Below, piece after piece: positions 1-64,000 of a stretch of DNA of 64,000 nucleotides. A program made the position numbers and the translations under genes. The stretch is from assembly GCA_964196455.1 (NCBI GenBank), contig CAXMUJ010000215.1:5405-69404 (forward strand), given 5' to 3'. The notes beneath the pieces were generated by a model. It made no database searches. It worked only from the letters and a program-made list of their open reading frames with translations, and had not been told where the DNA came from. The first letter of the stretch is position 1. Every line of letters begins with the position of its first letter. The stretch comes from an uncultured Myxococcota bacterium (lineage in GTDB: Bacteria; Pseudomonadota; Alphaproteobacteria; Rhodobacterales; Rhodobacteraceae).

Positions 1-328
1 GTTGTCTTAAGGGCCAACCAGGGATCATTGCTGGTCAACCGGTAAGGCGACAAGGCCACTGTCCAAAGCGCCGGATCAGGTGGCAATTCCGCCAAAGTGG
101 TTTCAACCGCCCCTGCTTTGTCCACGGTAAAGCGACAGCGTTTTGGCGCATCGCCCACCGCCGCGTCCAGTTGGCGCCGCACGGCATCGGCGTCAAAAGG
201 AAACCGCAATCTGGTACAGGTTCGCGCGGCACGGGCCAGGTGCATATCCAGTCGCACAAAGCCGTCGTGCGGATCGAACCGCAGGGTTTCAATGACCTTC
301 AGGTCCGGGTCAACAATTTCGTGTAGCG
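1..328 (-). CDS. aminodeoxychorismate lyase / class IV aminotransferase-like protein, N-terminal part only (gene runs off the left edge)
   Basis: My own translation of a minus-strand frame that is not in the ORF track gives (GTG)ESPLHEIVDPDLKVIETLRFDPHDGFVRLDMHLARAARTCTRLRFPFDADAVRRQLDAAV...SNDPWLALKTT. The candidate GTG at 328 overlaps the pabB stop. The position directly downstream of pabB fits pabC. The listed ORF 35..292 is in a different frame and looks spurious. Confidence 0.55.
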
Positions 329-1519
329 GGCTTTCCACAGGGCTTCCTCATATTCGGATCCGGCGGTGCTGTCATAAACAATGCCGCCGCCAACGTTCAG
401 GATGACTTGACCCGCATCATAGAGCGATAGTGTCCTTATCGCGACATTAAAACTGGCCGCGCCGCTGGGTGCCAGCCAACCGATTGATCCGCAATAGATA
501 TCGCGCGGTGCCGGTTCCAGTTCGCGGATCACTTCCATCGCGCGCACCTTGGGCGCACCGGTGACCGAACCACACGGAAAGAGCGCTGCAAAGATTTCCG
601 GTATTGTGGTCTCGGGGATCATTTGCGCCTGAACACGCGATGTCATCTGATGCACCGTTGCATAGGTTTCAACCGAATACAGCTCGGGCACAACAACAGT
701 ACCCAATTCGGATATGCGCGAGATATCGTTGCGCAATAAGTCGACGATCATCAGGTTCTCGGCCCGGTTTTTCGCATCGTTACGCAAAAAATTAATCAGC
801 TCGGCATCGTGTTGCGGGTTGTCACCGCGCGGCACTGTGCCTTTCATCGGGCGCGTTTCAATCATGCCCTGTGCGTCGACTTTGAAAAACAACTCCGGCG
901 ACCGCGACAAGATAATCGGACCCTGCCCCAGATTGACCAACGCACCATGCTTGACCGGTTGTCTGCGCCGTAATGCCGAATACAGGCCCAGAGGCGATCC
1001 GGTATATCGGCTGGTCATCGGAAATGTCAGATTGGTCTGATAAATGTCACCGGCGGCGATATAATCGTGCACGGTGGCAAAGGCGCGGGCATAGTCGGCC
1101 TGGGTCCAAACAGGCACAGGCGGCGCCAGCGTTGCGCTGGCCTCTGCCAGACGGCCCTGATGGATCAGACTGCGGGCCTCTGACGGGTTCGGGCGCGCGA
1201 AAACGCCAAAACACAGCAACGGCGTGCGCCGACCATCCGGCATAAGCGCTGACAGCTTTGGTTCCAGATGATAGCCAAGCTCATAGCTTGTAAAACCGGC
1301 CAACCAATGACCGGCCGCGCGGGCCTCTTGCATCGCCAGAAGTGCAAGATCAACATCAGCCGGTTCCCAGGCAACAATCACAGACATCGGATCGGCAAAG
1401 GCCTGCGCCCCGCCATCCGGACCTTGATCAAACAGAATGTACCCTTTGGCCAAACCAGTCACCTGTGTTGCAACATTAGCGCCGTGCATTCGCGTCTCTG
1501 TACCGATTGTACGAAACAA
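299..1519 (-). CDS. pabB: aminodeoxychorismate synthase component I (chorismate-binding enzyme family)
   Basis: The 406-aa ORF carries chorismate-utilising enzyme motifs: SPELFF, RPMKGT, NLMIVDLLRNDISR, SVTGAPK and GGGIVYDS. Confidence 0.85.
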   Translation of the reverse strand: MFRTIGTETRMHGANVATQVTGLAKGYILFDQGPDGGAQAFADPMSVIVAWEPADVDLALLAMQEARAAGHWLAGFTSYELGYHLEPKLSALMPDGRRTPLLCFGVFARPNPSEARSLIHQGRLAEASATLAPPVPVWTQADYARAFATVHDYIAAGDIYQTNLTFPMTSRYTGSPLGLYSALRRRQPVKHGALVNLGQGPIILSRSPELFFKVDAQGMIETRPMKGTVPRGDNPQHDAELINFLRNDAKNRAENLMIVDLLRNDISRISELGTVVVPELYSVETYATVHQMTSRVQAQMIPETTIPEIFAALFPCGSVTGAPKVRAMEVIRELEPAPRDIYCGSIGWLAPSGAASFNVAIRTLSLYDAGQVILNVGGGIVYDSTAGSEYEEALWKARYTKLLTRT

Positions 1520-1620
1520 GCACCACCTTAAATCAACTGCTGAAATTCAAACATTGCACCAACTGATAGTTTTGTGCTGAAATCGCCTCATTGCACCGCC
1601 AAGTCGCGAAAGGACAGAAA

Positions 1621-2754
1621 TTGAGCCAGCCCGAGCCAGAATTTTCACTTGGAATTGAAGAAGAATACTTGCTAGTCGATCCCGACAGCTGTGCCTTGGT
1701 TGATGCGCCCACAGAATTTATGGACCGCTGCACTGCCGAGCTGCATGACAAAGTTAGCCCCGAGTTTCTGAACTGTCAGGTCGAAATCGGCTCCGGCGTG
1801 TGCAAAGATATCACCGAGGCCCGCGAAGATTTGAAGCATTTGCGGTCTACAATCGCCCGGGTTGCAAACGATTTCGGGCTTGCGCCAATTTCCGCGTCCT
1901 GCCACCCGTTCGCCGATTGGCGGTCACAGCATCACACCGACAAAGAGCGCTACAACACGCTGCGCCGCGATCTGGGCAGCGTCGCCCAGCGCATGTTGAT
2001 TTGCGGCATGCATGTTCATGTGGGCATCCCCGAGCGCAATATGCGCATCGACCTGATGAACCAATTGGCCTATTTTCTGCCGCATCTGTTGGCCTTGTCA
2101 GGGTCGTCGCCGTTTTGGTGCGGAGATGACACAGGGCTGAATTCCTACCGGTTGACGATTTTTGACAATCTGCCGCGCACCGGTCTGCCGCCGCAACTGG
2201 ACGGTTGGGGTTCGTTTGAGCGGTCGGTGGACGCGTTGATCGAGATGGGCACAATACAGGACAGCTCCAAAATCTGGTGGGATTTGCGACCCTCGTCAAA
2301 ATATCCGACACTGGAAACCCGTATTTGCGATGCGTCACCCCGGCTGGAAACAACGCTGGGACTGGCGGCGCTGATCCAATGTCTGTTGCGGATGCTGTGG
2401 CGGCTGTCACGGGTCAACCAACGCTGGCGGGTTTATGATAACTTTCTACTGGCCGAGAACCGCTGGCGGGCGCAACGCTATGGTATCACCGAAGGGCTGA
2501 TCGATTTCGGCCAGCGCAAGATTGTGCCCTTTCCCGAACTGTTGAACGAATTACTGGGTCTGATCGAAGAGGACGCCGAGGCATTGGGCTCGACCGCCGA
2601 GGTCAACGCCATGCGCGATATCCTTGTGACCGGCACCAGTTCTGACCGGCAGAGAAACGTCTATCAGGCAGCCCGCGACGCAGGCTCTGACAAGGATGCG
2701 GCGTTGTGTGCCGTGGTTCATCACCTGATTGAGGAATATCGGGTCGACCTTTAG
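1621..2754 (+). CDS. YbdK-type carboxylate-amine ligase (glutamate-cysteine ligase family 2)
   Basis: The N-terminus [14 protein letters not shown] and the overall ~380-aa length are typical of GCS2/YbdK. The ORF opens at 1591 (TTG), but the TTG at 1621 follows an AAAGGA Shine-Dalgarno-like motif, so the start is uncertain. Confidence 0.8.
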
Positions 2755-2992
2755 CTGCCACGGCTGGTCAGCGCTGTTAGACGACACTGTTTGGGCCGAC
2801 ATCTGTCGGTCCGAGATTTATTCCGGGACATACAAACCGACAAACAGGCGGTCCAGCCCATCCTTTGGTCGATGTCCGGTATCTTTTGGCACATCTGCCC
2901 TTGCACCTACGGCCCCGAAACCTTACACCCACGACAATTTGCAAAACATCAGACGACTCCACTGTCTGCACCGTAAAGGGGCCCAAAGCGTC

Positions 2993-5900
2993 ATGCCAAA
3001 AAGAACCGATATTTCGTCCATCATGATCATCGGTGCCGGTCCTATTATTATTGGTCAGGCCTGCGAGTTCGATTATTCCGGTGCTCAGGCCTGCAAGGCG
3101 CTGCGTGAAGAGGGATATCGCGTCGTTCTGGTAAATTCCAATCCTGCAACCATCATGACCGACCCCGACATGGCCGACGCAACATACATCGAGCCGATAA
3201 CGCCCGAAGTCGTTGCCAAGATCATCGCCAAAGAACGCCCCGATGCCCTGTTGCCGACAATGGGCGGGCAGACAGGTCTGAACACGGCGCTGGCACTGGA
3301 CGAAGACGGCACGCTGGCAAAATATAACGTCGAGTTGATCGGTGCTGATCGCAACGCCATCGAAATGGCCGAAGACCGCAAACTGTTCCGCGAAGCCATG
3401 GACCGGTTGGGAATTGAGAATCCGCGCGCCGCGATTGCCAACACAATCGAAGAGGCGATGGCCGAACTGGACAGTGTCGGCCTGCCCGCGATCATCCGCC
3501 CGGCTTTCACTATGGGTGGCACCGGTGGCGGCATTGCTTATAACCGCGACGATTACGAGCATTATTGTACCACCGGGCTGGATGCGTCACCCGCGAGCCA
3601 GATCCTGATCGACGAGAGCTTGCTGGGTTGGAAAGAATTCGAGATGGAGGTTGTGCGCGACAAGGCCGACAACGCCATCATCGTCTGTACCATTGAAAAC
3701 ATCGATCCCATGGGTGTGCATACCGGCGACAGTATCACGGTTGCGCCATCGTTGACGCTGACTGACAAAGAGTTTCAGTTGATGCGGACCCATTCGATCA
3801 ACGTCCTGCGCGAAATCGGCGTCGAAACCGGCGGATCGAACGTGCAATGGGCTGTGAATCCCGCTGACGGCCGGATGATCGTGATCGAGATGAACCCGCG
3901 GGTGTCGCGCTCGTCAGCGCTTGCGTCCAAGGCAACCGGATTTCCGATTGCCAAGATCGCGGCAAAACTGGCTGTGGGCTATACGCTGGACGAGCTGGAC
4001 AATGACATCACCAAGGTGACACCGGCGTCTTTCGAGCCGACCATCGACTATGTTGTCACCAAGTTCCCGCGTTTTACCTTTGAAAAATTCCCCGGTGCCG
4101 AGGCCACATTGAATACGGCAATGAAATCTGTGGGTGAAGCCATGGCCATCGGCCGGACCATCCACGAGAGCCTGCAAAAAGGGCTGACGTCGCTGGAAAC
4201 CGGTTTGTCGGGCTTTGACGAGATCGAGATCGAAGGCGCGCCGGACAAGGCTGCTGTAATCAAAGCTATCTCGCCCCAAACCCCCGATCGCCTGTTGTTG
4301 ATCGCGCAAGCTATGCGCGAAGGTCTGAGCAACGACGAGATCAATGCTGTTACGTCCTTTGATCCGTGGTTTCTGGATCGTATCCGCGAGATTGTCGACG
4401 CCGAGGCCGAATTGCGCAGCGCCGACCTGCCAACGGACGCAAAAAGCCTGCGCCGGATCAAAATGCTGGGCTTTACCGACATACGTCTGGCCAAGCTGAC
4501 CGGCATGTCGGAACGCGAAGTGCGCCGCACCCGCCGGCTGGCCGGTGTAAACGCTGTGTTCAAACGCATCGACACCTGTGCGGCCGAGTTCGAGGCACAA
4601 ACACCTTATATGTATTCGACCTACGAGGCCGATGCCATGGGCGAGGTCGAATGCGAAGCGCGGCCTACGGACAAAAAGAAAGTCGTTATTCTGGGTGGCG
4701 GTCCGAACCGGATCGGTCAAGGGATCGAGTTCGATTACTGCTGTTGTCACGCCTGTTACGCGCTGACCGAAGCGGGTTATGAAACCATCATGATCAACTG
4801 CAACCCCGAAACCGTGTCTACCGATTATGACACCTCCGACCGGTTGTATTTCGAACCTCTGACACTGGAACATGTGCTGGAAATCCTGCGCGTCGAGCAG
4901 GAAAATGGCACGCTGCACGGTGTGATCGTTCAGTTCGGCGGCCAAACACCATTGAAGCTGGCCAATGCGTTGGAGGCCGAAGGCATACCGATCCTTGGAA
5001 CGACGCCTGACGCAATCGACTTGGCCGAGGACCGGGAACGGTTCCAACAATTGTTGCACACGCTCAAGCTCAAACAGCCCTACAACGGGATTGCACATTC
5101 CGGCGAACAAGCCTTTGTTATTGCAAAGGATGTTGGCTATCCACTGGTAATCCGTCCATCCTATGTTCTGGGCGGTCGGGCGATGGAAATCATTCGCGAT
5201 GATGCCCAGCTAGAGCGCTATATCAAAGAGGCAGTTGTTGTATCCGGTGACAGCCCTGTGTTGCTGGACAGCTATTTGGTTGGCGCGGTCGAGATTGACG
5301 TGGACGCGCTGTGCGACGGAAAATCCGTACATGTCGCCGGCATCATGGAACATATCGAAGAGGCCGGCGTCCATTCCGGTGACAGCGCCTGTTCGCTGCC
5401 GCCCTATACCCTGTCAAACGACACAATCGAAGAGTTGAAACGTCAAACCGAGGCTATGGCTCTGGAGTTGAACGTGGTTGGCCTGATGAATGTGCAGTTT
5501 GCCATAAAAGATGGCGAAATCTTTGTGCTCGAAGTCAACCCGCGCGCCTCTCGGACCGTGCCGTTTGTGGCAAAAGCAATCAACTCGCCGATTGCCGCTA
5601 TTGCGGCCCGGATCATGGCGGGCGAAAAACTTGGTGACTTTACCCTGAAATCTCCGCAACCGGATCACTTTGCGGTCAAAGAGGCGGTCCTGCCGTTTGC
5701 CCGTTTCCCCGGTGTTGACACGCTGCTGGGCCCAGAAATGCGGTCGACCGGCGAAGTTATGGGGTTGGATGCCAGTTTTGAGCGCGCTTTTCTAAAAGCA
5801 CAAATGGGCGCAGGAACCAATCTGCCGGCGTCAGGCACAGTTTTTGTGTCCATCAAAGACGACGACAAAACAGCGCAGATGATTGAGGCGACGCAAATAA

Positions 5901-6223
5901 TGTCCGACCTCGGGTTCAAGATTGTGGCAACGCGCGGCACTTCAGACTGGTTGACCGAAGCCGGAATTTCCAACGAGATCGTGCTGAAAGTCTATGAGGG
6001 TCGGCCGAACGTTGTTGATGTGCTCAAGGACGGCGGTGTTAATTTGGTGTTCAACACTACCGCCGGCACGCAGAGCATCGAAGACAGTCGCGATATTCGC
6101 GCAGCAGCGCTCTATGGCAAAATTGCCTATTTCACCACAGCAGCCGGTTCAAACGCGGCGGCCAAAGCGATCCGGAATATGCGCGAAGGCGAGATCGAGG
6201 TTCGGGCGCTGCAAACTTATTAG
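2993..6223 (+). CDS. carB: carbamoyl-phosphate synthase large subunit
   Basis: [30 protein letters not shown] begins at the ATG at 2993. Duplicated ATP-grasp halves and a C-terminal MGS-like domain are present. The track ORF start at 2729 is an upstream open-frame extension. Confidence 0.97.
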
Positions 6224-6248
6224 GGTCAGGCGCCCTACCGCCTGACCC
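6223..6248. terminator. perfect 10-bp GC-rich hairpin between convergent carB and manC, with no U-tract
   Basis: The sequence reads GGGTCAGGCG-ccctac-CGCCTGACCC directly. Neither strand has a T-run after it, so function as an intrinsic terminator is uncertain. Confidence 0.45.
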
Positions 6249-6268
6249 AAAGGTGCAATCGGACAACC

Positions 6269-7741
6269 TCAGGCCCTTGCATAAACATCTTCATATCTGG
6301 TGATATCATCCTCACCCAGATACGTACCGGTCTGCACCTCGATCAGGTGCAGGTTTTCCGGGCTGGTATTTTCCAATCTGTGACGGGCTTGGACCGGGAT
6401 GTACACCGATTGGTTTTGCCCCAAACGAAAGACTTTGTCGCGCACTGTCACCAGTGCGGTTCCACGCACAACAACCCAGTGTTCGGCCCGGTGCTGATGG
6501 CTTTGTAAACTCAAAGCGGCACCAGGTTTGACCATGATCCGTTTGACCTGGAAATTCTGCCCCAATGACACGCGTTCGAACCATCCCCATGGCCGATGAT
6601 CGCGCGGAAACTCGGTCGCTTGTGCAGCCCCCTTGGCCTGCATAATTTCGACCAACTTACCGACGTCTTGTGATTTCGACATATCGGCGACCAGAACTGC
6701 GTCTGGCATTGCAACGGCGCAAATATTGTCCAAGCCAAATCCCACCAGCTCTTGGCCGGGAGTGTCACAGCGCAATACGGTGTCGTGGCATTGGACGGCT
6801 GTCGCCGAGCCAAATGTGGCGACATCGTCGGCGTCGCGGGGGGCTTCGCGCCAGATCGCCTGCCAGCTTCCCATATCGGACCATTTGCCATCATAGGGAA
6901 GTACCACCAGATTCTGCGACGGTTCCATGATTGCGTAATCAATTGAAATAGCAGGAACTTCATCCCAATTTTCACGATCCAACCGTATAAAATCCAGATC
7001 TCTCTTGGCCAGTGATACCGCGCGCTGAACTAAAGGCGGGATTTGAGGCGCCAGACATTGAAAGGCGGCAATGATTGTTCGAGCCGTGAACAGGAACACG
7101 CCAGAATTCCACAGGTGCCGGCCTGACACACTATAGTTTTCGGCGTCCTCGATCACCGGCTTTTCGATGAAGGAGCGCAGGGCAACCGGCGCACCAGTCG
7201 CCGCATCAAGTCCCGCATCACCCCCGACATCCAATTCAAGATACCCATAGCCGGTTTCCGGGCGATCCGGTTGCACGCCGAACAGAACAATTTTGCCAGC
7301 CCGCGCCGCAGGTACGCCGCGTGCAATGACATCTCGAAACCTTGCCGCATCAGGAACGCTGTGATCGCTGGGCGAAATCAACAGAAGCGCGTCGGGATCA
7401 ATCTGTTCCAGATACATCGCAGCCGCCAGAATAGCCGGGGCCGTATCCTTGGCCGTAGCCTCGACCACCAGCGCAGTAGGAGCAACCCCGAGCGTGGCCA
7501 TCTGTTCGCCAACGATGAACCGGAAATCATTGTTTGCCAGAACCAGTGGTGCCGCAAATCCGGGGCCTTCAAAACGAAGGATGCTGTCTTGGAACATGGT
7601 TTTGTCGCCAAAAACCTTGCTGAACTGTTTTGGATAACTGCGCCGCGACATCGGCCAAAGCCGCGTGCCAGACCCACCACATAGAATTACCGGATAAATC
7701 ATATTGATCCAATCAGAATGCTGTTTCACCCAGTTCGCCAA
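6269..7741 (-). CDS. manC: bifunctional mannose-1-phosphate guanylyltransferase / mannose-6-phosphate isomerase (type II PMI-GMP)
   Basis: The nucleotidyltransferase motif VILCGGSGTRLWPMSR is present, along with a C-terminal cupin (HRAEHWVVVRGTA...). An alternative start MIYPVIL at 7702 is possible. Confidence 0.9.
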   Translation of the reverse strand: MANWVKQHSDWINMIYPVILCGGSGTRLWPMSRRSYPKQFSKVFGDKTMFQDSILRFEGPGFAAPLVLANNDFRFIVGEQMATLGVAPTALVVEATAKDTAPAILAAAMYLEQIDPDALLLISPSDHSVPDAARFRDVIARGVPAARAGKIVLFGVQPDRPETGYGYLELDVGGDAGLDAATGAPVALRSFIEKPVIEDAENYSVSGRHLWNSGVFLFTARTIIAAFQCLAPQIPPLVQRAVSLAKRDLDFIRLDRENWDEVPAISIDYAIMEPSQNLVVLPYDGKWSDMGSWQAIWREAPRDADDVATFGSATAVQCHDTVLRCDTPGQELVGFGLDNICAVAMPDAVLVADMSKSQDVGKLVEIMQAKGAAQATEFPRDHRPWGWFERVSLGQNFQVKRIMVKPGAALSLQSHQHRAEHWVVVRGTALVTVRDKVFRLGQNQSVYIPVQARHRLENTSPENLHLIEVQTGTYLGEDDITRYEDVYARA

Positions 7742-7891
7742 AAATTGATTAACAATTTACAAACAGTGAATGAAATAATTCCAAGTTTAAACAATTTGAC
7801 CCGATCCCGGTTTTACCCGCAATCCTGATCAAAGCACTTGAAAATTTGTGCCCATCGCGCGACCATTGGCACAAAGCAAAGATGGATTCTC

Positions 7892-8473
7892 ATGGCCAAA
7901 CTCTATTTCCAATATTCGACGATGAACGCAGGCAAATCGACGGCGCTTTTACAGGCCTCGCACAATTATCGTGAACGCGGGATGGAAACATTGTTGCTCA
8001 CCGCGTCGCATGATGATCAAACTGGGCAGGGACAGATATCGTCGCGAATTGGCATCGACCAAAAGGCCGAGATTTTCACACCGAAAACCAAACTGTTTGA
8101 TGTGGTCGAAAAGCGATTAAAATCTACAACCCTGGCTTGTGTATTCATCGACGAGGCGCAATTCCTGACACCCGATCAAGTTTGGCAATTGGCCCGCGCA
8201 GTTGATGATCTGGGCGTGCCTATTATGTGCTATGGGCTGCGGGTTGATTTTCAAGGACATACATTTCCCGGTTCTGCGGCATTACTGGCCTTGGCCGACG
8301 AAATGCGCGAGGTCAGAACTATTTGTTTTTGCGGAAAAAAAGCCACCATGGTCGTGCGACAGGACGAGGATGGAAATGTTCAGACACAGGGTGACCAAGT
8401 CCAGATCGGTGGCAATGAAACCTATGTTTCGCTGTGCCGCAAACATTGGCGCGACGCGGTTGGTGACTGTTAG
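7892..8473 (+). CDS. tdk: thymidine kinase
   Basis: MAKLYFQYSTMNAGKSTALLQASHNYRERGM closely parallels the E. coli Tdk N-terminus as I recall it. The C-terminal CFCG...CRKH zinc motif is present. The track start at 7838 is an upstream extension. Confidence 0.93.
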   Translation: MAKLYFQYSTMNAGKSTALLQASHNYRERGMETLLLTASHDDQTGQGQISSRIGIDQKAEIFTPKTKLFDVVEKRLKSTTLACVFIDEAQFLTPDQVWQLARAVDDLGVPIMCYGLRVDFQGHTFPGSAALLALADEMREVRTICFCGKKATMVVRQDEDGNVQTQGDQVQIGGNETYVSLCRKHWRDAVGDC

Positions 8474-9432
8474 GACGATACTGGATTTGGCAGCGGCTCA
8501 TTGGCAAAGAAAGCTCTCAGGTTGTCCACGGCCATCATCCCCATATTTTCGCGCACCGAATGGGCCGCTGTGCCCAGATGCGGCAACAAGGTCACGTTAG
8601 GCATATCCAGCAAGGCCGATGTGACGCGGGGCTCGTGTTCGTAGACATCCAGACCGGCACCGGCAATCTGGCGCGCCAGAAGTGCAGCCGCCAGCGCCGC
8701 CTCGTCCACCACGTTTCCGCGCGCTGTATTGATCAAAAAACTGTTGGGCTTCATCTGGGCCAAGACATCCTTGTCGATCAAATGCTGCGTTGCCGGCCCA
8801 CCTGGCACATGCAACGACAGAAAATCCGCCACCGCCGCCACCTCGGCCACGCTGTTCAGTTGTTTCGCCCCCGGAACACCACAGTCCGTAACCACAGATC
8901 GATTGTAAAACACCACATCCATGCCAAAGCCAAAGTGGCATCTGCGCGCCGTGGCCTGACCAATTGCCCCCATCCCGACAATGCCCAGCGTTTTGCCGGT
9001 GACCTGATGGCCCAAGAACTGTGTCGGATGCCACCCCTGCCAAGTCCCTTGGCGCAGCACCTGCTCGGCGGCGCTGGCACCTCGGGCGGCCATGAGCATC
9101 AACATAACGGCAATATCAGCCGTGGCATCGGTAACCGAGCCTGGCGTATTTGTCACCGCTACGCCGGCCGCTCGGGCGGCGGCCACATCGATATGATTGT
9201 AGCCAACTCCAAAATTGGCCAAAAGTTTGCATCGCACAGATCCGGAAAATGCCGCCGCGCTCAACGGATCGCCCAGTGTCGGCAAAACCGCGTCATACCC
9301 GGCCAAAGCGGCCTGCGTTTCGGCCAAAGTCATCGGCTCGGTTTCGACCCGCACATCGACAGTACCGATCCGGCGCGCGGCGTCCAGAACAGTGGATTGC
9401 AAGGGGCGTGATACAAAGATTTTGGGGGTCAT
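8470..9432 (-). CDS. D-isomer-specific 2-hydroxyacid dehydrogenase (glyoxylate/hydroxypyruvate reductase-like)
   Basis: The 320-aa ORF has the NAD-binding GKTLGIVGMGAIGQATARR motif and the catalytic-region motifs NTARG and PHLGTA. Its 3' end overlaps the tdk 3' end by 4 nt. Confidence 0.85.
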   Translation of the reverse strand: MTPKIFVSRPLQSTVLDAARRIGTVDVRVETEPMTLAETQAALAGYDAVLPTLGDPLSAAAFSGSVRCKLLANFGVGYNHIDVAAARAAGVAVTNTPGSVTDATADIAVMLMLMAARGASAAEQVLRQGTWQGWHPTQFLGHQVTGKTLGIVGMGAIGQATARRCHFGFGMDVVFYNRSVVTDCGVPGAKQLNSVAEVAAVADFLSLHVPGGPATQHLIDKDVLAQMKPNSFLINTARGNVVDEAALAAALLARQIAGAGLDVYEHEPRVTSALLDMPNVTLLPHLGTAAHSVRENMGMMAVDNLRAFFANEPLPNPVSS

Positions 9433-9439
9433 ATTCGTC

Positions 9440-9778
9440 CTAACACATGCGCGCGCCCAAAGGGGCGTCTTTGTCTGGTCCCAATAGAACCACTTTGTTA
9501 TCCGCGTCCATCACGCCCAGAACCAGAACTTCTGATTTCACCGGCCCAATTTGTCGCGGCGGAAAATTGACGACCGCCAAAACCCGCCGTCCCACCAAAT
9601 CCGCGCGTGCGTAATGCTCGGTGATCTGGGCCGACGACTTCTTTTGCCCGATCTCGGGGCCAAAATCCACCCAGAGCTTGTAGGCCGGTTTACGCGCCTC
9701 GGGGAAGTCTTCGGCGCGGACAATCTGTCCGACCCGAATGTCGACCTTCATAAAATCGTCGAAGGTAATCTGGTCCAT
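9440..9778 (-). CDS. csaA: tRNA-binding domain protein (CsaA/YgjH-like)
   Basis: The 112-aa ORF contains FMKVDIRVGQIVRAEDFPEARKPAYKLWVDFG, typical of the CsaA-type OB-fold tRNA-binding domain. Confidence 0.8.
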   Translation of the reverse strand: MDQITFDDFMKVDIRVGQIVRAEDFPEARKPAYKLWVDFGPEIGQKKSSAQITEHYARADLVGRRVLAVVNFPPRQIGPVKSEVLVLGVMDADNKVVLLGPDKDAPLGARMC

Positions 9779-9779
9779 A

Positions 9780-10601
9780 TCAGCCCGCCAATTCGCGGCT
9801 GCGGTCGGCTGCGGCCTTGACCGCGCGGGCCATCAACTGTGACAGGCCGGTATCCGCGTCCATCAGGACGTCGAGTGCTGCTTGTGTTGTCCCGTTTGGC
9901 GATGTCACATTGACCCGCAGCTGCGACGGTGTTTCGTCGGCAACTTCGGCCAATGCACCAGAACCTGCCACTGTAGCCTTGGCCAAGGCCAGTGCCAAAT
10001 CGGGTGTCAGCCCCTGTGCCTCACCAGCAGCAGCAAGCGTTTCAATCAGGAGAAATACATAGGCAGGTCCAGACCCCGATACGGCAGTCACCGCATCCAT
10101 ATCACGCTCGGACGTCAGGTGGACAGTTTGACCGACCGCTTGCAACAGCCGGTCTGCCATTGCCATTTGGTCCGGCGTGATCCGGTCGTTGCCAACCAGT
10201 GCCGTTATACCGCGACCCACAGCCGCTGGTGTGTTCGGCATGGCACGGATAATCGGGCTGTCGGCGCCAAACGCATCCTCAAAGATCGATAGCGTGGTGC
10301 CTGCTGCGATTGACAGGAACACGGTCGAGCCGTTCCCCAATGCCCGCAAGGCCGGCAGCGCGTCGCCCATCATTTGGGGTTTTACTGCCACAACGCAAAT
10401 GGCCGGTGCCGGTGGCAGTTCGACATTCAAGCGAACACCTTCGGTCACGCGTGCCTTGACCCAGTCCGACGGATAAGGGTCAAGAATGGTAACGGCAGAT
10501 GGTATCACGCCATCAGCCAACCAGCCTTGCAGCATTGCCGAGCCCATTTTTCCGCAACCCAGCAAAACCAGACCATTTTCATTGATATGTGACAATTGCA
10601 T
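9780..10601 (-). CDS. proC: pyrroline-5-carboxylate reductase
   Basis: The 273-aa ORF has the N-terminal Rossmann motif LLGCGKMGSAMLQGW and the C-terminal motif VTSPNGTTQAAL. Confidence 0.92.
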   Translation of the reverse strand: MQLSHINENGLVLLGCGKMGSAMLQGWLADGVIPSAVTILDPYPSDWVKARVTEGVRLNVELPPAPAICVVAVKPQMMGDALPALRALGNGSTVFLSIAAGTTLSIFEDAFGADSPIIRAMPNTPAAVGRGITALVGNDRITPDQMAMADRLLQAVGQTVHLTSERDMDAVTAVSGSGPAYVFLLIETLAAAGEAQGLTPDLALALAKATVAGSGALAEVADETPSQLRVNVTSPNGTTQAALDVLMDADTGLSQLMARAVKAAADRSRELAG

Positions 10602-10646
10602 GCGCCAACCTCCTGTCCCGCACCATCGGGATAAAAGGCAGAGAAA

Positions 10647-11150
10647 TCAAGCCCGGCCGTAGGCCTCGGACATGGCAATCTGAATTGACTCTTGCGGGCT
10701 TTGATCGCCCCAGCAAGCCAGTTGGAAGGCCGGATAAAACCGTTCGCAAGCTGTAACACCTGATCCAAGCAATTGGTCGATCTGTTCGGGTCCGGCATGG
10801 GCGCCGCCCGCCAGCACCAATCCATAGCGATAGACCATCAACTGTTGATCTGTCCAAAAGGTAAATGCGCCGGCCCAGCATTTATCATTCGCCAGGTTTA
10901 TGAGCTCGTACAATGCCGGCATCCGGTCTTTGGGAGGCTCCATTTCAAATGTACAAATCATACGCAAGGTTTCATCAAACCCGGACCAAGCCAACGTTAT
11001 AGAGTATGTCCGCCACGACCCCTCGACCGCCATTGCGATCTGGTCATCTGCGACGCGATCAAATGCCCAATCGCGGCTTTCTGCCAGGTTTTCTACGATG
11101 TCGATGGGGTGGATATCTGCGGACGTCAAAAAATGTTCTGTATTCGCCAT
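10647..11150 (-). CDS. YbjN domain-containing protein
   Basis: The 167-aa acidic protein begins HPIDIVENLAESRDWAFDR...SWRTYSITLAW. This is the usual YbjN-like neighbour upstream of proC in Alphaproteobacteria, as I recall. Confidence 0.65.
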   Translation of the reverse strand: MANTEHFLTSADIHPIDIVENLAESRDWAFDRVADDQIAMAVEGSWRTYSITLAWSGFDETLRMICTFEMEPPKDRMPALYELINLANDKCWAGAFTFWTDQQLMVYRYGLVLAGGAHAGPEQIDQLLGSGVTACERFYPAFQLACWGDQSPQESIQIAMSEAYGRA

Positions 11151-11301
11151 GCCTGTGCCCTCAATCTGTCTAGGCGAGACGGCTCGGACCCATTATATAT
11201 GGGCGCCCCGCTAGGTGTCGGGGTTTTATCACCAACCCCTTACAACATATGGTGTGCCCAAACGGGATTTCTGTAAAGGAAATTATTCTTAAAGTACAAT
11301 C

Positions 11302-11331
11302 TTACCCACAGGAAATTGCATTTTATCCACA
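11302..11331 (+). promoter_or_regulatory. two tandem DnaA-box-like 9-mers
   Basis: TTACCCACA (11302-11310, 8/9 match) and TTATCCACA (11323-11331, 9/9 match to the E. coli consensus) lie in the same orientation with 21-bp spacing, next to an AT-rich stretch. A weaker TTATCACCA lies at 11226-11234. Confidence 0.4.
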
Positions 11332-11514
11332 AGAAGCCGGTGATTTGGGTCATTTGCGCGCCATACTGGATCAAACCAAAAGACTTGACCGGCGGCACTT
11401 GCGCGCGATGTCTACTAGCAATTTCCGGAACGCATTTGGCACGATGCGGCACCAACCCCTCGGGCTGGCGACGCGTTTCACTCAAATACTCTGGATGCGC
11501 GGCCGCCCGGCCTG

Positions 11515-11814
11515 CTATTTTTTGTCGGCAGGCTTCGGGGATGCTTTTTTGGCCGCTGGTTTTCTGGCCGGTTTGGACTTGGCTTCAAGTGCTTCAATCC
11601 GGGCCAACAGGGCCGCATTTTCTTCGCGGGCTTTCTGGGCCATCGCCAAAACGGCGTCGAATTCTTCGCGTGCCACGAAATCGCGATCTGCCAACCAGCG
11701 CTCTATCATCCCGTTGAAAGCAGTCTCTGCTTCGCCTTTGGCACCCTGAGCCACGCCCATTGCATTGGTCATCAGCTGAGAGATGTCTTCCATGATTTTA
11801 TTGCGCGTTTGCAT
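11515..11814 (-). CDS. ubiK: accessory factor UbiK family protein (BMFP/YqiC-like coiled-coil protein)
   Basis: The 99-aa ORF contains MEDISQLMTNAMGVAQG...RDFVAREEFDAV...RIEALEAK and a Lys-rich tail. Confidence 0.75.
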   Translation of the reverse strand: MQTRNKIMEDISQLMTNAMGVAQGAKGEAETAFNGMIERWLADRDFVAREEFDAVLAMAQKAREENAALLARIEALEAKSKPARKPAAKKASPKPADKK

Positions 11815-11932
11815 TTTCGGCTCCGTTACAAGTTGTATCCTCTATATGGACACTCCCATGACATTTGCCAAGGCGGGTGTTGACAAATAGCACTGCAGAT
11901 AGAAGGAAGAGATCAACCAAAAGGCGCGACAA

Positions 11933-12835
11933 ATGACTGCACTGCTTCCGTTTCCCGACATTGATCCCGTACTATTCGCGGTAGAGGTTTTTGGCTTTAC
12001 GCTGGCCATTCGGTGGTATGCGCTGGCTTATATTGCCGGTTTCATTCTGGCATGGCGCTGGATGGTGCGATTGATGCGGCGCCAAACGCTTTGGCCAAAC
12101 AACAACGCGCCAATGCAACCCGAACAGGTTGAAGATCTGCTGTCATGGATGATCATCGGCACAATTTTGGGTGGCCGGATTGGCTATGTCCTGTTCTATC
12201 GACCCGATATGATTTTAGGCGACCCAGCTGGAATAATCCGCGTGTGGGAAGGCGGCATGTCCTTCCACGGTGGATTTATCGGGGTGATTCTAACCAGCTT
12301 GCTCTATTGCCGGCTGAAATCTCTGTCGGCTTGGTCCGTGGGGGATGCGATTGCCTTTGCGGCGCCGTTCGGGCTGTTTCTGGGCCGGATCGCAAATTTC
12401 ATCAACGCCGAATTATGGGGCCGTCCGACAGATGTGCCTTGGGCTGTGGTTTTTCCAACTCAGGCGGCGCAAAACTGTCCGATCTGGTGGTTAGAGGAAC
12501 ACTGCAGCCGCCACCCGTCCCAGCTCTACGAAGCCTTGCTCGAGGGGCTTGTCCTGTTCGGCATCATGCTGACTTTGGCGTTCACCTTTCGGGCTCTGAA
12601 ACGTCCCGGTGTGATTATCGGTGTATTTTTTGCCGGGTATGGATTGGCGCGCGTGATTGTCGAGACCTATCGTCAGGCGGACGCACAATATGTCGAGGCC
12701 GGCAATCCTATGGGGCATGTGATCCGGTTTGGAGCGGAATGGACCAGCGCCGGCTTGACCATGGGTCAGGTTCTGTCGATCCCGATGGTTTTGATCGGGC
12801 TGGGATTAATCGCGGCGCGGTGGAACGCAAGATGA
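11933..12835 (+). CDS. lgt: prolipoprotein diacylglyceryl transferase
   Basis: The 300-aa polytopic protein contains IRWYALAYI, GGRIGYVLFY, GGMSFHGG and GRIANFINAELWGRPT. Confidence 0.92.
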   Translation: MTALLPFPDIDPVLFAVEVFGFTLAIRWYALAYIAGFILAWRWMVRLMRRQTLWPNNNAPMQPEQVEDLLSWMIIGTILGGRIGYVLFYRPDMILGDPAGIIRVWEGGMSFHGGFIGVILTSLLYCRLKSLSAWSVGDAIAFAAPFGLFLGRIANFINAELWGRPTDVPWAVVFPTQAAQNCPIWWLEEHCSRHPSQLYEALLEGLVLFGIMLTLAFTFRALKRPGVIIGVFFAGYGLARVIVETYRQADAQYVEAGNPMGHVIRFGAEWTSAGLTMGQVLSIPMVLIGLGLIAARWNAR

Positions 12836-13926
12836 CATTGTTGACCAAACGGTTGATATCGCAGGTAGAAAAATCCGGTGCCCTGTCTATTGCAGAATAC
12901 ATGACGATTTGCCTGCTCGACCCGAAACACGGTTATTATACGCGGCAACAACCCTTTGGCAGCAGCGGCGATTTTGTTACCGCCCCGGAAGTGAGCCAGA
13001 TGTTCGGCGAATTGCTGGGATTGGCACTTGCTCAAAGCTGGCTGGACCAAGGTGCACCTGCACCGTTTATACTGGCCGAACTTGGTCCCGGGCGCGGCAC
13101 GTTGATGTCCGATGTGCTCCGCGCGACCAAATCCGTATCTGGATTTCAAGAGGCCGCCGATATCTGGCTGGTCGAGGCAAGTCCGGCTCTGCAAGACACA
13201 CAACGCGCGCATCTGGCCGAACATCATCCAAACCTACATTGGGCCGACAGCCTTGACGCCGTTCCGGACGGGCCGCTGTTTCTGATCGCCAACGAGTTTT
13301 TCGACTGCATGCCAATACGTCAGTATCGCCGCACAGAACTGGGTTGGCAGGAACAAATGATCACGGCCAAGGACGGCGCACTTGGGTTTATGCTGGGACG
13401 GCCACTGCCCGATCAAGCAGTTCCAGACCGCGCACGCAAGCTGGCACCGGGGTCGATGATCGAAACCAGTGCTGCCAGCGCCGCCGTGGCCGAGGACATC
13501 GCGCGACGTATCGGCAGGTCGGCAGGGGCTGCGATTATCGTCGACTATGGCGACTGGGACAGCAGCAGCGACACGCTACAGGCAGTCAAAGCGCACAAGA
13601 AAGTCGGGGCCCTTGATCATCCGGGACGCTCGGACCTGACTGCCCATGTCAGTTTTTCAGAGCTGGCGAATGCCGCCCAACCTTTTGCCGCCGTTTCCGA
13701 ATTGACCGATCAAGCCAGCCTGTTGGCAGCACTCGGCATTGTTCACAGAGCACAGGCACTGGCGGTCGAAATGGATCAATCGCAAGAAGAAAAGCATGTC
13801 GCCGCATTTCAACGCTTGACCGATGCCGACCAAATGGGGCAGCTTTTCAAAGCAATTTCAATTTTTCCTCAACACGGCATGCCGCCACCAGGATTTACAC
13901 ATGACACTCGAGATCCTGACCTCTGA
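12832..13926 (+). CDS. class I SAM-dependent methyltransferase, MidA/NDUFAF7 (DUF185) family
   Basis: MTLLTKRL...YYTRQQPFGSSGDFVTAPEVSQMFGELLG is present. The ATG overlaps the lgt stop (ATGA). The 593-aa track ORF starting at 12145 is this frame staying open backwards through lgt. Confidence 0.85.
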   Translation: MTLLTKRLISQVEKSGALSIAEYMTICLLDPKHGYYTRQQPFGSSGDFVTAPEVSQMFGELLGLALAQSWLDQGAPAPFILAELGPGRGTLMSDVLRATKSVSGFQEAADIWLVEASPALQDTQRAHLAEHHPNLHWADSLDAVPDGPLFLIANEFFDCMPIRQYRRTELGWQEQMITAKDGALGFMLGRPLPDQAVPDRARKLAPGSMIETSAASAAVAEDIARRIGRSAGAAIIVDYGDWDSSSDTLQAVKAHKKVGALDHPGRSDLTAHVSFSELANAAQPFAAVSELTDQASLLAALGIVHRAQALAVEMDQSQEEKHVAAFQRLTDADQMGQLFKAISIFPQHGMPPPGFTHDTRDPDL

Positions 13927-14665
13927 CACGCTTGCGCCAACGCGCCACGGGTTCTTTACCAGACGCGGCGGCGTATCATCCGGCGTTTTCAAGGGCCTGA
14001 ATTGCGGGCTGGGATCTAGCGATCAAAAGGACGTCGTACTTTTGAACCGGGCGCTGGTGGCCGAAGCTATGAGCACAACTGCCGACAGATTAATGTCGGT
14101 GCATCAGATCCATTCAAGTGATGTTGTTGTGGTCGAGGGGCCATCGACACGCCCGCCGCCGCGCGCCGACGCCATGGTCACCGCAACCCGGGGTATCGCC
14201 CTGTCAATCCTGACCGCGGATTGCGCTCCTATTTTGTTTGCCGATGCCAAAGCCGGCGTCGTGGGCACGGCGCATGCAGGTTGGAAAGGCGCCTTATCCG
14301 GAGTGATCGCAGCGACCATTGACGCAATGGAGACGCTGGGTGGACACCGCGAAGACATATCGGCGACCATTGGCCCGTGCATCAGTCAGCGCAACTACGA
14401 AGTCGGGCCGGAATTCTTTGACAATTTCACGGCCCAGGACACGGGTTTTGCGCGGTTTTTTGCGCAGGGAAAAAACGACCATTTTCAATTCGATCTGCCG
14501 TCATTTTGCCTGCAACAACTGCGCGATGCCAATGTTGGCAGCGCCAACTGGACCGGTCACTGCACATATGCCGACCCCGACCGTTTCTATTCCTACCGAC
14601 GCGCGACCCACTTGAAAGAAGCCGACTATGGCCGGTTGATTTCTGGCATATCACTCGACGTTTAG
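13901..14665 (+). CDS. pgeF: YfiH/PgeF family protein (laccase-domain / purine nucleoside phosphorylase, DUF152)
   Basis: MTLEILTSD...HGFFTRRGGVS...VHQIHS...TADCAPILF...AHAGWKG...CTY is present. It overlaps the 3' end of the MidA-like gene. Confidence 0.85.
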   Translation: MTLEILTSDTLAPTRHGFFTRRGGVSSGVFKGLNCGLGSSDQKDVVLLNRALVAEAMSTTADRLMSVHQIHSSDVVVVEGPSTRPPPRADAMVTATRGIALSILTADCAPILFADAKAGVVGTAHAGWKGALSGVIAATIDAMETLGGHREDISATIGPCISQRNYEVGPEFFDNFTAQDTGFARFFAQGKNDHFQFDLPSFCLQQLRDANVGSANWTGHCTYADPDRFYSYRRATHLKEADYGRLISGISLDV

Positions 14666-14718
14666 TGGCACAGCGCACGCGCTTGCAAGTTTAGTCGCGC
14701 AGCGCACGCGCTTCCAGC
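14661..14718. repeat. 29-bp imperfect tandem duplication at the pgeF/lrp convergent junction
   Basis: TTTAGTGGCACAGCGCACGCGCTTGCAAG (14661-14689) is followed by TTTAGTCGCGCAGCGCACGCGCTTCCAGC (14690-14718), with 24/29 identical by my count. Copy 2 encodes the Lrp C-terminus plus its stop. Copy 1 contains the pgeF stop. Confidence 0.8.
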
Positions 14719-15188
14719 ACATCAAACGGAATTCCTGGTTCATCCTTGGACTTACGGATTACCAGCGAGGTTTTCACACTGGCAACATTGTCGGCAGAGG
14801 TCAGCTCTTCTGTTAGAAAACTTTGAAACGTCGACAAATCCGGTGAAACACATTTTAGAATAAAATCAATTTCGCCATTCAGCATGTGGCATTCGCGAAC
14901 CAACGGCCATTGCCGGCATTTTTCTTCAAAAGCCGACAAATCCGACTCGGCCTGCGAACTCAGCCCAACCATGGCAAAGACCTTTACCTCGAAACCGAGT
15001 TCGGTCTCGTCGACGACGGCGTGATAGTTCTGGATCAAGCCTTTTTCTTCCAATGCGCGGACACGGCGCAAACAGGGCGGCGCGGAAATCCCTACAACCT
15101 TGGCCAGATCGACGTTGGTCATACGGCCACTCGCCTGTAGCTCTGCCAGAATTTTGCGATCTATCGCGTCAAGTTTAACGGTTGCCAT
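14691..15188 (-). CDS. Lrp/AsnC family transcriptional regulator
   Basis: The 165-aa ORF contains LDAIDRKILAELQASGRMTNVDLAKVVGISAPPCLRRVRALEEKGLI (HTH) plus a C-terminal RAM/AsnC domain. Confidence 0.9.
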   Translation of the reverse strand: MATVKLDAIDRKILAELQASGRMTNVDLAKVVGISAPPCLRRVRALEEKGLIQNYHAVVDETELGFEVKVFAMVGLSSQAESDLSAFEEKCRQWPLVRECHMLNGEIDFILKCVSPDLSTFQSFLTEELTSADNVASVKTSLVIRKSKDEPGIPFDVLEARALRD

Positions 15189-15376
15189 AAAATGTTCCTT
15201 GCAGCAAACAAGCTACTGTATCGCGCCAAGTTGCGCAACAATATTTCACAACTGCGCAAGAAAGTATCCGACACAAGCCTGTCTCCAAGGCAGATCAACT
15301 TTTTGTCACTTGGACCCCTGTTCGGGTTTCCCTCGGGCGCAAGCCTCACTATACAGATGCGACCGAAATTTCATAA

Positions 15377-16330
<954 letters not shown>

Positions 16331-16445
16331 TTTTCCAGCCAGTCTCATTTTCTGACAAAACCGTCCCCTTTTAACAGCGCTATCTTGCTTTTCTTGGAAC
16401 AAACTGTATTCGGGGAAGAGAATTCCCAAACGCCAAGAGAGCGCC

Positions 16446-18152
16446 ATGATTGCTGATAACCTTCTGCCTGTTCCCGAACTCTATGCAGCCTTTGACCAAG
16501 CGGGTCGGCTGAAATCCGAAGCCGCAGACCTGCCAAGTTGGGATATGACCGCGCGCCAAATCTGTGATCTGGAGCTGTTGATGAACGGCGGGTTTTATCC
16601 GCTGAAGGGATTTTTGGGCCAAGACGACTATGTTAGCGTCGTTGAAAACATGCGGTTGGCGGATGGCGCATTGTGGCCGATGCCGATTACCTTGGATGTG
16701 TCACAGGATTTTGCCGACGGGGTAAAGTCCGGCGACAAGATTGCCCTGCGCGACCAAGAAGGTGTCATTCTGGCGACGCTGGAAATCTCGGATGCGTATT
16801 CACCGGACAAGACCCGCGAAGCAGAACAGGTGTTTGGCTCCAACGACCAGACCCATCCGGCAGTGAACTATTTGCACAATGTCGCAGGCGCCGTTTATCT
16901 GGGCGGCAAAATCACCGGCATCCAACAAGCGGTACACTATGATTTTCGCGCCCGTCGCGACAGCCCGAACGAGCTGCGGTCCTATTTCCGTAAAGTCGGT
17001 TGGCGGCGCATTGTCGCCTTTCAAACCCGCAATCCGCTGCACCGCGCCCATCAGGAACTGACGTTTCGCGCTGCCAAAGAAGCACAGGCCAACCTGTTGA
17101 TCCATCCGGTTGTGGGTCTGACCAAGCCCGGCGACGTCGACCATTTTACCCGCGTGCGCTGTTACGAGGCGGTTCTGGACAAATACCCCCAGTCAACCAC
17201 GACGATGAGCCTGCTGAACCTTGCCATGCGCATGGCCGGCCCGCGCGAGGCAGTCTGGCACGGTTTGATCCGCAAGAACCACGGCTGTACGCATATGATT
17301 GTCGGTCGCGATCACGCCGGCCCGGGCCAGAACTCTGCCGGCGACGATTTTTATGGTGCGTATGATGCGCAGGTCCTGTTTCGCGAACATCAGGACGAAA
17401 TGGGCATCGAAATGGTCGACTTCAAACACATGGTCTATGTGCAGGAACGCGCCCAGTACGAACCTGCCGACGAGATTGAAGACGGCGTATCGGTGCTAAA
17501 TATCTCAGGAACCGAACTACGCCGCCGCTTGGCCGAGGGTCTGGAAATTCCGGATTGGTTTTCCTTTCCCGAAGTGGTCAAAGAGCTGCGACGCACCCGT
17601 CCGCCACGGTCAAAACAAGGTTTTTCGGTGTTTTTCACCGGTTTTTCCGGATCTGGCAAATCCACCATAGCCAATGCGTTGATGGTCAAGCTGATGGAAA
17701 TGGGCGGCCGCCCTGTGACCCTGCTGGACGGCGATATTGTGCGCAAAAATCTGTCGTCCGAGCTGGGGTTTTCCAAAGAGCACCGCGACCTGAACATCCG
17801 CCGCATCGGCTATGTGGCCTCTGAAATTACCAAAAACGGCGGCATCGCCATCTGCGCGCCGATCGCGCCCTACGCCACCACACGACGCGCTGTGCGCCAA
17901 GATGTCGAGGCCTTTGGCGCCTTTATCGAGGTCCATGTCGCAACCAGCATCGAGGAATGCGAACGCCGCGACCGCAAGGGGCTGTACAAACAGGCGCGCG
18001 CCGGAAAGATCAAGGAATTCACAGGGATTTCAGACCCCTATGATGTTCCCGCCGATCCAGAACTGAGCATCGACACCGAGAATGTCGACGTCGATAACTG
18101 TGCCCATCAGGTGATCCTGAAGCTCGAAAGCATGGGGTTGATTGCGGGCTAG
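16446..18152 (+). CDS. bifunctional sulfate adenylyltransferase / adenylylsulfate kinase
   Basis: The 568-aa ORF has an ATP-sulfurylase core (QTRNPLHRAH, GRDHAGPG) fused to a C-terminal APS kinase (FFTGFSGSGKSTIANAL). Confidence 0.93.
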   Translation: MIADNLLPVPELYAAFDQAGRLKSEAADLPSWDMTARQICDLELLMNGGFYPLKGFLGQDDYVSVVENMRLADGALWPMPITLDVSQDFADGVKSGDKIALRDQEGVILATLEISDAYSPDKTREAEQVFGSNDQTHPAVNYLHNVAGAVYLGGKITGIQQAVHYDFRARRDSPNELRSYFRKVGWRRIVAFQTRNPLHRAHQELTFRAAKEAQANLLIHPVVGLTKPGDVDHFTRVRCYEAVLDKYPQSTTTMSLLNLAMRMAGPREAVWHGLIRKNHGCTHMIVGRDHAGPGQNSAGDDFYGAYDAQVLFREHQDEMGIEMVDFKHMVYVQERAQYEPADEIEDGVSVLNISGTELRRRLAEGLEIPDWFSFPEVVKELRRTRPPRSKQGFSVFFTGFSGSGKSTIANALMVKLMEMGGRPVTLLDGDIVRKNLSSELGFSKEHRDLNIRRIGYVASEITKNGGIAICAPIAPYATTRRAVRQDVEAFGAFIEVHVATSIEECERRDRKGLYKQARAGKIKEFTGISDPYDVPADPELSIDTENVDVDNCAHQVILKLESMGLIAG

Positions 18153-18219
18153 GTGCGCGCAGCTAGCAATAGACGAGATAACGGTCCGACATCCGTGTTG
18201 GGCCTTTTTAATTCTGCCC

Positions 18220-18675
18220 CTATTCGCGAGTATCACCAAAGCCACGGCTAAATGGAAATTGGCTAATCAAATAGAACAGGGAAACGGAGAGGATTGCGCA
18301 GACTAGGAATGCCATGGTCAGCAACCACAAGTGATCGTCATTCAACGCTAGTCCTCCATCCAGTACATAGAGAACCACACCCGTCACAACGAACTGAAGC
18401 ACCGTGCAGACCAATGCAAAGCCGAGGTAGGGCAAAAATCTGACCACACTCGTCGGCTTTTGAAACAAGATATACGCCGGAATGCCGAGCACGACCGCCG
18501 ATCCATATCCCACCAACAGTCCGAGACCAAAAAAGACCCCCAAGAAATCAATGTCCCAGAACGCATAGCGAAAAACCACTGCCAGGATCGGAAAAACCAT
18601 CGGCGCAATGACGAAAGCAATTGCCACGCGTGCTCGGGATCTGGGGTTTTGTGACCTAGCTGCCGTCTTCACCAC
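18220..18675 (-). CDS. hypothetical integral membrane protein (about 4 TM helices)
   Basis: The 151-aa ORF has four hydrophobic stretches and I recognise no family. By eye it is more AT-rich than its neighbours. Confidence 0.45.
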   Translation of the reverse strand: MVKTAARSQNPRSRARVAIAFVIAPMVFPILAVVFRYAFWDIDFLGVFFGLGLLVGYGSAVVLGIPAYILFQKPTSVVRFLPYLGFALVCTVLQFVVTGVVLYVLDGGLALNDDHLWLLTMAFLVCAILSVSLFYLISQFPFSRGFGDTRE

Positions 18676-18695
18676 CTGATCCTGACGTCTTTATC

Positions 18696-18923
18696 CTAAT
18701 GCACGCTCACCGGTTCAAAATTGTTGGTCCGGGCGACAGCAAATGCCATGGCGCGGTCTTTGACCAGCGCCAGACGCTCGCCGCTTTCATCGTGAATGGC
18801 GTACAGGATCGCACGACGCCCAACTTTGGCTTTGATATCATCGGGCAGCTCTGCCCGCGGAACGGAACGTACATAGACAATCCGGTCTTCCAGATCGTCG
18901 AGAATTTCAACTTTGGTATCCAC
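18696..18923 (-). CDS. DUF1150 family protein
   Basis: The 75-aa ORF contains IVYVRSV...LYAIHDESGERLALVKDRAMAFAVAR. This is the usual small partner downstream of hsp20 in Alphaproteobacteria. Confidence 0.7.
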   Translation of the reverse strand: MDTKVEILDDLEDRIVYVRSVPRAELPDDIKAKVGRRAILYAIHDESGERLALVKDRAMAFAVARTNNFEPVSVH

Positions 18924-18932
18924 GATATGCCC

Positions 18933-19346
18933 CTAGCTCTGCTTGATTTGTATGTTTTGAACGACGGTCTCGGGAATGGCTCGGTCAAGATCCACATGCA
19001 GCAGCCCGTTTTCCATGGACGCGCCGCCAACCTCTACACCATCGGCCAGCACAAAGGTGCGCTGGAACTGTCGCGCGGCAATGCCACGGTGCAGAAACAC
19101 GCGCCCGTCCAGATCGTCGACTTGCCGTCCTCGGATCACCAGCTGGCTGTTTTCCAGCGTGATCGACAGATCCTCTTCGCGAAAACCGGCCACGGCCAGC
19201 GTAATACGATAAGACGCTTCCGAACTTTGTTCGATATTGTAGGGTGGATAACCTTCATTCCCGGTTTTTGCGGTCCGCTCGACCAGACGGTCCAGCTGTT
19301 CAAAACCCAATAGAAACGGGTGCGAGGCGAAAGATATTTTGCTCAT
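18933..19346 (-). CDS. Hsp20/alpha-crystallin family small heat-shock protein (IbpA-like)
   Basis: MSKISFASHPFLLGFEQLDRLV...YPPYNIEQ...YRITLAVAGF...RGIAARQFQRTF is present. The ATG at 19346 is preferred over the upstream track start at 19442 because a sigma-32-type promoter lies inside that extension. Confidence 0.88.
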   Translation of the reverse strand: MSKISFASHPFLLGFEQLDRLVERTAKTGNEGYPPYNIEQSSEASYRITLAVAGFREEDLSITLENSQLVIRGRQVDDLDGRVFLHRGIAARQFQRTFVLADGVEVGGASMENGLLHVDLDRAIPETVVQNIQIKQS

Positions 19347-19408
19347 AGTAAAGCCCTTTGAGAAGCGACTTGCAGTATTCGGCCCCATCATTGGCGACCT
19401 GAATAGAA

Positions 19409-19437
19409 TATGGGGGCTAATTGCCGAATTCTCAAGG
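19409..19437 (-). promoter_or_regulatory. sigma-32 (RpoH)-type promoter of hsp20-DUF1150
   Basis: The minus strand reads CTTGAG-N14-CCCCCATAT, about 60 nt upstream of the hsp20 ATG. This is close to the CTTGAA-N13-15-CCCCATNT consensus. Confidence 0.65.
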
Positions 19438-19513
19438 TCCATTGTCGGCTTAAACCTTTCGGAAACGGTTCAGTGTGTTAAAATGCCGGAAAATAGGGCG
19501 ATAACGGGCGAAA

Positions 19514-19744
19514 ATGAACAAATCACCAAAAATGGACGGCCAAATGAACCGCAAAGAAGTTTTGCGCGTTGAACTGGCAACCTTGAAAATGGAACATCAG
19601 GATCTGGACGAGGCAATTGCCGCCCTGCATGGAACCCTGTATCCGGATTTACTGCGCATGCAGCGGCTCAAACGTCAAAAACTGGCGCTAAAGGATCAGA
19701 TACGCCGGCTCGAAGACGAAATAACACCGGATATTATTGCATAG
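19514..19744 (+). CDS. YdcH/DUF465 family protein
   Basis: The 76-aa ORF contains LKMEHQDLDEAI...LRMQRLKRQKLALKDQIRRLE, typical of DUF465. The start could instead be one of the in-frame ATGs a few codons downstream. Confidence 0.7.
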   Translation: MNKSPKMDGQMNRKEVLRVELATLKMEHQDLDEAIAALHGTLYPDLLRMQRLKRQKLALKDQIRRLEDEITPDIIA

Positions 19745-19813
19745 ATTGACCGTTGTAAGCGGGCCGATTTTTGGTATATTGCGCTCTTTCTGACGCCAAA
19801 AAGGGCCATAGCG

Positions 19814-20305
19814 ATGAGCGACAACATCAAAGTTGGAATTATTATGGGAAGTCAGTCCGACTGGCCGACGATGAAGCTGGCCGCGGACATCCTGACCGAA
19901 TTGAACGTCCCGCACGAGGTCAAGATCGTTTCGGCCCATCGCACGCCCGACCGGCTGTGGTCTTATGGGAAAGCCGCCGTTGATCGCGGGCTTCAGGTGA
20001 TTATTGCAGGCGCTGGCGGTGCGGCCCACCTGCCCGGAATGATGGCGTCTAAAACCCGGGTTCCGGTTCTGGGCGTACCGATACAAACGCGGGCGCTGTC
20101 GGGTGTCGACAGCCTCTATTCCATTGTTCAAATGCCCAAAGGCTTTCCGGTTGGAACCATGGCCATTGGGGCTGCGGGGGCCGCGAATGCCGGCCTGATG
20201 GCAGCTGCCATTCTGGCAAATTCCGATCCGGCACTGGCTGGCCGTCTGGACGCATGGCGTGCCGCCTTGTCGAACTCTATTGCGGATGAGCCAACCAATG
20301 ACTAG
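19814..20305 (+). CDS. purE: 5-(carboxyamino)imidazole ribonucleotide mutase
   Basis: [14 protein letters not shown]...[10 protein letters not shown]...[14 protein letters not shown] is present. Confidence 0.95.
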
Positions 20306-21371
20306 CCCGCTGCTGCCCGGCTCGACCATCGGTATTCTGGGCGGTGGCCAATTGGGCCGAATGCTGTCTGTTGCAGCGGCGCGTCTTGGCCTGAAAACCC
20401 ATATTTTTGAGCCCGGTGCCAACCCGCCTGCCGGTCAAGTCGCCGATGCGGTGACCACCGCGCCCTATGACGATCACGATGCGCTGCGCCGGTTTGCAAC
20501 CCGTGTCGACATTATCACCTTCGAGTTCGAGAATATTCCGGCCGAGGCGCTGGACGTGCTGGAAACGCTTTGTCCGGTTCTGCCAAATCGCCGTGCTCTG
20601 TCGACGTCGCAAGACCGGATCGTCGAGAAAAAATTTCTGACAGATCTGGGCCTGAAGGTCGCGCCCTTTGCCAATGTAGAGACTTCCGAAAATCTGTCCT
20701 ATGCCATTGAAACTGTTGGTGTTCCATCGATCCTGAAGACCCGCCGTTTTGGCTATGATGGCAAAGGTCAGGCGCGCTTGAAAAACACCGCCGACGCGCA
20801 ATCGGCATGGGACGCACTGGGCAATACGCCCTGCGTGCTGGAAGGTTTTGTTGATTTCGGGCGCGAGGTTTCGGTCATCGGTGCCCGGTCGAAATCTGGC
20901 GAAGTGGTGTGTTTTGATCCCGGTGAAAATGTGCATCGCAACGGCATTCTGCACATGACCACTGTCCCGGCATCGCTGAAATCTGGCCAACGCATGGACG
21001 CGGTGATCCTGACCGGTCAAATTCTGAACGCGCTGGACTATGTTGGCGTCATGGGGGTCGAGTTGTTTGTAACGCCGCAGGGTTTGATCATAAACGAGAT
21101 TGCGCCGCGAGTGCACAATTCCGGTCACTGGACACAAAACGGCTGTGTGATCGACCAGTTTGAACAACATATACGCGCCGTGGCGGGCTGGCCCTTGGGT
21201 GACGGCAAACGCCATTCCAATACAGTGATGACAAACCTGATCGGGACAGAGGCAAACAACGTCGGGGCGCTGGCAAAAGATGCTTCTATTGGCATTCATC
21301 TTTACGGCAAGGCCGAAGCCAAATCGGGCCGAAAGATGGGCCATATCAACAAGATCACCGGCGCGGCCTAG
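20286..21371 (+). CDS. purK: 5-(carboxyamino)imidazole ribonucleotide synthase
   Basis: [12 protein letters not shown] and an ATP-grasp core ([13 protein letters not shown]) are present. The start is the ATG at 20286 or 20298, either of which overlaps the purE end. Confidence 0.93.
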
Positions 21372-21616
21372 GGATTAGTAACGGGCTTGGTGTCGGAGAT
21401 CATCGTCGCCAACAGCACGCCTCCCAGCGCAATCGGAAAGCCCACCAGGTGATAGATCGCCAGACGCTCGCCCAGAAAGACGAACGAAAAAACCGCACCA
21501 AACACTGGCATAAGATGTAGGAAATATATCGTTTTGGATGGTCCGATCCGCGCCACCGCCGCATTGAACGCTAACAGCGCCAACGCGATCCAGCCAGCCC
21601 GGTGTTCGCCCGAAGG
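21368..21616 (-). pseudogene. C-terminal remnant of a DMT/EamA-family transporter
   Basis: The frame is open for only 82 codons: HRAGWIALALLAFNAAVARIGPSKTIYFLHLMPVFGAVFSFVFLGERL...GGVLLATM. That equals the last 2-3 TM helices of a 10-TM EamA protein. An in-frame stop lies 8 nt after the stop of the upstream hydrolase gene, and there is no ATG start (TTG only). Confidence 0.55.
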
Positions 21617-21626
21617 CTATAATACC

Positions 21627-22316
21627 CTAACGGATAAAGCGACCGGTCTTAAGAAACGCAACGACCTGATCATAGACCTTGGGATTGTTCATCATGAACG
21701 TATGGGTCACCGGCAAGGTAATATGGTCGGTCATACCCTCGACCTTGGTGCTTTCGACGGAAACTTTACCGTCGTGAGGACCGCCAAACTTGTTGGTCAT
21801 TGACGGCATAATGTGCTGTGTTCCGGCTATAACACCCAAGGAAAAATTAACCGGGCCCATTTGATTGGGAATAGAGTTCGGATCGGTACCCAATTGGGCT
21901 CCGGCAATTCCGTTGAACACATCGAAACCGGGAACATCCTTGAATTCGTCGACGATCGGCGAGCCGTGATTGGGTGGCCCCATCATCACAACATGGCCCA
22001 AATTGGGAAGGTCTGCGTCTTTGAGGTATTGTCGCACCAGCAATCCCCCCATTGAATGGGTCACGAAATGCACCCGACGCGCACCAGCACAGTCCGCAAC
22101 GGCCGCTGGCAAAATGTCATGTGCAAGAGTGCGGATGCTCGTCTTTTTCGACGGGTAGTCCTTGTTTACGACGGTAAAGCCATCAATATCCAGACGGGTT
22201 GCCAGCACTTCCATCGACAAGGCACTGCGGGCAAGACCATGCAGGATAATCACACAATCATCCGCCTGCACAGGCGGTGCCGTTGACAGCAGTATGGGGA
22301 TCAACAATCTCTTCAT
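21627..22316 (-). CDS. secreted alpha/beta-hydrolase (esterase/lipase-like)
   Basis: A signal-peptide-like MKRLLIPILLSTAPPVQA is followed by IILHGL, the nucleophile elbow THSMGG and a C-terminal His region. Confidence 0.8.
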   Translation of the reverse strand: MKRLLIPILLSTAPPVQADDCVIILHGLARSALSMEVLATRLDIDGFTVVNKDYPSKKTSIRTLAHDILPAAVADCAGARRVHFVTHSMGGLLVRQYLKDADLPNLGHVVMMGPPNHGSPIVDEFKDVPGFDVFNGIAGAQLGTDPNSIPNQMGPVNFSLGVIAGTQHIMPSMTNKFGGPHDGKVSVESTKVEGMTDHITLPVTHTFMMNNPKVYDQVVAFLKTGRFIR

Positions 22317-22347
22317 AACTTCAAAGTAGGTCCTTTTGGTCTAATTA

Positions 22348-23199
22348 CTAGGCATTACGTTGCGCACCGGCCCAAATTGACAGGCCAACACCCACCACAA
22401 CCAAAGTCGCCGACACAAGAAACGCATTGGTAACTGGCTCACCCAGAAATGCCCACCCGCCTAACATCGCAATCAGCGGAACCGTGAGTTGCGACACTGC
22501 GGCAATACTTGTCTGGAGCATCGGCAACACATGATACCACAACGCATAGCCCAGTCCAGACGTCACCGCCCCCGACAGACAGGCCAACAGCACGCCTTGC
22601 ACGGTGACTGTTTCACCGTTCGAAAACACCACTGCACCGGCTAATATCGCCACTGAAAACGGCAACGCGAGCAAAAAGTTTCGCGCCGTTGCCGCCAGAG
22701 GATCGCGAACGCCGCGCCCCACCAGCGAATATACACCCCATCCGAGTGCGGCGACGATCATCAAGGCCGCACCGCCAATGTCGGGCGCCGCGGCACCGGG
22801 TAACAACAGATACACAAGCCCGCCAAACGCCAGCGCCGACCCGACCCATTGCAGCGCCACAGGTCGCTGTCCCTGATACACGGCGCCCGCAAACATTGTC
22901 ATCTGAACACCACCAAACATGATCAGCGCGCCAATGCCGGTATCAAGCCACAGGTAAGCATAGGAAAACCCGACCACATAGGCCAACAGACTAAATACTG
23001 CCACCCAGTGTGTTTTAATAGCGTCGCTCTGGTCGCGCCTGAACTGCAACAATATCCCCAACACCAGCGCCCCGGAACCAAGCCGGATCGTGGCAAAGCT
23101 TGCCGGTCCGATCCACTGGTCTGACAGGGCAATTCGGTTCAAAACAGAATTTGCGGCAAAGGCAATCATTGTTAAAACAACTAAGAGAAAAAGGCGCAT
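22348..23199 (-). CDS. DMT superfamily (EamA-like) transporter
   Basis: The 283-aa ORF has about 10 hydrophobic helices and an EamA-like N-terminus MIAFAANSVLNRIAL. Confidence 0.85.
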   Translation of the reverse strand: MRLFLLVVLTMIAFAANSVLNRIALSDQWIGPASFATIRLGSGALVLGILLQFRRDQSDAIKTHWVAVFSLLAYVVGFSYAYLWLDTGIGALIMFGGVQMTMFAGAVYQGQRPVALQWVGSALAFGGLVYLLLPGAAAPDIGGAALMIVAALGWGVYSLVGRGVRDPLAATARNFLLALPFSVAILAGAVVFSNGETVTVQGVLLACLSGAVTSGLGYALWYHVLPMLQTSIAAVSQLTVPLIAMLGGWAFLGEPVTNAFLVSATLVVVGVGLSIWAGAQRNA

Positions 23200-23229
23200 T
23201 CGAGTTCCATTCAGAGGGCAATGCCGCCT

Positions 23230-23715
23230 CTATATCACCGCAAATGCCTTTGCATATTCAATTTCCCTTGAGAGCATCGAAAAACCTCCGATGTCGAAAA
23301 CTGAAGCGGCTGTAAATTCTGATGCGTATGGCGTCGAAAAATCGCTGGCCGCCGACACGTCAAAGCCAAAGCGATTATAATAGTTGGGATCGCCCAAAAC
23401 AAATGCAGCTGTCCAACCTGCCTCTTCGGCCTCTTCCAATGCCGTATGGATTAGGGCCGAACCGACGCCCTCGCCCTGATGGCCGGGTACAACTGACACC
23501 GGGGCCAAAGCCAAACAGTTCGCAGGCTTGATGAGCCGCGACATCACCAGATGCCCGACAAGTTCGTCAAACAAAGTTGCGACCCATTCATAGGCTATTC
23601 GCTTTTCTTTGCGAAGCGAGGCAACAAGCAAAGCTTCGTCATGGCGGCCGAACGCTGCATCAATCAAATTGGCCGCTCTATCCCTGTCACGAGGCTGTGC
23701 AAGACGGATAAACAT
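23230..23715 (-). CDS. GNAT family N-acetyltransferase
   Basis: The 161-aa ORF has the acetyl-CoA motif PGHQGEGVGSALI and YYNRFGF. Confidence 0.85.
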   Translation of the reverse strand: MFIRLAQPRDRDRAANLIDAAFGRHDEALLVASLRKEKRIAYEWVATLFDELVGHLVMSRLIKPANCLALAPVSVVPGHQGEGVGSALIHTALEEAEEAGWTAAFVLGDPNYYNRFGFDVSAASDFSTPYASEFTAASVFDIGGFSMLSREIEYAKAFAVI

Positions 23716-23761
23716 GAAACCAGACTATCACAAAATGTGAGTCGCAGCCAAACCGTGTCGC

Positions 23762-24727
23762 CTAGTCTGCCAGATGACGCTTGCAGAATGTCGCAATCTG
23801 GGCGATGGCACCGTCTGCCTCGGGCAGATATCCGGCCAGCAGATGCCAAACATGCGAACAGTCGGAAAAAACTTGTAGCTCGGTCTCGACGCCAACAATT
23901 CGAAGCTTCTCTTCGATCCGCTCGGCGTCGCTAAGCAAAATTTCGGTACTGCCTGCCTGTATCAGAACCGGCGGACAGCCAGCCAGTTTGGCAAATAGCG
24001 GCGAGGCAAGCGGCAGAGCCGGATCGGCCCCTTCCAGATAAATCTCGTTGAGCATATCCGCCTGCCCAGAAGGCAACACAGGATCACGCGATGCATTATA
24101 TCCAAACGACGTGCCACTGTAGGTTAAATCAACAACTGGCGACATCAACACAGCAACCGCTGGTTTGGGCAGCCCCTGTTCAATAACTTGCGACAACAGA
24201 CCAAGCGCCAGATTTCCGCCGGCGCTGTCACCCGCCAAAATGATCTGATCAGCGTTGTATCCGACGGCCAACAAGCCCCGATAGCATGCCAGAACATCAT
24301 CGCAGGCAGCGGGAAACGGATGCTCCGGCGCCAAGCGATAGTCCGGAACAAATGCCTGCGCATCCAGCTGCCCCGCCACGCGCGCCGCCAGTTTTGCATA
24401 AGACTGCGAACTGCCGGCAACGAAACCGCCACCATGCAGAAACAGCACCACCCGATCGGACCTGCTGTGTTGTGTACCAGTCCACAGACCTCTGATTGTC
24501 ACCCCGTCCACAGTATATGTCGCCGGACTTGTCCAAAATCCATGCGGCGCGAGAAACCACCGGCTGGTTGTTTCAAACATGTCGCGCAGGGCAATCGGAT
24601 TTTCTGAACGTTGTAAAACCGGCTTTAAAAACAGCCGGCTGAAAACAGTAAGACCTTTGAGGCGAATAGACACGAGCACTCCTATTTTGAGCCAGTTTAG
24701 GCAGAACTGCCCAGAATGCCAATTCAC
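23762..24727 (-). CDS. alpha/beta-hydrolase fold-3 esterase (HSL/Aes-like)
   Basis: The oxyanion motif LHGGGFVAGS, the nucleophile GDSAGGNLA and the downstream HVWH are present. The start is uncertain. Confidence 0.85.
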   Translation of the reverse strand: MNWHSGQFCLNWLKIGVLVSIRLKGLTVFSRLFLKPVLQRSENPIALRDMFETTSRWFLAPHGFWTSPATYTVDGVTIRGLWTGTQHSRSDRVVLFLHGGGFVAGSSQSYAKLAARVAGQLDAQAFVPDYRLAPEHPFPAACDDVLACYRGLLAVGYNADQIILAGDSAGGNLALGLLSQVIEQGLPKPAVAVLMSPVVDLTYSGTSFGYNASRDPVLPSGQADMLNEIYLEGADPALPLASPLFAKLAGCPPVLIQAGSTEILLSDAERIEEKLRIVGVETELQVFSDCSHVWHLLAGYLPEADGAIAQIATFCKRHLAD

Positions 24728-24763
24728 AATACAGCGGCTGCCCGTCCAGAAATGTTTCCGGCT

Positions 24764-25150
24764 TCACCCTTTGAAAACATTCTCTCTATGCCACTCTAGA
24801 AAGGCGGGATGCGGTGCTAAATTGAAGGCAGCTTGGCGCTTTCTGGTGGCAACAATGCGTCCGCAGTTCGGCCTTGCACGCGGCACATTTTGTTCAAACG
24901 TCCACAAGCTGCCAGGCGTCACGATGGCGTAACTTCGTTCTGCATTCACCGGATCAGGAACAATTTTCTCAATCTTTTGAATTGCGTAGAACCCAGGAGA
25001 GCCGGATTTTAACCCCGAGTACAGCACAACCCAGTCACCAACAGCTTTGGCCATAGTTGAAAGATAAGACCGATTTGGAAAGTTGTAACGATCTCCGGGA
25101 ACATCGTCGTAAATAGAAATAGGGTTTGAAATCAATACCAGTTTGGCCAT
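24764..25150 (-). CDS. hypothetical protein, a PUA-like N-terminal module of an HNH-endonuclease family without the nuclease core (possible gene remnant)
   Basis: The 128-aa ORF has N-terminus IYDDVPGDRYNFPNRSYL...VGDWVVLY...PDP and C-terminus HPAFLEWHRENVFKG. By eye it is AT-richer than its neighbours. See the finding at these coordinates. Confidence 0.4.
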   Translation of the reverse strand: MAKLVLISNPISIYDDVPGDRYNFPNRSYLSTMAKAVGDWVVLYSGLKSGSPGFYAIQKIEKIVPDPVNAERSYAIVTPGSLWTFEQNVPRARPNCGRIVATRKRQAAFNLAPHPAFLEWHRENVFKG

Positions 25151-25185
25151 CAGCCAAGGTTAGGATGTTGTGCAATAAAAGCAAT

Positions 25186-25215
25186 AAAAAAGGGGCCGCC
25201 CAACAAGGCGGCCCC
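25186..25215 (-). terminator. intrinsic terminator of groESL
   Basis: The minus strand reads GGGGCCGCC-ttgttg-GGCGGCCCC followed by TTTTTT, 28 nt after the groEL stop. Confidence 0.85.
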
Positions 25216-25242
25216 GATAATTCAACGCAACAGCGCGGATGA

Positions 25243-26904
<1,662 letters not shown>

Positions 26905-26924
26905 CTAATTCGTCTACGAGTGGA

Positions 26925-27209
26925 TTAGAGAAGGCCGAGAATGTCGGATTCTTTCATGATCAACAGCTCTTCGCCGTCGATGGTAACCTCTGTGCCGGAC
27001 CATTTGCCGAACAGAACCTTGTCACCGGCTTTAACAGCCATAGCGATCAGCTCGCCGCTGTCTTTGCGCGCGCCTTCACCGGCAGCGATGATTTCGCCTT
27101 CGGCTGGTTTTTCTTTTGCCGATTCTGGGATGATCAGACCGCCAGCGGTTTTCTCTTCGCCTTCGAGGCGACGGACCAGTACACGGTCGTGCAGAGGTGT
27201 AAATGCCAT
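26925..27209 (-). CDS. groES: co-chaperonin GroES
   Basis: [28 protein letters not shown] is present, with a GGAG Shine-Dalgarno 8 nt upstream of the ATG at 27209. The track start at 27242 is an extension. Confidence 0.96.
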
Positions 27210-27267
27210 TAGGATTGCTCCGTTTTTACGATTAAATTTCAAGTCTTCGGGAGGTTAGGTAACCAAA

Positions 27268-27294
27268 TTAGCACTCACCTCCGAGGAGTGCTAA
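27268..27294. promoter_or_regulatory. CIRCE operator (HrcA binding site)
   Basis: A perfect TTAGCACTC-N9-GAGTGCTAA inverted repeat lies in the groES 5' leader. Confidence 0.92.
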
Positions 27295-27304
27295 CAGCGG
27301 ATAA

Positions 27305-27331
27305 ATAATGGGGCGACCCATCGGAGTCAAG
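27305..27331 (-). promoter_or_regulatory. sigma-32 (RpoH)-type promoter of groESL
   Basis: The minus strand reads CTTGAC-N12-CCCCATTAT immediately upstream of CIRCE. The spacer is one nt shorter than the E. coli groE promoter as I recall it. Confidence 0.6.
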
Positions 27332-27542
27332 GTAAATGGCAGGGATTACCGCCAACAAAGACCAAGTTGGGCAAGATGATTCCGATCATGTTGATTAAAG
27401 ACTAATAATATCAATACTTTATCTCACAGTATGTGGCCGTGTCAGACGTTGAATTCCGACCGAAACCGGCACCAAAGCTAGGGACATCCACCGGAAAATC
27501 CTTCGGTCTGGTCAAGCACCAGAGAGGCTGATAGAGGAGGGC

Positions 27543-28427
27543 ATGACAAAAATTATCAACAGTTTAGACCAGATATCCAATCACTACAGCGCCGTATTTT
27601 GCGATTTGTGGGGGTGTTTGCACAATGGCATTCGGCCCTTCGAGAATGCGGTGTCGGCACTGGCGCATTTCCGCGATGCTGGCGGCACGGTATTACTGCT
27701 GACCAACTCTCCGCGCCCGTCACAATCTGTTTATACCCAGCTCGATGACATCGGGGTGGCGCGTGAGCTTTATCATGGCATTGTCTCCAGCGGTGATGCC
27801 GCACGCTCTGCTATGTCCACAGGCCTTTTCGGCCGCCGGGTTTATCACGTGGGCCCACAACGCGATCTTGGCTTCTTCCAAGGTGTAAGCACCGAAGACT
27901 TTTATCAGGGCATAGATGTCGAGCTGGTTTCGTTGGACCAAGCCGAGGGTATAGTTTGCACCGGCTTGTTTGACGACAAGACCGAAACGCCGGCGGATTA
28001 TGCCGACGTATTCGGCAAGGCCAAAGAGTTGGGTCTAAAAATGCTCTGTGCCAATCCGGACATTGTTGTCGATCACGGTGACACGCGCATTTATTGCGCC
28101 GGTGCGCTGGCCGAGGCCTACACGGATATGGGCGGCGAGGCGCATTATTTCGGCAAGCCGCACGCGCCGATCTATGATCTGGCGCGCAAGCGGTTGACCT
28201 CTATCACCGGACAAATCATCGACGACACAAAAATCCTGTGTGTTGGCGACGGGATCAACACAGACATCAGAGGCGCAATTGCCGAAGATCTGGACAGCTT
28301 ATTCATCACCAGCGGCTTGGCAGCCAGCGAAACAATGGCTGGAGCAACGATCCAGACAGACCAACTGGCCAATTATTTTGCCGCCGTGCAATTGACACCG
28401 ACCTATTCCATTGGTCATCTGCGATAG
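27543..28427 (+). CDS. HAD-superfamily class IIA hydrolase (TIGR01459-like)
   Basis: The HAD motif I FCDLWGCLHNG is present, along with LLTNSPR and the C-terminal GDGINTDIRGA. A GGAGG Shine-Dalgarno precedes the ATG. Confidence 0.8.
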   Translation: MTKIINSLDQISNHYSAVFCDLWGCLHNGIRPFENAVSALAHFRDAGGTVLLLTNSPRPSQSVYTQLDDIGVARELYHGIVSSGDAARSAMSTGLFGRRVYHVGPQRDLGFFQGVSTEDFYQGIDVELVSLDQAEGIVCTGLFDDKTETPADYADVFGKAKELGLKMLCANPDIVVDHGDTRIYCAGALAEAYTDMGGEAHYFGKPHAPIYDLARKRLTSITGQIIDDTKILCVGDGINTDIRGAIAEDLDSLFITSGLAASETMAGATIQTDQLANYFAAVQLTPTYSIGHLR

Positions 28428-28448
28428 CGCGAACAGGGGCCAGCATAA

Positions 28449-29387
28449 ATGCAGATCGTAAGAGACTATCAATTTGTTGATCCGGCCGATCGCGGTGCGA
28501 CTGTCGCTATTGGAAATTTCGACGGTGTTCATGTGGGTCATCAGTCGGTGATCGGCCTGACCGCAGACATTGCTGCTCGATCGGGCACAAGGCTAGGCGT
28601 TTTGACGTTCGAACCACACCCGCGTGAATATTTTGCGCCCGATGCGCCCGCGTTTCGCCTGATGAATGCCGAAGCCAAAGAAAACCGGCTGGAAAAACTG
28701 GGTGTCTCGCACCTCTATCAGTTGAATTTCAACGCAGCCCTGTCCGGCCTCAGTGCAGAAGAGTTCGCCCGCGACGTCATTGCACAAGGTCTGGGATTGC
28801 ATCACGTTGTCATCGGGTCTGATTTTTGTTTTGGCAAAGGCCGCAGCGGCACTGCCGACACGCTGGTCATGCTGGGAAAGCTGTACGGCTTTGACGTGAC
28901 CGTGGTCGATTTGATCCGGGACGGCAAAGAGGTCTATTCCTCAACCGCAATCAGAACGGCCCTGTCAGACGGCCGCCCACAAGACGCCGCCCGAATGCTG
29001 GGCCATTTGCACAGGATCGAGGGGCAAGTCATCCACGGCGATCAACGCGGGCGCGAGTTGGGCTTTCCGACTGCAAACCTGGCTCTGGATGGGCTGCACA
29101 GACCCAGATATGGCGTTTATGCCGTAGTCGTCGACATTCTGGACGGGGCCCATAAGGGGCGCTATCACGGCGCTGCATCCATCGGTTTACGCCCGACATT
29201 TGGCGTAAATATTGCCAATCTGGAGGTGTTCCTCTTTGATTTTTCCGGCGATCTGTATGGCGCAACACTCTCGGTGGCCTTGGTCGAGTTTCAACGACCG
29301 GAAGTGAAGTTTGACAGCCTTGACGCCCTGATCGAGCAGATGGATGCTGATTGCATCGAAAGCCGCAAAATACTGTCGGCCTTATGA
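28449..29387 (+). CDS. ribF: bifunctional riboflavin kinase / FAD synthetase
   Basis: IGNFDGVHVGHQ is present, followed by the kinase part GRELGFPTANL...GVYAV...RPTF. Confidence 0.93.
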   Translation: MQIVRDYQFVDPADRGATVAIGNFDGVHVGHQSVIGLTADIAARSGTRLGVLTFEPHPREYFAPDAPAFRLMNAEAKENRLEKLGVSHLYQLNFNAALSGLSAEEFARDVIAQGLGLHHVVIGSDFCFGKGRSGTADTLVMLGKLYGFDVTVVDLIRDGKEVYSSTAIRTALSDGRPQDAARMLGHLHRIEGQVIHGDQRGRELGFPTANLALDGLHRPRYGVYAVVVDILDGAHKGRYHGAASIGLRPTFGVNIANLEVFLFDFSGDLYGATLSVALVEFQRPEVKFDSLDALIEQMDADCIESRKILSAL

Positions 29388-29842
29388 CAGGGTCTAATCT
29401 GCGCAAGAACTTCTGGAAAAAATTTGACATAGGCGACCTGTCAAAACCCGAATGGGAAGCCCTGTGCGACGGCTGTGGCAAATGTTGCATGATCAAGCTG
29501 GAGGACCACGAGACAGCGGAGGTGAAATATACCAACGTTGCCTGTCGTCTGTTTGATGCCGAAACCTGTCGCTGTGGCAACTATGCTTTGCGCCGACAGA
29601 TGGTCGCCGGATGCGTGGTGTTGACGCCGGAAAACATCGAACGCAACGCGCATTGGATGCCCGGCACCTGTGCCTACCGCCTGTTACAAAATGGCGACCC
29701 CCTGCCCGACTGGCATCCGCTGATCACCGGCAATTCCGACAGCGTGCACACCGCCAATATTTCCATGCAAGGCAACGTTTTATTCGAATACGAGGTCGCC
29801 GAGGAAGATCTTGAAGATCACATCGTAGAAGGGCTTCAATAA
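29384..29842 (+). CDS. YcgN family cysteine-cluster protein (UPF0260)
   Basis: EWEALCDGCGKCCMIKLED...VACRLFDAETCRCGNY is present. The ATG overlaps the ribF stop (ATGA). Confidence 0.8.
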   Translation: MTGSNLRKNFWKKFDIGDLSKPEWEALCDGCGKCCMIKLEDHETAEVKYTNVACRLFDAETCRCGNYALRRQMVAGCVVLTPENIERNAHWMPGTCAYRLLQNGDPLPDWHPLITGNSDSVHTANISMQGNVLFEYEVAEEDLEDHIVEGLQ

Positions 29843-30900
29843 TGAATTTTGCGTCTGACACCTGGGCCCCTGCCCATCCCAAAGTTCTGGAAGCACTGCA
29901 CACAGTTAACGCCGGTAATTTTCCCGCCTACGGCGACGATGCGTCGATGGAACGGGTAACCGAAATGATCCGCGATATGTTTGAGGCCCCGCAAGCCGCT
30001 GTCTATTTGGTGTCCACCGGCACTGCGGCCAATAGCCTGGCACTGGCGACCTATGCAATGCCTTGGTCGGCCATTTACTGTCACGAGCTGGCGCATATCG
30101 ACGATGATGAATGCGGTGGCCCAGAGTTTTTCACCGGCGGTGCCAAACTGGTATTGTTACCGGGCAAACACGGCAAGGTTTTGCCCAGCGTCCTGTCCGA
30201 AAAACTCGCGGTCAAACCGCGACGCGATGTACACAAAATTCAGAACGGAGTTCTGTCGCTGACCAATGTCACCGAGCTTGGTGCCGTCTACAGCGCAGCG
30301 GAAATATCCGCCTTGGCGGATGTGGCCAAATCGCACGATCTGCCGGTGCATCTGGACGGGGCGCGGTTTTCCAACGCCATCGTCGCCAGCGGTGCGACAC
30401 CAGCGGAAATGACCTGGAAAGCCGGTGTCGATGTCGTCAGTTTCGGCGGTAGCAAAAATGGTCTGATGGGGGTCGAAGCCGTGGTCCTGTTCGATCCGGA
30501 CAAGGCCTGGGAATTCGAGCTGCGCCGCAAACGTGCCGGCCATCTGGTTGCCAAACACCGATACCTGTCAGCCCAGATGGAGGCCTATTTGAGCAACAAC
30601 CTGTGGCGCGAACTGGCGGAAAACGCCAATGCTCAAGGCGCCTATCTGGCAAAGGGCCTCGGTTCGGTTGACGGGGCGTGGTTTGTTCATCCCCAAGAGG
30701 CAAACATGATGTTCTGCGCCTGGGACCGCCCGGGCCACGACCGTGCCCGCGCGGCAAACGTCCCGCTTGGTAGCTATACCATAGAGGGTCGGGATGGACG
30801 CGACCAAATGGCCGCACGTTTGGTCACAAACTGGTCCACCACCACGTCAGAGGTCGATCAGTTTGTTGACCTGATTGCTCAGCCCGGTTCGGCCAGATAG
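29842..30900 (+). CDS. ltaE: low-specificity L-threonine aldolase (beta-eliminating lyase family, PLP-dependent)
   Basis: The 352-aa ORF contains MNFASDT, GTAANSLAL and GGSKNG (PLP Lys region). Confidence 0.8.
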   Translation: MNFASDTWAPAHPKVLEALHTVNAGNFPAYGDDASMERVTEMIRDMFEAPQAAVYLVSTGTAANSLALATYAMPWSAIYCHELAHIDDDECGGPEFFTGGAKLVLLPGKHGKVLPSVLSEKLAVKPRRDVHKIQNGVLSLTNVTELGAVYSAAEISALADVAKSHDLPVHLDGARFSNAIVASGATPAEMTWKAGVDVVSFGGSKNGLMGVEAVVLFDPDKAWEFELRRKRAGHLVAKHRYLSAQMEAYLSNNLWRELAENANAQGAYLAKGLGSVDGAWFVHPQEANMMFCAWDRPGHDRARAANVPLGSYTIEGRDGRDQMAARLVTNWSTTTSEVDQFVDLIAQPGSAR

Positions 30901-31523
30901 TCGTCCAGATAATCGAGCCTGTCCTGACCAAAAAACACCTGATCACCGACCAGATAACTCGGCGAGCCAAAAACATTGCGCCTGACCGCCTCGTCGGTGT
31001 TGCGGTGCAGGGTTTCCGCACCGCTGAGCATACCGCTGTTGACCAACTCCGGATCAAATCCGTTTTCAGTCAGCTGTTCACGAATGACAACTTCGTCCGC
31101 GATGTCCTTTTGCTCGACCCAGCAGGCCCGAAGCAGGCCTTGCACCAAACCGCCCAGATTGCCGCCACCAGCGGTTTGCGCCGCGACTATTGCGAAACAC
31201 GCAGGTGCGGGATTGGTTGAAAAATATGTCGGCTTCGCGTTGATCGGCATTCCGGTTCGCCTGGAAATGCGTGCCAATTCCTGCAACCGGTACGCCCGGC
31301 GCGATTCGTGGCGCTGTGATAACGGCAGCGTTCCGGTCGCCTCAAACACTTTCATCAGCACCATGGGTTTATATTCGATTGTGGCGCCATGTTTGGCGGC
31401 GATTTCTTCCAACTTGTTGCCGGCCAAATAGGTAAATGGTGACAAGGGAAACATGAAATAGTCAATATGAGCCAAGCCGGCCTCCTTATTTTGCTTTGGT
31501 AACGCTATCAGGCCGGTAACCAC
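30879..31523 (-). CDS. 2-hydroxychromene-2-carboxylate isomerase family protein (DsbA-like fold)
   Basis: IDYFMFPLSPFTYL...VFGSPSYLVGDQVFFGQDRLDYL is present. The true start is probably internal to the listed ORF. Its 3' end overlaps ltaE by 22 nt. Confidence 0.78.
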   Translation of the reverse strand: MVTGLIALPKQNKEAGLAHIDYFMFPLSPFTYLAGNKLEEIAAKHGATIEYKPMVLMKVFEATGTLPLSQRHESRRAYRLQELARISRRTGMPINAKPTYFSTNPAPACFAIVAAQTAGGGNLGGLVQGLLRACWVEQKDIADEVVIREQLTENGFDPELVNSGMLSGAETLHRNTDEAVRRNVFGSPSYLVGDQVFFGQDRLDYLDDYLAEPG

Positions 31524-31604
31524 TAGGCAAAGCTTGCCTTGGATGTTAAGGCCTCGACAGGTTACAAAACTGTCATATCCTTAGACAAAGCCGGAGCGCC
31601 ATCG

Positions 31605-32639
31605 ATGAAAAGCCTTATCGAACCGAAGCTGATCGCAGGGAATTCCAACCTTGATTTGTCCGAAGCAATTGCACGTCGCATGTCTATGCACCGTGGCAAA
31701 GCGGTCAAGTTGGTGGATACCCGGGTCGAACGATTTAACGATGGCGAGATATTCGTCGAAGTTTACGAGAACGTGCGGGGCGAGGACATGTTCATCCTGC
31801 AGTCCACATCAAACCCTGCCAATGACAATCTAATGGAATTGCTGATCATGGCCGACGCGCTGCGCCGGTCATCCGCAGAACGCATCACCGCAATTATCCC
31901 TTACTTTGGCTATGCGCGCCAAGATCGTCGCACCAAGGCCCGCACGCCGATCTCGGCCAAGCTGGTGGCCAATATGCTGGTCGGGGCCGGTATCGAGCGG
32001 GTTTTGACCATGGACTTGCACGCAACGCAGATCCAGGGCTTTTTTGATATTCCTGTGGACAACCTTTACGCAGCACCGGTCTTTGCGCTGGATATGCGTC
32101 ACAACTTTGGCAGCATGGACAAGGTGACCGTGGTGTCGCCTGACGTTGGCGGCGTGGCCCGTGCCCGTGAACTGGCCAAACGGATCGGCGCCGAACTGGC
32201 GATTGTTGACAAGCGCCGCAACAAGCCGGGCGAAATCGCCGAGATGACGGTCATCGGTGATGTCACCGGCCGCAATTGTGTGATCGTGGACGATATTTGC
32301 GACACGGCGGGCACGCTGTGCAAAGCCGCTGACGTATTGATGGAAGCCGGCGCATCAGAAGTGCATTCCTTTATCACCCACGGCGTTCTGTCTGGTCCGG
32401 CCGTGGACCGGCTGAACAAATCCAGTATGAAGCAACTGGTGATCACCGACTCGATCCAAGCAACTCCCGAGGTTGCCGCCTGCGAAAAAATCCGCATCGT
32501 ACCAACCGCGCCGATGTTCGCCCAAGCCATTCTGAACATTGCCAACGGCACATCAGTGTCGTCGCTGTTCGACGAAGATACGCTGGGTCCGATCTACGAT
32601 GGCTATTATAATAATACGCAAACGCGTCGCAGCGCCTAG
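31605..32639 (+). CDS. prs: ribose-phosphate pyrophosphokinase
   Basis: [15 protein letters not shown]...[11 protein letters not shown]...[11 protein letters not shown]...[11 protein letters not shown]...[12 protein letters not shown] is present. The track start at 31539 is an extension. Confidence 0.95.
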
Positions 32640-32655
32640 CCTGACAGCCAAGCAA

Positions 32656-32679
32656 TACCCCCGAACCAGATCGGGGGTA
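32656..32679. other. perfect 9-bp hairpin just after prs, with no U-tract
   Basis: TACCCCCGA-accaga-TCGGGGGTA is read directly from the sequence. Confidence 0.5.
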
Positions 32680-32704
32680 GCGCGGCAAACAGGCGTCCAG
32701 ATAC

Positions 32705-32735
32705 AAAAAAGCCTCCGAAAACCGGAGGCTTTTTC
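32705..32735. terminator. bidirectional intrinsic terminator between convergent prs and atpC
   Basis: The sequence reads AAAAAAGCCTCCG-aaaac-CGGAGGCTTTTT. An A-run and a T-run flank an 8-bp GC-rich stem. Confidence 0.85.
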
Positions 32736-32751
32736 AAGTCTGTCTCTTTAC

Positions 32752-33150
32752 CTAGATCGCCAGCAAATCGCCAAGTGCTTTGGTGTCCGCCAGACGTTTG
32801 TCTGCCATATCCTTGTCAGCACCGGATGTACCCTCGGCAGCTTCTGCTGCTTCGGCAATCATCGCATCAAGCGTCTCGCGGGTAACCTCACCCTTGGGAA
32901 CGGCTTGCTCTGCCAAAACAGAAGCGCTGGTGCCGGAAACCTCGACAAAACCGCCAGTGACCACATATTCAGTCACGTCTGATCCTGCCTTTACCGTCAA
33001 CACACCGGGGCGCAACGTTGTCAAAAACGGTGCGTGCTCGGGCATGGCGGTGAAGTCACCTTCGGCGCCCGGGATCTCGATCTCGGTTGCTTCCAGTGAC
33101 GCCAGTTTCCGTTCCGGCGAAACAAGGTCGAATTTAATCGTGTCGGCCAT
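32752..33150 (-). CDS. atpC: F0F1 ATP synthase subunit epsilon
   Basis: The 132-aa ORF contains FDLVSPERKL...GDFTAMPEHAPFLTTLRPG and is the last gene of the atpHAGDC order. Confidence 0.93.
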   Translation of the reverse strand: MADTIKFDLVSPERKLASLEATEIEIPGAEGDFTAMPEHAPFLTTLRPGVLTVKAGSDVTEYVVTGGFVEVSGTSASVLAEQAVPKGEVTRETLDAMIAEAAEAAEGTSGADKDMADKRLADTKALGDLLAI

Positions 33151-33168
33151 GTGAATGGGCCCCCTTGA

Positions 33169-34620
<1,452 letters not shown>

Positions 34621-35493
34621 TTAAAGCGCTTCCGCGCCCGAGATAATCTCGATCAATTCGTTTGTAATCGCAGCTTGACGGGACCGGTTGTACACGATTG
34701 TCATTTTGTCGATCATTTCACCAGCATTGCGCGTTGCATTGTCCATTGCGGACATACGCGCACCTTGCTCGGACGCGCCATTTTCCAGCAGAGCTGTGAA
34801 AATTTGGGTTGTCAGAGCACGCGGCAGCAAGTCAGCCAATATTTCATCTTCGCCCGGTTCGTATTCATAAAAAGGCGTTTCTGCACCCTCTTCTGCTTCG
34901 AACTTGGCCGGGATCAGTTGCAGCTCAGTCGGGATCTGATTGACCACGGATTGAAATTCGCTGAAGAAAATTGTCGCGACGTCGAACTCGCCGGCGTCGA
35001 AACGCGACAGAACATCTTTGGCAACGGCGGATGCGTTCACATATCTCAAACGTTTGACGTCAGAGTGGTCAACATGGCCGACGAAGTTATCGCCATAGCC
35101 CCGCTTCAACTGGTCGCGGCCTTTTTTGCCAACAGTCAGGATTTTGACTGTCTTTCCAGACGCCAACAATTCTTCCGCAGCAGCACGCGCCAGTTTGGCG
35201 ATCGAAGAGTTGAAACCGCCACACAAACCACGCTCGGCGGTTGCAACGATCAATAGATGTACCTGATCACTACCAGTTCCCGACAAAAGCTTTGGCGCGG
35301 TATCATTTCCCGCCGCTGCTCCTGACAGATTGGCCATAACCGCGCCCATACGATCTGCGTATGGGCGACCGGCTTCTGCTGCCTCTTGCGCACGGCGCAA
35401 TTTGGCAGCAGCAACCATCTGCATAGCCTTGGTGATCTTACGAGTGTTTTTGACACCCTGGATCCGGTTTCTTAGGTCCTTGAGATTTGGCAT
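34621..35493 (-). CDS. atpG: F0F1 ATP synthase subunit gamma
   Basis: [36 protein letters not shown] is present, with the C-terminal [15 protein letters not shown]. Confidence 0.97.
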
Positions 35494-35523
35494 ATACCAA
35501 ACTCCTGTCCACTAGCCTTCAGA

Positions 35524-37062
35524 TTAAGCGAAGTCTTTTGCAAAAGACGCCACAGCTGCTTTGACCTTGTCCTCGGCCTCACCTTTGATCTTTGGATCTT
35601 CTTTGGTGATATAGTCCAGAACATCGGCATTGTTGGCACGAAGATGCGCCAACAAACCAGCTTCGAAGCGGCTGACGTCATTGACGGCAACCTTGTCCAG
35701 AAAGCCGTGTGTACCAGCATAAAGAACGATAACCTGTTCCGCTGTTGTCAAAGGCGAATACTGAGCCTGTTTCAAAAGCTCGGTCAGACGTGCGCCGCGG
35801 GCCAACAGGGCCTGCGTCGACGCATCCAGATCGGAACCGAACTGAGCAAATGCCGCCATCTCGCGGTACTGAGCCAATTCCAGTTTGATCGAACCCGCAA
35901 CCGATTTCATCGCGTTTGTCTGCGCACTTGAGCCAACGCGGGAAACCGACAGACCGGTGTTCAACGCAGGACGGATGCCCTGGTAGAACAGTTCGGTTTC
36001 AAGGAAAATCTGACCATCAGTGATCGAGATCACGTTGGTTGGAATAAACGCGGACACGTCACCACCTTGGGTTTCGATAACCGGCAGCGCAGTCAAAGAA
36101 CCCGAGCCGTTATCTTCGTTCAGTTTGGCAGAGCGCTCCAGCAAACGAGAGTGAAGATAGAAAACGTCACCTGGGTAAGCTTCACGCCCTGGTGGACGAC
36201 GCAGCAGTAGGGACATTTGACGATACGCAACCGCTTGTTTGGTCAAGTCATCATAAATCATCAAGCCGTGCATACCGTTGTCACGGAAATACTCGCCCAT
36301 GGAAGTCGCAGCATAAGGTGCCAGAAACTGCATCGGTGCAGGATCGGACGCGGTTGCAGCAACCACGATCGAATATTTAATCGCGCCTGTCTCTTCCAGC
36401 TTTTTCACCAGCTGGGCAACAGTGGAGCGTTTCTGACCGATCGCAACATAGATACAATAGAGTTTTTTGCTCTCGTCGTCGCCGGCGGCTTCGTTATAGG
36501 ATTTTTGGTTCAGAATGGTATCCAGCGCGATGGCTGTCTTACCAGTTTGACGGTCACCAATGATCAACTCGCGCTGGCCACGGCCAACCGGGATCAAAGC
36601 ATCCACAGATTTCAGACCAGTTGCCATTGGCTCGTGAACCGATTTCCGAGGAATGATGCCCGGAGCTTTCACATCAGCCGTCGAGCGGCGCTTGGTGTTG
36701 ATCGGACCTTTGCCGTCAATCGGGTTACCCAGACCGTCAACAACACGACCCAGCAGTTCCGGACCAACTGGTACGTCCACAATCGCGTTTGTACGCTTGA
36801 CGGTGTCGCCTTCTTTAATGGCTTGGTCGGATCCAAAGATAACAACACCGACGTTGTCAACTTCTAGGTTAAGTGCCATCCCGCGAATACCGCCGGGGAA
36901 TTCAACCATTTCACCAGCTTGGACATTGTCCAGACCATGCACACGCGCGATACCGTCACCTACGGACAGAACACGGCCAACTTCGGCCACTTCGGCTTCT
37001 TGGCCAAAGTTCTTGATCTGGTCCTTGAGGATCGCAGAGATTTCTGCAGCTTGGATACCCAT
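35524..37062 (-). CDS. atpA: F0F1 ATP synthase subunit alpha
   Basis: [15 protein letters not shown] and the overall alpha-subunit sequence are present. Confidence 0.98.
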
Positions 37063-37652
37063 TATCCGACCTCTTTCATTGAATTTTGAAGATTGGAGAG
37101 TTTCGAGCGGATCGACGTATCGATCATACGCGAACCCACTTTAACAATTAAACCGCCGATGAGGCTTTCATCGACGGCGACATTCACAATTACATTCTTG
37201 CCGACAGACGCTTTCAGCGTCTTGGCCAGATTGTCTGACTGGGCTTTGGTCAAAGCCTTGGCGGCTGTGACTTCTGCAGTCACTTCGCCTTTTTCTTCCG
37301 CGATCATTTCTCTTACAGACGTGATCAGTGCGGGCACGACGAACAGGCGGCGCTTGTTGGCCATCAAACCAAGAGTATTCGACAGCAGCTGCGACAGCCC
37401 CATCTTCTTGGTGATCGCGGCAATCGAATTTGCCTGCTCTTCGCGGGTATAGAGAGGAGAGGAGAGCAAGTCGCCGAACTCGGCGCTAGACTCCAGTGTA
37501 TCCGCCAATGCGTTTAGATCTTTTTCCAAAGCAGGCAGGGTTTTGGCCTCTTTGGCCAGATCGAAAATCGCCTTCGCATAGCGCGAAGAAATTCCCGAAG
37601 TTATGGATGCTGTTTCTGACACGAAAGCCTTCCGAATTAGAATTATCGGCAC
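37062..37652 (-). CDS. atpH: F0F1 ATP synthase subunit delta (OSCP)
   Basis: [15 protein letters not shown]...IDTSIRSKL is present. The true start may be the in-frame GTG near 37622. Confidence 0.9.
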
Positions 37653-37930
37653 ATCAGAGCGCCAGCGAGTTTAAACAGACCCCTGCGGAGCCTACCGGCT
37701 ATCCCCAAGATCAGCGAGTAGATACCAAAGGCCATGCCAGTGTGCAAGAGAAGGCTTTGCCCAGCGAAAAACAGACTTATTGCATACTTTCAACTACTTA
37801 TACATTTACCGCGACAATCTGCGCGATGCTTTCGCAAAAAAAGTATCGGGATTCCACACAGCGAGGTCAAATTATTTCAATTTCATGACCAACAATCGGC
37901 ATTTACTGCGCCAATCCGTCGCCGAATCTG

Positions 37931-38776
37931 TCATCCACCGGGATCTGATCCGCCGATCAAACCGGAAACCGGTTTTCCGCCTGGTTTTGCAATTCCCTCC
38001 AATGCGCTTAGAGGCCGGCGCACTGCTTCGCCCAATCCCTTGTTGTTGGGAGCATAGACTTGCTTGGTAGCCTCAACCATGACAACGCCCGCCGCAAAGG
38101 GCAGCGGCACACGCAAACTGAAGCGTTCGATGTATTTGGCAAACCGTATGGATATCTTGCGGTGACTCGGCGCAGCATAGAGCGCGGACAAGTGGCGCAC
38201 TGGCATAAACCGGTTTCTCTTCAACTGTGTTTCCAACTGGGCCAATGAATAGGGCTGACCATAGCCAAAGGGGGTCCTGGCGCGTCGCGCCCACAAACCC
38301 GACCGGTTGGGGACGACAAACAAAACTTTGCCGCCGGGTCCCAAAACACGCCAAATTTCCTCTAGCAATGCATCGCGCGTATCGCAGGTCTCCAACCCAT
38401 GTAAAACGATAAGCTTGTCAATCAATCCGGTTTGAACTGGCCAGAACGTCTCCTCGACCAGCAAAGATCTGTTCAAATCATTCTCCGGCCAGGCCATTAC
38501 GCCTTGTTGGTCCGGCATCAAACACATCACCCGTCGAGCCGTTGCCAGAAAGGGTCGCAATACCGGTGCTGCAAAGCCGAAACCAGCGACGGTCTGGCCA
38601 CGGCTGTCGGGCCATATCTCTGCTATTTTGTTGTTCAGAGATCGCTGGACGATCCGCCCCAATTGGGTCCGGTAATAAAAAGCCCGCAAATCGACAACAT
38701 CCAGATGCATAGGTTTGTCCGTTTCAAAAGTGGCGAGATATCCTGTCTGCGCAAGTGCAGAACCCACTAACGCCAT
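37931..38776 (-). CDS. class I SAM-dependent methyltransferase
   Basis: The 281-aa ORF has methyltransferase-type-11-like segments (VLHGLE, LGPGGKVLFVVPNRSGLWAR). The start is uncertain (an alternative MHLDVV is possible). Confidence 0.65.
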   Translation of the reverse strand: MALVGSALAQTGYLATFETDKPMHLDVVDLRAFYYRTQLGRIVQRSLNNKIAEIWPDSRGQTVAGFGFAAPVLRPFLATARRVMCLMPDQQGVMAWPENDLNRSLLVEETFWPVQTGLIDKLIVLHGLETCDTRDALLEEIWRVLGPGGKVLFVVPNRSGLWARRARTPFGYGQPYSLAQLETQLKRNRFMPVRHLSALYAAPSHRKISIRFAKYIERFSLRVPLPFAAGVVMVEATKQVYAPNNKGLGEAVRRPLSALEGIAKPGGKPVSGLIGGSDPGG

Positions 38777-39141
38777 TGTTAGCGATTTTCACGCGTTCAA
38801 CAATCTCTATATAAAGCTTGGCATCGGAAAATACAGAACAGGGTATCAGGAATAATTCGACAAAATATCACGGCGCAACACCCCGAGAAACGCCGCTCGC
38901 ACCCGGAACTATCACGGGTCCGTGGCCGAGCAAGCTTGTGAATTCGCTGCAATAGCCTCTTGACAACAGGCATTCGAAGCACACAGCGGCACCGATTTCG
39001 CCATATTTTGCATTTTTTTAGCCAATTTGAGATTTAATACTTAAAAACCCCTTGAAGGTTTTCAATTATAGGCGAACTTTAAGGTACGGAGGATTTGTAG
39101 ACGCGGATGCCTGCATCCCGATCGAAAGGAAGACCGACTAA

Positions 39142-41463
39142 ATGCCAACATTCTCGACCAGTCTGGAAAATGCAATCCATTCCGCCTTGGCCTATGCCAA
39201 CAGCCGCAATCACGAACTTGCAACGCTGGAGCATCTGTTGCTGGCGCTTGTTGATGAAGAAGACGCTGCAAATGTGATGCGGGCCTGTTTTGTTGATCTG
39301 GATGCTTTGCGTGCGAATCTGATCGGCTTTCTGGACACCGAACTGGACACTTTAGTATCGGACGATACTGATCCCGAAGCAACGCCAACGACGGCGTTTC
39401 AGCGTGTGATCCAACGCGCCGCTATTCATGTTCAAAGCTCTGGCCGGACCGAAGTGACCGGCGCCAATGTTTTGGTTGCCATCTTTGCCGAGCGCGAGAG
39501 CCATGCAGCCTATTTCCTGCAAGAACAGGATATGACCCGGTATGACGCGGTAAATTTCATATCGCATGGCGTTGCCAAAGATCCCGCATTTGGCGAAACC
39601 CGCTCTGTCAGCGGTGCAGAACATATAGAAGATGTGACCGGCAGTCCTTCCGAGACCAAAAATCGGGAAAGCGCGCTGGCGAAATACTGTGTCGATTTGA
39701 ATGCCAAAGCGATTGATGGCGAGATTGATCCGTTGATCGGACGCGAACACGAAGTAGAGCGCTGCATTCAGATCCTCTGCCGTCGACGCAAAAACAATCC
39801 GATTTTGGTCGGCGATCCGGGCGTTGGTAAAACCGCCATCGCCGAAGGCTTGGCGGCAAAGATCGTTGACGGATCGGCGCCGGAAATTTTGGCAGGTGCC
39901 ACGATCTACTCTCTCGATATGGGGGCACTGCTGGCGGGGACCCGCTATCGCGGTGATTTCGAAGAACGGTTAAAGGCGGTCGTAACCGAGCTGGAAAACC
40001 ATGCGGACGGGATTCTGTTTATTGACGAGATCCATACAGTTATTGGTGCAGGTGCGACTTCGGGTGGTGCTATGGATGCGTCCAATCTGCTGAAACCTGC
40101 GTTGCAGGGTGGCAAGTTGCGGTGCATGGGATCAACCACTTACAAGGAATACCGTCAACACTTTGAAAAGGACCGCGCCCTGTCGCGCCGGTTCCAGAAG
40201 ATCGACATTGTCGAGCCTTCGGTCGAGGATTCGATCAAAATCCTGAAAGGCCTAAAACCGTATTTCGAAGACCACCACAAAATCAAATTCACCAGCGACG
40301 CTATAAAAACGGCGGTCGATCTGGCGGCGCGTTATATCCACGACCGCAAGCTGCCGGACAAAGCCATCGACGTTATTGACGAGGCTGGTGCCTATCAACA
40401 TTTGGTCCCGGAAAGCAAACGTCGCAAAACCATCGGCACCAAAGAGATCGAAGCCGTCGTTGCCAAAATCGCGCGCATCCCGCCCAAAAACGTCTCGCGC
40501 AGCGACACAATGCTGTTGCAGGATCTGGAAAGCTCGCTCAAACGCGTGGTCTTTGGTCAGGATGATGCGATCCTCGCTCTGTCCTCGGCAATCAAGCTGT
40601 CACGTGCCGGATTGCGCGAGCCTGAAAAACCCATCGGCAATTATCTGTTCGCGGGTCCGACAGGTGTCGGTAAAACCGAAGTTGCCAAACAACTGGCAGA
40701 CACACTGGGTGTGGAACTGCTGCGGTTTGACATGTCCGAGTATATGGAAAAACACGCCATCTCGCGGCTTATCGGTGCGCCTCCGGGCTATGTCGGGTTT
40801 GATCAGGGTGGCATGTTAACTGATGGCGTGGACCAGCATCCGCATTGTGTGCTGCTGTTGGACGAAATCGAAAAAGCCCACCCGGACGTCTATAACATCC
40901 TGTTGCAAGTTATGGATCACGGCAAGCTGACAGATCATAACGGCCGCACGGTGGACTTTCGCAATGTCATTCTGATCATGACAACCAATGCCGGTGCCAC
41001 CGAAATGGCCAAGACGGCTATCGGCTTTGGTCGTGATCGTCGCGAAGGTGAAGATACTGCTGCGATCGAGCGGACGTTTACGCCAGAGTTCCGCAACCGT
41101 CTGGACGCGGTAATCAGCTTTGGTAGCCTGTCCAAAGATGTCATCCTCAAGGTCGTTGACAAGTTCATCGCTCAGCTCGAAGCCCAGTTGATGGATCGCA
41201 ACGTGACCTTTGAGTTGACGTCTGAGGCGGCGGAATGGCTGGGGAACAAGGGCTACGACGACCGGATGGGTGCACGCCCCTTGTCGCGTGTCATTCAGGA
41301 ACATATCAAGCGGCCACTGGCCGAAGAATTGCTGTTCGGCAAGCTGGCCAAGGGCGGCATCGTCAAGGTCGGCATCAAGGATGGCAAAATCAAGCTGACG
41401 TTGGAAAAACCGGAAAACCGCAAACTCTCGCGTAACAAGCCGCCATTGTTAACGGCGGACTAG
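39142..41463 (+). CDS. clpA: ATP-dependent Clp protease ATP-binding subunit ClpA
   Basis: A Clp_N repeat N-terminus, two AAA+ modules ([25 protein letters not shown]) and the 773-aa length are consistent with ClpA. Confidence 0.96.
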
Positions 41464-41479
41464 AGACACCTAAAATCAT

Positions 41480-41513
41480 AAAATGGCGCCGTTGGAAACT
41501 TCGACGCCATTTT
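41480..41513 (+). terminator. probable intrinsic terminator of clpA
   Basis: AAAATGGCG...(16-nt loop)...CGCCATTTT lies 17 nt after the stop. The loop is large, so confidence is moderate. Confidence 0.5.
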
Positions 41514-41643
41514 CGTGGGCAAAATCATTCTTCCATGTGCCAACCCATGTGCCAAGTGTCGGCAACACTCTGCGCTAGCCTAATTTCCGGTGATTGCCGA
41601 CAGAGGCTTGACGAAGCGGGTCAGCACGCGCACTAACCACACC

Positions 41644-42840
41644 ATGACAACAGAAAAAACAGATGTGCTGGTAATCGGTGCGGGTCCTGCGGGATTAATG
41701 GCGGCAGAAGTCTTGTCCAGCGCAGGCCACAGCGTTCAGGTGGTGGACGCCATGCCCTCGCCGGCGCGTAAATTCTTGATGGCTGGGAAATCCGGCCTGA
41801 ATATCACCAAGGATCAACCCATTGATGCGTTTGTCGCGCAGTTTACCACCGCGTCCGACTGGTTGACGCCGGCGTTGCGCCGTTTTGGACCGGAACAGGT
41901 GCAAGATTGGGCGCGCGGGTTGGGGATCGACTTGTTTGTGGGCTCCACTGGCCGCGTCTTTCCGGTCGAGATGAAGGCCTCGCCTTTGCTGCGCGCTTGG
42001 TTGACGCGTCTTGACGACAATGGCGTCACGCTGCGCCGGCGTTGGCGCTGGACCGGTTGGGATGGCGACACTGCCACATTTGACACGCCGGACGGCGCGG
42101 CACAGATCGACGCCAAGGCGACAATTCTTGCCTTGGGCGGTGCCAGCTGGGCGCGTCTTGGCTCGGACGGACGCTGGTTGGAAACTCTGACCGGCGCGGA
42201 TGTGGCCACTGATGCCTTTGCGCCGTCAAATGCCGGTCTGACGGTGGCATGGACTGCGCATATGGAACGGCATTTTGGTACGCCGCTCAAAAACATCGCG
42301 CTAAGGTCGGGTCAAAAATCCACCCGTGGCGAATGCATCGTCTCAAAACATGGGCTGGAGGGCGGCGGCGTATATATGCTCAGCCCCGCCGCGCGCGATG
42401 GCGCCGATATCACGCTGGACCTGTTGCCCGACATGTCAGCAGATCAAATCGCCAGCCGGCTGTTACGGCCGCAAGGCAAGCAATCGCTGACCAATTACCT
42501 GCGCAAGACGCTGCGCCTTGATCCGGTCAAAATCGCCTTGTTGCGGGAATTTGGTGGTGCGTTGCCAAGCGACGCCGCTCTTGCCAACCTGATAAAGTCA
42601 CTGCCGGTGCGCTATGACGGGCTACGTCCGATTGACGAAGCGATCTCGGTGGCGGGTGGTATTAGCCCGGACGCGATGGATGAAACCTATATGCTACGCG
42701 CTCGACCGGGTGTCTTTTGTTGTGGTGAAATGACCAGTTGGGACGCACCAACCGGTGGTTATTTGTTGACGGGTTGTTTTGCCACCGGTCATTGGGCCGG
42801 ACAGCACGCTGTTGATTGGTTGTCTCGACCAGAGGCTTAG
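41644..42840 (+). CDS. HI0933/BaiN-like flavoprotein (TIGR03862-type NAD(FAD)-utilising dehydrogenase)
   Basis: DVLVIGAGPAGLMAAEVL...FLMAGKSGLNIT...CCGEMTSWDAPTGGYLL is present. The ATG at 41644 is preferred over the track start at 41590. Confidence 0.8.
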   Translation: MTTEKTDVLVIGAGPAGLMAAEVLSSAGHSVQVVDAMPSPARKFLMAGKSGLNITKDQPIDAFVAQFTTASDWLTPALRRFGPEQVQDWARGLGIDLFVGSTGRVFPVEMKASPLLRAWLTRLDDNGVTLRRRWRWTGWDGDTATFDTPDGAAQIDAKATILALGGASWARLGSDGRWLETLTGADVATDAFAPSNAGLTVAWTAHMERHFGTPLKNIALRSGQKSTRGECIVSKHGLEGGGVYMLSPAARDGADITLDLLPDMSADQIASRLLRPQGKQSLTNYLRKTLRLDPVKIALLREFGGALPSDAALANLIKSLPVRYDGLRPIDEAISVAGGISPDAMDETYMLRARPGVFCCGEMTSWDAPTGGYLLTGCFATGHWAGQHAVDWLSRPEA

Positions 42841-42985
42841 GCGCAGGGCAAACTTAACTTTTCTGTATATGCTCTGATGCTGCATTCCCGACATGGCGCA
42901 AGCTGAATATTCGATCTAGCGACAGCCCCGTGCAACGCGAGTGTCAGAGACAGTATTCGGCACTTATGCCGGAACATTTGGTTGC

Positions 42986-44692
42986 TCACCGTTCTGTAAA
43001 CTTCAGCTCGATCCGGCGGTTCTGGGCGCGTGCTACGGGCGTGTCACCGAACGCGATCGGTTGAAATTCGCCAAATCCGTTGGCTGCCAGACGGTTGGCC
43101 GGAATGCCTTGGTCCTCGATCAGAAACCGGACAACCGACAGGGCGCGGGCCTGGCTCAATTCCCAGTTGTCTGCAAAAGCGCCCCGCCCGCGTACAGGAC
43201 TGTTATCTGTATGGCCGTCGACCCGCATGATCCAGTCGATACCGTCAGGAATTTGATCTCGAATATCCTGTAGGATACCGGCAATTTTGCGGATTTCTTC
43301 TTGGCCGCGTTCACCCAGATCGGCACGGCCCGGATCAAACAGAACTTCCGAGGAAAAGACAAACCGGTCACCGACAATGCGCACACCTTCACGTGCGCCC
43401 ATGATATCGCGCAGCTGAGCAAAGAACTCTGATTTGAACCGCCGCAAGTCTTTGGCCTCGGCCTCCAGTCGGGCGCGCTCTTCACGCTCGAACAGGGCGA
43501 TTTTGCGTTGTTCCGCCGCGACCTGAGCCAGCGCCGCATTCAGATTGCTGCCCAATGACTCGATTTGCACCTGCGCCTCGACATCGCGCGCGGCGGCGGC
43601 GTTCAGAACCGCTTGCAGGGCGTTAAGCTGTTGGCGCAGTTCCGCGGTTTGTTGGTTCAACAGCGCCAAACGACGCTGGCCGTCTGCTGAAATATCACGT
43701 TCCTGATCCAGCAAGCTGTTTGCCTGCGCCACCAATGCCCGCTGTTTTTCCGCTTCGGTGAGCGTTTCTGTCACATCCACCGACAAGCTATCATTGGCGG
43801 CATTGGCGGCGGCCAGCAGGGTCAGCGTATCTTCAGCTTGTTGGCGTTCAGCCTCCAGCGCCAGTTGCATCGCAGTAATCTCGTCTTGTGATCCGCGCAG
43901 CCGGTCGCGCAGCGCCGCTGCGGCGGCGGCTTCGGCCAAACGCTGTTTCTCGGTGTCGGACAATCCCGCTGCCAGCTCCTCGATCCGGGTGCGCAGATCT
44001 GCCTCGGTCGCTATTCTGGTGTCGTTTTCCAATTGGGACGCGCTCAGGGATGCCAGAGCCGAAACCAGAGTATCTTCGGTGTTGGCCACATCGGTTTGCA
44101 GATCGGCTATCATTGCCTCCAGCGCTTCGCGTTTGGCCGCCGCCAGACGCGCTTGTTCAGTTGCGACATCGATTTCACTGCGGACCTGAGCCAAAGCCAG
44201 TTGCGTTGCCTCTTTATCCGATATTTCCCGGCTCAAGTCGGCCTCGAGCTGCGCTTTGTTGGTCTCCAGCACGGCTTTGGCCACCTCCAGATCTGCCTTG
44301 CTGACCAAAAGCGACGCGACCCGTTCTTCAAAACTCGCTATCCGGGCTTGTTGATTTGCTGTCTCGGTGGTCAATGTGGCGATCAACGCAGTGTCTTGCG
44401 TGATCTTGTCTTGGGCCGATGACAAATTACCTTCCAGGGTGTCAACTTGATCCACCAAACCCTCGGCGCGCTGCTGTTCTAATCCGAGTGCAGACGCCAG
44501 ACTGCTAAGCTGCAGGTTCAAGTCCTCAAGCTCGCGGTCTTTGCCGCTAATGGTTTCACGCAATACGAACTGCACCACCATAAAAATGGTCAGCACAAAA
44601 ATCAGGACCAACAGCAACGCTGTCATCGCATCGACAAATCCGGGCCAGATATTGGCCGAGGCAGCCTTTGAAGATCGTCGCGCCAGCCCCAT
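42986..44692 (-). CDS. MotB/OmpA-family stator-like protein with a long coiled-coil linker
   Basis: The 568-aa ORF has a short N-terminus, then a single TM helix with a conserved-type Asp (IWPGFVDAMTALLLVLIFVL). About 370 residues that are proline-free and rich in Ala/Leu/Glu/Gln follow. The C-terminus is an OmpA-like peptidoglycan-binding domain (FDPGRADL...DNWELSQARALSVVRFL...NRRIELKF). Confidence 0.8.
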   Translation of the reverse strand: MGLARRSSKAASANIWPGFVDAMTALLLVLIFVLTIFMVVQFVLRETISGKDRELEDLNLQLSSLASALGLEQQRAEGLVDQVDTLEGNLSSAQDKITQDTALIATLTTETANQQARIASFEERVASLLVSKADLEVAKAVLETNKAQLEADLSREISDKEATQLALAQVRSEIDVATEQARLAAAKREALEAMIADLQTDVANTEDTLVSALASLSASQLENDTRIATEADLRTRIEELAAGLSDTEKQRLAEAAAAAALRDRLRGSQDEITAMQLALEAERQQAEDTLTLLAAANAANDSLSVDVTETLTEAEKQRALVAQANSLLDQERDISADGQRRLALLNQQTAELRQQLNALQAVLNAAAARDVEAQVQIESLGSNLNAALAQVAAEQRKIALFEREERARLEAEAKDLRRFKSEFFAQLRDIMGAREGVRIVGDRFVFSSEVLFDPGRADLGERGQEEIRKIAGILQDIRDQIPDGIDWIMRVDGHTDNSPVRGRGAFADNWELSQARALSVVRFLIEDQGIPANRLAANGFGEFQPIAFGDTPVARAQNRRIELKFTER

Positions 44693-44695
44693 TGG

Positions 44696-45904
44696 CTAGG
44701 TCTCGCCGGTGGGGTTGGACCCCGCCGCTGCTTCGCGGATCACTTGCGTCAACTGTTGCAAATCCTGACGCAGTTGCTGTGTGCTCTCGTGGCGTCCTAT
44801 GGCGATCTCTTCCAACATACGCAGCAGCTGGGTTTCTATATTTGCCAGCCGGCGGTTGGTCTCGGGGTCCGGTTCAACCGAGTGTTGAGTATCAGTGCCA
44901 GTGTTGGCAATACTTTCGCGAATTGCCTCTACAATCTGTTTTTGGCTCTCTGCTACCGCTTCGATCGCCTTTTGGCCGCCTTCTTGGGCTGCAACGCTAT
45001 AGTCTGCCATCTGCTGTAACGCTTTGGTCAAGTCGGTCGTTTGGCGATCTGACGTTGCATTCTGGTCACGCATTTCCGCCAATATGTCCTGCAATTTATC
45101 GAACTGCATCGCTGAATATTCCGCATATCCGGAAAAGCTGCCGCTTGCGCCTTGGCTTTCGTCGTTTGACGAGACACCAAGTTGGGTAATCGACGACAGC
45201 CAAACTTCTAATTCTCCGTAGAACCTGTTCTGGCCTTTGGCTGCGAAAAGCTCCAGCAAACCAACGACAAGTGATCCCGCCAAGCCCAAAAGTGATGACC
45301 CAAACGCGGTTCCCATGCCGCCCAGCTGTTCTTCCAATCCCGACATCAAATTGTCAAAAATATCCAGCGAGCTGCTGTCTTCGCCCTGCGGGGCCAGCGA
45401 CCGGATCGTGTCCACAACCGCTGGTACCGATATCGCCAACCCGTAAAATGTTCCTAAAAGTCCTAGGAAAATCAACAAATTGATAATGTATCTGGTTAAA
45501 TCTCGGGCTTCGTCCAATCGGGTCGCCACGGAATCCAGAATGGATGTCGAAGAAAAGGACGTGATTTGTTTACGTGCGCCCTTTTTGCGCAACAGCGCCG
45601 ATAAAGACGCCAACAAGCCGGGCGCTTTGACAAACTCGTGTCCAGGACGATCCAGTGCAAACCCTTCGATCCAGCTGACCGAATTGATCAGTGTCATTAC
45701 CTGCCAGAAACAGGCAACGATACCGAACAGGAACACAAGGATGATGAAACCGTTCAGATAAGGCGAGGCCAAAAATATCGGCGAGACCGCCGGATAGGCA
45801 AAGAACACACTAACGCCGGCCAATACGCAGATCAAAAGCATGACAATGATATGGTTCACCGGCTGAGTGAACTGCGGCTCTGCAGAAGTGTCGAATTTAG
45901 CCAT
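44696..45904 (-). CDS. MotA/TolQ/ExbB proton-channel family protein with a roughly 180-aa C-terminal helical tail
   Basis: The 402-aa ORF has 4 predicted TM helices. Channel-family signatures are LIFLGLLGTFYGLAISV and GMGTAFGSSLLGLAGSLVVGLLELF...NRFY. The stop TAG lies 3 nt before the ATG of the MotB-like gene. Confidence 0.8.
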   Translation of the reverse strand: MAKFDTSAEPQFTQPVNHIIVMLLICVLAGVSVFFAYPAVSPIFLASPYLNGFIILVFLFGIVACFWQVMTLINSVSWIEGFALDRPGHEFVKAPGLLASLSALLRKKGARKQITSFSSTSILDSVATRLDEARDLTRYIINLLIFLGLLGTFYGLAISVPAVVDTIRSLAPQGEDSSSLDIFDNLMSGLEEQLGGMGTAFGSSLLGLAGSLVVGLLELFAAKGQNRFYGELEVWLSSITQLGVSSNDESQGASGSFSGYAEYSAMQFDKLQDILAEMRDQNATSDRQTTDLTKALQQMADYSVAAQEGGQKAIEAVAESQKQIVEAIRESIANTGTDTQHSVEPDPETNRRLANIETQLLRMLEEIAIGRHESTQQLRQDLQQLTQVIREAAAGSNPTGET

Positions 45905-46068
45905 TTGGATATATGTCCTGCTCGTGTTAAAGCCTTATAAACGAGGACAATACAGTCGAAGTCCAGATATTCCAACGGGTAACTTCTCTTCTAGCGCCGG
46001 ATCGCTTATTCACTTGAAAAACTGGACTAGAATGTCCAAATACAGCTTAAACATTAGGAGCAAGTCAT

Positions 46069-47013
46069 ATGACACCATTGGGTTTGGGTGCAGGGTCAGG
46101 GTCAATTGCGGCGCTGGTTTTTCTAATATTCGCGGTCATTCTGATTTACATGTCGGTAAAATCAGTTCCCCAAGGGGAGGAGTTCACCGTCGAGCGGTTT
46201 GGCCGATATACGCGCACGCTCTCGCCGGGGCTGCATTTCCTTGTGCCGATCATGGACAAACTGGGCGCCAAAATCAATATGATGGAAACTGTTCTCGATA
46301 TCGACAGTCAGGAAGTCATCACCAAAGACAACGCGATGGTAATGACCGATGCGGTGACGTTTTATCAGGTTGTTGATGCCGCCAAGGCGGCTTACGAGGT
46401 GCGCGATATGCGCCGCGCCCTGTCCAATCTGACCCAAACAAATATCCGGTCCGTTCTCGGGTCGATGGATCTGGACGAAAGCTTGTCGAACCGCGAGTCG
46501 ATTAATGCCAAACTTTTGCACGTGATTGATGATGCAGCCCATCCCTGGGGCATCAAAGTCACGCGGGTCGAGATCAAAGATCTGGCACCACCACCGGACA
46601 TTAACGAAGCAATGGCCCGCCAAATGAAGGCCGAACGAAACAAACGCGCTGAAATCCTGAATGCCGAAGGTCACAAACAAGCGGCAATTTTGAACGCCGA
46701 AGGCGAGCGCGAGGCGCAAATCAGGTCTGCCGAAGGACGCCGCGAAGCTGCATTTCTGGACGCGGAAGCCCGCGAAAGATCAGCCGAGGCCGAAGCCAAG
46801 GCAACCCAAATGGTCTCCAAGGCGATTGCAGAGGGCGATATTCAGGCTGTTAACTATTTTGTGGCACAAAAATACACCGAAGCCCTGCGCGACATTGCGT
46901 CGGCAGACAATACCAAGACCATCATGATTCCGCTCGAAGCGTCAAGCCTGTTGGGATCAATTTCCGGCATCGCCGAAATCGCCAAAGCTGTTACCGGCAA
47001 AAGCGACAAATAG
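46069..47013 (+). CDS. SPFH/Band-7 (stomatin/QmcA-like) membrane protein
   Basis: An N-terminal TM helix is followed by VPQGEEFTVERFGRYTRTLSPGLHFLVP...ITKDNAMV...VTRVEIKDL and an Ala/Glu/Arg-rich coiled coil. An AGGAG Shine-Dalgarno lies upstream. Confidence 0.9.
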   Translation: MTPLGLGAGSGSIAALVFLIFAVILIYMSVKSVPQGEEFTVERFGRYTRTLSPGLHFLVPIMDKLGAKINMMETVLDIDSQEVITKDNAMVMTDAVTFYQVVDAAKAAYEVRDMRRALSNLTQTNIRSVLGSMDLDESLSNRESINAKLLHVIDDAAHPWGIKVTRVEIKDLAPPPDINEAMARQMKAERNKRAEILNAEGHKQAAILNAEGEREAQIRSAEGRREAAFLDAEARERSAEAEAKATQMVSKAIAEGDIQAVNYFVAQKYTEALRDIASADNTKTIMIPLEASSLLGSISGIAEIAKAVTGKSDK

Positions 47014-47062
47014 TCGAGGGGCGGAACACGCGCCGGAACCGGCCCGAAAGGAAGGACCAAGT

Positions 47063-47515
47063 ATGCAATTTCTCGTAGGCATTTCTCCGTGGTGGTGGGT
47101 TGCGTTTGCTTTGGCGCTGGGTGCGATCGAAATGACCACTATGTCGTTCTTCCTGATTTGGCCGGCTTTGGCGGCGCTGTGTCTGGGCGTACTGCTGGCC
47201 ATCTTGCCGGACCTGTCCGGAACTGCCCAGATCGTCATATTTGCGGCCCTTGGGATCGCGTTTACCTTTATCGGCAGATATCTGATGTCACGCTTCGGCG
47301 ACGGGGCCGAGCTGGCACCGACACTCAATCAGCGCGGCAACCACTTTGTTGGTCGCACAGGCAAGGTGCTGGAATTCGCCTCGGGTCAAGGTGTGATCGA
47401 AGTGGAAGGCATGCAATGGCGCGCCAACTGGCCCGAAGGTAAAACAGCAGAGATCGGCGCCAAGGTGCGTATCGTCAAGGCCGACGGCATGACGCTGCAT
47501 GTGGAAACAACCTAG
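47063..47515 (+). CDS. NfeD family protein (short YbbJ-like form)
   Basis: The 150-aa ORF has N-terminal TM helices plus a C-terminal OB-like GRTGKVLE...GVIEVEGMQWRA...KVRIVKADGMTLHV. Confidence 0.8.
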   Translation: MQFLVGISPWWWVAFALALGAIEMTTMSFFLIWPALAALCLGVLLAILPDLSGTAQIVIFAALGIAFTFIGRYLMSRFGDGAELAPTLNQRGNHFVGRTGKVLEFASGQGVIEVEGMQWRANWPEGKTAEIGAKVRIVKADGMTLHVETT

Positions 47516-47542
47516 TCCTGATCAGAATATAGTTGCGCAGAC

Positions 47543-48079
47543 CTAGCCTGCGCGAATCTCCAGAACCCGCGCTGACAACCACGTCAAATCCGGATCTTCC
47601 AGACCAAGCTGCGTTAAATGTGTGGCCGTGTTCAGCAGGTAATCCACGTTCGGCCCGCGCCCACCGCGTGCTGTGGCGATGATCTGGGCCTGTTCCTCGA
47701 GAAGCAGCGAGCAATATTGGTCATGATCGCGATCGACAACATAGCTCACCGCATCTACGTGCCGGCCATCGCGCAACTGGATCGGCAGAACCAGTTCCAG
47801 ATAGGCAGACGACACCAGTTCACGTTCGCGCAACGCCGCTATTGTCGCTGTGGCTAAATCCGGTGGCACAAAAAACGCAACCCCATCACATGTACTGTTG
47901 CCAGCATCCAGCGCCAGGACCAGACCGGGATCTTTGACGGTCCCGCGGTGATGGATAGAGCGCATACAAAAACTGCGAGCGTAGCCGTGCAGTCGGGCAA
48001 TATGTCGCTCGGAATAGTCGAACTCCGGCTGCCAAACCAGAGATCCATAGCCAAAAACCCAAAAACCGTTGATGTGCAT
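47543..48079 (-). CDS. chaC: ChaC family gamma-glutamylcyclotransferase
   Basis: FWVFGYGSLVWQPEF...LHGYARSFC...GLVLALD is present. The ATG at 48079 is preferred because the longer track ORF would overlap the next gene's start. Confidence 0.85.
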   Translation of the reverse strand: MHINGFWVFGYGSLVWQPEFDYSERHIARLHGYARSFCMRSIHHRGTVKDPGLVLALDAGNSTCDGVAFFVPPDLATATIAALRERELVSSAYLELVLPIQLRDGRHVDAVSYVVDRDHDQYCSLLLEEQAQIIATARGGRGPNVDYLLNTATHLTQLGLEDPDLTWLSARVLEIRAG

Positions 48080-48146
48080 CGTATTCTTCCTATAGTGCCC
48101 GACATCTATAGCCATGACTGGCACGAAATTAAAAGGGTGAGTAAAC

Positions 48147-49148
48147 ATGCGTGCACTAATTGTGGCGATACTGGTGGCCGCGACGGGTTGGTCCGGTTTT
48201 TGGGTTCTTGGATCCGGGGCTCAGCAATCCGCCATTCAGACATGGCTGGATGATCGCGCCGAGGATGGCTGGGTTGCAAATTATGACGAGGTTACGGTTG
48301 CGGGCTTCCCCAACCGGTTCGACAGCACGGTCTCGGATTTACAGCTCGCAGACCCGAAATACGGCTGGTCATGGTCCGCACCGCATTTCAATATCATGCA
48401 ACTCAGCTATCAACCCAACCATTTCATTGCCGTCTGGCCGAAAACGCAGAGCCTGTCATCGCCAAATGGCACCACGATCATCACTGCCCAAGACATCCGC
48501 GCCAGTCTGGTAGTTGAGCCCGACAGTCGGCTGGCGCTGGACCGGGCCACAGTCACCCTGTCTGACCTGCATCTGAAAGGTGAAGGCGGCTGGGAAAGTG
48601 CAATTGGTCAGGCCGTTCTGGCCTCAAAACAATCAGAGACCGAGCCATTCGCCCATGATATCGCCCTGTCTGCCCAAGATGTTGTTCCGTCCGCAGCCTT
48701 TAAATCGCAATTTGATCCGAGCGGGACGTTGCCATCACAGTTTGAAACGCTGGAAATTCAGACAACGGCGGCCTTTGACGGCCCATGGGATCTGGTCGCA
48801 ATAGAGGGCAAAAAACCGGTTTTGTCACGAATGGATCTGGACAAGTTTGTCGCAAAATGGGGAGACTTGGACCTAAGAGCCACAGGCTCGGTCGAAATCG
48901 ATGCCCAAGGCTATCCCACCGGCGCGCTGGATATCAAAGCAAAGAATTGGCAGAAAATTCTTGATCTGGCAGTCGCGTCAGGGGCAATAACAGCGGATGT
49001 TTCGGGCATGCTGTCAACCGGTCTGGGCCTGTTGGCACTGCTGTCAGGCGACCAGAATACACTGAATGTGCCATTGAACTTCAGCAACAAGGTGATGAGC
49101 TTGGGGCCTATTCCGATCGGCGACGCGCCGCGACTGATGTGGAACTAG
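48147..49148 (+). CDS. exported/membrane-anchored hypothetical protein (DUF2125-like)
   Basis: The 333-aa ORF has an N-terminal hydrophobic anchor MRALIVAILVAATGWSGFWVL. The DUF2125 assignment is from memory of alphaproteobacterial homologues. Confidence 0.5.
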   Translation: MRALIVAILVAATGWSGFWVLGSGAQQSAIQTWLDDRAEDGWVANYDEVTVAGFPNRFDSTVSDLQLADPKYGWSWSAPHFNIMQLSYQPNHFIAVWPKTQSLSSPNGTTIITAQDIRASLVVEPDSRLALDRATVTLSDLHLKGEGGWESAIGQAVLASKQSETEPFAHDIALSAQDVVPSAAFKSQFDPSGTLPSQFETLEIQTTAAFDGPWDLVAIEGKKPVLSRMDLDKFVAKWGDLDLRATGSVEIDAQGYPTGALDIKAKNWQKILDLAVASGAITADVSGMLSTGLGLLALLSGDQNTLNVPLNFSNKVMSLGPIPIGDAPRLMWN

Positions 49149-49933
49149 CGGCAATACGCACCGCTGCGGTACCGTGCCGTGTCAAAATGAAAGTGATCGC
49201 GGTGATGAACATCGGACCGGGGCCCCAAAACCGTGCCAAAAGCTCCGCAGGCAGATTTATGGAGCCGCTTGAGTTTGGACCCGTAGCGTGCGCTGTTCCA
49301 GTCTTTGAGCACCGTAATAGATGCCCCGTTTCGCAGCCCAAACCCCGAAATATCGATCGCATGCCCCTTGGCATGTTCCGAGATTTTGGCGCCCTTGCGA
49401 CTGTTTCGGGTTCGACATGAATAACTTGCAGCAACCCGCAACGCGCTGAGCCCGCCGCCGTGGCTTCGCAACACCGGTTCGGCGGCGTTAACCACCCATT
49501 TGTGCAATGCTTTGGCCGTTGAGCAGTCAATAGTGGCCGCAGTGCTGAGCTTGATGCCGGCCACAGACGTGACCCGCACCGGATTTTTGATGCCACAACC
49601 GACTGTTTTTGCAGAAAACCCCTTCAGGGTTGCGCCACGAATTGCGCGCACACCACAAACCGATCCTTTGCGCCGAAATTTTTTCTTGGGCGGCTGTACT
49701 GCGCTCAGGTGCAATTTAGCGGGGCGCGGACGCGGGACCAACGAGACCCGAACGCCGCCGCCGCGCCCTTGATCGGCAACAATCGCTTTGACAACTGTGC
49801 CGCTGATGCCAACGGCTGCCGGTCTGGGCTTGGGAATGAGCGACACAACGGGTGCATCCGCCAACACCGGCCCCGACAGGCGAAAAATAACAGCGATCCC
49901 CAACAGAAACAGTTTAAGGTTTCTTGGTTCCAC
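49145..49933 (-). CDS. extensin-like C-terminal domain protein (predicted M15/LAS-type zinc peptidase fold), secreted
   Basis: The C-terminus CGIKNPVRV...SEHAKGHAIDISGF...HHRDHFHFD contains the SxHxxGxAxD motif. A signal-like LKLFLLGIAVIFRLSGPVLA follows the GTG at 49933, and the ATG at 49969 is also possible. The track start at 50101 lies deep inside tyrC. Confidence 0.72.
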   Translation of the reverse strand: MEPRNLKLFLLGIAVIFRLSGPVLADAPVVSLIPKPRPAAVGISGTVVKAIVADQGRGGGVRVSLVPRPRPAKLHLSAVQPPKKKFRRKGSVCGVRAIRGATLKGFSAKTVGCGIKNPVRVTSVAGIKLSTAATIDCSTAKALHKWVVNAAEPVLRSHGGGLSALRVAASYSCRTRNSRKGAKISEHAKGHAIDISGFGLRNGASITVLKDWNSARYGSKLKRLHKSACGAFGTVLGPRSDVHHRDHFHFDTARYRSGAYCR

Positions 49934-50834
49934 GACCGAAATCCGCGGCGTCGGTATCTTGGCCCGCATCGATGATGCCGCGCCGGATGGCCCGTGTGCG
50001 GGTAAAGTAGTCAAACAATTGATCGCCGTCACCGCGCCGGATGGCACGTTGCAAATCGAACAGTTCTTCGGTGAACCGGCCCAGAATTTCCAGCGTTGCA
50101 TCCTTGTTGTTTAGGAAAACATCGCGCCACATGGTAGGGTCTGATGCAGCGATGCGGGTAAAGTCGCGGAAACCCGCCGCCGAATAATTCACAACCTCGC
50201 TGTCAGTGACCCGGTGCAGGTCATCGGCCACCCCGACCATCGTATAGGCAATCAGGTGTGGCACATGCGATGTCACCGACAATACCAGATCGTGGTGCTG
50301 CGGGTCCATTTCCGACGTGTTGGAGCCAACACCCTGCCAGAGCGCTTCCAGTTTTTTGATCTCGGCGGGGTCTGTCCCCTCTAATGGCGTCAACAGACAC
50401 CAACGGTTTTCAAACAGTTCAGCAAAGCCCGAAGTCGGACCGGATTTTTCCGTACCGGCCAACGGGTGCGCCGGAATAAAGAGGGCATCGTCGGGCAAAT
50501 GCGGGCAAACGGCGTCAATGATCGCCTGTTTTACCGAACCTACATCAGTGACAACAGCACCGGCTTTCAAATGCGGTGCGATCCCTGCCATAACCGGCCC
50601 CATCACACCGACCGGCACGCACAAAACCACCAGATCAGCATTGTTGACCGCCTCGGCGGCAGTTTCACAAATGCTGTCGCACAGATCAATGTCGATGGCC
50701 GTCTGACGCGACGCGGCCGACTTGGCATAGCCAACCACTTCGCCGGCCAGCCCGTGTTTGCGCATCGCCAGCGACAACGACCCGGCAATAAGTCCCAGCC
50801 CGATCAACGCGACCTTGTCATAAATAACAGCCAT
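49914..50834 (-). CDS. tyrC: prephenate/arogenate dehydrogenase
   Basis: VALIGLGLIAGSLSLAM (Rossmann fold) and AHPLAGTEKSG are present, and the gene is cotranscribed with hisC. Confidence 0.88.
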   Translation of the reverse strand: MAVIYDKVALIGLGLIAGSLSLAMRKHGLAGEVVGYAKSAASRQTAIDIDLCDSICETAAEAVNNADLVVLCVPVGVMGPVMAGIAPHLKAGAVVTDVGSVKQAIIDAVCPHLPDDALFIPAHPLAGTEKSGPTSGFAELFENRWCLLTPLEGTDPAEIKKLEALWQGVGSNTSEMDPQHHDLVLSVTSHVPHLIAYTMVGVADDLHRVTDSEVVNYSAAGFRDFTRIAASDPTMWRDVFLNNKDATLEILGRFTEELFDLQRAIRRGDGDQLFDYFTRTRAIRRGIIDAGQDTDAADFGRGTKKP

Positions 50835-51928
50835 TACGCGTTCCCTTTTTTAAGCTCGGTCAAGGCCGCTACAATGCGCTTGCATCCCGCCGCGTCACCA
50901 ACGGTTATCCGCAGCGCCTTGGGCAGGTTGTACTTGGGGACCTTGCGCACAATTATGCCCGCCGCCTTCAATGCGGCATCTGCTGCTTGCATGTCATCCA
51001 CTGTCTCAAAGCGGGCCAGAATGAAGTTGGCCGACGAGGGATCAGACGGGATCCCTATCGCGGCCAACTCGGCGGTCAGCCAATCGCGCCACTTGGCATT
51101 TTCTGCGCGGCAAAAATCAACATAGTCCCGATCAAGCACGGCGGCCTGTGCCGTGGCCAGTGCTGCGGATGACACATTGAACGGCCCACGCATCCGCAAT
51201 AACGTGTCGGTCATGGCGTCGTTGGCATAGCCCCAGCCAATGCGCAGGCTGCCCAGCCCGTAGATTTTCGAAAAGGTCCGCGTCATCACCACATTGTCGC
51301 GCGATGAAACCATCTGCGCGCCGCCATCAAACCCGTCCACGTATTCGGCATAGGCCCCATCCAGCACAAGAATTGCACCGTCCGGAATATTGTCTGCCAA
51401 ACGTTCAACCTCGGACGCCGGTGTCATCGTGCCGGTCGGATTGTTGGGATTTGCGATAAACACCAGCTTGGTCCGGTCCGTACACCCCGCAAGCACTGCA
51501 TCGACATCGGTCACACGGTTGTTTTCCGGCACAGAAATCGGCGTCGCGCCCACGGTTTGGGCCGCGATCTTGTACATGCCAAACCCATGTTCGGTGTACA
51601 GAACTTCGTCACCCACACCGGCGTAACAGCGGCATAGAAACGAGATCAATTCATCCGAACCACAACCGATGATGATATTGGATGCATTCAGCCCATGCAC
51701 CCCGGCAATCGCGTTGCGCAAAGCGGTATGATCTGATGACGGGTACAGATGCAAAGACTGGGCGGCATTTTGATAGGCCGCAATCGCCTTGGGGCTTGGC
51801 CCTAACGGATTTTCGTTCGAGCTCAGTTTGATCACATCGTCGCGGCCGGCAATCGTACTTTCACCGCCCACATAAAGCGCGATGTCCTCGATCCCGGGTT
51901 TTGGCTGAATTTTGGCCATAGTCGTCAC
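50834..51928 (-). CDS. hisC: histidinol-phosphate aminotransferase
   Basis: LSSNENPLGPSP, NPNNPTG and TFSKIYGLGSLRIG (PLP Lys) are present. Confidence 0.92.
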   Translation of the reverse strand: MTTMAKIQPKPGIEDIALYVGGESTIAGRDDVIKLSSNENPLGPSPKAIAAYQNAAQSLHLYPSSDHTALRNAIAGVHGLNASNIIIGCGSDELISFLCRCYAGVGDEVLYTEHGFGMYKIAAQTVGATPISVPENNRVTDVDAVLAGCTDRTKLVFIANPNNPTGTMTPASEVERLADNIPDGAILVLDGAYAEYVDGFDGGAQMVSSRDNVVMTRTFSKIYGLGSLRIGWGYANDAMTDTLLRMRGPFNVSSAALATAQAAVLDRDYVDFCRAENAKWRDWLTAELAAIGIPSDPSSANFILARFETVDDMQAADAALKAAGIIVRKVPKYNLPKALRITVGDAAGCKRIVAALTELKKGNA

Positions 51929-52000
51929 CTGATTGTTTGCCGTGACGTTTTAGCGCCGCAAATGCTAGATGGCCAGCACAATAGCCCCATCAATAGCCCG

Positions 52001-54205
52001 TCAATAGAAAGTCTGGGGGTCGATATCGATACTGATGCGCATGTTGTTGGGCAGCTTCACCGAATTGCGCCAAGCCGCCAGTGCCGATTGTATAGGCGCG
52101 CCCTTGGCCGCCTTGACCAACAGGCGCACACGATGCCGCCCCCTGACCCGCGCTACAGGTGCCGGTGCGGGCCCAAAAACCTCGGCCCCGATCTGACGCA
52201 GGGGGGCGGCGTTGCGCACCAGTTGATTGGCAATATCAAACACCGGTTGCAACTCCGGTCCGGACAAAACGATGCCAGCCAAGCGGCCAAAAGGTGGCAC
52301 GCCGGCGGCCTCGCGCTGGGCGGCCTCGGCGGTCCAAAATGCCTCGTCGTCATCGCTCAGGATTGCCCGGATCACCGGATGATCAGGCTGCAGGCTCTGC
52401 AACAAAGCCAGCCCGCGTTTTTCCACGCGCCCTGCGCGTCCCGCTACTTGTCGCATCAACTGGAATGTCCGCTCTGCGGCCCGCAAATCGCCACCCTGCA
52501 GGCCCAGATCGGCGTCGATCACCCCGACAAGCGTCAACAGTGGAAAATTGTGGCCTTTGGCGACCATTTGCGTGCCAATAATAATATCGGCAGCGCCCGA
52601 AGCGATCTGACCGATGCGTTCCTTGAGCGCGCGCGCAGTCATCGCCATGTCGGACGACAAGATCGCAATTCGGGCGTCGGGGAACCGCGCCTCGACCTCT
52701 TCGGCCAGCCGCTCGACACCGGGTCCAACAGCGGCCAGTTTACCTTCGACACTGCACGACGGACAGATCGTCGGGATCGGTTTTGTCTCGCCGCATTGAT
52801 GGCACATCAGATGGGCATGAAACCGGTGTTCGACCATGCGCGCATCGCAATGGTCACAGCCGACTTGGTGCCCGCAAGCGCGGCACACTGTTAAAGGCGC
52901 ATAGCCGCGCCGGTTCAAAAAGAGCAATGATTGCTCTTTGATTGCCAGGCGTTTGTGGACTTCTGACACCAAGGTTCGCGACAACCAACGGCCCTGCTCC
53001 AACTCGTCTGCGCGCAAGTCGATCGCCACCATTTTCGGCATTTCCGCCGCCCCGAACCGGGCATCCAGCATCAGCTTTTGGTATTTTCCGGCCTGCGCAT
53101 TTGCCCAGGTTTCCAGCGACGGCGTCGCTGACGCCAGAACAACCGATGCCCCACAGATCGAGGCCCGCATAACGGTCATATCGCGGGCCGAATACAAAAC
53201 CCCGTCTTCTTGTTTATAAGATGTGTCGTGTTCTTCATCGACGACAATCAGGCCCAATTTGCGAAACGGCAGATAGAGCGACGATCGCGCGCCGACGACC
53301 AATTGCGCCTCGCCCTCGCCGACCATCCGCCATGCGCGCCGTCGCTCGGTCATGGTCACACCGGAATGCCATTCCGCTGGTCGTGCGCCAAACCGCTTTT
53401 CGACCCGATCCAGAAATTCGATTGTCAGAGCAATCTCTGGCAACAGAACCAGCGCCTGTCGTCCCTGCCGCAGACATTCGGCGACAGCTTCCAGATAGAC
53501 CTCGGTCTTGCCCGACCCTGTGACGCCCTTGAGCATCGTCGTTTGATAGCGCTGTGCGGCCACAGATTTGACCAGCGCATCGGACACTTGGCTTTGCTGG
53601 TCGGTCAGCGTGACAACGGTGGCCTCTGGATCAAGCCGGGGATAGGGCGCATCGCGCGGTGTCTCGACCTCGTAGACCACACCCTGCTTTACCAGACCTT
53701 TGATAACCGAGGACGACACCCCCGCCATTGCCGACAGCTCTCCTTGTTGGAACGGCAGACCTTGGTGTTCTTCCAACACCGCAATGACCCGTTCGCGCGC
53801 CGGTGTCATCCGGTCAGGGTCACGTGTCCCCAAAACATATAGTTTGCGCATTCCCGGCGGATCAGCCAGCCCCGGTGCGCGGGTCGCAAGCCGCAACATC
53901 GCGTGCAGCGGCGTCAGCGTATAGGCCGCGACGCGCTCCAGAAACGTCTTCATTTCTTCGCGCATCGGGGCAACATCCAAGACGCGGTTTACCGGCCTGA
54001 TCTTTTTGGGATCGAATTCGCCCGCACCTGCGCCCCAAACAACACCCAGAACTTGCCTCGGACCCAACGGCACGATGACATAGGCGCCGGTAAAAACACC
54101 GCCCCGAGGGGCTTTGTAGTCCAGAAACCGGTCCAGCGGCTGCGCCGTCAATACGCTGACAAGGCTGCCTTGTTCAAAAAAACTGGGGTCTGGGGTCTGT
54201 GCCAC
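52001..54205 (-). CDS. priA: primosomal replication-restart helicase PriA
   Basis: The 734-aa ORF has GVTGSGKTEVY, DEEHD and the Cys-rich insertion CRACGHQVGCDHCDARMVEHR...CHQCGE...CPSC. Confidence 0.95.
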   Translation of the reverse strand: MAQTPDPSFFEQGSLVSVLTAQPLDRFLDYKAPRGGVFTGAYVIVPLGPRQVLGVVWGAGAGEFDPKKIRPVNRVLDVAPMREEMKTFLERVAAYTLTPLHAMLRLATRAPGLADPPGMRKLYVLGTRDPDRMTPARERVIAVLEEHQGLPFQQGELSAMAGVSSSVIKGLVKQGVVYEVETPRDAPYPRLDPEATVVTLTDQQSQVSDALVKSVAAQRYQTTMLKGVTGSGKTEVYLEAVAECLRQGRQALVLLPEIALTIEFLDRVEKRFGARPAEWHSGVTMTERRRAWRMVGEGEAQLVVGARSSLYLPFRKLGLIVVDEEHDTSYKQEDGVLYSARDMTVMRASICGASVVLASATPSLETWANAQAGKYQKLMLDARFGAAEMPKMVAIDLRADELEQGRWLSRTLVSEVHKRLAIKEQSLLFLNRRGYAPLTVCRACGHQVGCDHCDARMVEHRFHAHLMCHQCGETKPIPTICPSCSVEGKLAAVGPGVERLAEEVEARFPDARIAILSSDMAMTARALKERIGQIASGAADIIIGTQMVAKGHNFPLLTLVGVIDADLGLQGGDLRAAERTFQLMRQVAGRAGRVEKRGLALLQSLQPDHPVIRAILSDDDEAFWTAEAAQREAAGVPPFGRLAGIVLSGPELQPVFDIANQLVRNAAPLRQIGAEVFGPAPAPVARVRGRHRVRLLVKAAKGAPIQSALAAWRNSVKLPNNMRISIDIDPQTFY

Positions 54206-54361
54206 GCCGGATACCTTAACCGCAAAAAGGTGTTTTCACTTAAACTACCCTCCTGTAATATGCGGCCAATGGCCAAAGAAGCCAGCGATTTACAGGGCAA
54301 AGCCACAAAAATCTTGTGGCGGTGCAAATTCAGGGCCACACAACACGGCCAGAGGGACAGA

Positions 54362-55066
54362 ATGAGCAAAACAAACGATAAATTGGACGCGCTGCGCGCG
54401 GATGTAATTGCCAACCCGCATCTGTTGTTGGACGACAAGGAAATTATGGCAGCCCTGATGGCCGGCGGCGATGACCGGATCGGCAACAACGTCTTCGATC
54501 TGCGCAACATGGCGCTGCAACATATGTCCAAACGACTGGACGAGTTGTCAGAGACCCACAGCACCGTCGTGTCGACCGCCTATGATAATCTGGCGACGGC
54601 AAACCAGATAAACCGGGCGATCATGGCCCTGTTGGACCCGCAAAGTTTTGCCGCTTTTCTAGCGTTTCTGGAGAGCACGTTGGCAGACAGCTTGAACGTC
54701 GATGCTGCGCGTCTGTGCCTCGAGACACCGGTCGTGCGGATTAATGGCCAAAAACAGACCGAATACGGAAACGGTGTTTCGTTTCTGCAGCCCACCGCCA
54801 TTGCCAAATACGTCGCCGGCGGAACCCTGCCAAAACCCGTGACATTGCGTCAAACCAACTCGGCCTCGCTCGAAATGTACGGCGACAATGCCGCACAGAT
54901 CAAATCCGAGGCCCTGATTGTAATTCAGCTGGGTGCCGGCAAACAGCCCGGCATTCTGGCCTTGGGATCAAAATCGGCGACGCAGCTGGATGCGGGTCAG
55001 GCGACGGATTTGCTGTTGTTTTACGGGGCTGTTTTTGAACGGGTTATGCGACGCTGGTTGGGATAG
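54362..55066 (+). CDS. DUF484 family protein
   Basis: MSKTNDKLDALRADVIANPHLLLDD... is present with a GAF-like C-terminus. The position upstream of xerC is typical. The track ORF start at 53903 overlaps priA and is rejected. Confidence 0.75.
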   Translation: MSKTNDKLDALRADVIANPHLLLDDKEIMAALMAGGDDRIGNNVFDLRNMALQHMSKRLDELSETHSTVVSTAYDNLATANQINRAIMALLDPQSFAAFLAFLESTLADSLNVDAARLCLETPVVRINGQKQTEYGNGVSFLQPTAIAKYVAGGTLPKPVTLRQTNSASLEMYGDNAAQIKSEALIVIQLGAGKQPGILALGSKSATQLDAGQATDLLLFYGAVFERVMRRWLG

Positions 55067-55449
55067 GGACCGGGTCGCTTTCAATTCCTGTCACTTCTAC
55101 AACGGCGCCACAATCGCTGCAAAACTGGTGGATGTAGCGGGGCTGCAAACACCTGATGCCGCAGAGCACGCGTCGATATCTGTGATCAACGGCTATCATT
55201 GCGGCTAAGCGGCGGCGTGGTTGCCAATGCCCGATCCCCCCGACCATGGCGCCTTTGTGATTGCCGGTTCGAGCTAGGCCAAAAGGCCGATCCCGCGCTT
55301 ATCGAAGGCTGGAATGCCCCGCAGGAAATCAAACGCTGGATATTCTGGGAGAGTGTCGGCGGTCCAATACAGTGGTAGTCGCCAAGCGATGACACCCTTC
55401 TCTTGGCGCAATTGCGTTGCTACACTGGCCGCAAAAACAGGAGCAGACC

Positions 55450-56379
55450 GTGATACATAGCGATAAGCCATCATCTGGCGGTTACGATCTGATGGCGCAG
55501 TGGTTGATCCAGCTTGCCGGTCTGAGCGGCGCGGCAGACAAAACTGTTGCCGCCTACCAGCGCGACGTCACCGGGTTTTTGGGATTTCTGACGCAGCATT
55601 TCGGTGCAACTCTGTCGAAAAACGAATTGGCGCGGGTCGCCATTTCAGACATGCGGGCCTGGATGGCTTTTGGTCGGGGCGAGGGTCGATCCGCGCGCAG
55701 CTTGGCGCGCGAACTGTCGGCGGTTAAATCCTTCTTTCGCTGGTTGGATCAGACCCACGGCGTTGATGCAACGACGGTTCTGGCCACACGGTCACCAAAA
55801 TTCAGCCCCGGCTTGCCCAGACCGGTTTCCCAACCCAATGCCCGTGCCCTGATCGACACCATAGAGCTACAGTCGCCGGACAGCTGGATTGCGGCACGCG
55901 ATGTGGCGGTTTTGACGCTGTTATATGGCTGCGGACTGCGGATTTCCGAAGCGCTGGGACTGACGCGTAGGGCGGCACCGTTGCCCGAGGTTTTGCGGAT
56001 CACCGGCAAGGGCAACAAACAGCGGATTGTGCCGGTTTTGCCGATTGCCCGGGCGTCCGTCGACAGTTATCTGCGGCTTTGCCCCTTTGCCCAAACACCA
56101 AACGATCCGCTGTTTCTGGGCAAACGTGGTGGGCCGCTAAATCCGCGCATGATCCAAAAAACCATGCAAATGGCCCGCATGCAACTGGGTTTGCCGGCCA
56201 CGGCCACACCGCATGCGATGCGCCATTCCTTTGCCACGCATTTATTGGAGGCAGGCGGTGATTTGCGATCCATTCAGGAATTGCTGGGCCATGCGTCGTT
56301 GTCAACGACGCAGGCCTATACCGCGGTTGATCAGACTCGGTTGATGGAAGTCTACAAAAAAGCCCATCCCAAGGGATGA
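55450..56379 (+). CDS. xerC: site-specific tyrosine recombinase XerC
   Basis: The N-terminal SAM-like domain (TVAAYQRDVTGFLGFL) and the catalytic residues (LRISEAL, HAMRHSFATHLL, LGHASLSTTQAYT) are present. The GTG at 55450 follows an AGGAG Shine-Dalgarno. Confidence 0.88.
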   Translation: MIHSDKPSSGGYDLMAQWLIQLAGLSGAADKTVAAYQRDVTGFLGFLTQHFGATLSKNELARVAISDMRAWMAFGRGEGRSARSLARELSAVKSFFRWLDQTHGVDATTVLATRSPKFSPGLPRPVSQPNARALIDTIELQSPDSWIAARDVAVLTLLYGCGLRISEALGLTRRAAPLPEVLRITGKGNKQRIVPVLPIARASVDSYLRLCPFAQTPNDPLFLGKRGGPLNPRMIQKTMQMARMQLGLPATATPHAMRHSFATHLLEAGGDLRSIQELLGHASLSTTQAYTAVDQTRLMEVYKKAHPKG

Positions 56380-56419
56380 GAGGCTTTCCCCCTGCGGAAT
56401 TTCCCCGTAAGAGGGTTTG

Positions 56420-57106
56420 ATGACACCATATTTGCGCGCCTATTCTGTCCACCTGCTGACCGCCACTGGCGCCGTTTTTGCCATGCTGGCGATGTTGGCC
56501 GCAGTCGAGGCCAAATGGTCGCTGATGTTCGTCTGGCTGATGGTCGCGTTTTTCGTTGACGGCATCGACGGTCCGCTGGCACGCCGGTACAATGTAAAGG
56601 TTAACGCACCTGAAATTGACGGTGTTTTGCTGGACCTGATAATCGACTATCTGACTTACGTGTTTATTCCGGCCTTTGCCCTGTTTCAGAGCGGCCTGTT
56701 ACCGGGTTGGACGGGATGGATCTGTATTATCATCATCACCTTCACAAGTGCGCTGTATTATTCCGATACGCGGATGAAGACCAAAGACAACAGTTTCAGC
56801 GGCTTTCCGGGCTGTTGGAATATGGTGGTGCTGGTTTTGTTCGCGCTGGAACCAAATTTCTGGATTATTCTGATTTTGGTAGCAGTCCTTGCAATCGCAA
56901 TGTTTTTTCCGCTGAAGTTCATCCACCCAGTGCGCACAACACGCCTGCGCATGATCAATTTGCCGATCGCATTATTTTGGACAGCGTTGGCTGGTACCGC
57001 GGCATGGGCCGACTTTGCGCCGGGTCCGTTTGTGACAATCGGGCTGACAGTATCGAGCCTGTATCTGTTGTTCATCGGTATCGTGATGCAGGCACTGGGC
57101 GACTAG
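56420..57106 (+). CDS. pcs: phosphatidylcholine synthase (CDP-alcohol phosphatidyltransferase family)
   Basis: MTPYLRAYSVHLLTATGAVFA...FFVDGIDGPLARR...LDLIIDYLTYVFIP is present. Confidence 0.85.
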   Translation: MTPYLRAYSVHLLTATGAVFAMLAMLAAVEAKWSLMFVWLMVAFFVDGIDGPLARRYNVKVNAPEIDGVLLDLIIDYLTYVFIPAFALFQSGLLPGWTGWICIIIITFTSALYYSDTRMKTKDNSFSGFPGCWNMVVLVLFALEPNFWIILILVAVLAIAMFFPLKFIHPVRTTRLRMINLPIALFWTALAGTAAWADFAPGPFVTIGLTVSSLYLLFIGIVMQALGD

Positions 57107-57129
57107 GCCAAAGCCCTTATGCCGCAGGG

Positions 57130-57318
57130 CTATTTCGCAAATTCAGCATCCAGCCGGTTCGCCAATTCTTGCAAGTCTTGTGGAACTTTGCGATTTTGCG
57201 CCTGTAATTCCGCCAATTGCTCGCGCAGAACTTCTCGGGCTTCATGCAAATCTTCTGGTTGATAGGTCGCCTCTTCCAACAACATGGCAATGCGGGCTTT
57301 GATGGCTTCAAACGGCAT
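57130..57318 (-). CDS. small helical hypothetical protein (62 aa), translationally coupled to the TraR/DksA-like gene
   Basis: Its ATG immediately follows the upstream TAG (TAGATG). The product is acidic, helical and Leu/Glu/Gln-rich. I recognise no family. Confidence 0.5.
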   Translation of the reverse strand: MPFEAIKARIAMLLEEATYQPEDLHEAREVLREQLAELQAQNRKVPQDLQELANRLDAEFAK

Positions 57319-57654
57319 CTAGAGCTTCCTTTCGGCGCTTGCTGCGCAGGTTTTACAAACGGGTGTGTACGGTAACACATCCAGCCGCTTTTCGGAAATA
57401 TCGTTGCCACAGTGTGCACATTCGCCATAGGTGTCATCCGAAATTCGCGCCAACGCGGCATTGATCATCCTGATTTCTGCAACCCCGGCATTTCCGATAC
57501 CCTCCAGCACCTCGTCAGCTTCGACTTCGGTCGCATGGTCTTCGACATCACGATTGTGGTGCGCCTCCAACTCGTGATCAATGTCGTGCAACCGGTGATC
57601 CAGTTCCTTAAGACGGGTTTCCAACTGAGATTTGCGGTGTGATAGTGACGTCAT
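57319..57654 (-). CDS. TraR/DksA family C4 zinc-finger protein
   Basis: The 111-aa ORF has an N-terminal coiled coil plus CAHCGNDISEKRLDVLPYTPVCKTC. Confidence 0.85.
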   Translation of the reverse strand: MTSLSHRKSQLETRLKELDHRLHDIDHELEAHHNRDVEDHATEVEADEVLEGIGNAGVAEIRMINAALARISDDTYGECAHCGNDISEKRLDVLPYTPVCKTCAASAERKL

Positions 57655-57727
57655 CTTTTACTCCTGTTCAAGTTGTCCTACTTGGCGTCATGCACAGCGG
57701 CGCGTCGTTGATCTGAATCAAGCTAGA

Positions 57728-58564
57728 CTAAATCCGGATCAGAACAACGCCGGTCGCGATCAAAATTGCTGCAATGATTTTTCGCGGATCAGAGCGTTCA
57801 CCCAAAACCACTATACCTATTAAAACCGCAAACAAAACGGATGTTTCACGCAAAGCCGCCACCAACGCAATTGGCGCAACTGTCATTGCCCAGACAGCAA
57901 TCCAGTACGCTGCAACAGAAGCAACGCCGGCGGCAAGGCCAACCACCCAAAGCCGGCGCGAACGCGACAGCACCTCACGACCACCCCGGTAAATACCCCA
58001 AATTGCAAACAACGTACCGTCCAGAAAGAACAACCAACCAACAAAACCAGAGACATTGCCCGAGGCCCGCGCACCCATTCCATCCGCAATGGTATAGCCC
58101 GCAGTTCCCAGTGCCGCCCCCAATGCAAAAGGCAGCAACTGTAGGGACACGCCATACACAAAGACACCACGAGCCATTTGCAAAATACCCAGCGCCAGCA
58201 AGATAATTGCGATGATCTGGACGGAACTCAGATGGTCGGGCAACAGGACAAAACCAGCCAGCATAACCAACACAGGTGCCGTTCCGCGCGAAATTGGATA
58301 AACGCGGCTGAGATCGCCGTGGCTGTAGGCCAGAGTCAGACAGTATTTGTACAACCAGTGCAATAAAACAGAGACAGCCAACCAGCCCCAGGCCGCAGGT
58401 TTGGGAGCTGGAAAATACAGTATCATCACCAATCCAGCAGCGCCGTGCGCAATAGACAGCAAGATCATGCCCAGCACCTTGTTGTCACCAAATTTAATGA
58501 TCGCATTCCACGACGCATGCAACAACGCCGCACACAGAACTGCAAAAAAGACGCCTGAACTCAT
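57728..58564 (-). CDS. DMT superfamily (EamA-like) transporter
   Basis: The 278-aa ORF has about 10 TM helices and the N-terminus LCAALLHASWNAIIKF. Confidence 0.8.
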   Translation of the reverse strand: MSSGVFFAVLCAALLHASWNAIIKFGDNKVLGMILLSIAHGAAGLVMILYFPAPKPAAWGWLAVSVLLHWLYKYCLTLAYSHGDLSRVYPISRGTAPVLVMLAGFVLLPDHLSSVQIIAIILLALGILQMARGVFVYGVSLQLLPFALGAALGTAGYTIADGMGARASGNVSGFVGWLFFLDGTLFAIWGIYRGGREVLSRSRRLWVVGLAAGVASVAAYWIAVWAMTVAPIALVAALRETSVLFAVLIGIVVLGERSDPRKIIAAILIATGVVLIRI

Positions 58565-58565
58565 A

Positions 58566-59021
58566 TTATATCAGCAATGATGCCGCCCCTTCGTGCTTCA
58601 ACAGCCAAACCTTGGTCTCGACACCACCTTCGCCGGAGTATCCGCCCAGACCGTCTGCCGCCAATACACGGTGGCACGGGATGATGATCGGGATCGGGTT
58701 GGCGCCACAAGCATTGCCGACCGGTTGCGCCGGCGCTGCCACCGCCAATGCGATATCGCCATAGGTGCGGGTGTGACCAAAGGGTATTGCCGACATCCGG
58801 TCCCAAACAGATTTTTGGAAATCGGTTCCCGACGGGGCCAAGGGCAGGTTGAACACCCGCAACTCGCCAGCAAAAAAGGCCTCCAACTGGCGGAGGCCCT
58901 CTTTCAATATATCACTGCGAAACCCGCTAACTTCGTGACCCCACACCAAGCGGGTAATTGCGCCACCTTCCTCGACCAGAGATATCTGACCTATCGGAGT
59001 TCGGGTGGCCGCACTGTTCAT
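58566..59021 (-). CDS. ogt: methylated-DNA--protein-cysteine methyltransferase
   Basis: The active-site PCHRV ([13 protein letters not shown]) and the preceding helix-turn-helix TYGDIA are present. Confidence 0.9.
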
Positions 59022-61927
59022 CCAAGCGCCTCGTTACAGCGGTGACACGTTTCCGCATGGGCATGGCTGCCCACATCGGGCAGGATTTTCCAGCAACGAC
59101 CGCATTTGTCGCCCTCTGCCTTGGCAAAGGTTACGGCAACACCGGCCACATCGTCCAACGAAAACGCGCTTTTTGGCGCTGCGTCTGCACAAACTGTGAT
59201 CGCCGACGTGATACAGGCATCAGCAAAATCAATGCTCTCGACCAGCGCCCGGATGTCCGCATCCGCGATATAAACCGTTGGAGCCGCTTCCAGCGACGCC
59301 CCGATATTTTTCTCGCGGCGTTCAACCTCGATGGCACCGGTAACCACGCGGCGTACACGACGGATCGCTGACCATTTTGCAGAGAGTTCGGCATCCAACC
59401 AGTCGGCAGGCGTGTCAGGAAAATCATGCAAATGCACACTTTCTCCCGCACCCTTGTCGCCCATACGTTCCAGCCACACATCTTCCATCGTGAAACACAA
59501 CATCGGCGCCAGCCATGTGGTCAGACGGTGGAACAACAAGTCCAGAACGGTGCGTGCGGCCCGGCGTGACTGGCTGTTATCGCCATCACAATACAGCACA
59601 TCCTTGCGGATATCGAAGTAAACCGAGCTAAGGTCCACAGTGCAAAACTGGAACAATTGCTGGAACACGCCTTGGAAATCATAGGTCGCGTAGCCATCGC
59701 GCACGACTTGATCCAATTCGGCCAAACGGTGCAGAATCCAGCGTTCCAGTTCCGGCATTTCAGCAAGATCAACGCGTTCAGCGGCATCAAACCCGTTCAG
59801 ATTGCCAAGGATAAACCGCATTGTGTTGCGCAACCGGCGATAGCTGTCGGCAGTGTTTTTCAGGATTTCCGGACCGATCCTCTGATCGGCAGTATAGTCC
59901 GCTTGCGCCACCCAAAGCCGTAAAATGTCGGCGCCATATTGTTTGACCACGGTTTCCGGCACGATGGTGTTGCCAACGGATTTGGACATTTTCATGCCCT
60001 TTTCGTCCAGCGTAAACCCGTGCGTCAGAACCGACTTGTACGGCGCACGTCCCTTGGTGCCACACGATTGCAACATCGAGGAATGGAACCAGCCGCGATG
60101 CTGGTCGGTGCCTTCCAGATACAGATCGGCGATCCCGTCCGGCGAGCCATCGGGGCGATCACGCACAACAAAGGCATGGGTTGAGCCGCTGTCAAACCAC
60201 ACGTCCAGAATATCGGTCACAAGGGTCCAGTCGTCGGGGTTCACAGCCTCGACACCGGTCAAAAACCGGTCCTTGGCCCCGTCCATATACCAGCAATCCG
60301 CACCCTCGGCCTCGAACGCATCTTTGATCCGCGCATTCACATCGGTGTTGCGCAGAATGAAATTCTCATCCGTTGGCAGCGCACCCTTGCGGGTAAAACA
60401 TGTCAGGGGAACCCCCCACGCCCGTTGCCGCGACAGAACCCAGTCGGGCCGTGCCTCGATCATGGAATAGAGCCGGTTGCGACCGGTTTGCGGTGTCCAG
60501 GTGACCAACTCGTCGATAGAGGTCAGCGCCCGCTCGCGGATGGTTTTGCCATAGGTGTCATCGCCGCCGACAGGCTTGTCGATAGCCGCGAACCACTGCG
60601 GCGTGTTGCGAAAAATGATCGGGGCTTTGGAGCGCCATGAATGCGGATAGCTGTGGGTCACGCGGCCACGCGCAATGATGCCACCAGCCTCGACCAGCTT
60701 GGCAATCACGGCGGTGTTGGCCTTGGCCTCTTTGCCCTTGCGATCAAAGACTTGCAGACCGGCAAAAAACGGCACATGCGGCAAAAATTCGCTTTCCTCG
60801 CCGACATTATGCGTCATCCGATCCAGCCAGTTGCGCTTCATGAACGCTTCATAGTCGTCGGCACCGTGGGACGGCGCGGTGTGCACAAACCCGGTCCCTG
60901 CCTCGTCCGTGACGTGATCGCCGTCGATCATTGGAACATCGTAGTCCCAAAAACCTTCGGCGCCGTCTAGGCCCGCGAGGGGGTGAACACATACGACATC
61001 CGCCAACGTATCCGCAGAAACATCCAAAACCCGAGTAAATTTTGCCACACGGGATTTTTCGAGCGCGTCTGGGGCGAGAACATCCGCCAAAACATACAGA
61101 TCGCCAACCGCGGTCCAGCTTTCGTCTGCGGTTTCATCGACGCGATAAAGTCCGTAGGAAATCTTGGGATTGTAGGCGACAGCCTTGTTCGACGGGATCG
61201 TCCAAGGTGTTGTTGTCCAGATGACAACCCGTGCGTTTTGCAGGGCCTCAGGCGCGGATTTAAGGGCAAAAGGCACCCAGATCGTATGGCTCTTGTGATC
61301 GTGATATTCGATCTCGGCCTCGGCCAGCGCGGTTTTTTCCACCGGCGACCACATCACCGGCTTGGAGCCTTGATACAATGCGCCGTTCATCACGAATTTC
61401 ATAAACTCGTCGGCGATCACCGCCTCGGAATGATAGTCCATCGTCAAATAGGGGTCTTCCCATTTGCCGGTGATGCCCAGACGTTTGAACTCGTCGCGCT
61501 GGATGTCGATCCAGCCTTCGGCGAACTTGCGGCATTCCTGACGAAAGGCCACCACAGGCACATCGTCTTTGTTTTTGCCCTTTTTCCGGTATTGCTCTTC
61601 GATCTTCCATTCGATCGGCAGACCATGGCAATCCCAACCCGGCACATAGCGCGCATCGCGGCCCAGCATTTGCTGCGAACGGACAATAAAATCTTTCAGA
61701 ACCTTGTTCAGCGCATGGCCGATGTGCAGGTGACCGTTGGCATATGGAGGCCCGTCATGCAGGATAAACGGCTCGCGCCCCGATTTTTCGCGCAGACGGT
61801 CGTAGACACCAATTTCGGCCCAACGGGCCAGCCATTCGGGTTCACGTTTTGGCAAGCCTGCCCGCATGGGAAAGTCGGTGACAGGCAGGTTCAGGGTATC
61901 TTTGTAGTTGGGTGTTTCAGCACACAT
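59018..61927 (-). CDS. ileS: isoleucine--tRNA ligase
   Basis: The 969-aa ORF has the HIGH motif ([14 protein letters not shown]), KMSKS and a C-terminal Zn finger CGRCW...CHRC. Confidence 0.97.
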
Positions 61928-62187
61928 GGAATAGGTCCGGTCTGGGGGAATTCAGGAAGAGGGCGGCGCGGTTTTCATACGCCTTTGCCCGGCCGCTCGC
62001 GAGATCAGAGCGCCGGGTATATAATTCGAATAATGATGCCGAATATAGGTCCCATGGCGACGCTTATAGCCCTGCCCACATCGAAGGTCCAGCCTGATTG
62101 GCACCGCGTGTGGCTGTGACAATTGGCAACGTGCAGCGCGACCGGTTTCAGCCTAGGATTCCACAAGAGATTTCGGAGCCGTCAGCC

Positions 62188-63367
62188 ATGGATATAGCGA
62201 TTGTTGGGTGTGGAATTGGCGGGTTGGCCGCGGCCAGCTTGTTGGCACAATCGGGTCGTTCCATAGAGGTATTCGACCGGTTTGATCACCCCGAACCAGT
62301 GGGATCGGGTCTGGTTATACAGACAGTTGCCCTGCCGGTATTGGACGCCATCGGCGCCATGGATGCAGTTTTGCAGTACGGTGCCCGAAATTATCACATG
62401 CTGGGGCTGGAGGCAGACACAGGTCAGAAGGTACTGGATGTCCGATATGGTCCTCAAGGCGGGCATGACTTCGGTTTGGGCATACATCGCGCGGCCCTGT
62501 TTGACTGCCTTTTGCAAGCAGCGAAGGGACGCGACATCAAATTTCGGAACGGGTGCGAAATAGCGACCTCTGATTTGGTGGAACACCGGCGCTATATTTC
62601 GGATACCAACGGCCAGCGATATGGCCCCTATGATCTGGTTGTTGATGGATCTGGCACCGGCTCTGCGCTCAGCCCGCTGGTTTCCAAACCGCTGGAATAT
62701 GGGGCTGTTTGGGGAACTGTTGATTGGCCTGAGGCCACATTTTTGTCCTACAGCCGACTTGAACAACGCTATCGTTCTGCGACGAACATGATTGGTGTTT
62801 TGCCGATTGGCAGGGTGCCCGGTGACCCAAGCCCCAAGGCTGCATTTTTCTGGTCCCTGCGCCAATCCGCATATGGGGATTGGCGCAGAACACCGTTCAA
62901 CATCTGGCAAGATCAAGCCGTCGGCTTGTGGCCCGACCTCGAACCCTTTGTCCAGCAATTGACGTCACATGACGATCTGACGATGGCGCGCTATGGTCAC
63001 GGCACGCTGCGTCGTCCATTCGGCGAACGCATTGCCTATATCGGTGACGCGGCTCATCGTGCCAGCCCGCAATTGGGTCAAGGTGCCAATATGGCCTTGC
63101 TGGACGCGTTTGCTCTAAGTCGGGCACTCGAGGGGCATAGCGTCGAAAATGCCAAAACTCTTTGCGCAGGCGCGGCGCAGACATATTGCAGTCTATCAGG
63201 CCATGAGCTGGGCCTTTACTCCAATGTATCAGTCCAACAGCAGATTACCGCCTTTTTTGCGTGATTGGATGCTGGCTCCGGCCAGTCAGCTCGCCCCGCT
63301 GGCGGCAATTTTACAACGATTGGTAAAGGGGAATTTGCTGGACCCCTATCGCGGGTTTTTTCACTAG
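62188..63367 (+). pseudogene. FAD-dependent monooxygenase, apparently interrupted by a +1 frame change near 63150
   Basis: MDIAIVGCGIGGLAAASLL...IGDAAHRASPQLGQGANMALLDA runs in frame 1 to about 63150. The family-typical C-terminus (RRRHIAVYQAMSWAFTPMYQSNS...LRDW...) continues in the +1 frame (track ORF 63149..63367), whereas frame 1 ends in an atypical tail at 63264. Confidence 0.65.
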
Positions 63368-63795
63368 GCGCCAAGCAATGCCCGCAATTTGCCGCGCGCG
63401 CTGACGATATCATTCAGCGTATAGGCATCCAGACAGGCAAAAAAAGCTTCTTGTGCTTCGGCCAGCGGATCCCTTAACCCGCAGGCGCTTAGCGCCACGC
63501 ATCCGCCGTGATCCTTGTTGAAACACTCGACAACCGGCACATCGCCGGCAAGATAGCGCGCCACCTCGCCAACAGACACCGAGGCCGCGTCCCGTGCCAA
63601 GGCCAAGCCACCTGTCCGCCCGCGTCCGGACAGAATGAACCCGCCTTTGGCCAAGGCCGAGGCGACCTTGGCGACATGATGCTCCGATATATCAAACACG
63701 CCGGCGATTTTGGCGGCGGGCACGCGGTGCTCGTCCGTCACGGCCAGATACATCAGGATACGTAATCCATAGTCAGAAAACTTGTTTAACTGCAT
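63364..63795 (-). CDS. Rrf2 family transcriptional regulator (NsrR/IscR-like, three Cys ligands)
   Basis: MQLNKFSDYGLRILMYLA... is present with a winged HTH and a CFNKDHGGCVALSACGL cysteine cluster. Confidence 0.9.
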   Translation of the reverse strand: MQLNKFSDYGLRILMYLAVTDEHRVPAAKIAGVFDISEHHVAKVASALAKGGFILSGRGRTGGLALARDAASVSVGEVARYLAGDVPVVECFNKDHGGCVALSACGLRDPLAEAQEAFFACLDAYTLNDIVSARGKLRALLGA

Positions 63796-63876
63796 GCGCT
63801 ATATTTAGCATTTACAATGCGGAATAAAAAGCCTAATTAAATACGCATATAAAATACGTAATAAGGGAGGCAAGTC

Positions 63877-64000
63877 GTGTTAAAATTTGTATGCAAAGTG
63901 ATATTACTGCCGGGAACCTTGATCTGTCGGGCCTTTGGGTTCGACCCAAACCAAGAGCTTGGTTTGATGCGCTCATACCTCAATATGCTGGTTTGGCTGC
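63877..64000 (+). CDS. 5' end of an unidentified ORF divergent from the Rrf2 gene (runs off the right edge)
   Basis: The GTG at 63877 lies 6 nt after a strong AAGGGAGG Shine-Dalgarno. The frame is open to the window end (VLKFVCKVILLPGTLICRAFGFDPNQELGLMRSYLNMLVWL) and the start is hydrophobic. Confidence 0.35.
   Translation, partial: MLKFVCKVILLPGTLICRAFGFDPNQELGLMRSYLNMLVWL

What the first reader, a model, noticed from the sequence alone, without database searches (positions are those of the whole stretch)
42986..45904. Orphan MotA/MotB-type ion-channel pair with no recognisable output partner, a candidate stand-alone 5:2-type motor
Seen directly: two minus-strand genes are translationally coupled (TAG-CCA-ATG at 44698-44690). 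The upstream product (402 aa) has four TM helices and the channel signatures of the MotA/TolQ/ExbB family (LGLLGTFYGLAISV; GMGTAFGSSLLGLAGSLVVGLLELF...NRFY). The downstream product (568 aa) has a short N-terminus and a single TM helix carrying an Asp in the context WPGFVDAMTALLLVLIF. That corresponds to the position of the ion-coupling Asp of MotB/ExbD/TolR/ZorB. It also has a C-terminal OmpA-like peptidoglycan-binding domain (DNWELSQARALSVVRFL, NRRIELKF). Established: such A/B pairs form ion-driven rotary or power-stroke units, including the flagellar stator, Ton, Tol, gliding motors and the Zorya anti-phage system, and each works with dedicated partner proteins. Nowhere in the 64 kb is there a flagellar, TonB, TolA/Pal, gliding or Zorya effector-like (ZorC/D/E/F/G) gene, and the operon contains only these two genes. 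Inference: this is a stator-like energiser whose output is either built into its own unusual extensions (see the next two findings) or encoded elsewhere. Its function cannot be read from context.
Basis: partly seen in the sequence, partly recalled or inferred. Interest (0 to 1): 0.8.

Follow-up and report, generated by a model that had tools for sequence, protein, structure and literature searches.

The report
Uncharacterised Zorya-like membrane motor gene pair
Two coupled genes encode a very divergent relative of the ion-driven membrane motors that power flagella, nutrient import and one phage-defence system; the pair sits in the core chromosome of many Alphaproteobacteria, fits none of the studied motor classes, and I found no study of what it does.

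Summary
A (402 aa, 44696-45904, minus strand) and B (568 aa, 42986-44692, minus strand) are real genes joined by TAG-CCA-ATG.

**A subunit.** A has four predicted membrane helices with near-invariant GLLGTF and AF(S/G)SSL(L/F)G motifs. Its AlphaFold model matches only ExbB, TolQ and ZorA well; MotA is a distant 50th. Pfam MotA_ExbB stays below threshold. The only profile hits are weak ZorA models.

**B subunit.** B has a membrane helix with an Asp (WPGFVD) present in 88 of 88 orthologues examined. It also has a proline-free coiled coil of 393 aa (169-854 aa across the family) and a fixed OmpA-like domain. It is an equivalog of NCBIfam NF006542 (PRK09039, "peptidoglycan-binding protein", no known function).

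**Distribution.** The pair lies in conserved housekeeping synteny in 80 of 80 Rhodobacterales loci. It also occurs in Hyphomicrobiales and Rhodospirillales. It was not found on true plasmids or viral contigs, and never next to flagellar, Ton, Tol or Zorya effector genes.

**Caveat.** In five of seven contexts outside Rhodobacterales, a third gene precedes A. It encodes a secreted, proline-rich, OmpA-like protein.

**Reading.** This is most likely a distinct, uncharacterised clade of proton-driven 5:2-type motors with ZorAB-like architecture and a housekeeping envelope role. My literature searches found no characterised member.

The parts
44696..45904 (-). Gene A (402 aa): divergent A subunit of the MotA/TolQ/ExbB superfamily
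   Evidence: ORF. More than 8000 homologues. AF2 model pLDDT 83.6, above 90 over residues 10-240. Foldseek top hits are ExbB, TolQ and ZorA. Weak PADLOC ZorA3/ZorA1 hits, E 6.5e-9. PF01618 is sub-threshold in 21 of 21 core sequences.
45686..45850 (-). A TM1 (about residues 19-41) and TM2 (about residues 51-73), a helical hairpin with a short periplasmic turn
   Evidence: Model helices H16-46 and H48-83. Hydrophobic stretches read from the sequence. Topology is inferred from the charge distribution of the loops.
45416..45487 (-). A TM3 (about residues 140-163) with the GLLGTF motif (148-153). Thr152 is the candidate ion-path residue.
   Evidence: G148, L149, L150, G151, T152, F153, G155 and L156 are invariant in 97 diverse homologues. 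This motif is the only segment hhalign aligns to ExbB and TolQ. ZorA Thr147 plays this role in Zorya (PMC11946911).
45239..45316 (-). A TM4 (about residues 197-222) with the AFGSSLLGL motif. Ser203/Ser204 are candidate ion-path residues.
   Evidence: A200, F201, S204, G207 and L208 are invariant in 97 homologues. The analogue in ZorA is Ser184.
44699..45238 (-). A cytoplasmic tail (residues 223-402): a flexible Gly/Ser linker of about 240-257, then helices 258-335 and 347-395
   Evidence: AF2 secondary structure, with pLDDT 49-83 in this region. Heptad periodicity is z=3.6 above shuffles.
44720..44866 (-). Conserved tip helix of the A tail (residues 347-395); candidate interaction surface
   Evidence: L353, E365, E366, R371, R379 and L385 are invariant in the 21-sequence Rhodobacterales alignment. 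The motif D..R..LR.ID..L.R..EE...GR.....ELR is kept in the family consensus.
44690..44698 (-). A stop / B start junction TAG-CCA-ATG (translational coupling)
   Evidence: Sequence. The gap is -1 to +12 nt in the 71 Rhodobacterales loci measured, and 0-4 nt in most.
42986..44692 (-). Gene B (568 aa): B subunit, member of NCBIfam NF006542 (PRK09039.1-1 'peptidoglycan-binding protein')
   Evidence: 728.7 bits against a cut-off of 388. PADLOC ZorB3 E 6.7e-26.
44561..44647 (-). B membrane helix (about residues 16-44), WPGFVDAMTALLLVLIFVLTIFMVV
   Evidence: This is the most conserved 20-residue block of B (0.84 identity). The N-terminal 79 aa align colinearly, but weakly, to ZorB3 (E 4e-5). There is no Pfam MotB_plug match.
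44630..44632 (-). Codon of B Asp21, the candidate proton-carrying Asp
   Evidence: GAT read. The WPGFVD motif is present in 80 of 80 Rhodobacterales loci, in 7 of 7 loci from other orders, and in the window.
43379..44557 (-). B periplasmic coiled-coil linker (residues 46-438; 393 aa, no proline)
   Evidence: Composition is A/L/E/Q/R-rich with 0 Pro. Heptad contrast is z=7.8 above shuffles. Length is 169-854 aa across the family. Conserved islands lie at 161-200, 241-300 and 341-440.
42989..43378 (-). B C-terminal OmpA-like peptidoglycan-binding domain (residues 439-568)
   Evidence: Pfam PF00691 at 451-559, E 3e-17. Length is constant at 128-131 aa across 78 orthologues. BLASTP to the E. coli MotB peptidoglycan-binding region gives E 5e-6.

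Best explanation
A and B most likely assemble into a proton-driven complex of the 5:2 type (A5B2), forming a separate, uncharacterised clade of the MotA/TolQ/ExbB superfamily with ZorAB-like architecture.

Proposed mechanism:
- A dimer of B sits inside a ring of A.
- B Asp21 takes protons that pass A Thr152 and Ser203/204.
- B is fixed to peptidoglycan by its OmpA-like domains, which sit at the end of a long dimeric coiled coil.
- Proton flow then turns, or power-strokes, the A ring relative to B.
- The output is not a flagellar rotor, TonB, TolA or a Zorya nuclease. It is carried by the pair's own extensions: the conserved tip of the A cytoplasmic tail (towards an unknown cytoplasmic partner encoded elsewhere), the B periplasmic coiled coil, or both.

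The pair is a core-genome, vertically inherited unit across Alphaproteobacteria. I therefore infer a housekeeping role in the cell envelope, such as sensing or maintaining the link between inner membrane and peptidoglycan.

Shown here: the gene pair, its conservation, the fold class, the invariant Asp, Thr and Ser residues, the OmpA domain, the coiled coils, and the housekeeping, non-mobile context.

Inferred: the stoichiometry, proton coupling, rotation, the output route and the envelope function.
For: - **Fold.** The AF2 model (pLDDT 83.6) matches ExbB (5zfp, 5sv0; probability 1.0; target-normalised TM-score 0.53-0.57), TolQ and ZorA (8vvn, 8qyh). MotA (6ykm) ranks only 50th.
- **Sequence.** GLLGTF and AF.SS..GL are invariant in 97 homologues. 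PF01618 is sub-threshold in 21 of 21 core sequences. The only significant profile hits are ZorA for A and ZorB for B, including B's N-terminal membrane-helix region.
- **B subunit.** The WPGFVD Asp is present in 88 of 88 orthologues. B has an OmpA domain.
- **Pairing.** A and B are adjacent in all 87 other loci, and 0-4 nt apart in most of the 71 measured.
- **Extensions.** Coiled-coil periodicity is z=7.8 for the B linker and z=3.6 for the A tail. The tail tip is conserved.
- **Housekeeping context.** Synteny DUF2125-ChaC-A-B-ClpA is conserved across Rhodobacterales. Other orders have efp-suhB-(U)-A-B-rpmE. No true plasmid carries the pair and no viral contig does.
- **Role of the residues.** The role of these Asp, Thr and Ser residues in 5:2 motors is established for ZorAB (PMC11946911).
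Against: - No experiment or multimer model supports the 5:2 assembly here.
- Sequence similarity to every solved motor is marginal. Profile searches of the PDB find none. The Foldseek E-values are only about 1e-2.
- The A tail joins TM4 through a low-confidence Gly/Ser linker (pLDDT below 50 at 250-257). It is not a continuous rigid helix as in ZorA, which makes it a poor rotating shaft.
- A straight B coiled coil would measure about 25-127 nm (169-854 aa at about 0.148 nm per residue). For most family members this is longer than my rough figure for periplasm width (about 20-30 nm, general knowledge). The geometry of peptidoglycan anchoring is therefore unclear.
- The envelope role rests on context and domains only.
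- The sole regulatory hint is weak. A ChvI-bound DNA fragment lies inside SMc03993, which I infer from gene order to be the S. meliloti orthologue of A.
Confidence: 0.6

Rival explanations
1. It is an accessory flagellar stator (a MotAB/PomAB-type unit) whose rotor genes lie elsewhere in the genome. This is what NCBI's name 'flagellar motor protein MotA' for many orthologues implies.
For: Orthologues in Rhodospirillales and Hyphomicrobiales MAGs carry the name 'flagellar motor protein MotA'. B has an OmpA-type peptidoglycan-binding domain, as MotB does. A has four predicted membrane helices with both ends inside the cell, like MotA.
Against: No MotA NCBIfam model hits A at E<=0.1. All MotB, MotD and MotS models score far below their cut-offs on B, for example MotD at 99.6 bits against 283. 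MotA is only the 50th fold match (E 0.25, TM-score 0.38), behind ExbB, TolQ and ZorA. hhalign against E. coli MotA is not significant. The cytoplasmic loop between TM2 and TM3 is only about 65 residues, so there is no large torque-generating domain (criterion from PMC12505986). There is no Pfam MotB_plug match. No flagellar gene lies near the pair in 88 loci. A Rhodobacterales genome (Thioclava) has separate 290-aa 'flagellar motor stator protein MotA' genes.
Confidence: 0.04
2. It is a Ton- or Tol-like energiser. The pair would power an outer-membrane or division process through a separately encoded TonB/TolA-like transducer. Alternatively, B itself would act as a fused TolR, TolA and Pal-like tether.
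For: ExbB and TolQ are the best fold matches, and the GLLGT motif aligns to them. B's long helical periplasmic region recalls TolA domain II, and its OmpA domain recalls Pal. In other orders an adjacent secreted, proline-rich, OmpA-like protein (U) could be a periplasmic partner.
Against: B carries no Pfam domain other than OmpA, and its membrane-helix region matches ZorB profiles rather than any ExbD/TolR model. No TonB, TolA, TolB, Pal or TonB-dependent receptor gene lies near the pair in any of 88 loci. U is absent from the window and from all 80 Rhodobacterales loci.
Confidence: 0.15
3. It is an anti-phage module related to Zorya: a ZorAB core whose effectors are encoded elsewhere or are not yet recognised.
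For: ZorA and ZorB are the only profiles that detect both subunits. The architecture is the same: an A subunit with a cytoplasmic helical tail, and a B subunit with a membrane-helix Asp and a peptidoglycan-binding domain (PMC11946911).
Against: NCBIfam ZorA models score 15-17 bits against cut-offs of 100-500. No ZorC/D/E/F/G-like hit appears in the ten neighbouring proteins. The pair occupies a fixed place in housekeeping synteny in 80 of 80 Rhodobacterales loci, and a second fixed place in other orders. That is the opposite of a defence island. It is absent from true plasmids and from viral contigs. The A tail is about 180 aa, against the roughly 70 nm tail of ZorA.
Confidence: 0.05
4. It is a passive structural tether between inner membrane and peptidoglycan that descends from a motor but no longer conducts ions.
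For: The B linker is very long and variable in length (169-854 aa), which is odd for a torque-bearing stator. The A tail is flexibly linked. Similarity to working motors is marginal.
Against: The residues needed only for ion coupling are the most conserved in both proteins. Asp21 is present in 88 of 88 orthologues. GLLGTF and AF.SS..GL are invariant across homologues down to 27% identity. The B membrane helix is the best-conserved block of the protein.
Confidence: 0.1

Closest known systems
ZorAB, the membrane core of the Zorya anti-phage system (PDB 8qyd, 8vvn; PMC11946911)
   Same: The A subunit has an ExbB-like membrane core, a Thr and Ser pair in the ion path, and a helical cytoplasmic tail. 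The B subunit has a short N-terminus, a membrane-helix Asp, no Pfam MotB_plug match and an OmpA-type peptidoglycan-binding domain. ZorA and ZorB are the only profiles that detect both proteins.
   Different: Scores are far below family cut-offs. There are no ZorC/D/E/F/G genes. The context is core-genome, syntenic and non-mobile. The tail is about 180 aa and flexibly attached, whereas ZorA has a roughly 70 nm continuous pentameric tail. B carries a coiled coil of 169-854 aa that I did not see described for ZorB in the passages read. A has an extra N-terminal membrane helix.
ExbB-ExbD and TolQ-TolR (Ton and Tol-Pal energisers; PDB 5sv0, 5zfp, 8odt)
   Same: These are the best fold matches for A residues about 20-240. 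They share the GLLGT.WG motif and have a compact cytoplasmic domain.
   Different: B has an OmpA domain and a coiled coil, and no other Pfam domain was detected. No TonB, TolA, TolB or Pal genes are nearby. A has four membrane helices rather than three. PF01618 scores only sub-threshold.
MotAB/PomAB flagellar stators (PDB 6ykm)
   Same: A has four membrane helices with both ends in the cytoplasm. B has a membrane-helix Asp followed by an OmpA-like peptidoglycan-binding domain. The A and B genes are adjacent and coupled.
   Different: There is no large cytoplasmic torque-generating domain, no Pfam MotB_plug match and no flagellar context. MotA is a poor fold match, and no MotA or MotB family model passes its cut-off.
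GldLM and AglRQS gliding / type IX secretion motors
   Same: They are non-flagellar 5:2-type motors. In GldM, the B-like subunit carries a long periplasmic extension that transmits the output (general knowledge; PMC9389320 was listed but not read).
   Different: No sequence or fold match to GldL or GldM was returned. The B extension here is a coiled coil ending in a peptidoglycan-binding domain, not a chain of GldM-type domains reaching an outer-membrane partner. The taxa here are not Bacteroidota or Myxococcota.
NCBIfam PRK09039 family 'peptidoglycan-binding protein' (NF006542-NF006546)
   Same: B is a full-length member (728.7 bits against a cut-off of 388). Orthologues in other orders hit NF006543.
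   Different: This is a naming family only. It carries no function. The partner A subunit has no curated family at all.

Membership tests
MotA/TolQ/ExbB superfamily (A subunit of 5:2 motors) | Pfam PF01618 match at or above the gathering score | tested here: not met
   No hit at E<=0.1 for full-length A. The core alone scores 14.1 bits against a cut-off of 22.9. Sub-threshold hits occur in 21 of 21 family cores, best E 3e-6.
MotA/TolQ/ExbB superfamily (A subunit of 5:2 motors) | Fold of the membrane core shared with solved A subunits | tested here: met
   The top 48 Foldseek hits are all ExbB, TolQ or ZorA chains (probability 0.91-1.0, 1.0 for the best; target-normalised TM-score up to 0.57). 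E-values are modest, about 1e-2.
MotA/TolQ/ExbB superfamily (A subunit of 5:2 motors) | Conserved G..GT and (A)..(S/T)(S/T)..G motifs in the last two membrane helices | tested here: met
   GLLGTF and AF.SS..GL are invariant in 97 homologues. The first motif aligns to ExbB and TolQ.
MotA/TolQ/ExbB superfamily (A subunit of 5:2 motors) | Adjacent B gene with a single membrane helix carrying an Asp | tested here: met
   88 of 88 loci.
MotA/TolQ/ExbB superfamily (A subunit of 5:2 motors) | A5B2 stoichiometry and ion-driven movement | not testable with these tools
   No multimer prediction or experiment was available.
Flagellar stator MotAB/PomAB | MotA and MotB family models above their cut-offs | tested here: not met
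   No MotA model hits A. MotB, MotD and MotS models score 52-100 bits on B against cut-offs of 250-312.
Flagellar stator MotAB/PomAB | Large cytoplasmic torque-generating domain in A, and a plug after the membrane helix of B | tested here: not met
   The TM2-TM3 loop is only about 65 aa. There is no PF13677 match. The criterion is from PMC12505986.
Flagellar stator MotAB/PomAB | Presence only in flagellated organisms, or co-occurrence with flagellar genes | not tested
   No flagellar gene lies in the window or within 10 kb in 87 loci. Whole-genome co-occurrence could not be computed.
ExbBD / TolQR | B subunit with an ExbD/TolR-type periplasmic domain | tested here: not met
   The only Pfam domain found in B is OmpA.
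ExbBD / TolQR | TonB, or TolA/TolB/Pal, encoded with the pair | tested here: not met
   Absent from the window and from 87 related loci.
Zorya (ZorAB plus effectors) | ZorA and ZorB family models | tested here: inconclusive
   PADLOC gives ZorA3 E 6.5e-9 and ZorB3 E 6.7e-26, and PADLOC models carry no curated cut-off. NCBIfam ZorA scores 15.2 bits against a cut-off of 500.
Zorya (ZorAB plus effectors) | Adjacent effector genes (ZorC/D, ZorE, ZorF/G) | tested here: not met
   No Zor effector hit in ten neighbouring proteins. The neighbours are housekeeping genes.
Zorya (ZorAB plus effectors) | Long continuous ZorA tail (about 70 nm) | tested here: not met
   The tail is about 180 aa, in two helices of 78 and 49 aa after a flexible linker. 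The comparison is with PMC11946911.
NCBIfam NF006542 (PRK09039.1-1) peptidoglycan-binding protein | Whole-protein score above the curated cut-off | tested here: met
   728.7 bits against 388.

The most novel reading that the evidence does not exclude
The pair defines a further functional class of 5:2 ion-driven motors. It would be a housekeeping sister of Zorya's ZorAB, vertically inherited across Alphaproteobacteria, that uses proton flow and a peptidoglycan anchor on a long coiled-coil leash to monitor or act on the cell envelope. Its output would go through its own A-subunit tail, or through the B coiled coil acting as a torsional element, rather than through any known partner. If so, phage-defence ZorAB and this system may share an origin.
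Probability: 0.3. Interest if true: 0.8.

Novelty: new variant of a known kind. Interest (0 to 1): 0.62.

Why it matters
The 5:2 motors I know of from the literature form a short list of classes: flagellar MotAB/PomAB, Ton, Tol, gliding and type IX secretion, and Zorya. Each class revealed a different way of turning the membrane ion gradient into work. Here a pair with the hallmark residues intact is a fixed part of the core chromosome in Rhodobacterales. It also occurs in Hyphomicrobiales (including Sinorhizobium) and Rhodospirillales. Yet the A subunit has no curated family, the names assigned to it are contradictory, and my literature searches found no study of it. The system is testable in tractable species, using a deletion plus an Asp21-to-Asn mutant. 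It could show what a ZorAB-like motor does when it is not a defence system. It would also correct the misleading 'flagellar motor protein MotA' and 'ExbB' annotations carried by many orthologues.

Tried and rejected
- **First AF2 model.** The 21-sequence alignment gave pLDDT 55.6, which is unusable. I replaced it with a 97-sequence alignment.
- **PDB profile searches.** Searching with full-length A returned only coiled-coil noise. Searching with the core alone returned nothing relevant.
- **CtrA control.** A near-CtrA box (TTTA-N7-TTAAC) lies 35 nt upstream of A in the window. However, 0 of 66 related loci have TTAA-N7-TTAA upstream of the operon, so I rejected this idea.
- **Mobile or defence origin.** tblastn against plasmids found five records, all chromosomes of 3.5-4.6 Mb filed as plasmids. 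A scan of viral contigs found none.
- **Rfam.** No RNA family was found anywhere in the window. No sigma-70-like promoter was found around the pair. Tandem repeats in the B gene are negligible.
- **Literature.** The terms covered PRK09039, stator-like and ZorAB-like, MotA/TolQ/ExbB plus OmpA/MotB, and locus tags. No characterised member turned up. Four papers did not concern this pair: S. meliloti Rgs/Tol-Pal, Rhodobacter CenKR, Caulobacter ChvGI and Thioclava Tn-seq.
- **Thioclava Tn-seq.** The 'peptidoglycan-binding protein' AKL02_01280 is not the B orthologue, because its upstream gene encodes an AMP-binding protein. The stored table is truncated.
- **S. meliloti Tn-seq.** The stored tables do not include the inferred orthologues SMc03993 and SMc03992.
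- **ChaC as a partner.** I rejected ChaC as a family-wide partner. It is upstream only in Rhodobacterales, and in this window it is separated from A by an inserted SPFH/NfeD pair.

Full report
**1.

The minus strand carries two long ORFs: A at 44696-45904 (402 aa) and B at 42986-44692 (568 aa). They are joined by TAG-CCA-ATG at 44698-44690. Genes on the plus strand flank the pair on both sides: an HI0933-like flavoprotein at 41590-42840, and an SPFH/Band_7 plus NfeD pair at 46069-47515. In this window the unit therefore has exactly two genes.

I read all ORFs of 180-200 aa or more in the 64 kb. They give a housekeeping chromosome segment. By my reading of the translations it includes pabB, carB, lgt, trxB, purK, groEL, ribF, prs, the ATP synthase F1 genes, clpA, tyrA, hisC, priA, xerC and ileS. 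There is no flagellar, Ton, Tol, gliding or Zorya effector gene. Pfam on nine neighbours and PADLOC on ten neighbours agree with this. GC content is even across the window, and Rfam finds nothing.

**2. What the two proteins are**

*A subunit.* Full-length A has no Pfam hit at E<=0.1 and no NCBIfam hit above cut-off. Only weak ZorA profiles detect it: PADLOC ZorA3 at E 6.5e-9 over residues 136-337, and NCBIfam ZorA_4 at 15 bits against a cut-off of 500.

A shallow alignment gave an unusable structure model (pLDDT 55.6). A 97-sequence alignment, reaching down to 27% identity, gave a good one: pLDDT 83.6, and above 90 for residues 10-240.

Foldseek against the PDB returns only ExbB, TolQ and ZorA chains in its first 48 ranks (probability 0.91-1.0, 1.0 for the best; target-normalised TM-score up to 0.57). 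MotA (6ykm) is 50th, with E 0.25 and TM-score 0.38.

At the sequence level the link is thin but consistent:
- hhalign of the family profile against E. coli ExbB and TolQ aligns only the GLLGT motif (E 2.9e-4 and 8.9e-4).
- E. coli MotA is not significant.
- The core region alone gives sub-threshold PF01618 hits in 21 of 21 family members (best 3e-6; the window protein scores 14.1 bits against a cut-off of 22.9).
- Profile searches of PDB sequences find no motor subunit.

The motifs GLLGTF (148-153, in TM3) and AF.SS..GL (200-208, in TM4) are invariant across the 97 sequences. In ZorAB, the equivalent Thr147 and Ser184 flank the essential ZorB Asp26 and form the ion-selectivity filter (PMC11946911).

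From the charge distribution I infer four membrane helices with both ends in the cytoplasm. The TM2-TM3 loop is basic, and the TM3-TM4 loop is acidic. The cytoplasmic domain is compact, at about 65 aa. Residues 223-402 form a tail: a low-confidence Gly/Ser linker, then helices 258-335 and 347-395. The tail has heptad periodicity (z=3.6). Its last helix is well conserved.

*B subunit.* B is a full-length equivalog of NCBIfam NF006542 (PRK09039.1-1, 'peptidoglycan-binding protein'), at 728.7 bits against a cut-off of 388. This family has no assigned function. All MotB, MotD and MotS models fall far below their cut-offs. Pfam sees only OmpA, at residues 451-559.

The N-terminal 79 residues give no MotB_plug match. 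They align colinearly, though weakly, with ZorB profiles (ZorB3 E 4e-5).

Between the membrane helix and the OmpA-like domain lie 393 residues without a single proline. They are rich in Ala, Leu, Glu, Gln and Arg, with strong heptad periodicity (z=7.8).

**3. Conservation and context**

In every one, A is followed by the N-terminus of B carrying WPGFVD. In the 71 loci measured, the gap between the two genes is -1 to +12 nt, and 0-4 nt in most.

B length runs from 435 to 1028 aa. The OmpA part stays at 128-131 aa, and the membrane helix is the best-conserved block of the protein.

Synteny is strongly conserved: DUF2125 (69 of 80), a ChaC-like gene directly upstream on the same strand (72 of 80), then A and B, then clpA convergent (54 of 80). 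The SPFH/NfeD insertion seen in the window occurs in only 7 loci.

*Breadth.* A profile of A finds 2886 clusters (at the 50% identity level) at E<=1e-3 and 588 at E<=1e-30. More distant members come from Rhodospirillales, Hyphomicrobiales and Minwuiales assemblies. NCBI names them 'flagellar motor protein MotA', whereas Rhodobacterales members are named 'biopolymer transporter ExbB'.

*Other orders.* Seven contexts outside Rhodobacterales all keep the A-B pair. In one of them B is split by a frameshift. They sit in a different housekeeping neighbourhood: efp (absent in S. meliloti), then suhB, then A and B, with an MFS or ABC transporter and rpmE usually downstream.

Five of the seven have a third gene, U, directly upstream of A. 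U encodes a signal peptide, a long proline-rich spacer and a C-terminal OmpA-like domain. It matches no specific curated family. U is absent from S. meliloti, from the window, and from within 10 kb of A in all 80 Rhodobacterales loci.

*Mobility.* The pair was not found on any true plasmid. The five PLSDB hits are Sinorhizobium and Shinella chromosomes filed as plasmids. It was not found on any viral contig either.

**4. How it most likely works**

The best-conserved residues in both proteins are those needed for ion coupling in 5:2 motors. The fold is that of the non-flagellar A subunits. The two genes are always coupled. I therefore take the pair to be a working proton-driven A5B2-type complex.

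B would be anchored to peptidoglycan through its OmpA-like domains, and A would move around it. The output cannot be any of the known ones, because none is encoded nearby in 88 loci and the interfaces that define them are missing. There is no torque domain or plug, no TonB or TolA, and no Zor effector.

The candidates for output are the pair's own extensions: the conserved tip of the A tail, and the B coiled coil.

The stoichiometry, the proton coupling, the movement and the envelope role are all inferences.

Two features do not fit a simple rotary stator. First, the A tail hangs on a flexible linker. Second, a straight B coiled coil would measure about 58 nm here and 25-127 nm across the family (at 0.148 nm per residue). 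For most members that exceeds my rough figure for periplasm width. The coiled coil must therefore lie along the wall, fold back on itself, or act as a leash or torsion element.

There is one faint regulatory hint. In S. meliloti the orthologues are, by gene order, SMc03993 and SMc03992 (suhB is smc03994 and rpmE is smc03990). A DNA fragment inside SMc03993 was bound by ChvI, the response regulator of the ExoS/ChvI system, in a gel-shift screen (PMC3687685).

**5. Comparison with known systems**

In architecture and by profile, the pair is closest to ZorAB. By fold, it is closest to ExbB, TolQ and ZorA. It fails defining tests for every characterised class; the details are in the membership table:
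- flagellar stator: family models, torque domain, plug and context all fail;
- Ton and Tol: B domain type and partner genes fail;
- Zorya: effectors, tail length, family cut-offs and mobile context fail.

It does belong to the function-less PRK09039 family.

A recent survey of MotAB relatives reported that B subunits of the non-flagellar group lack the OmpA-homologous peptidoglycan-binding motif. That survey left ZorAB out of its phylogeny (PMC12505986). An ExbB-like A paired with an OmpA-type B, as here, matches the Zorya pattern rather than the Exb/Tol pattern.

**6. Verdict**

- the pair is Zor/Exb-like rather than Mot-like;
- the family is widespread and already named in databases, though inconsistently;
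- a third conserved gene accompanies the pair in some other orders.

It is a new variant of a known kind: an uncharacterised, core-genome clade of 5:2-type motors. Interest is moderately high because the function is open and directly testable. It is tempered because the mechanism class is familiar and all functional statements remain inference.

Noticed in passing
L087 6781-7956; L088 6783-7919; L089 6960-7958; also L081 about 9571-9870 and L082 about 9562-9870: Outside Rhodobacterales, a third gene (U) lies directly upstream of A. It encodes a signal peptide, a conserved V(S/T)VDLSV motif, a long proline-rich spacer and a C-terminal OmpA-like domain. It matches no specific curated family. It is absent from the window, from 80 Rhodobacterales loci and from S. 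meliloti.
   Followed up: partly
window 47543-48148 (-) and 46069-47515 (+): A ChaC-like gene lies directly upstream of A on the same strand in 72 of 80 Rhodobacterales loci. The distance from the end of the ChaC match to the A start has a median of 87 nt. In this window, and in 7 of the 80 loci, an SPFH/Band_7 plus NfeD pair on the opposite strand is inserted between ChaC and A.
   Followed up: partly
window 43379-44557 (-) and B orthologues in L001-L090: The coiled-coil linker of B varies from 169 aa (S. meliloti) to 854 aa, while the membrane helix and the OmpA domain stay fixed. Conserved islands lie inside the linker, at window B residues 161-200, 241-300 and 341-440.
   Followed up: partly
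homologues of A: Public names for orthologues of A are inconsistent: 'biopolymer transporter ExbB', 'flagellar motor protein MotA' and 'MotA/TolQ/ExbB proton channel family protein'. No NCBIfam or Pfam model passes its cut-off for A.
   Followed up: yes
L090 (CP090106.1 3078163-3093095): PLSDB holds replicons of 3.5-4.6 Mb from Sinorhizobium and Shinella that are evidently chromosomes but are filed as plasmids. For example, CP090106.1 is labelled 'pSymB' at 3.72 Mb, yet it carries purE/purK, rpmE and ykgO.
   Followed up: no
S. meliloti SMc03993 (PMC3687685): A 256-bp fragment inside SMc03993 was bound by ChvI, the response regulator of the ExoS/ChvI system, in a gel-shift screen. I infer from gene order that SMc03993 is the orthologue of A.
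   Followed up: partly
window 48147-49148 (+) and 49145-50101 (-): A DUF2125 protein and a protein with a signal peptide, a proline-rich region and an Extensin-like_C domain are conserved next to the ChaC-A-B block (69 and 54 of 80 loci). This may only reflect general synteny within the order.
   Followed up: no
window about 45933-45948 (-): TTTATAAGGCTTTAAC, one mismatch from a CtrA box (TTAA-N7-TTAAC), lies about 35 nt upstream of the A start codon. No full box occurs upstream of the operon in 66 related loci.
   Followed up: yes
L083 11160-12165: In one Rhodospirillales MAG, B is split into two overlapping ORFs: an N-terminal part carrying WPGFVD and a C-terminal part carrying the OmpA domain. 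This is a frameshift or an assembly error.
   Followed up: no
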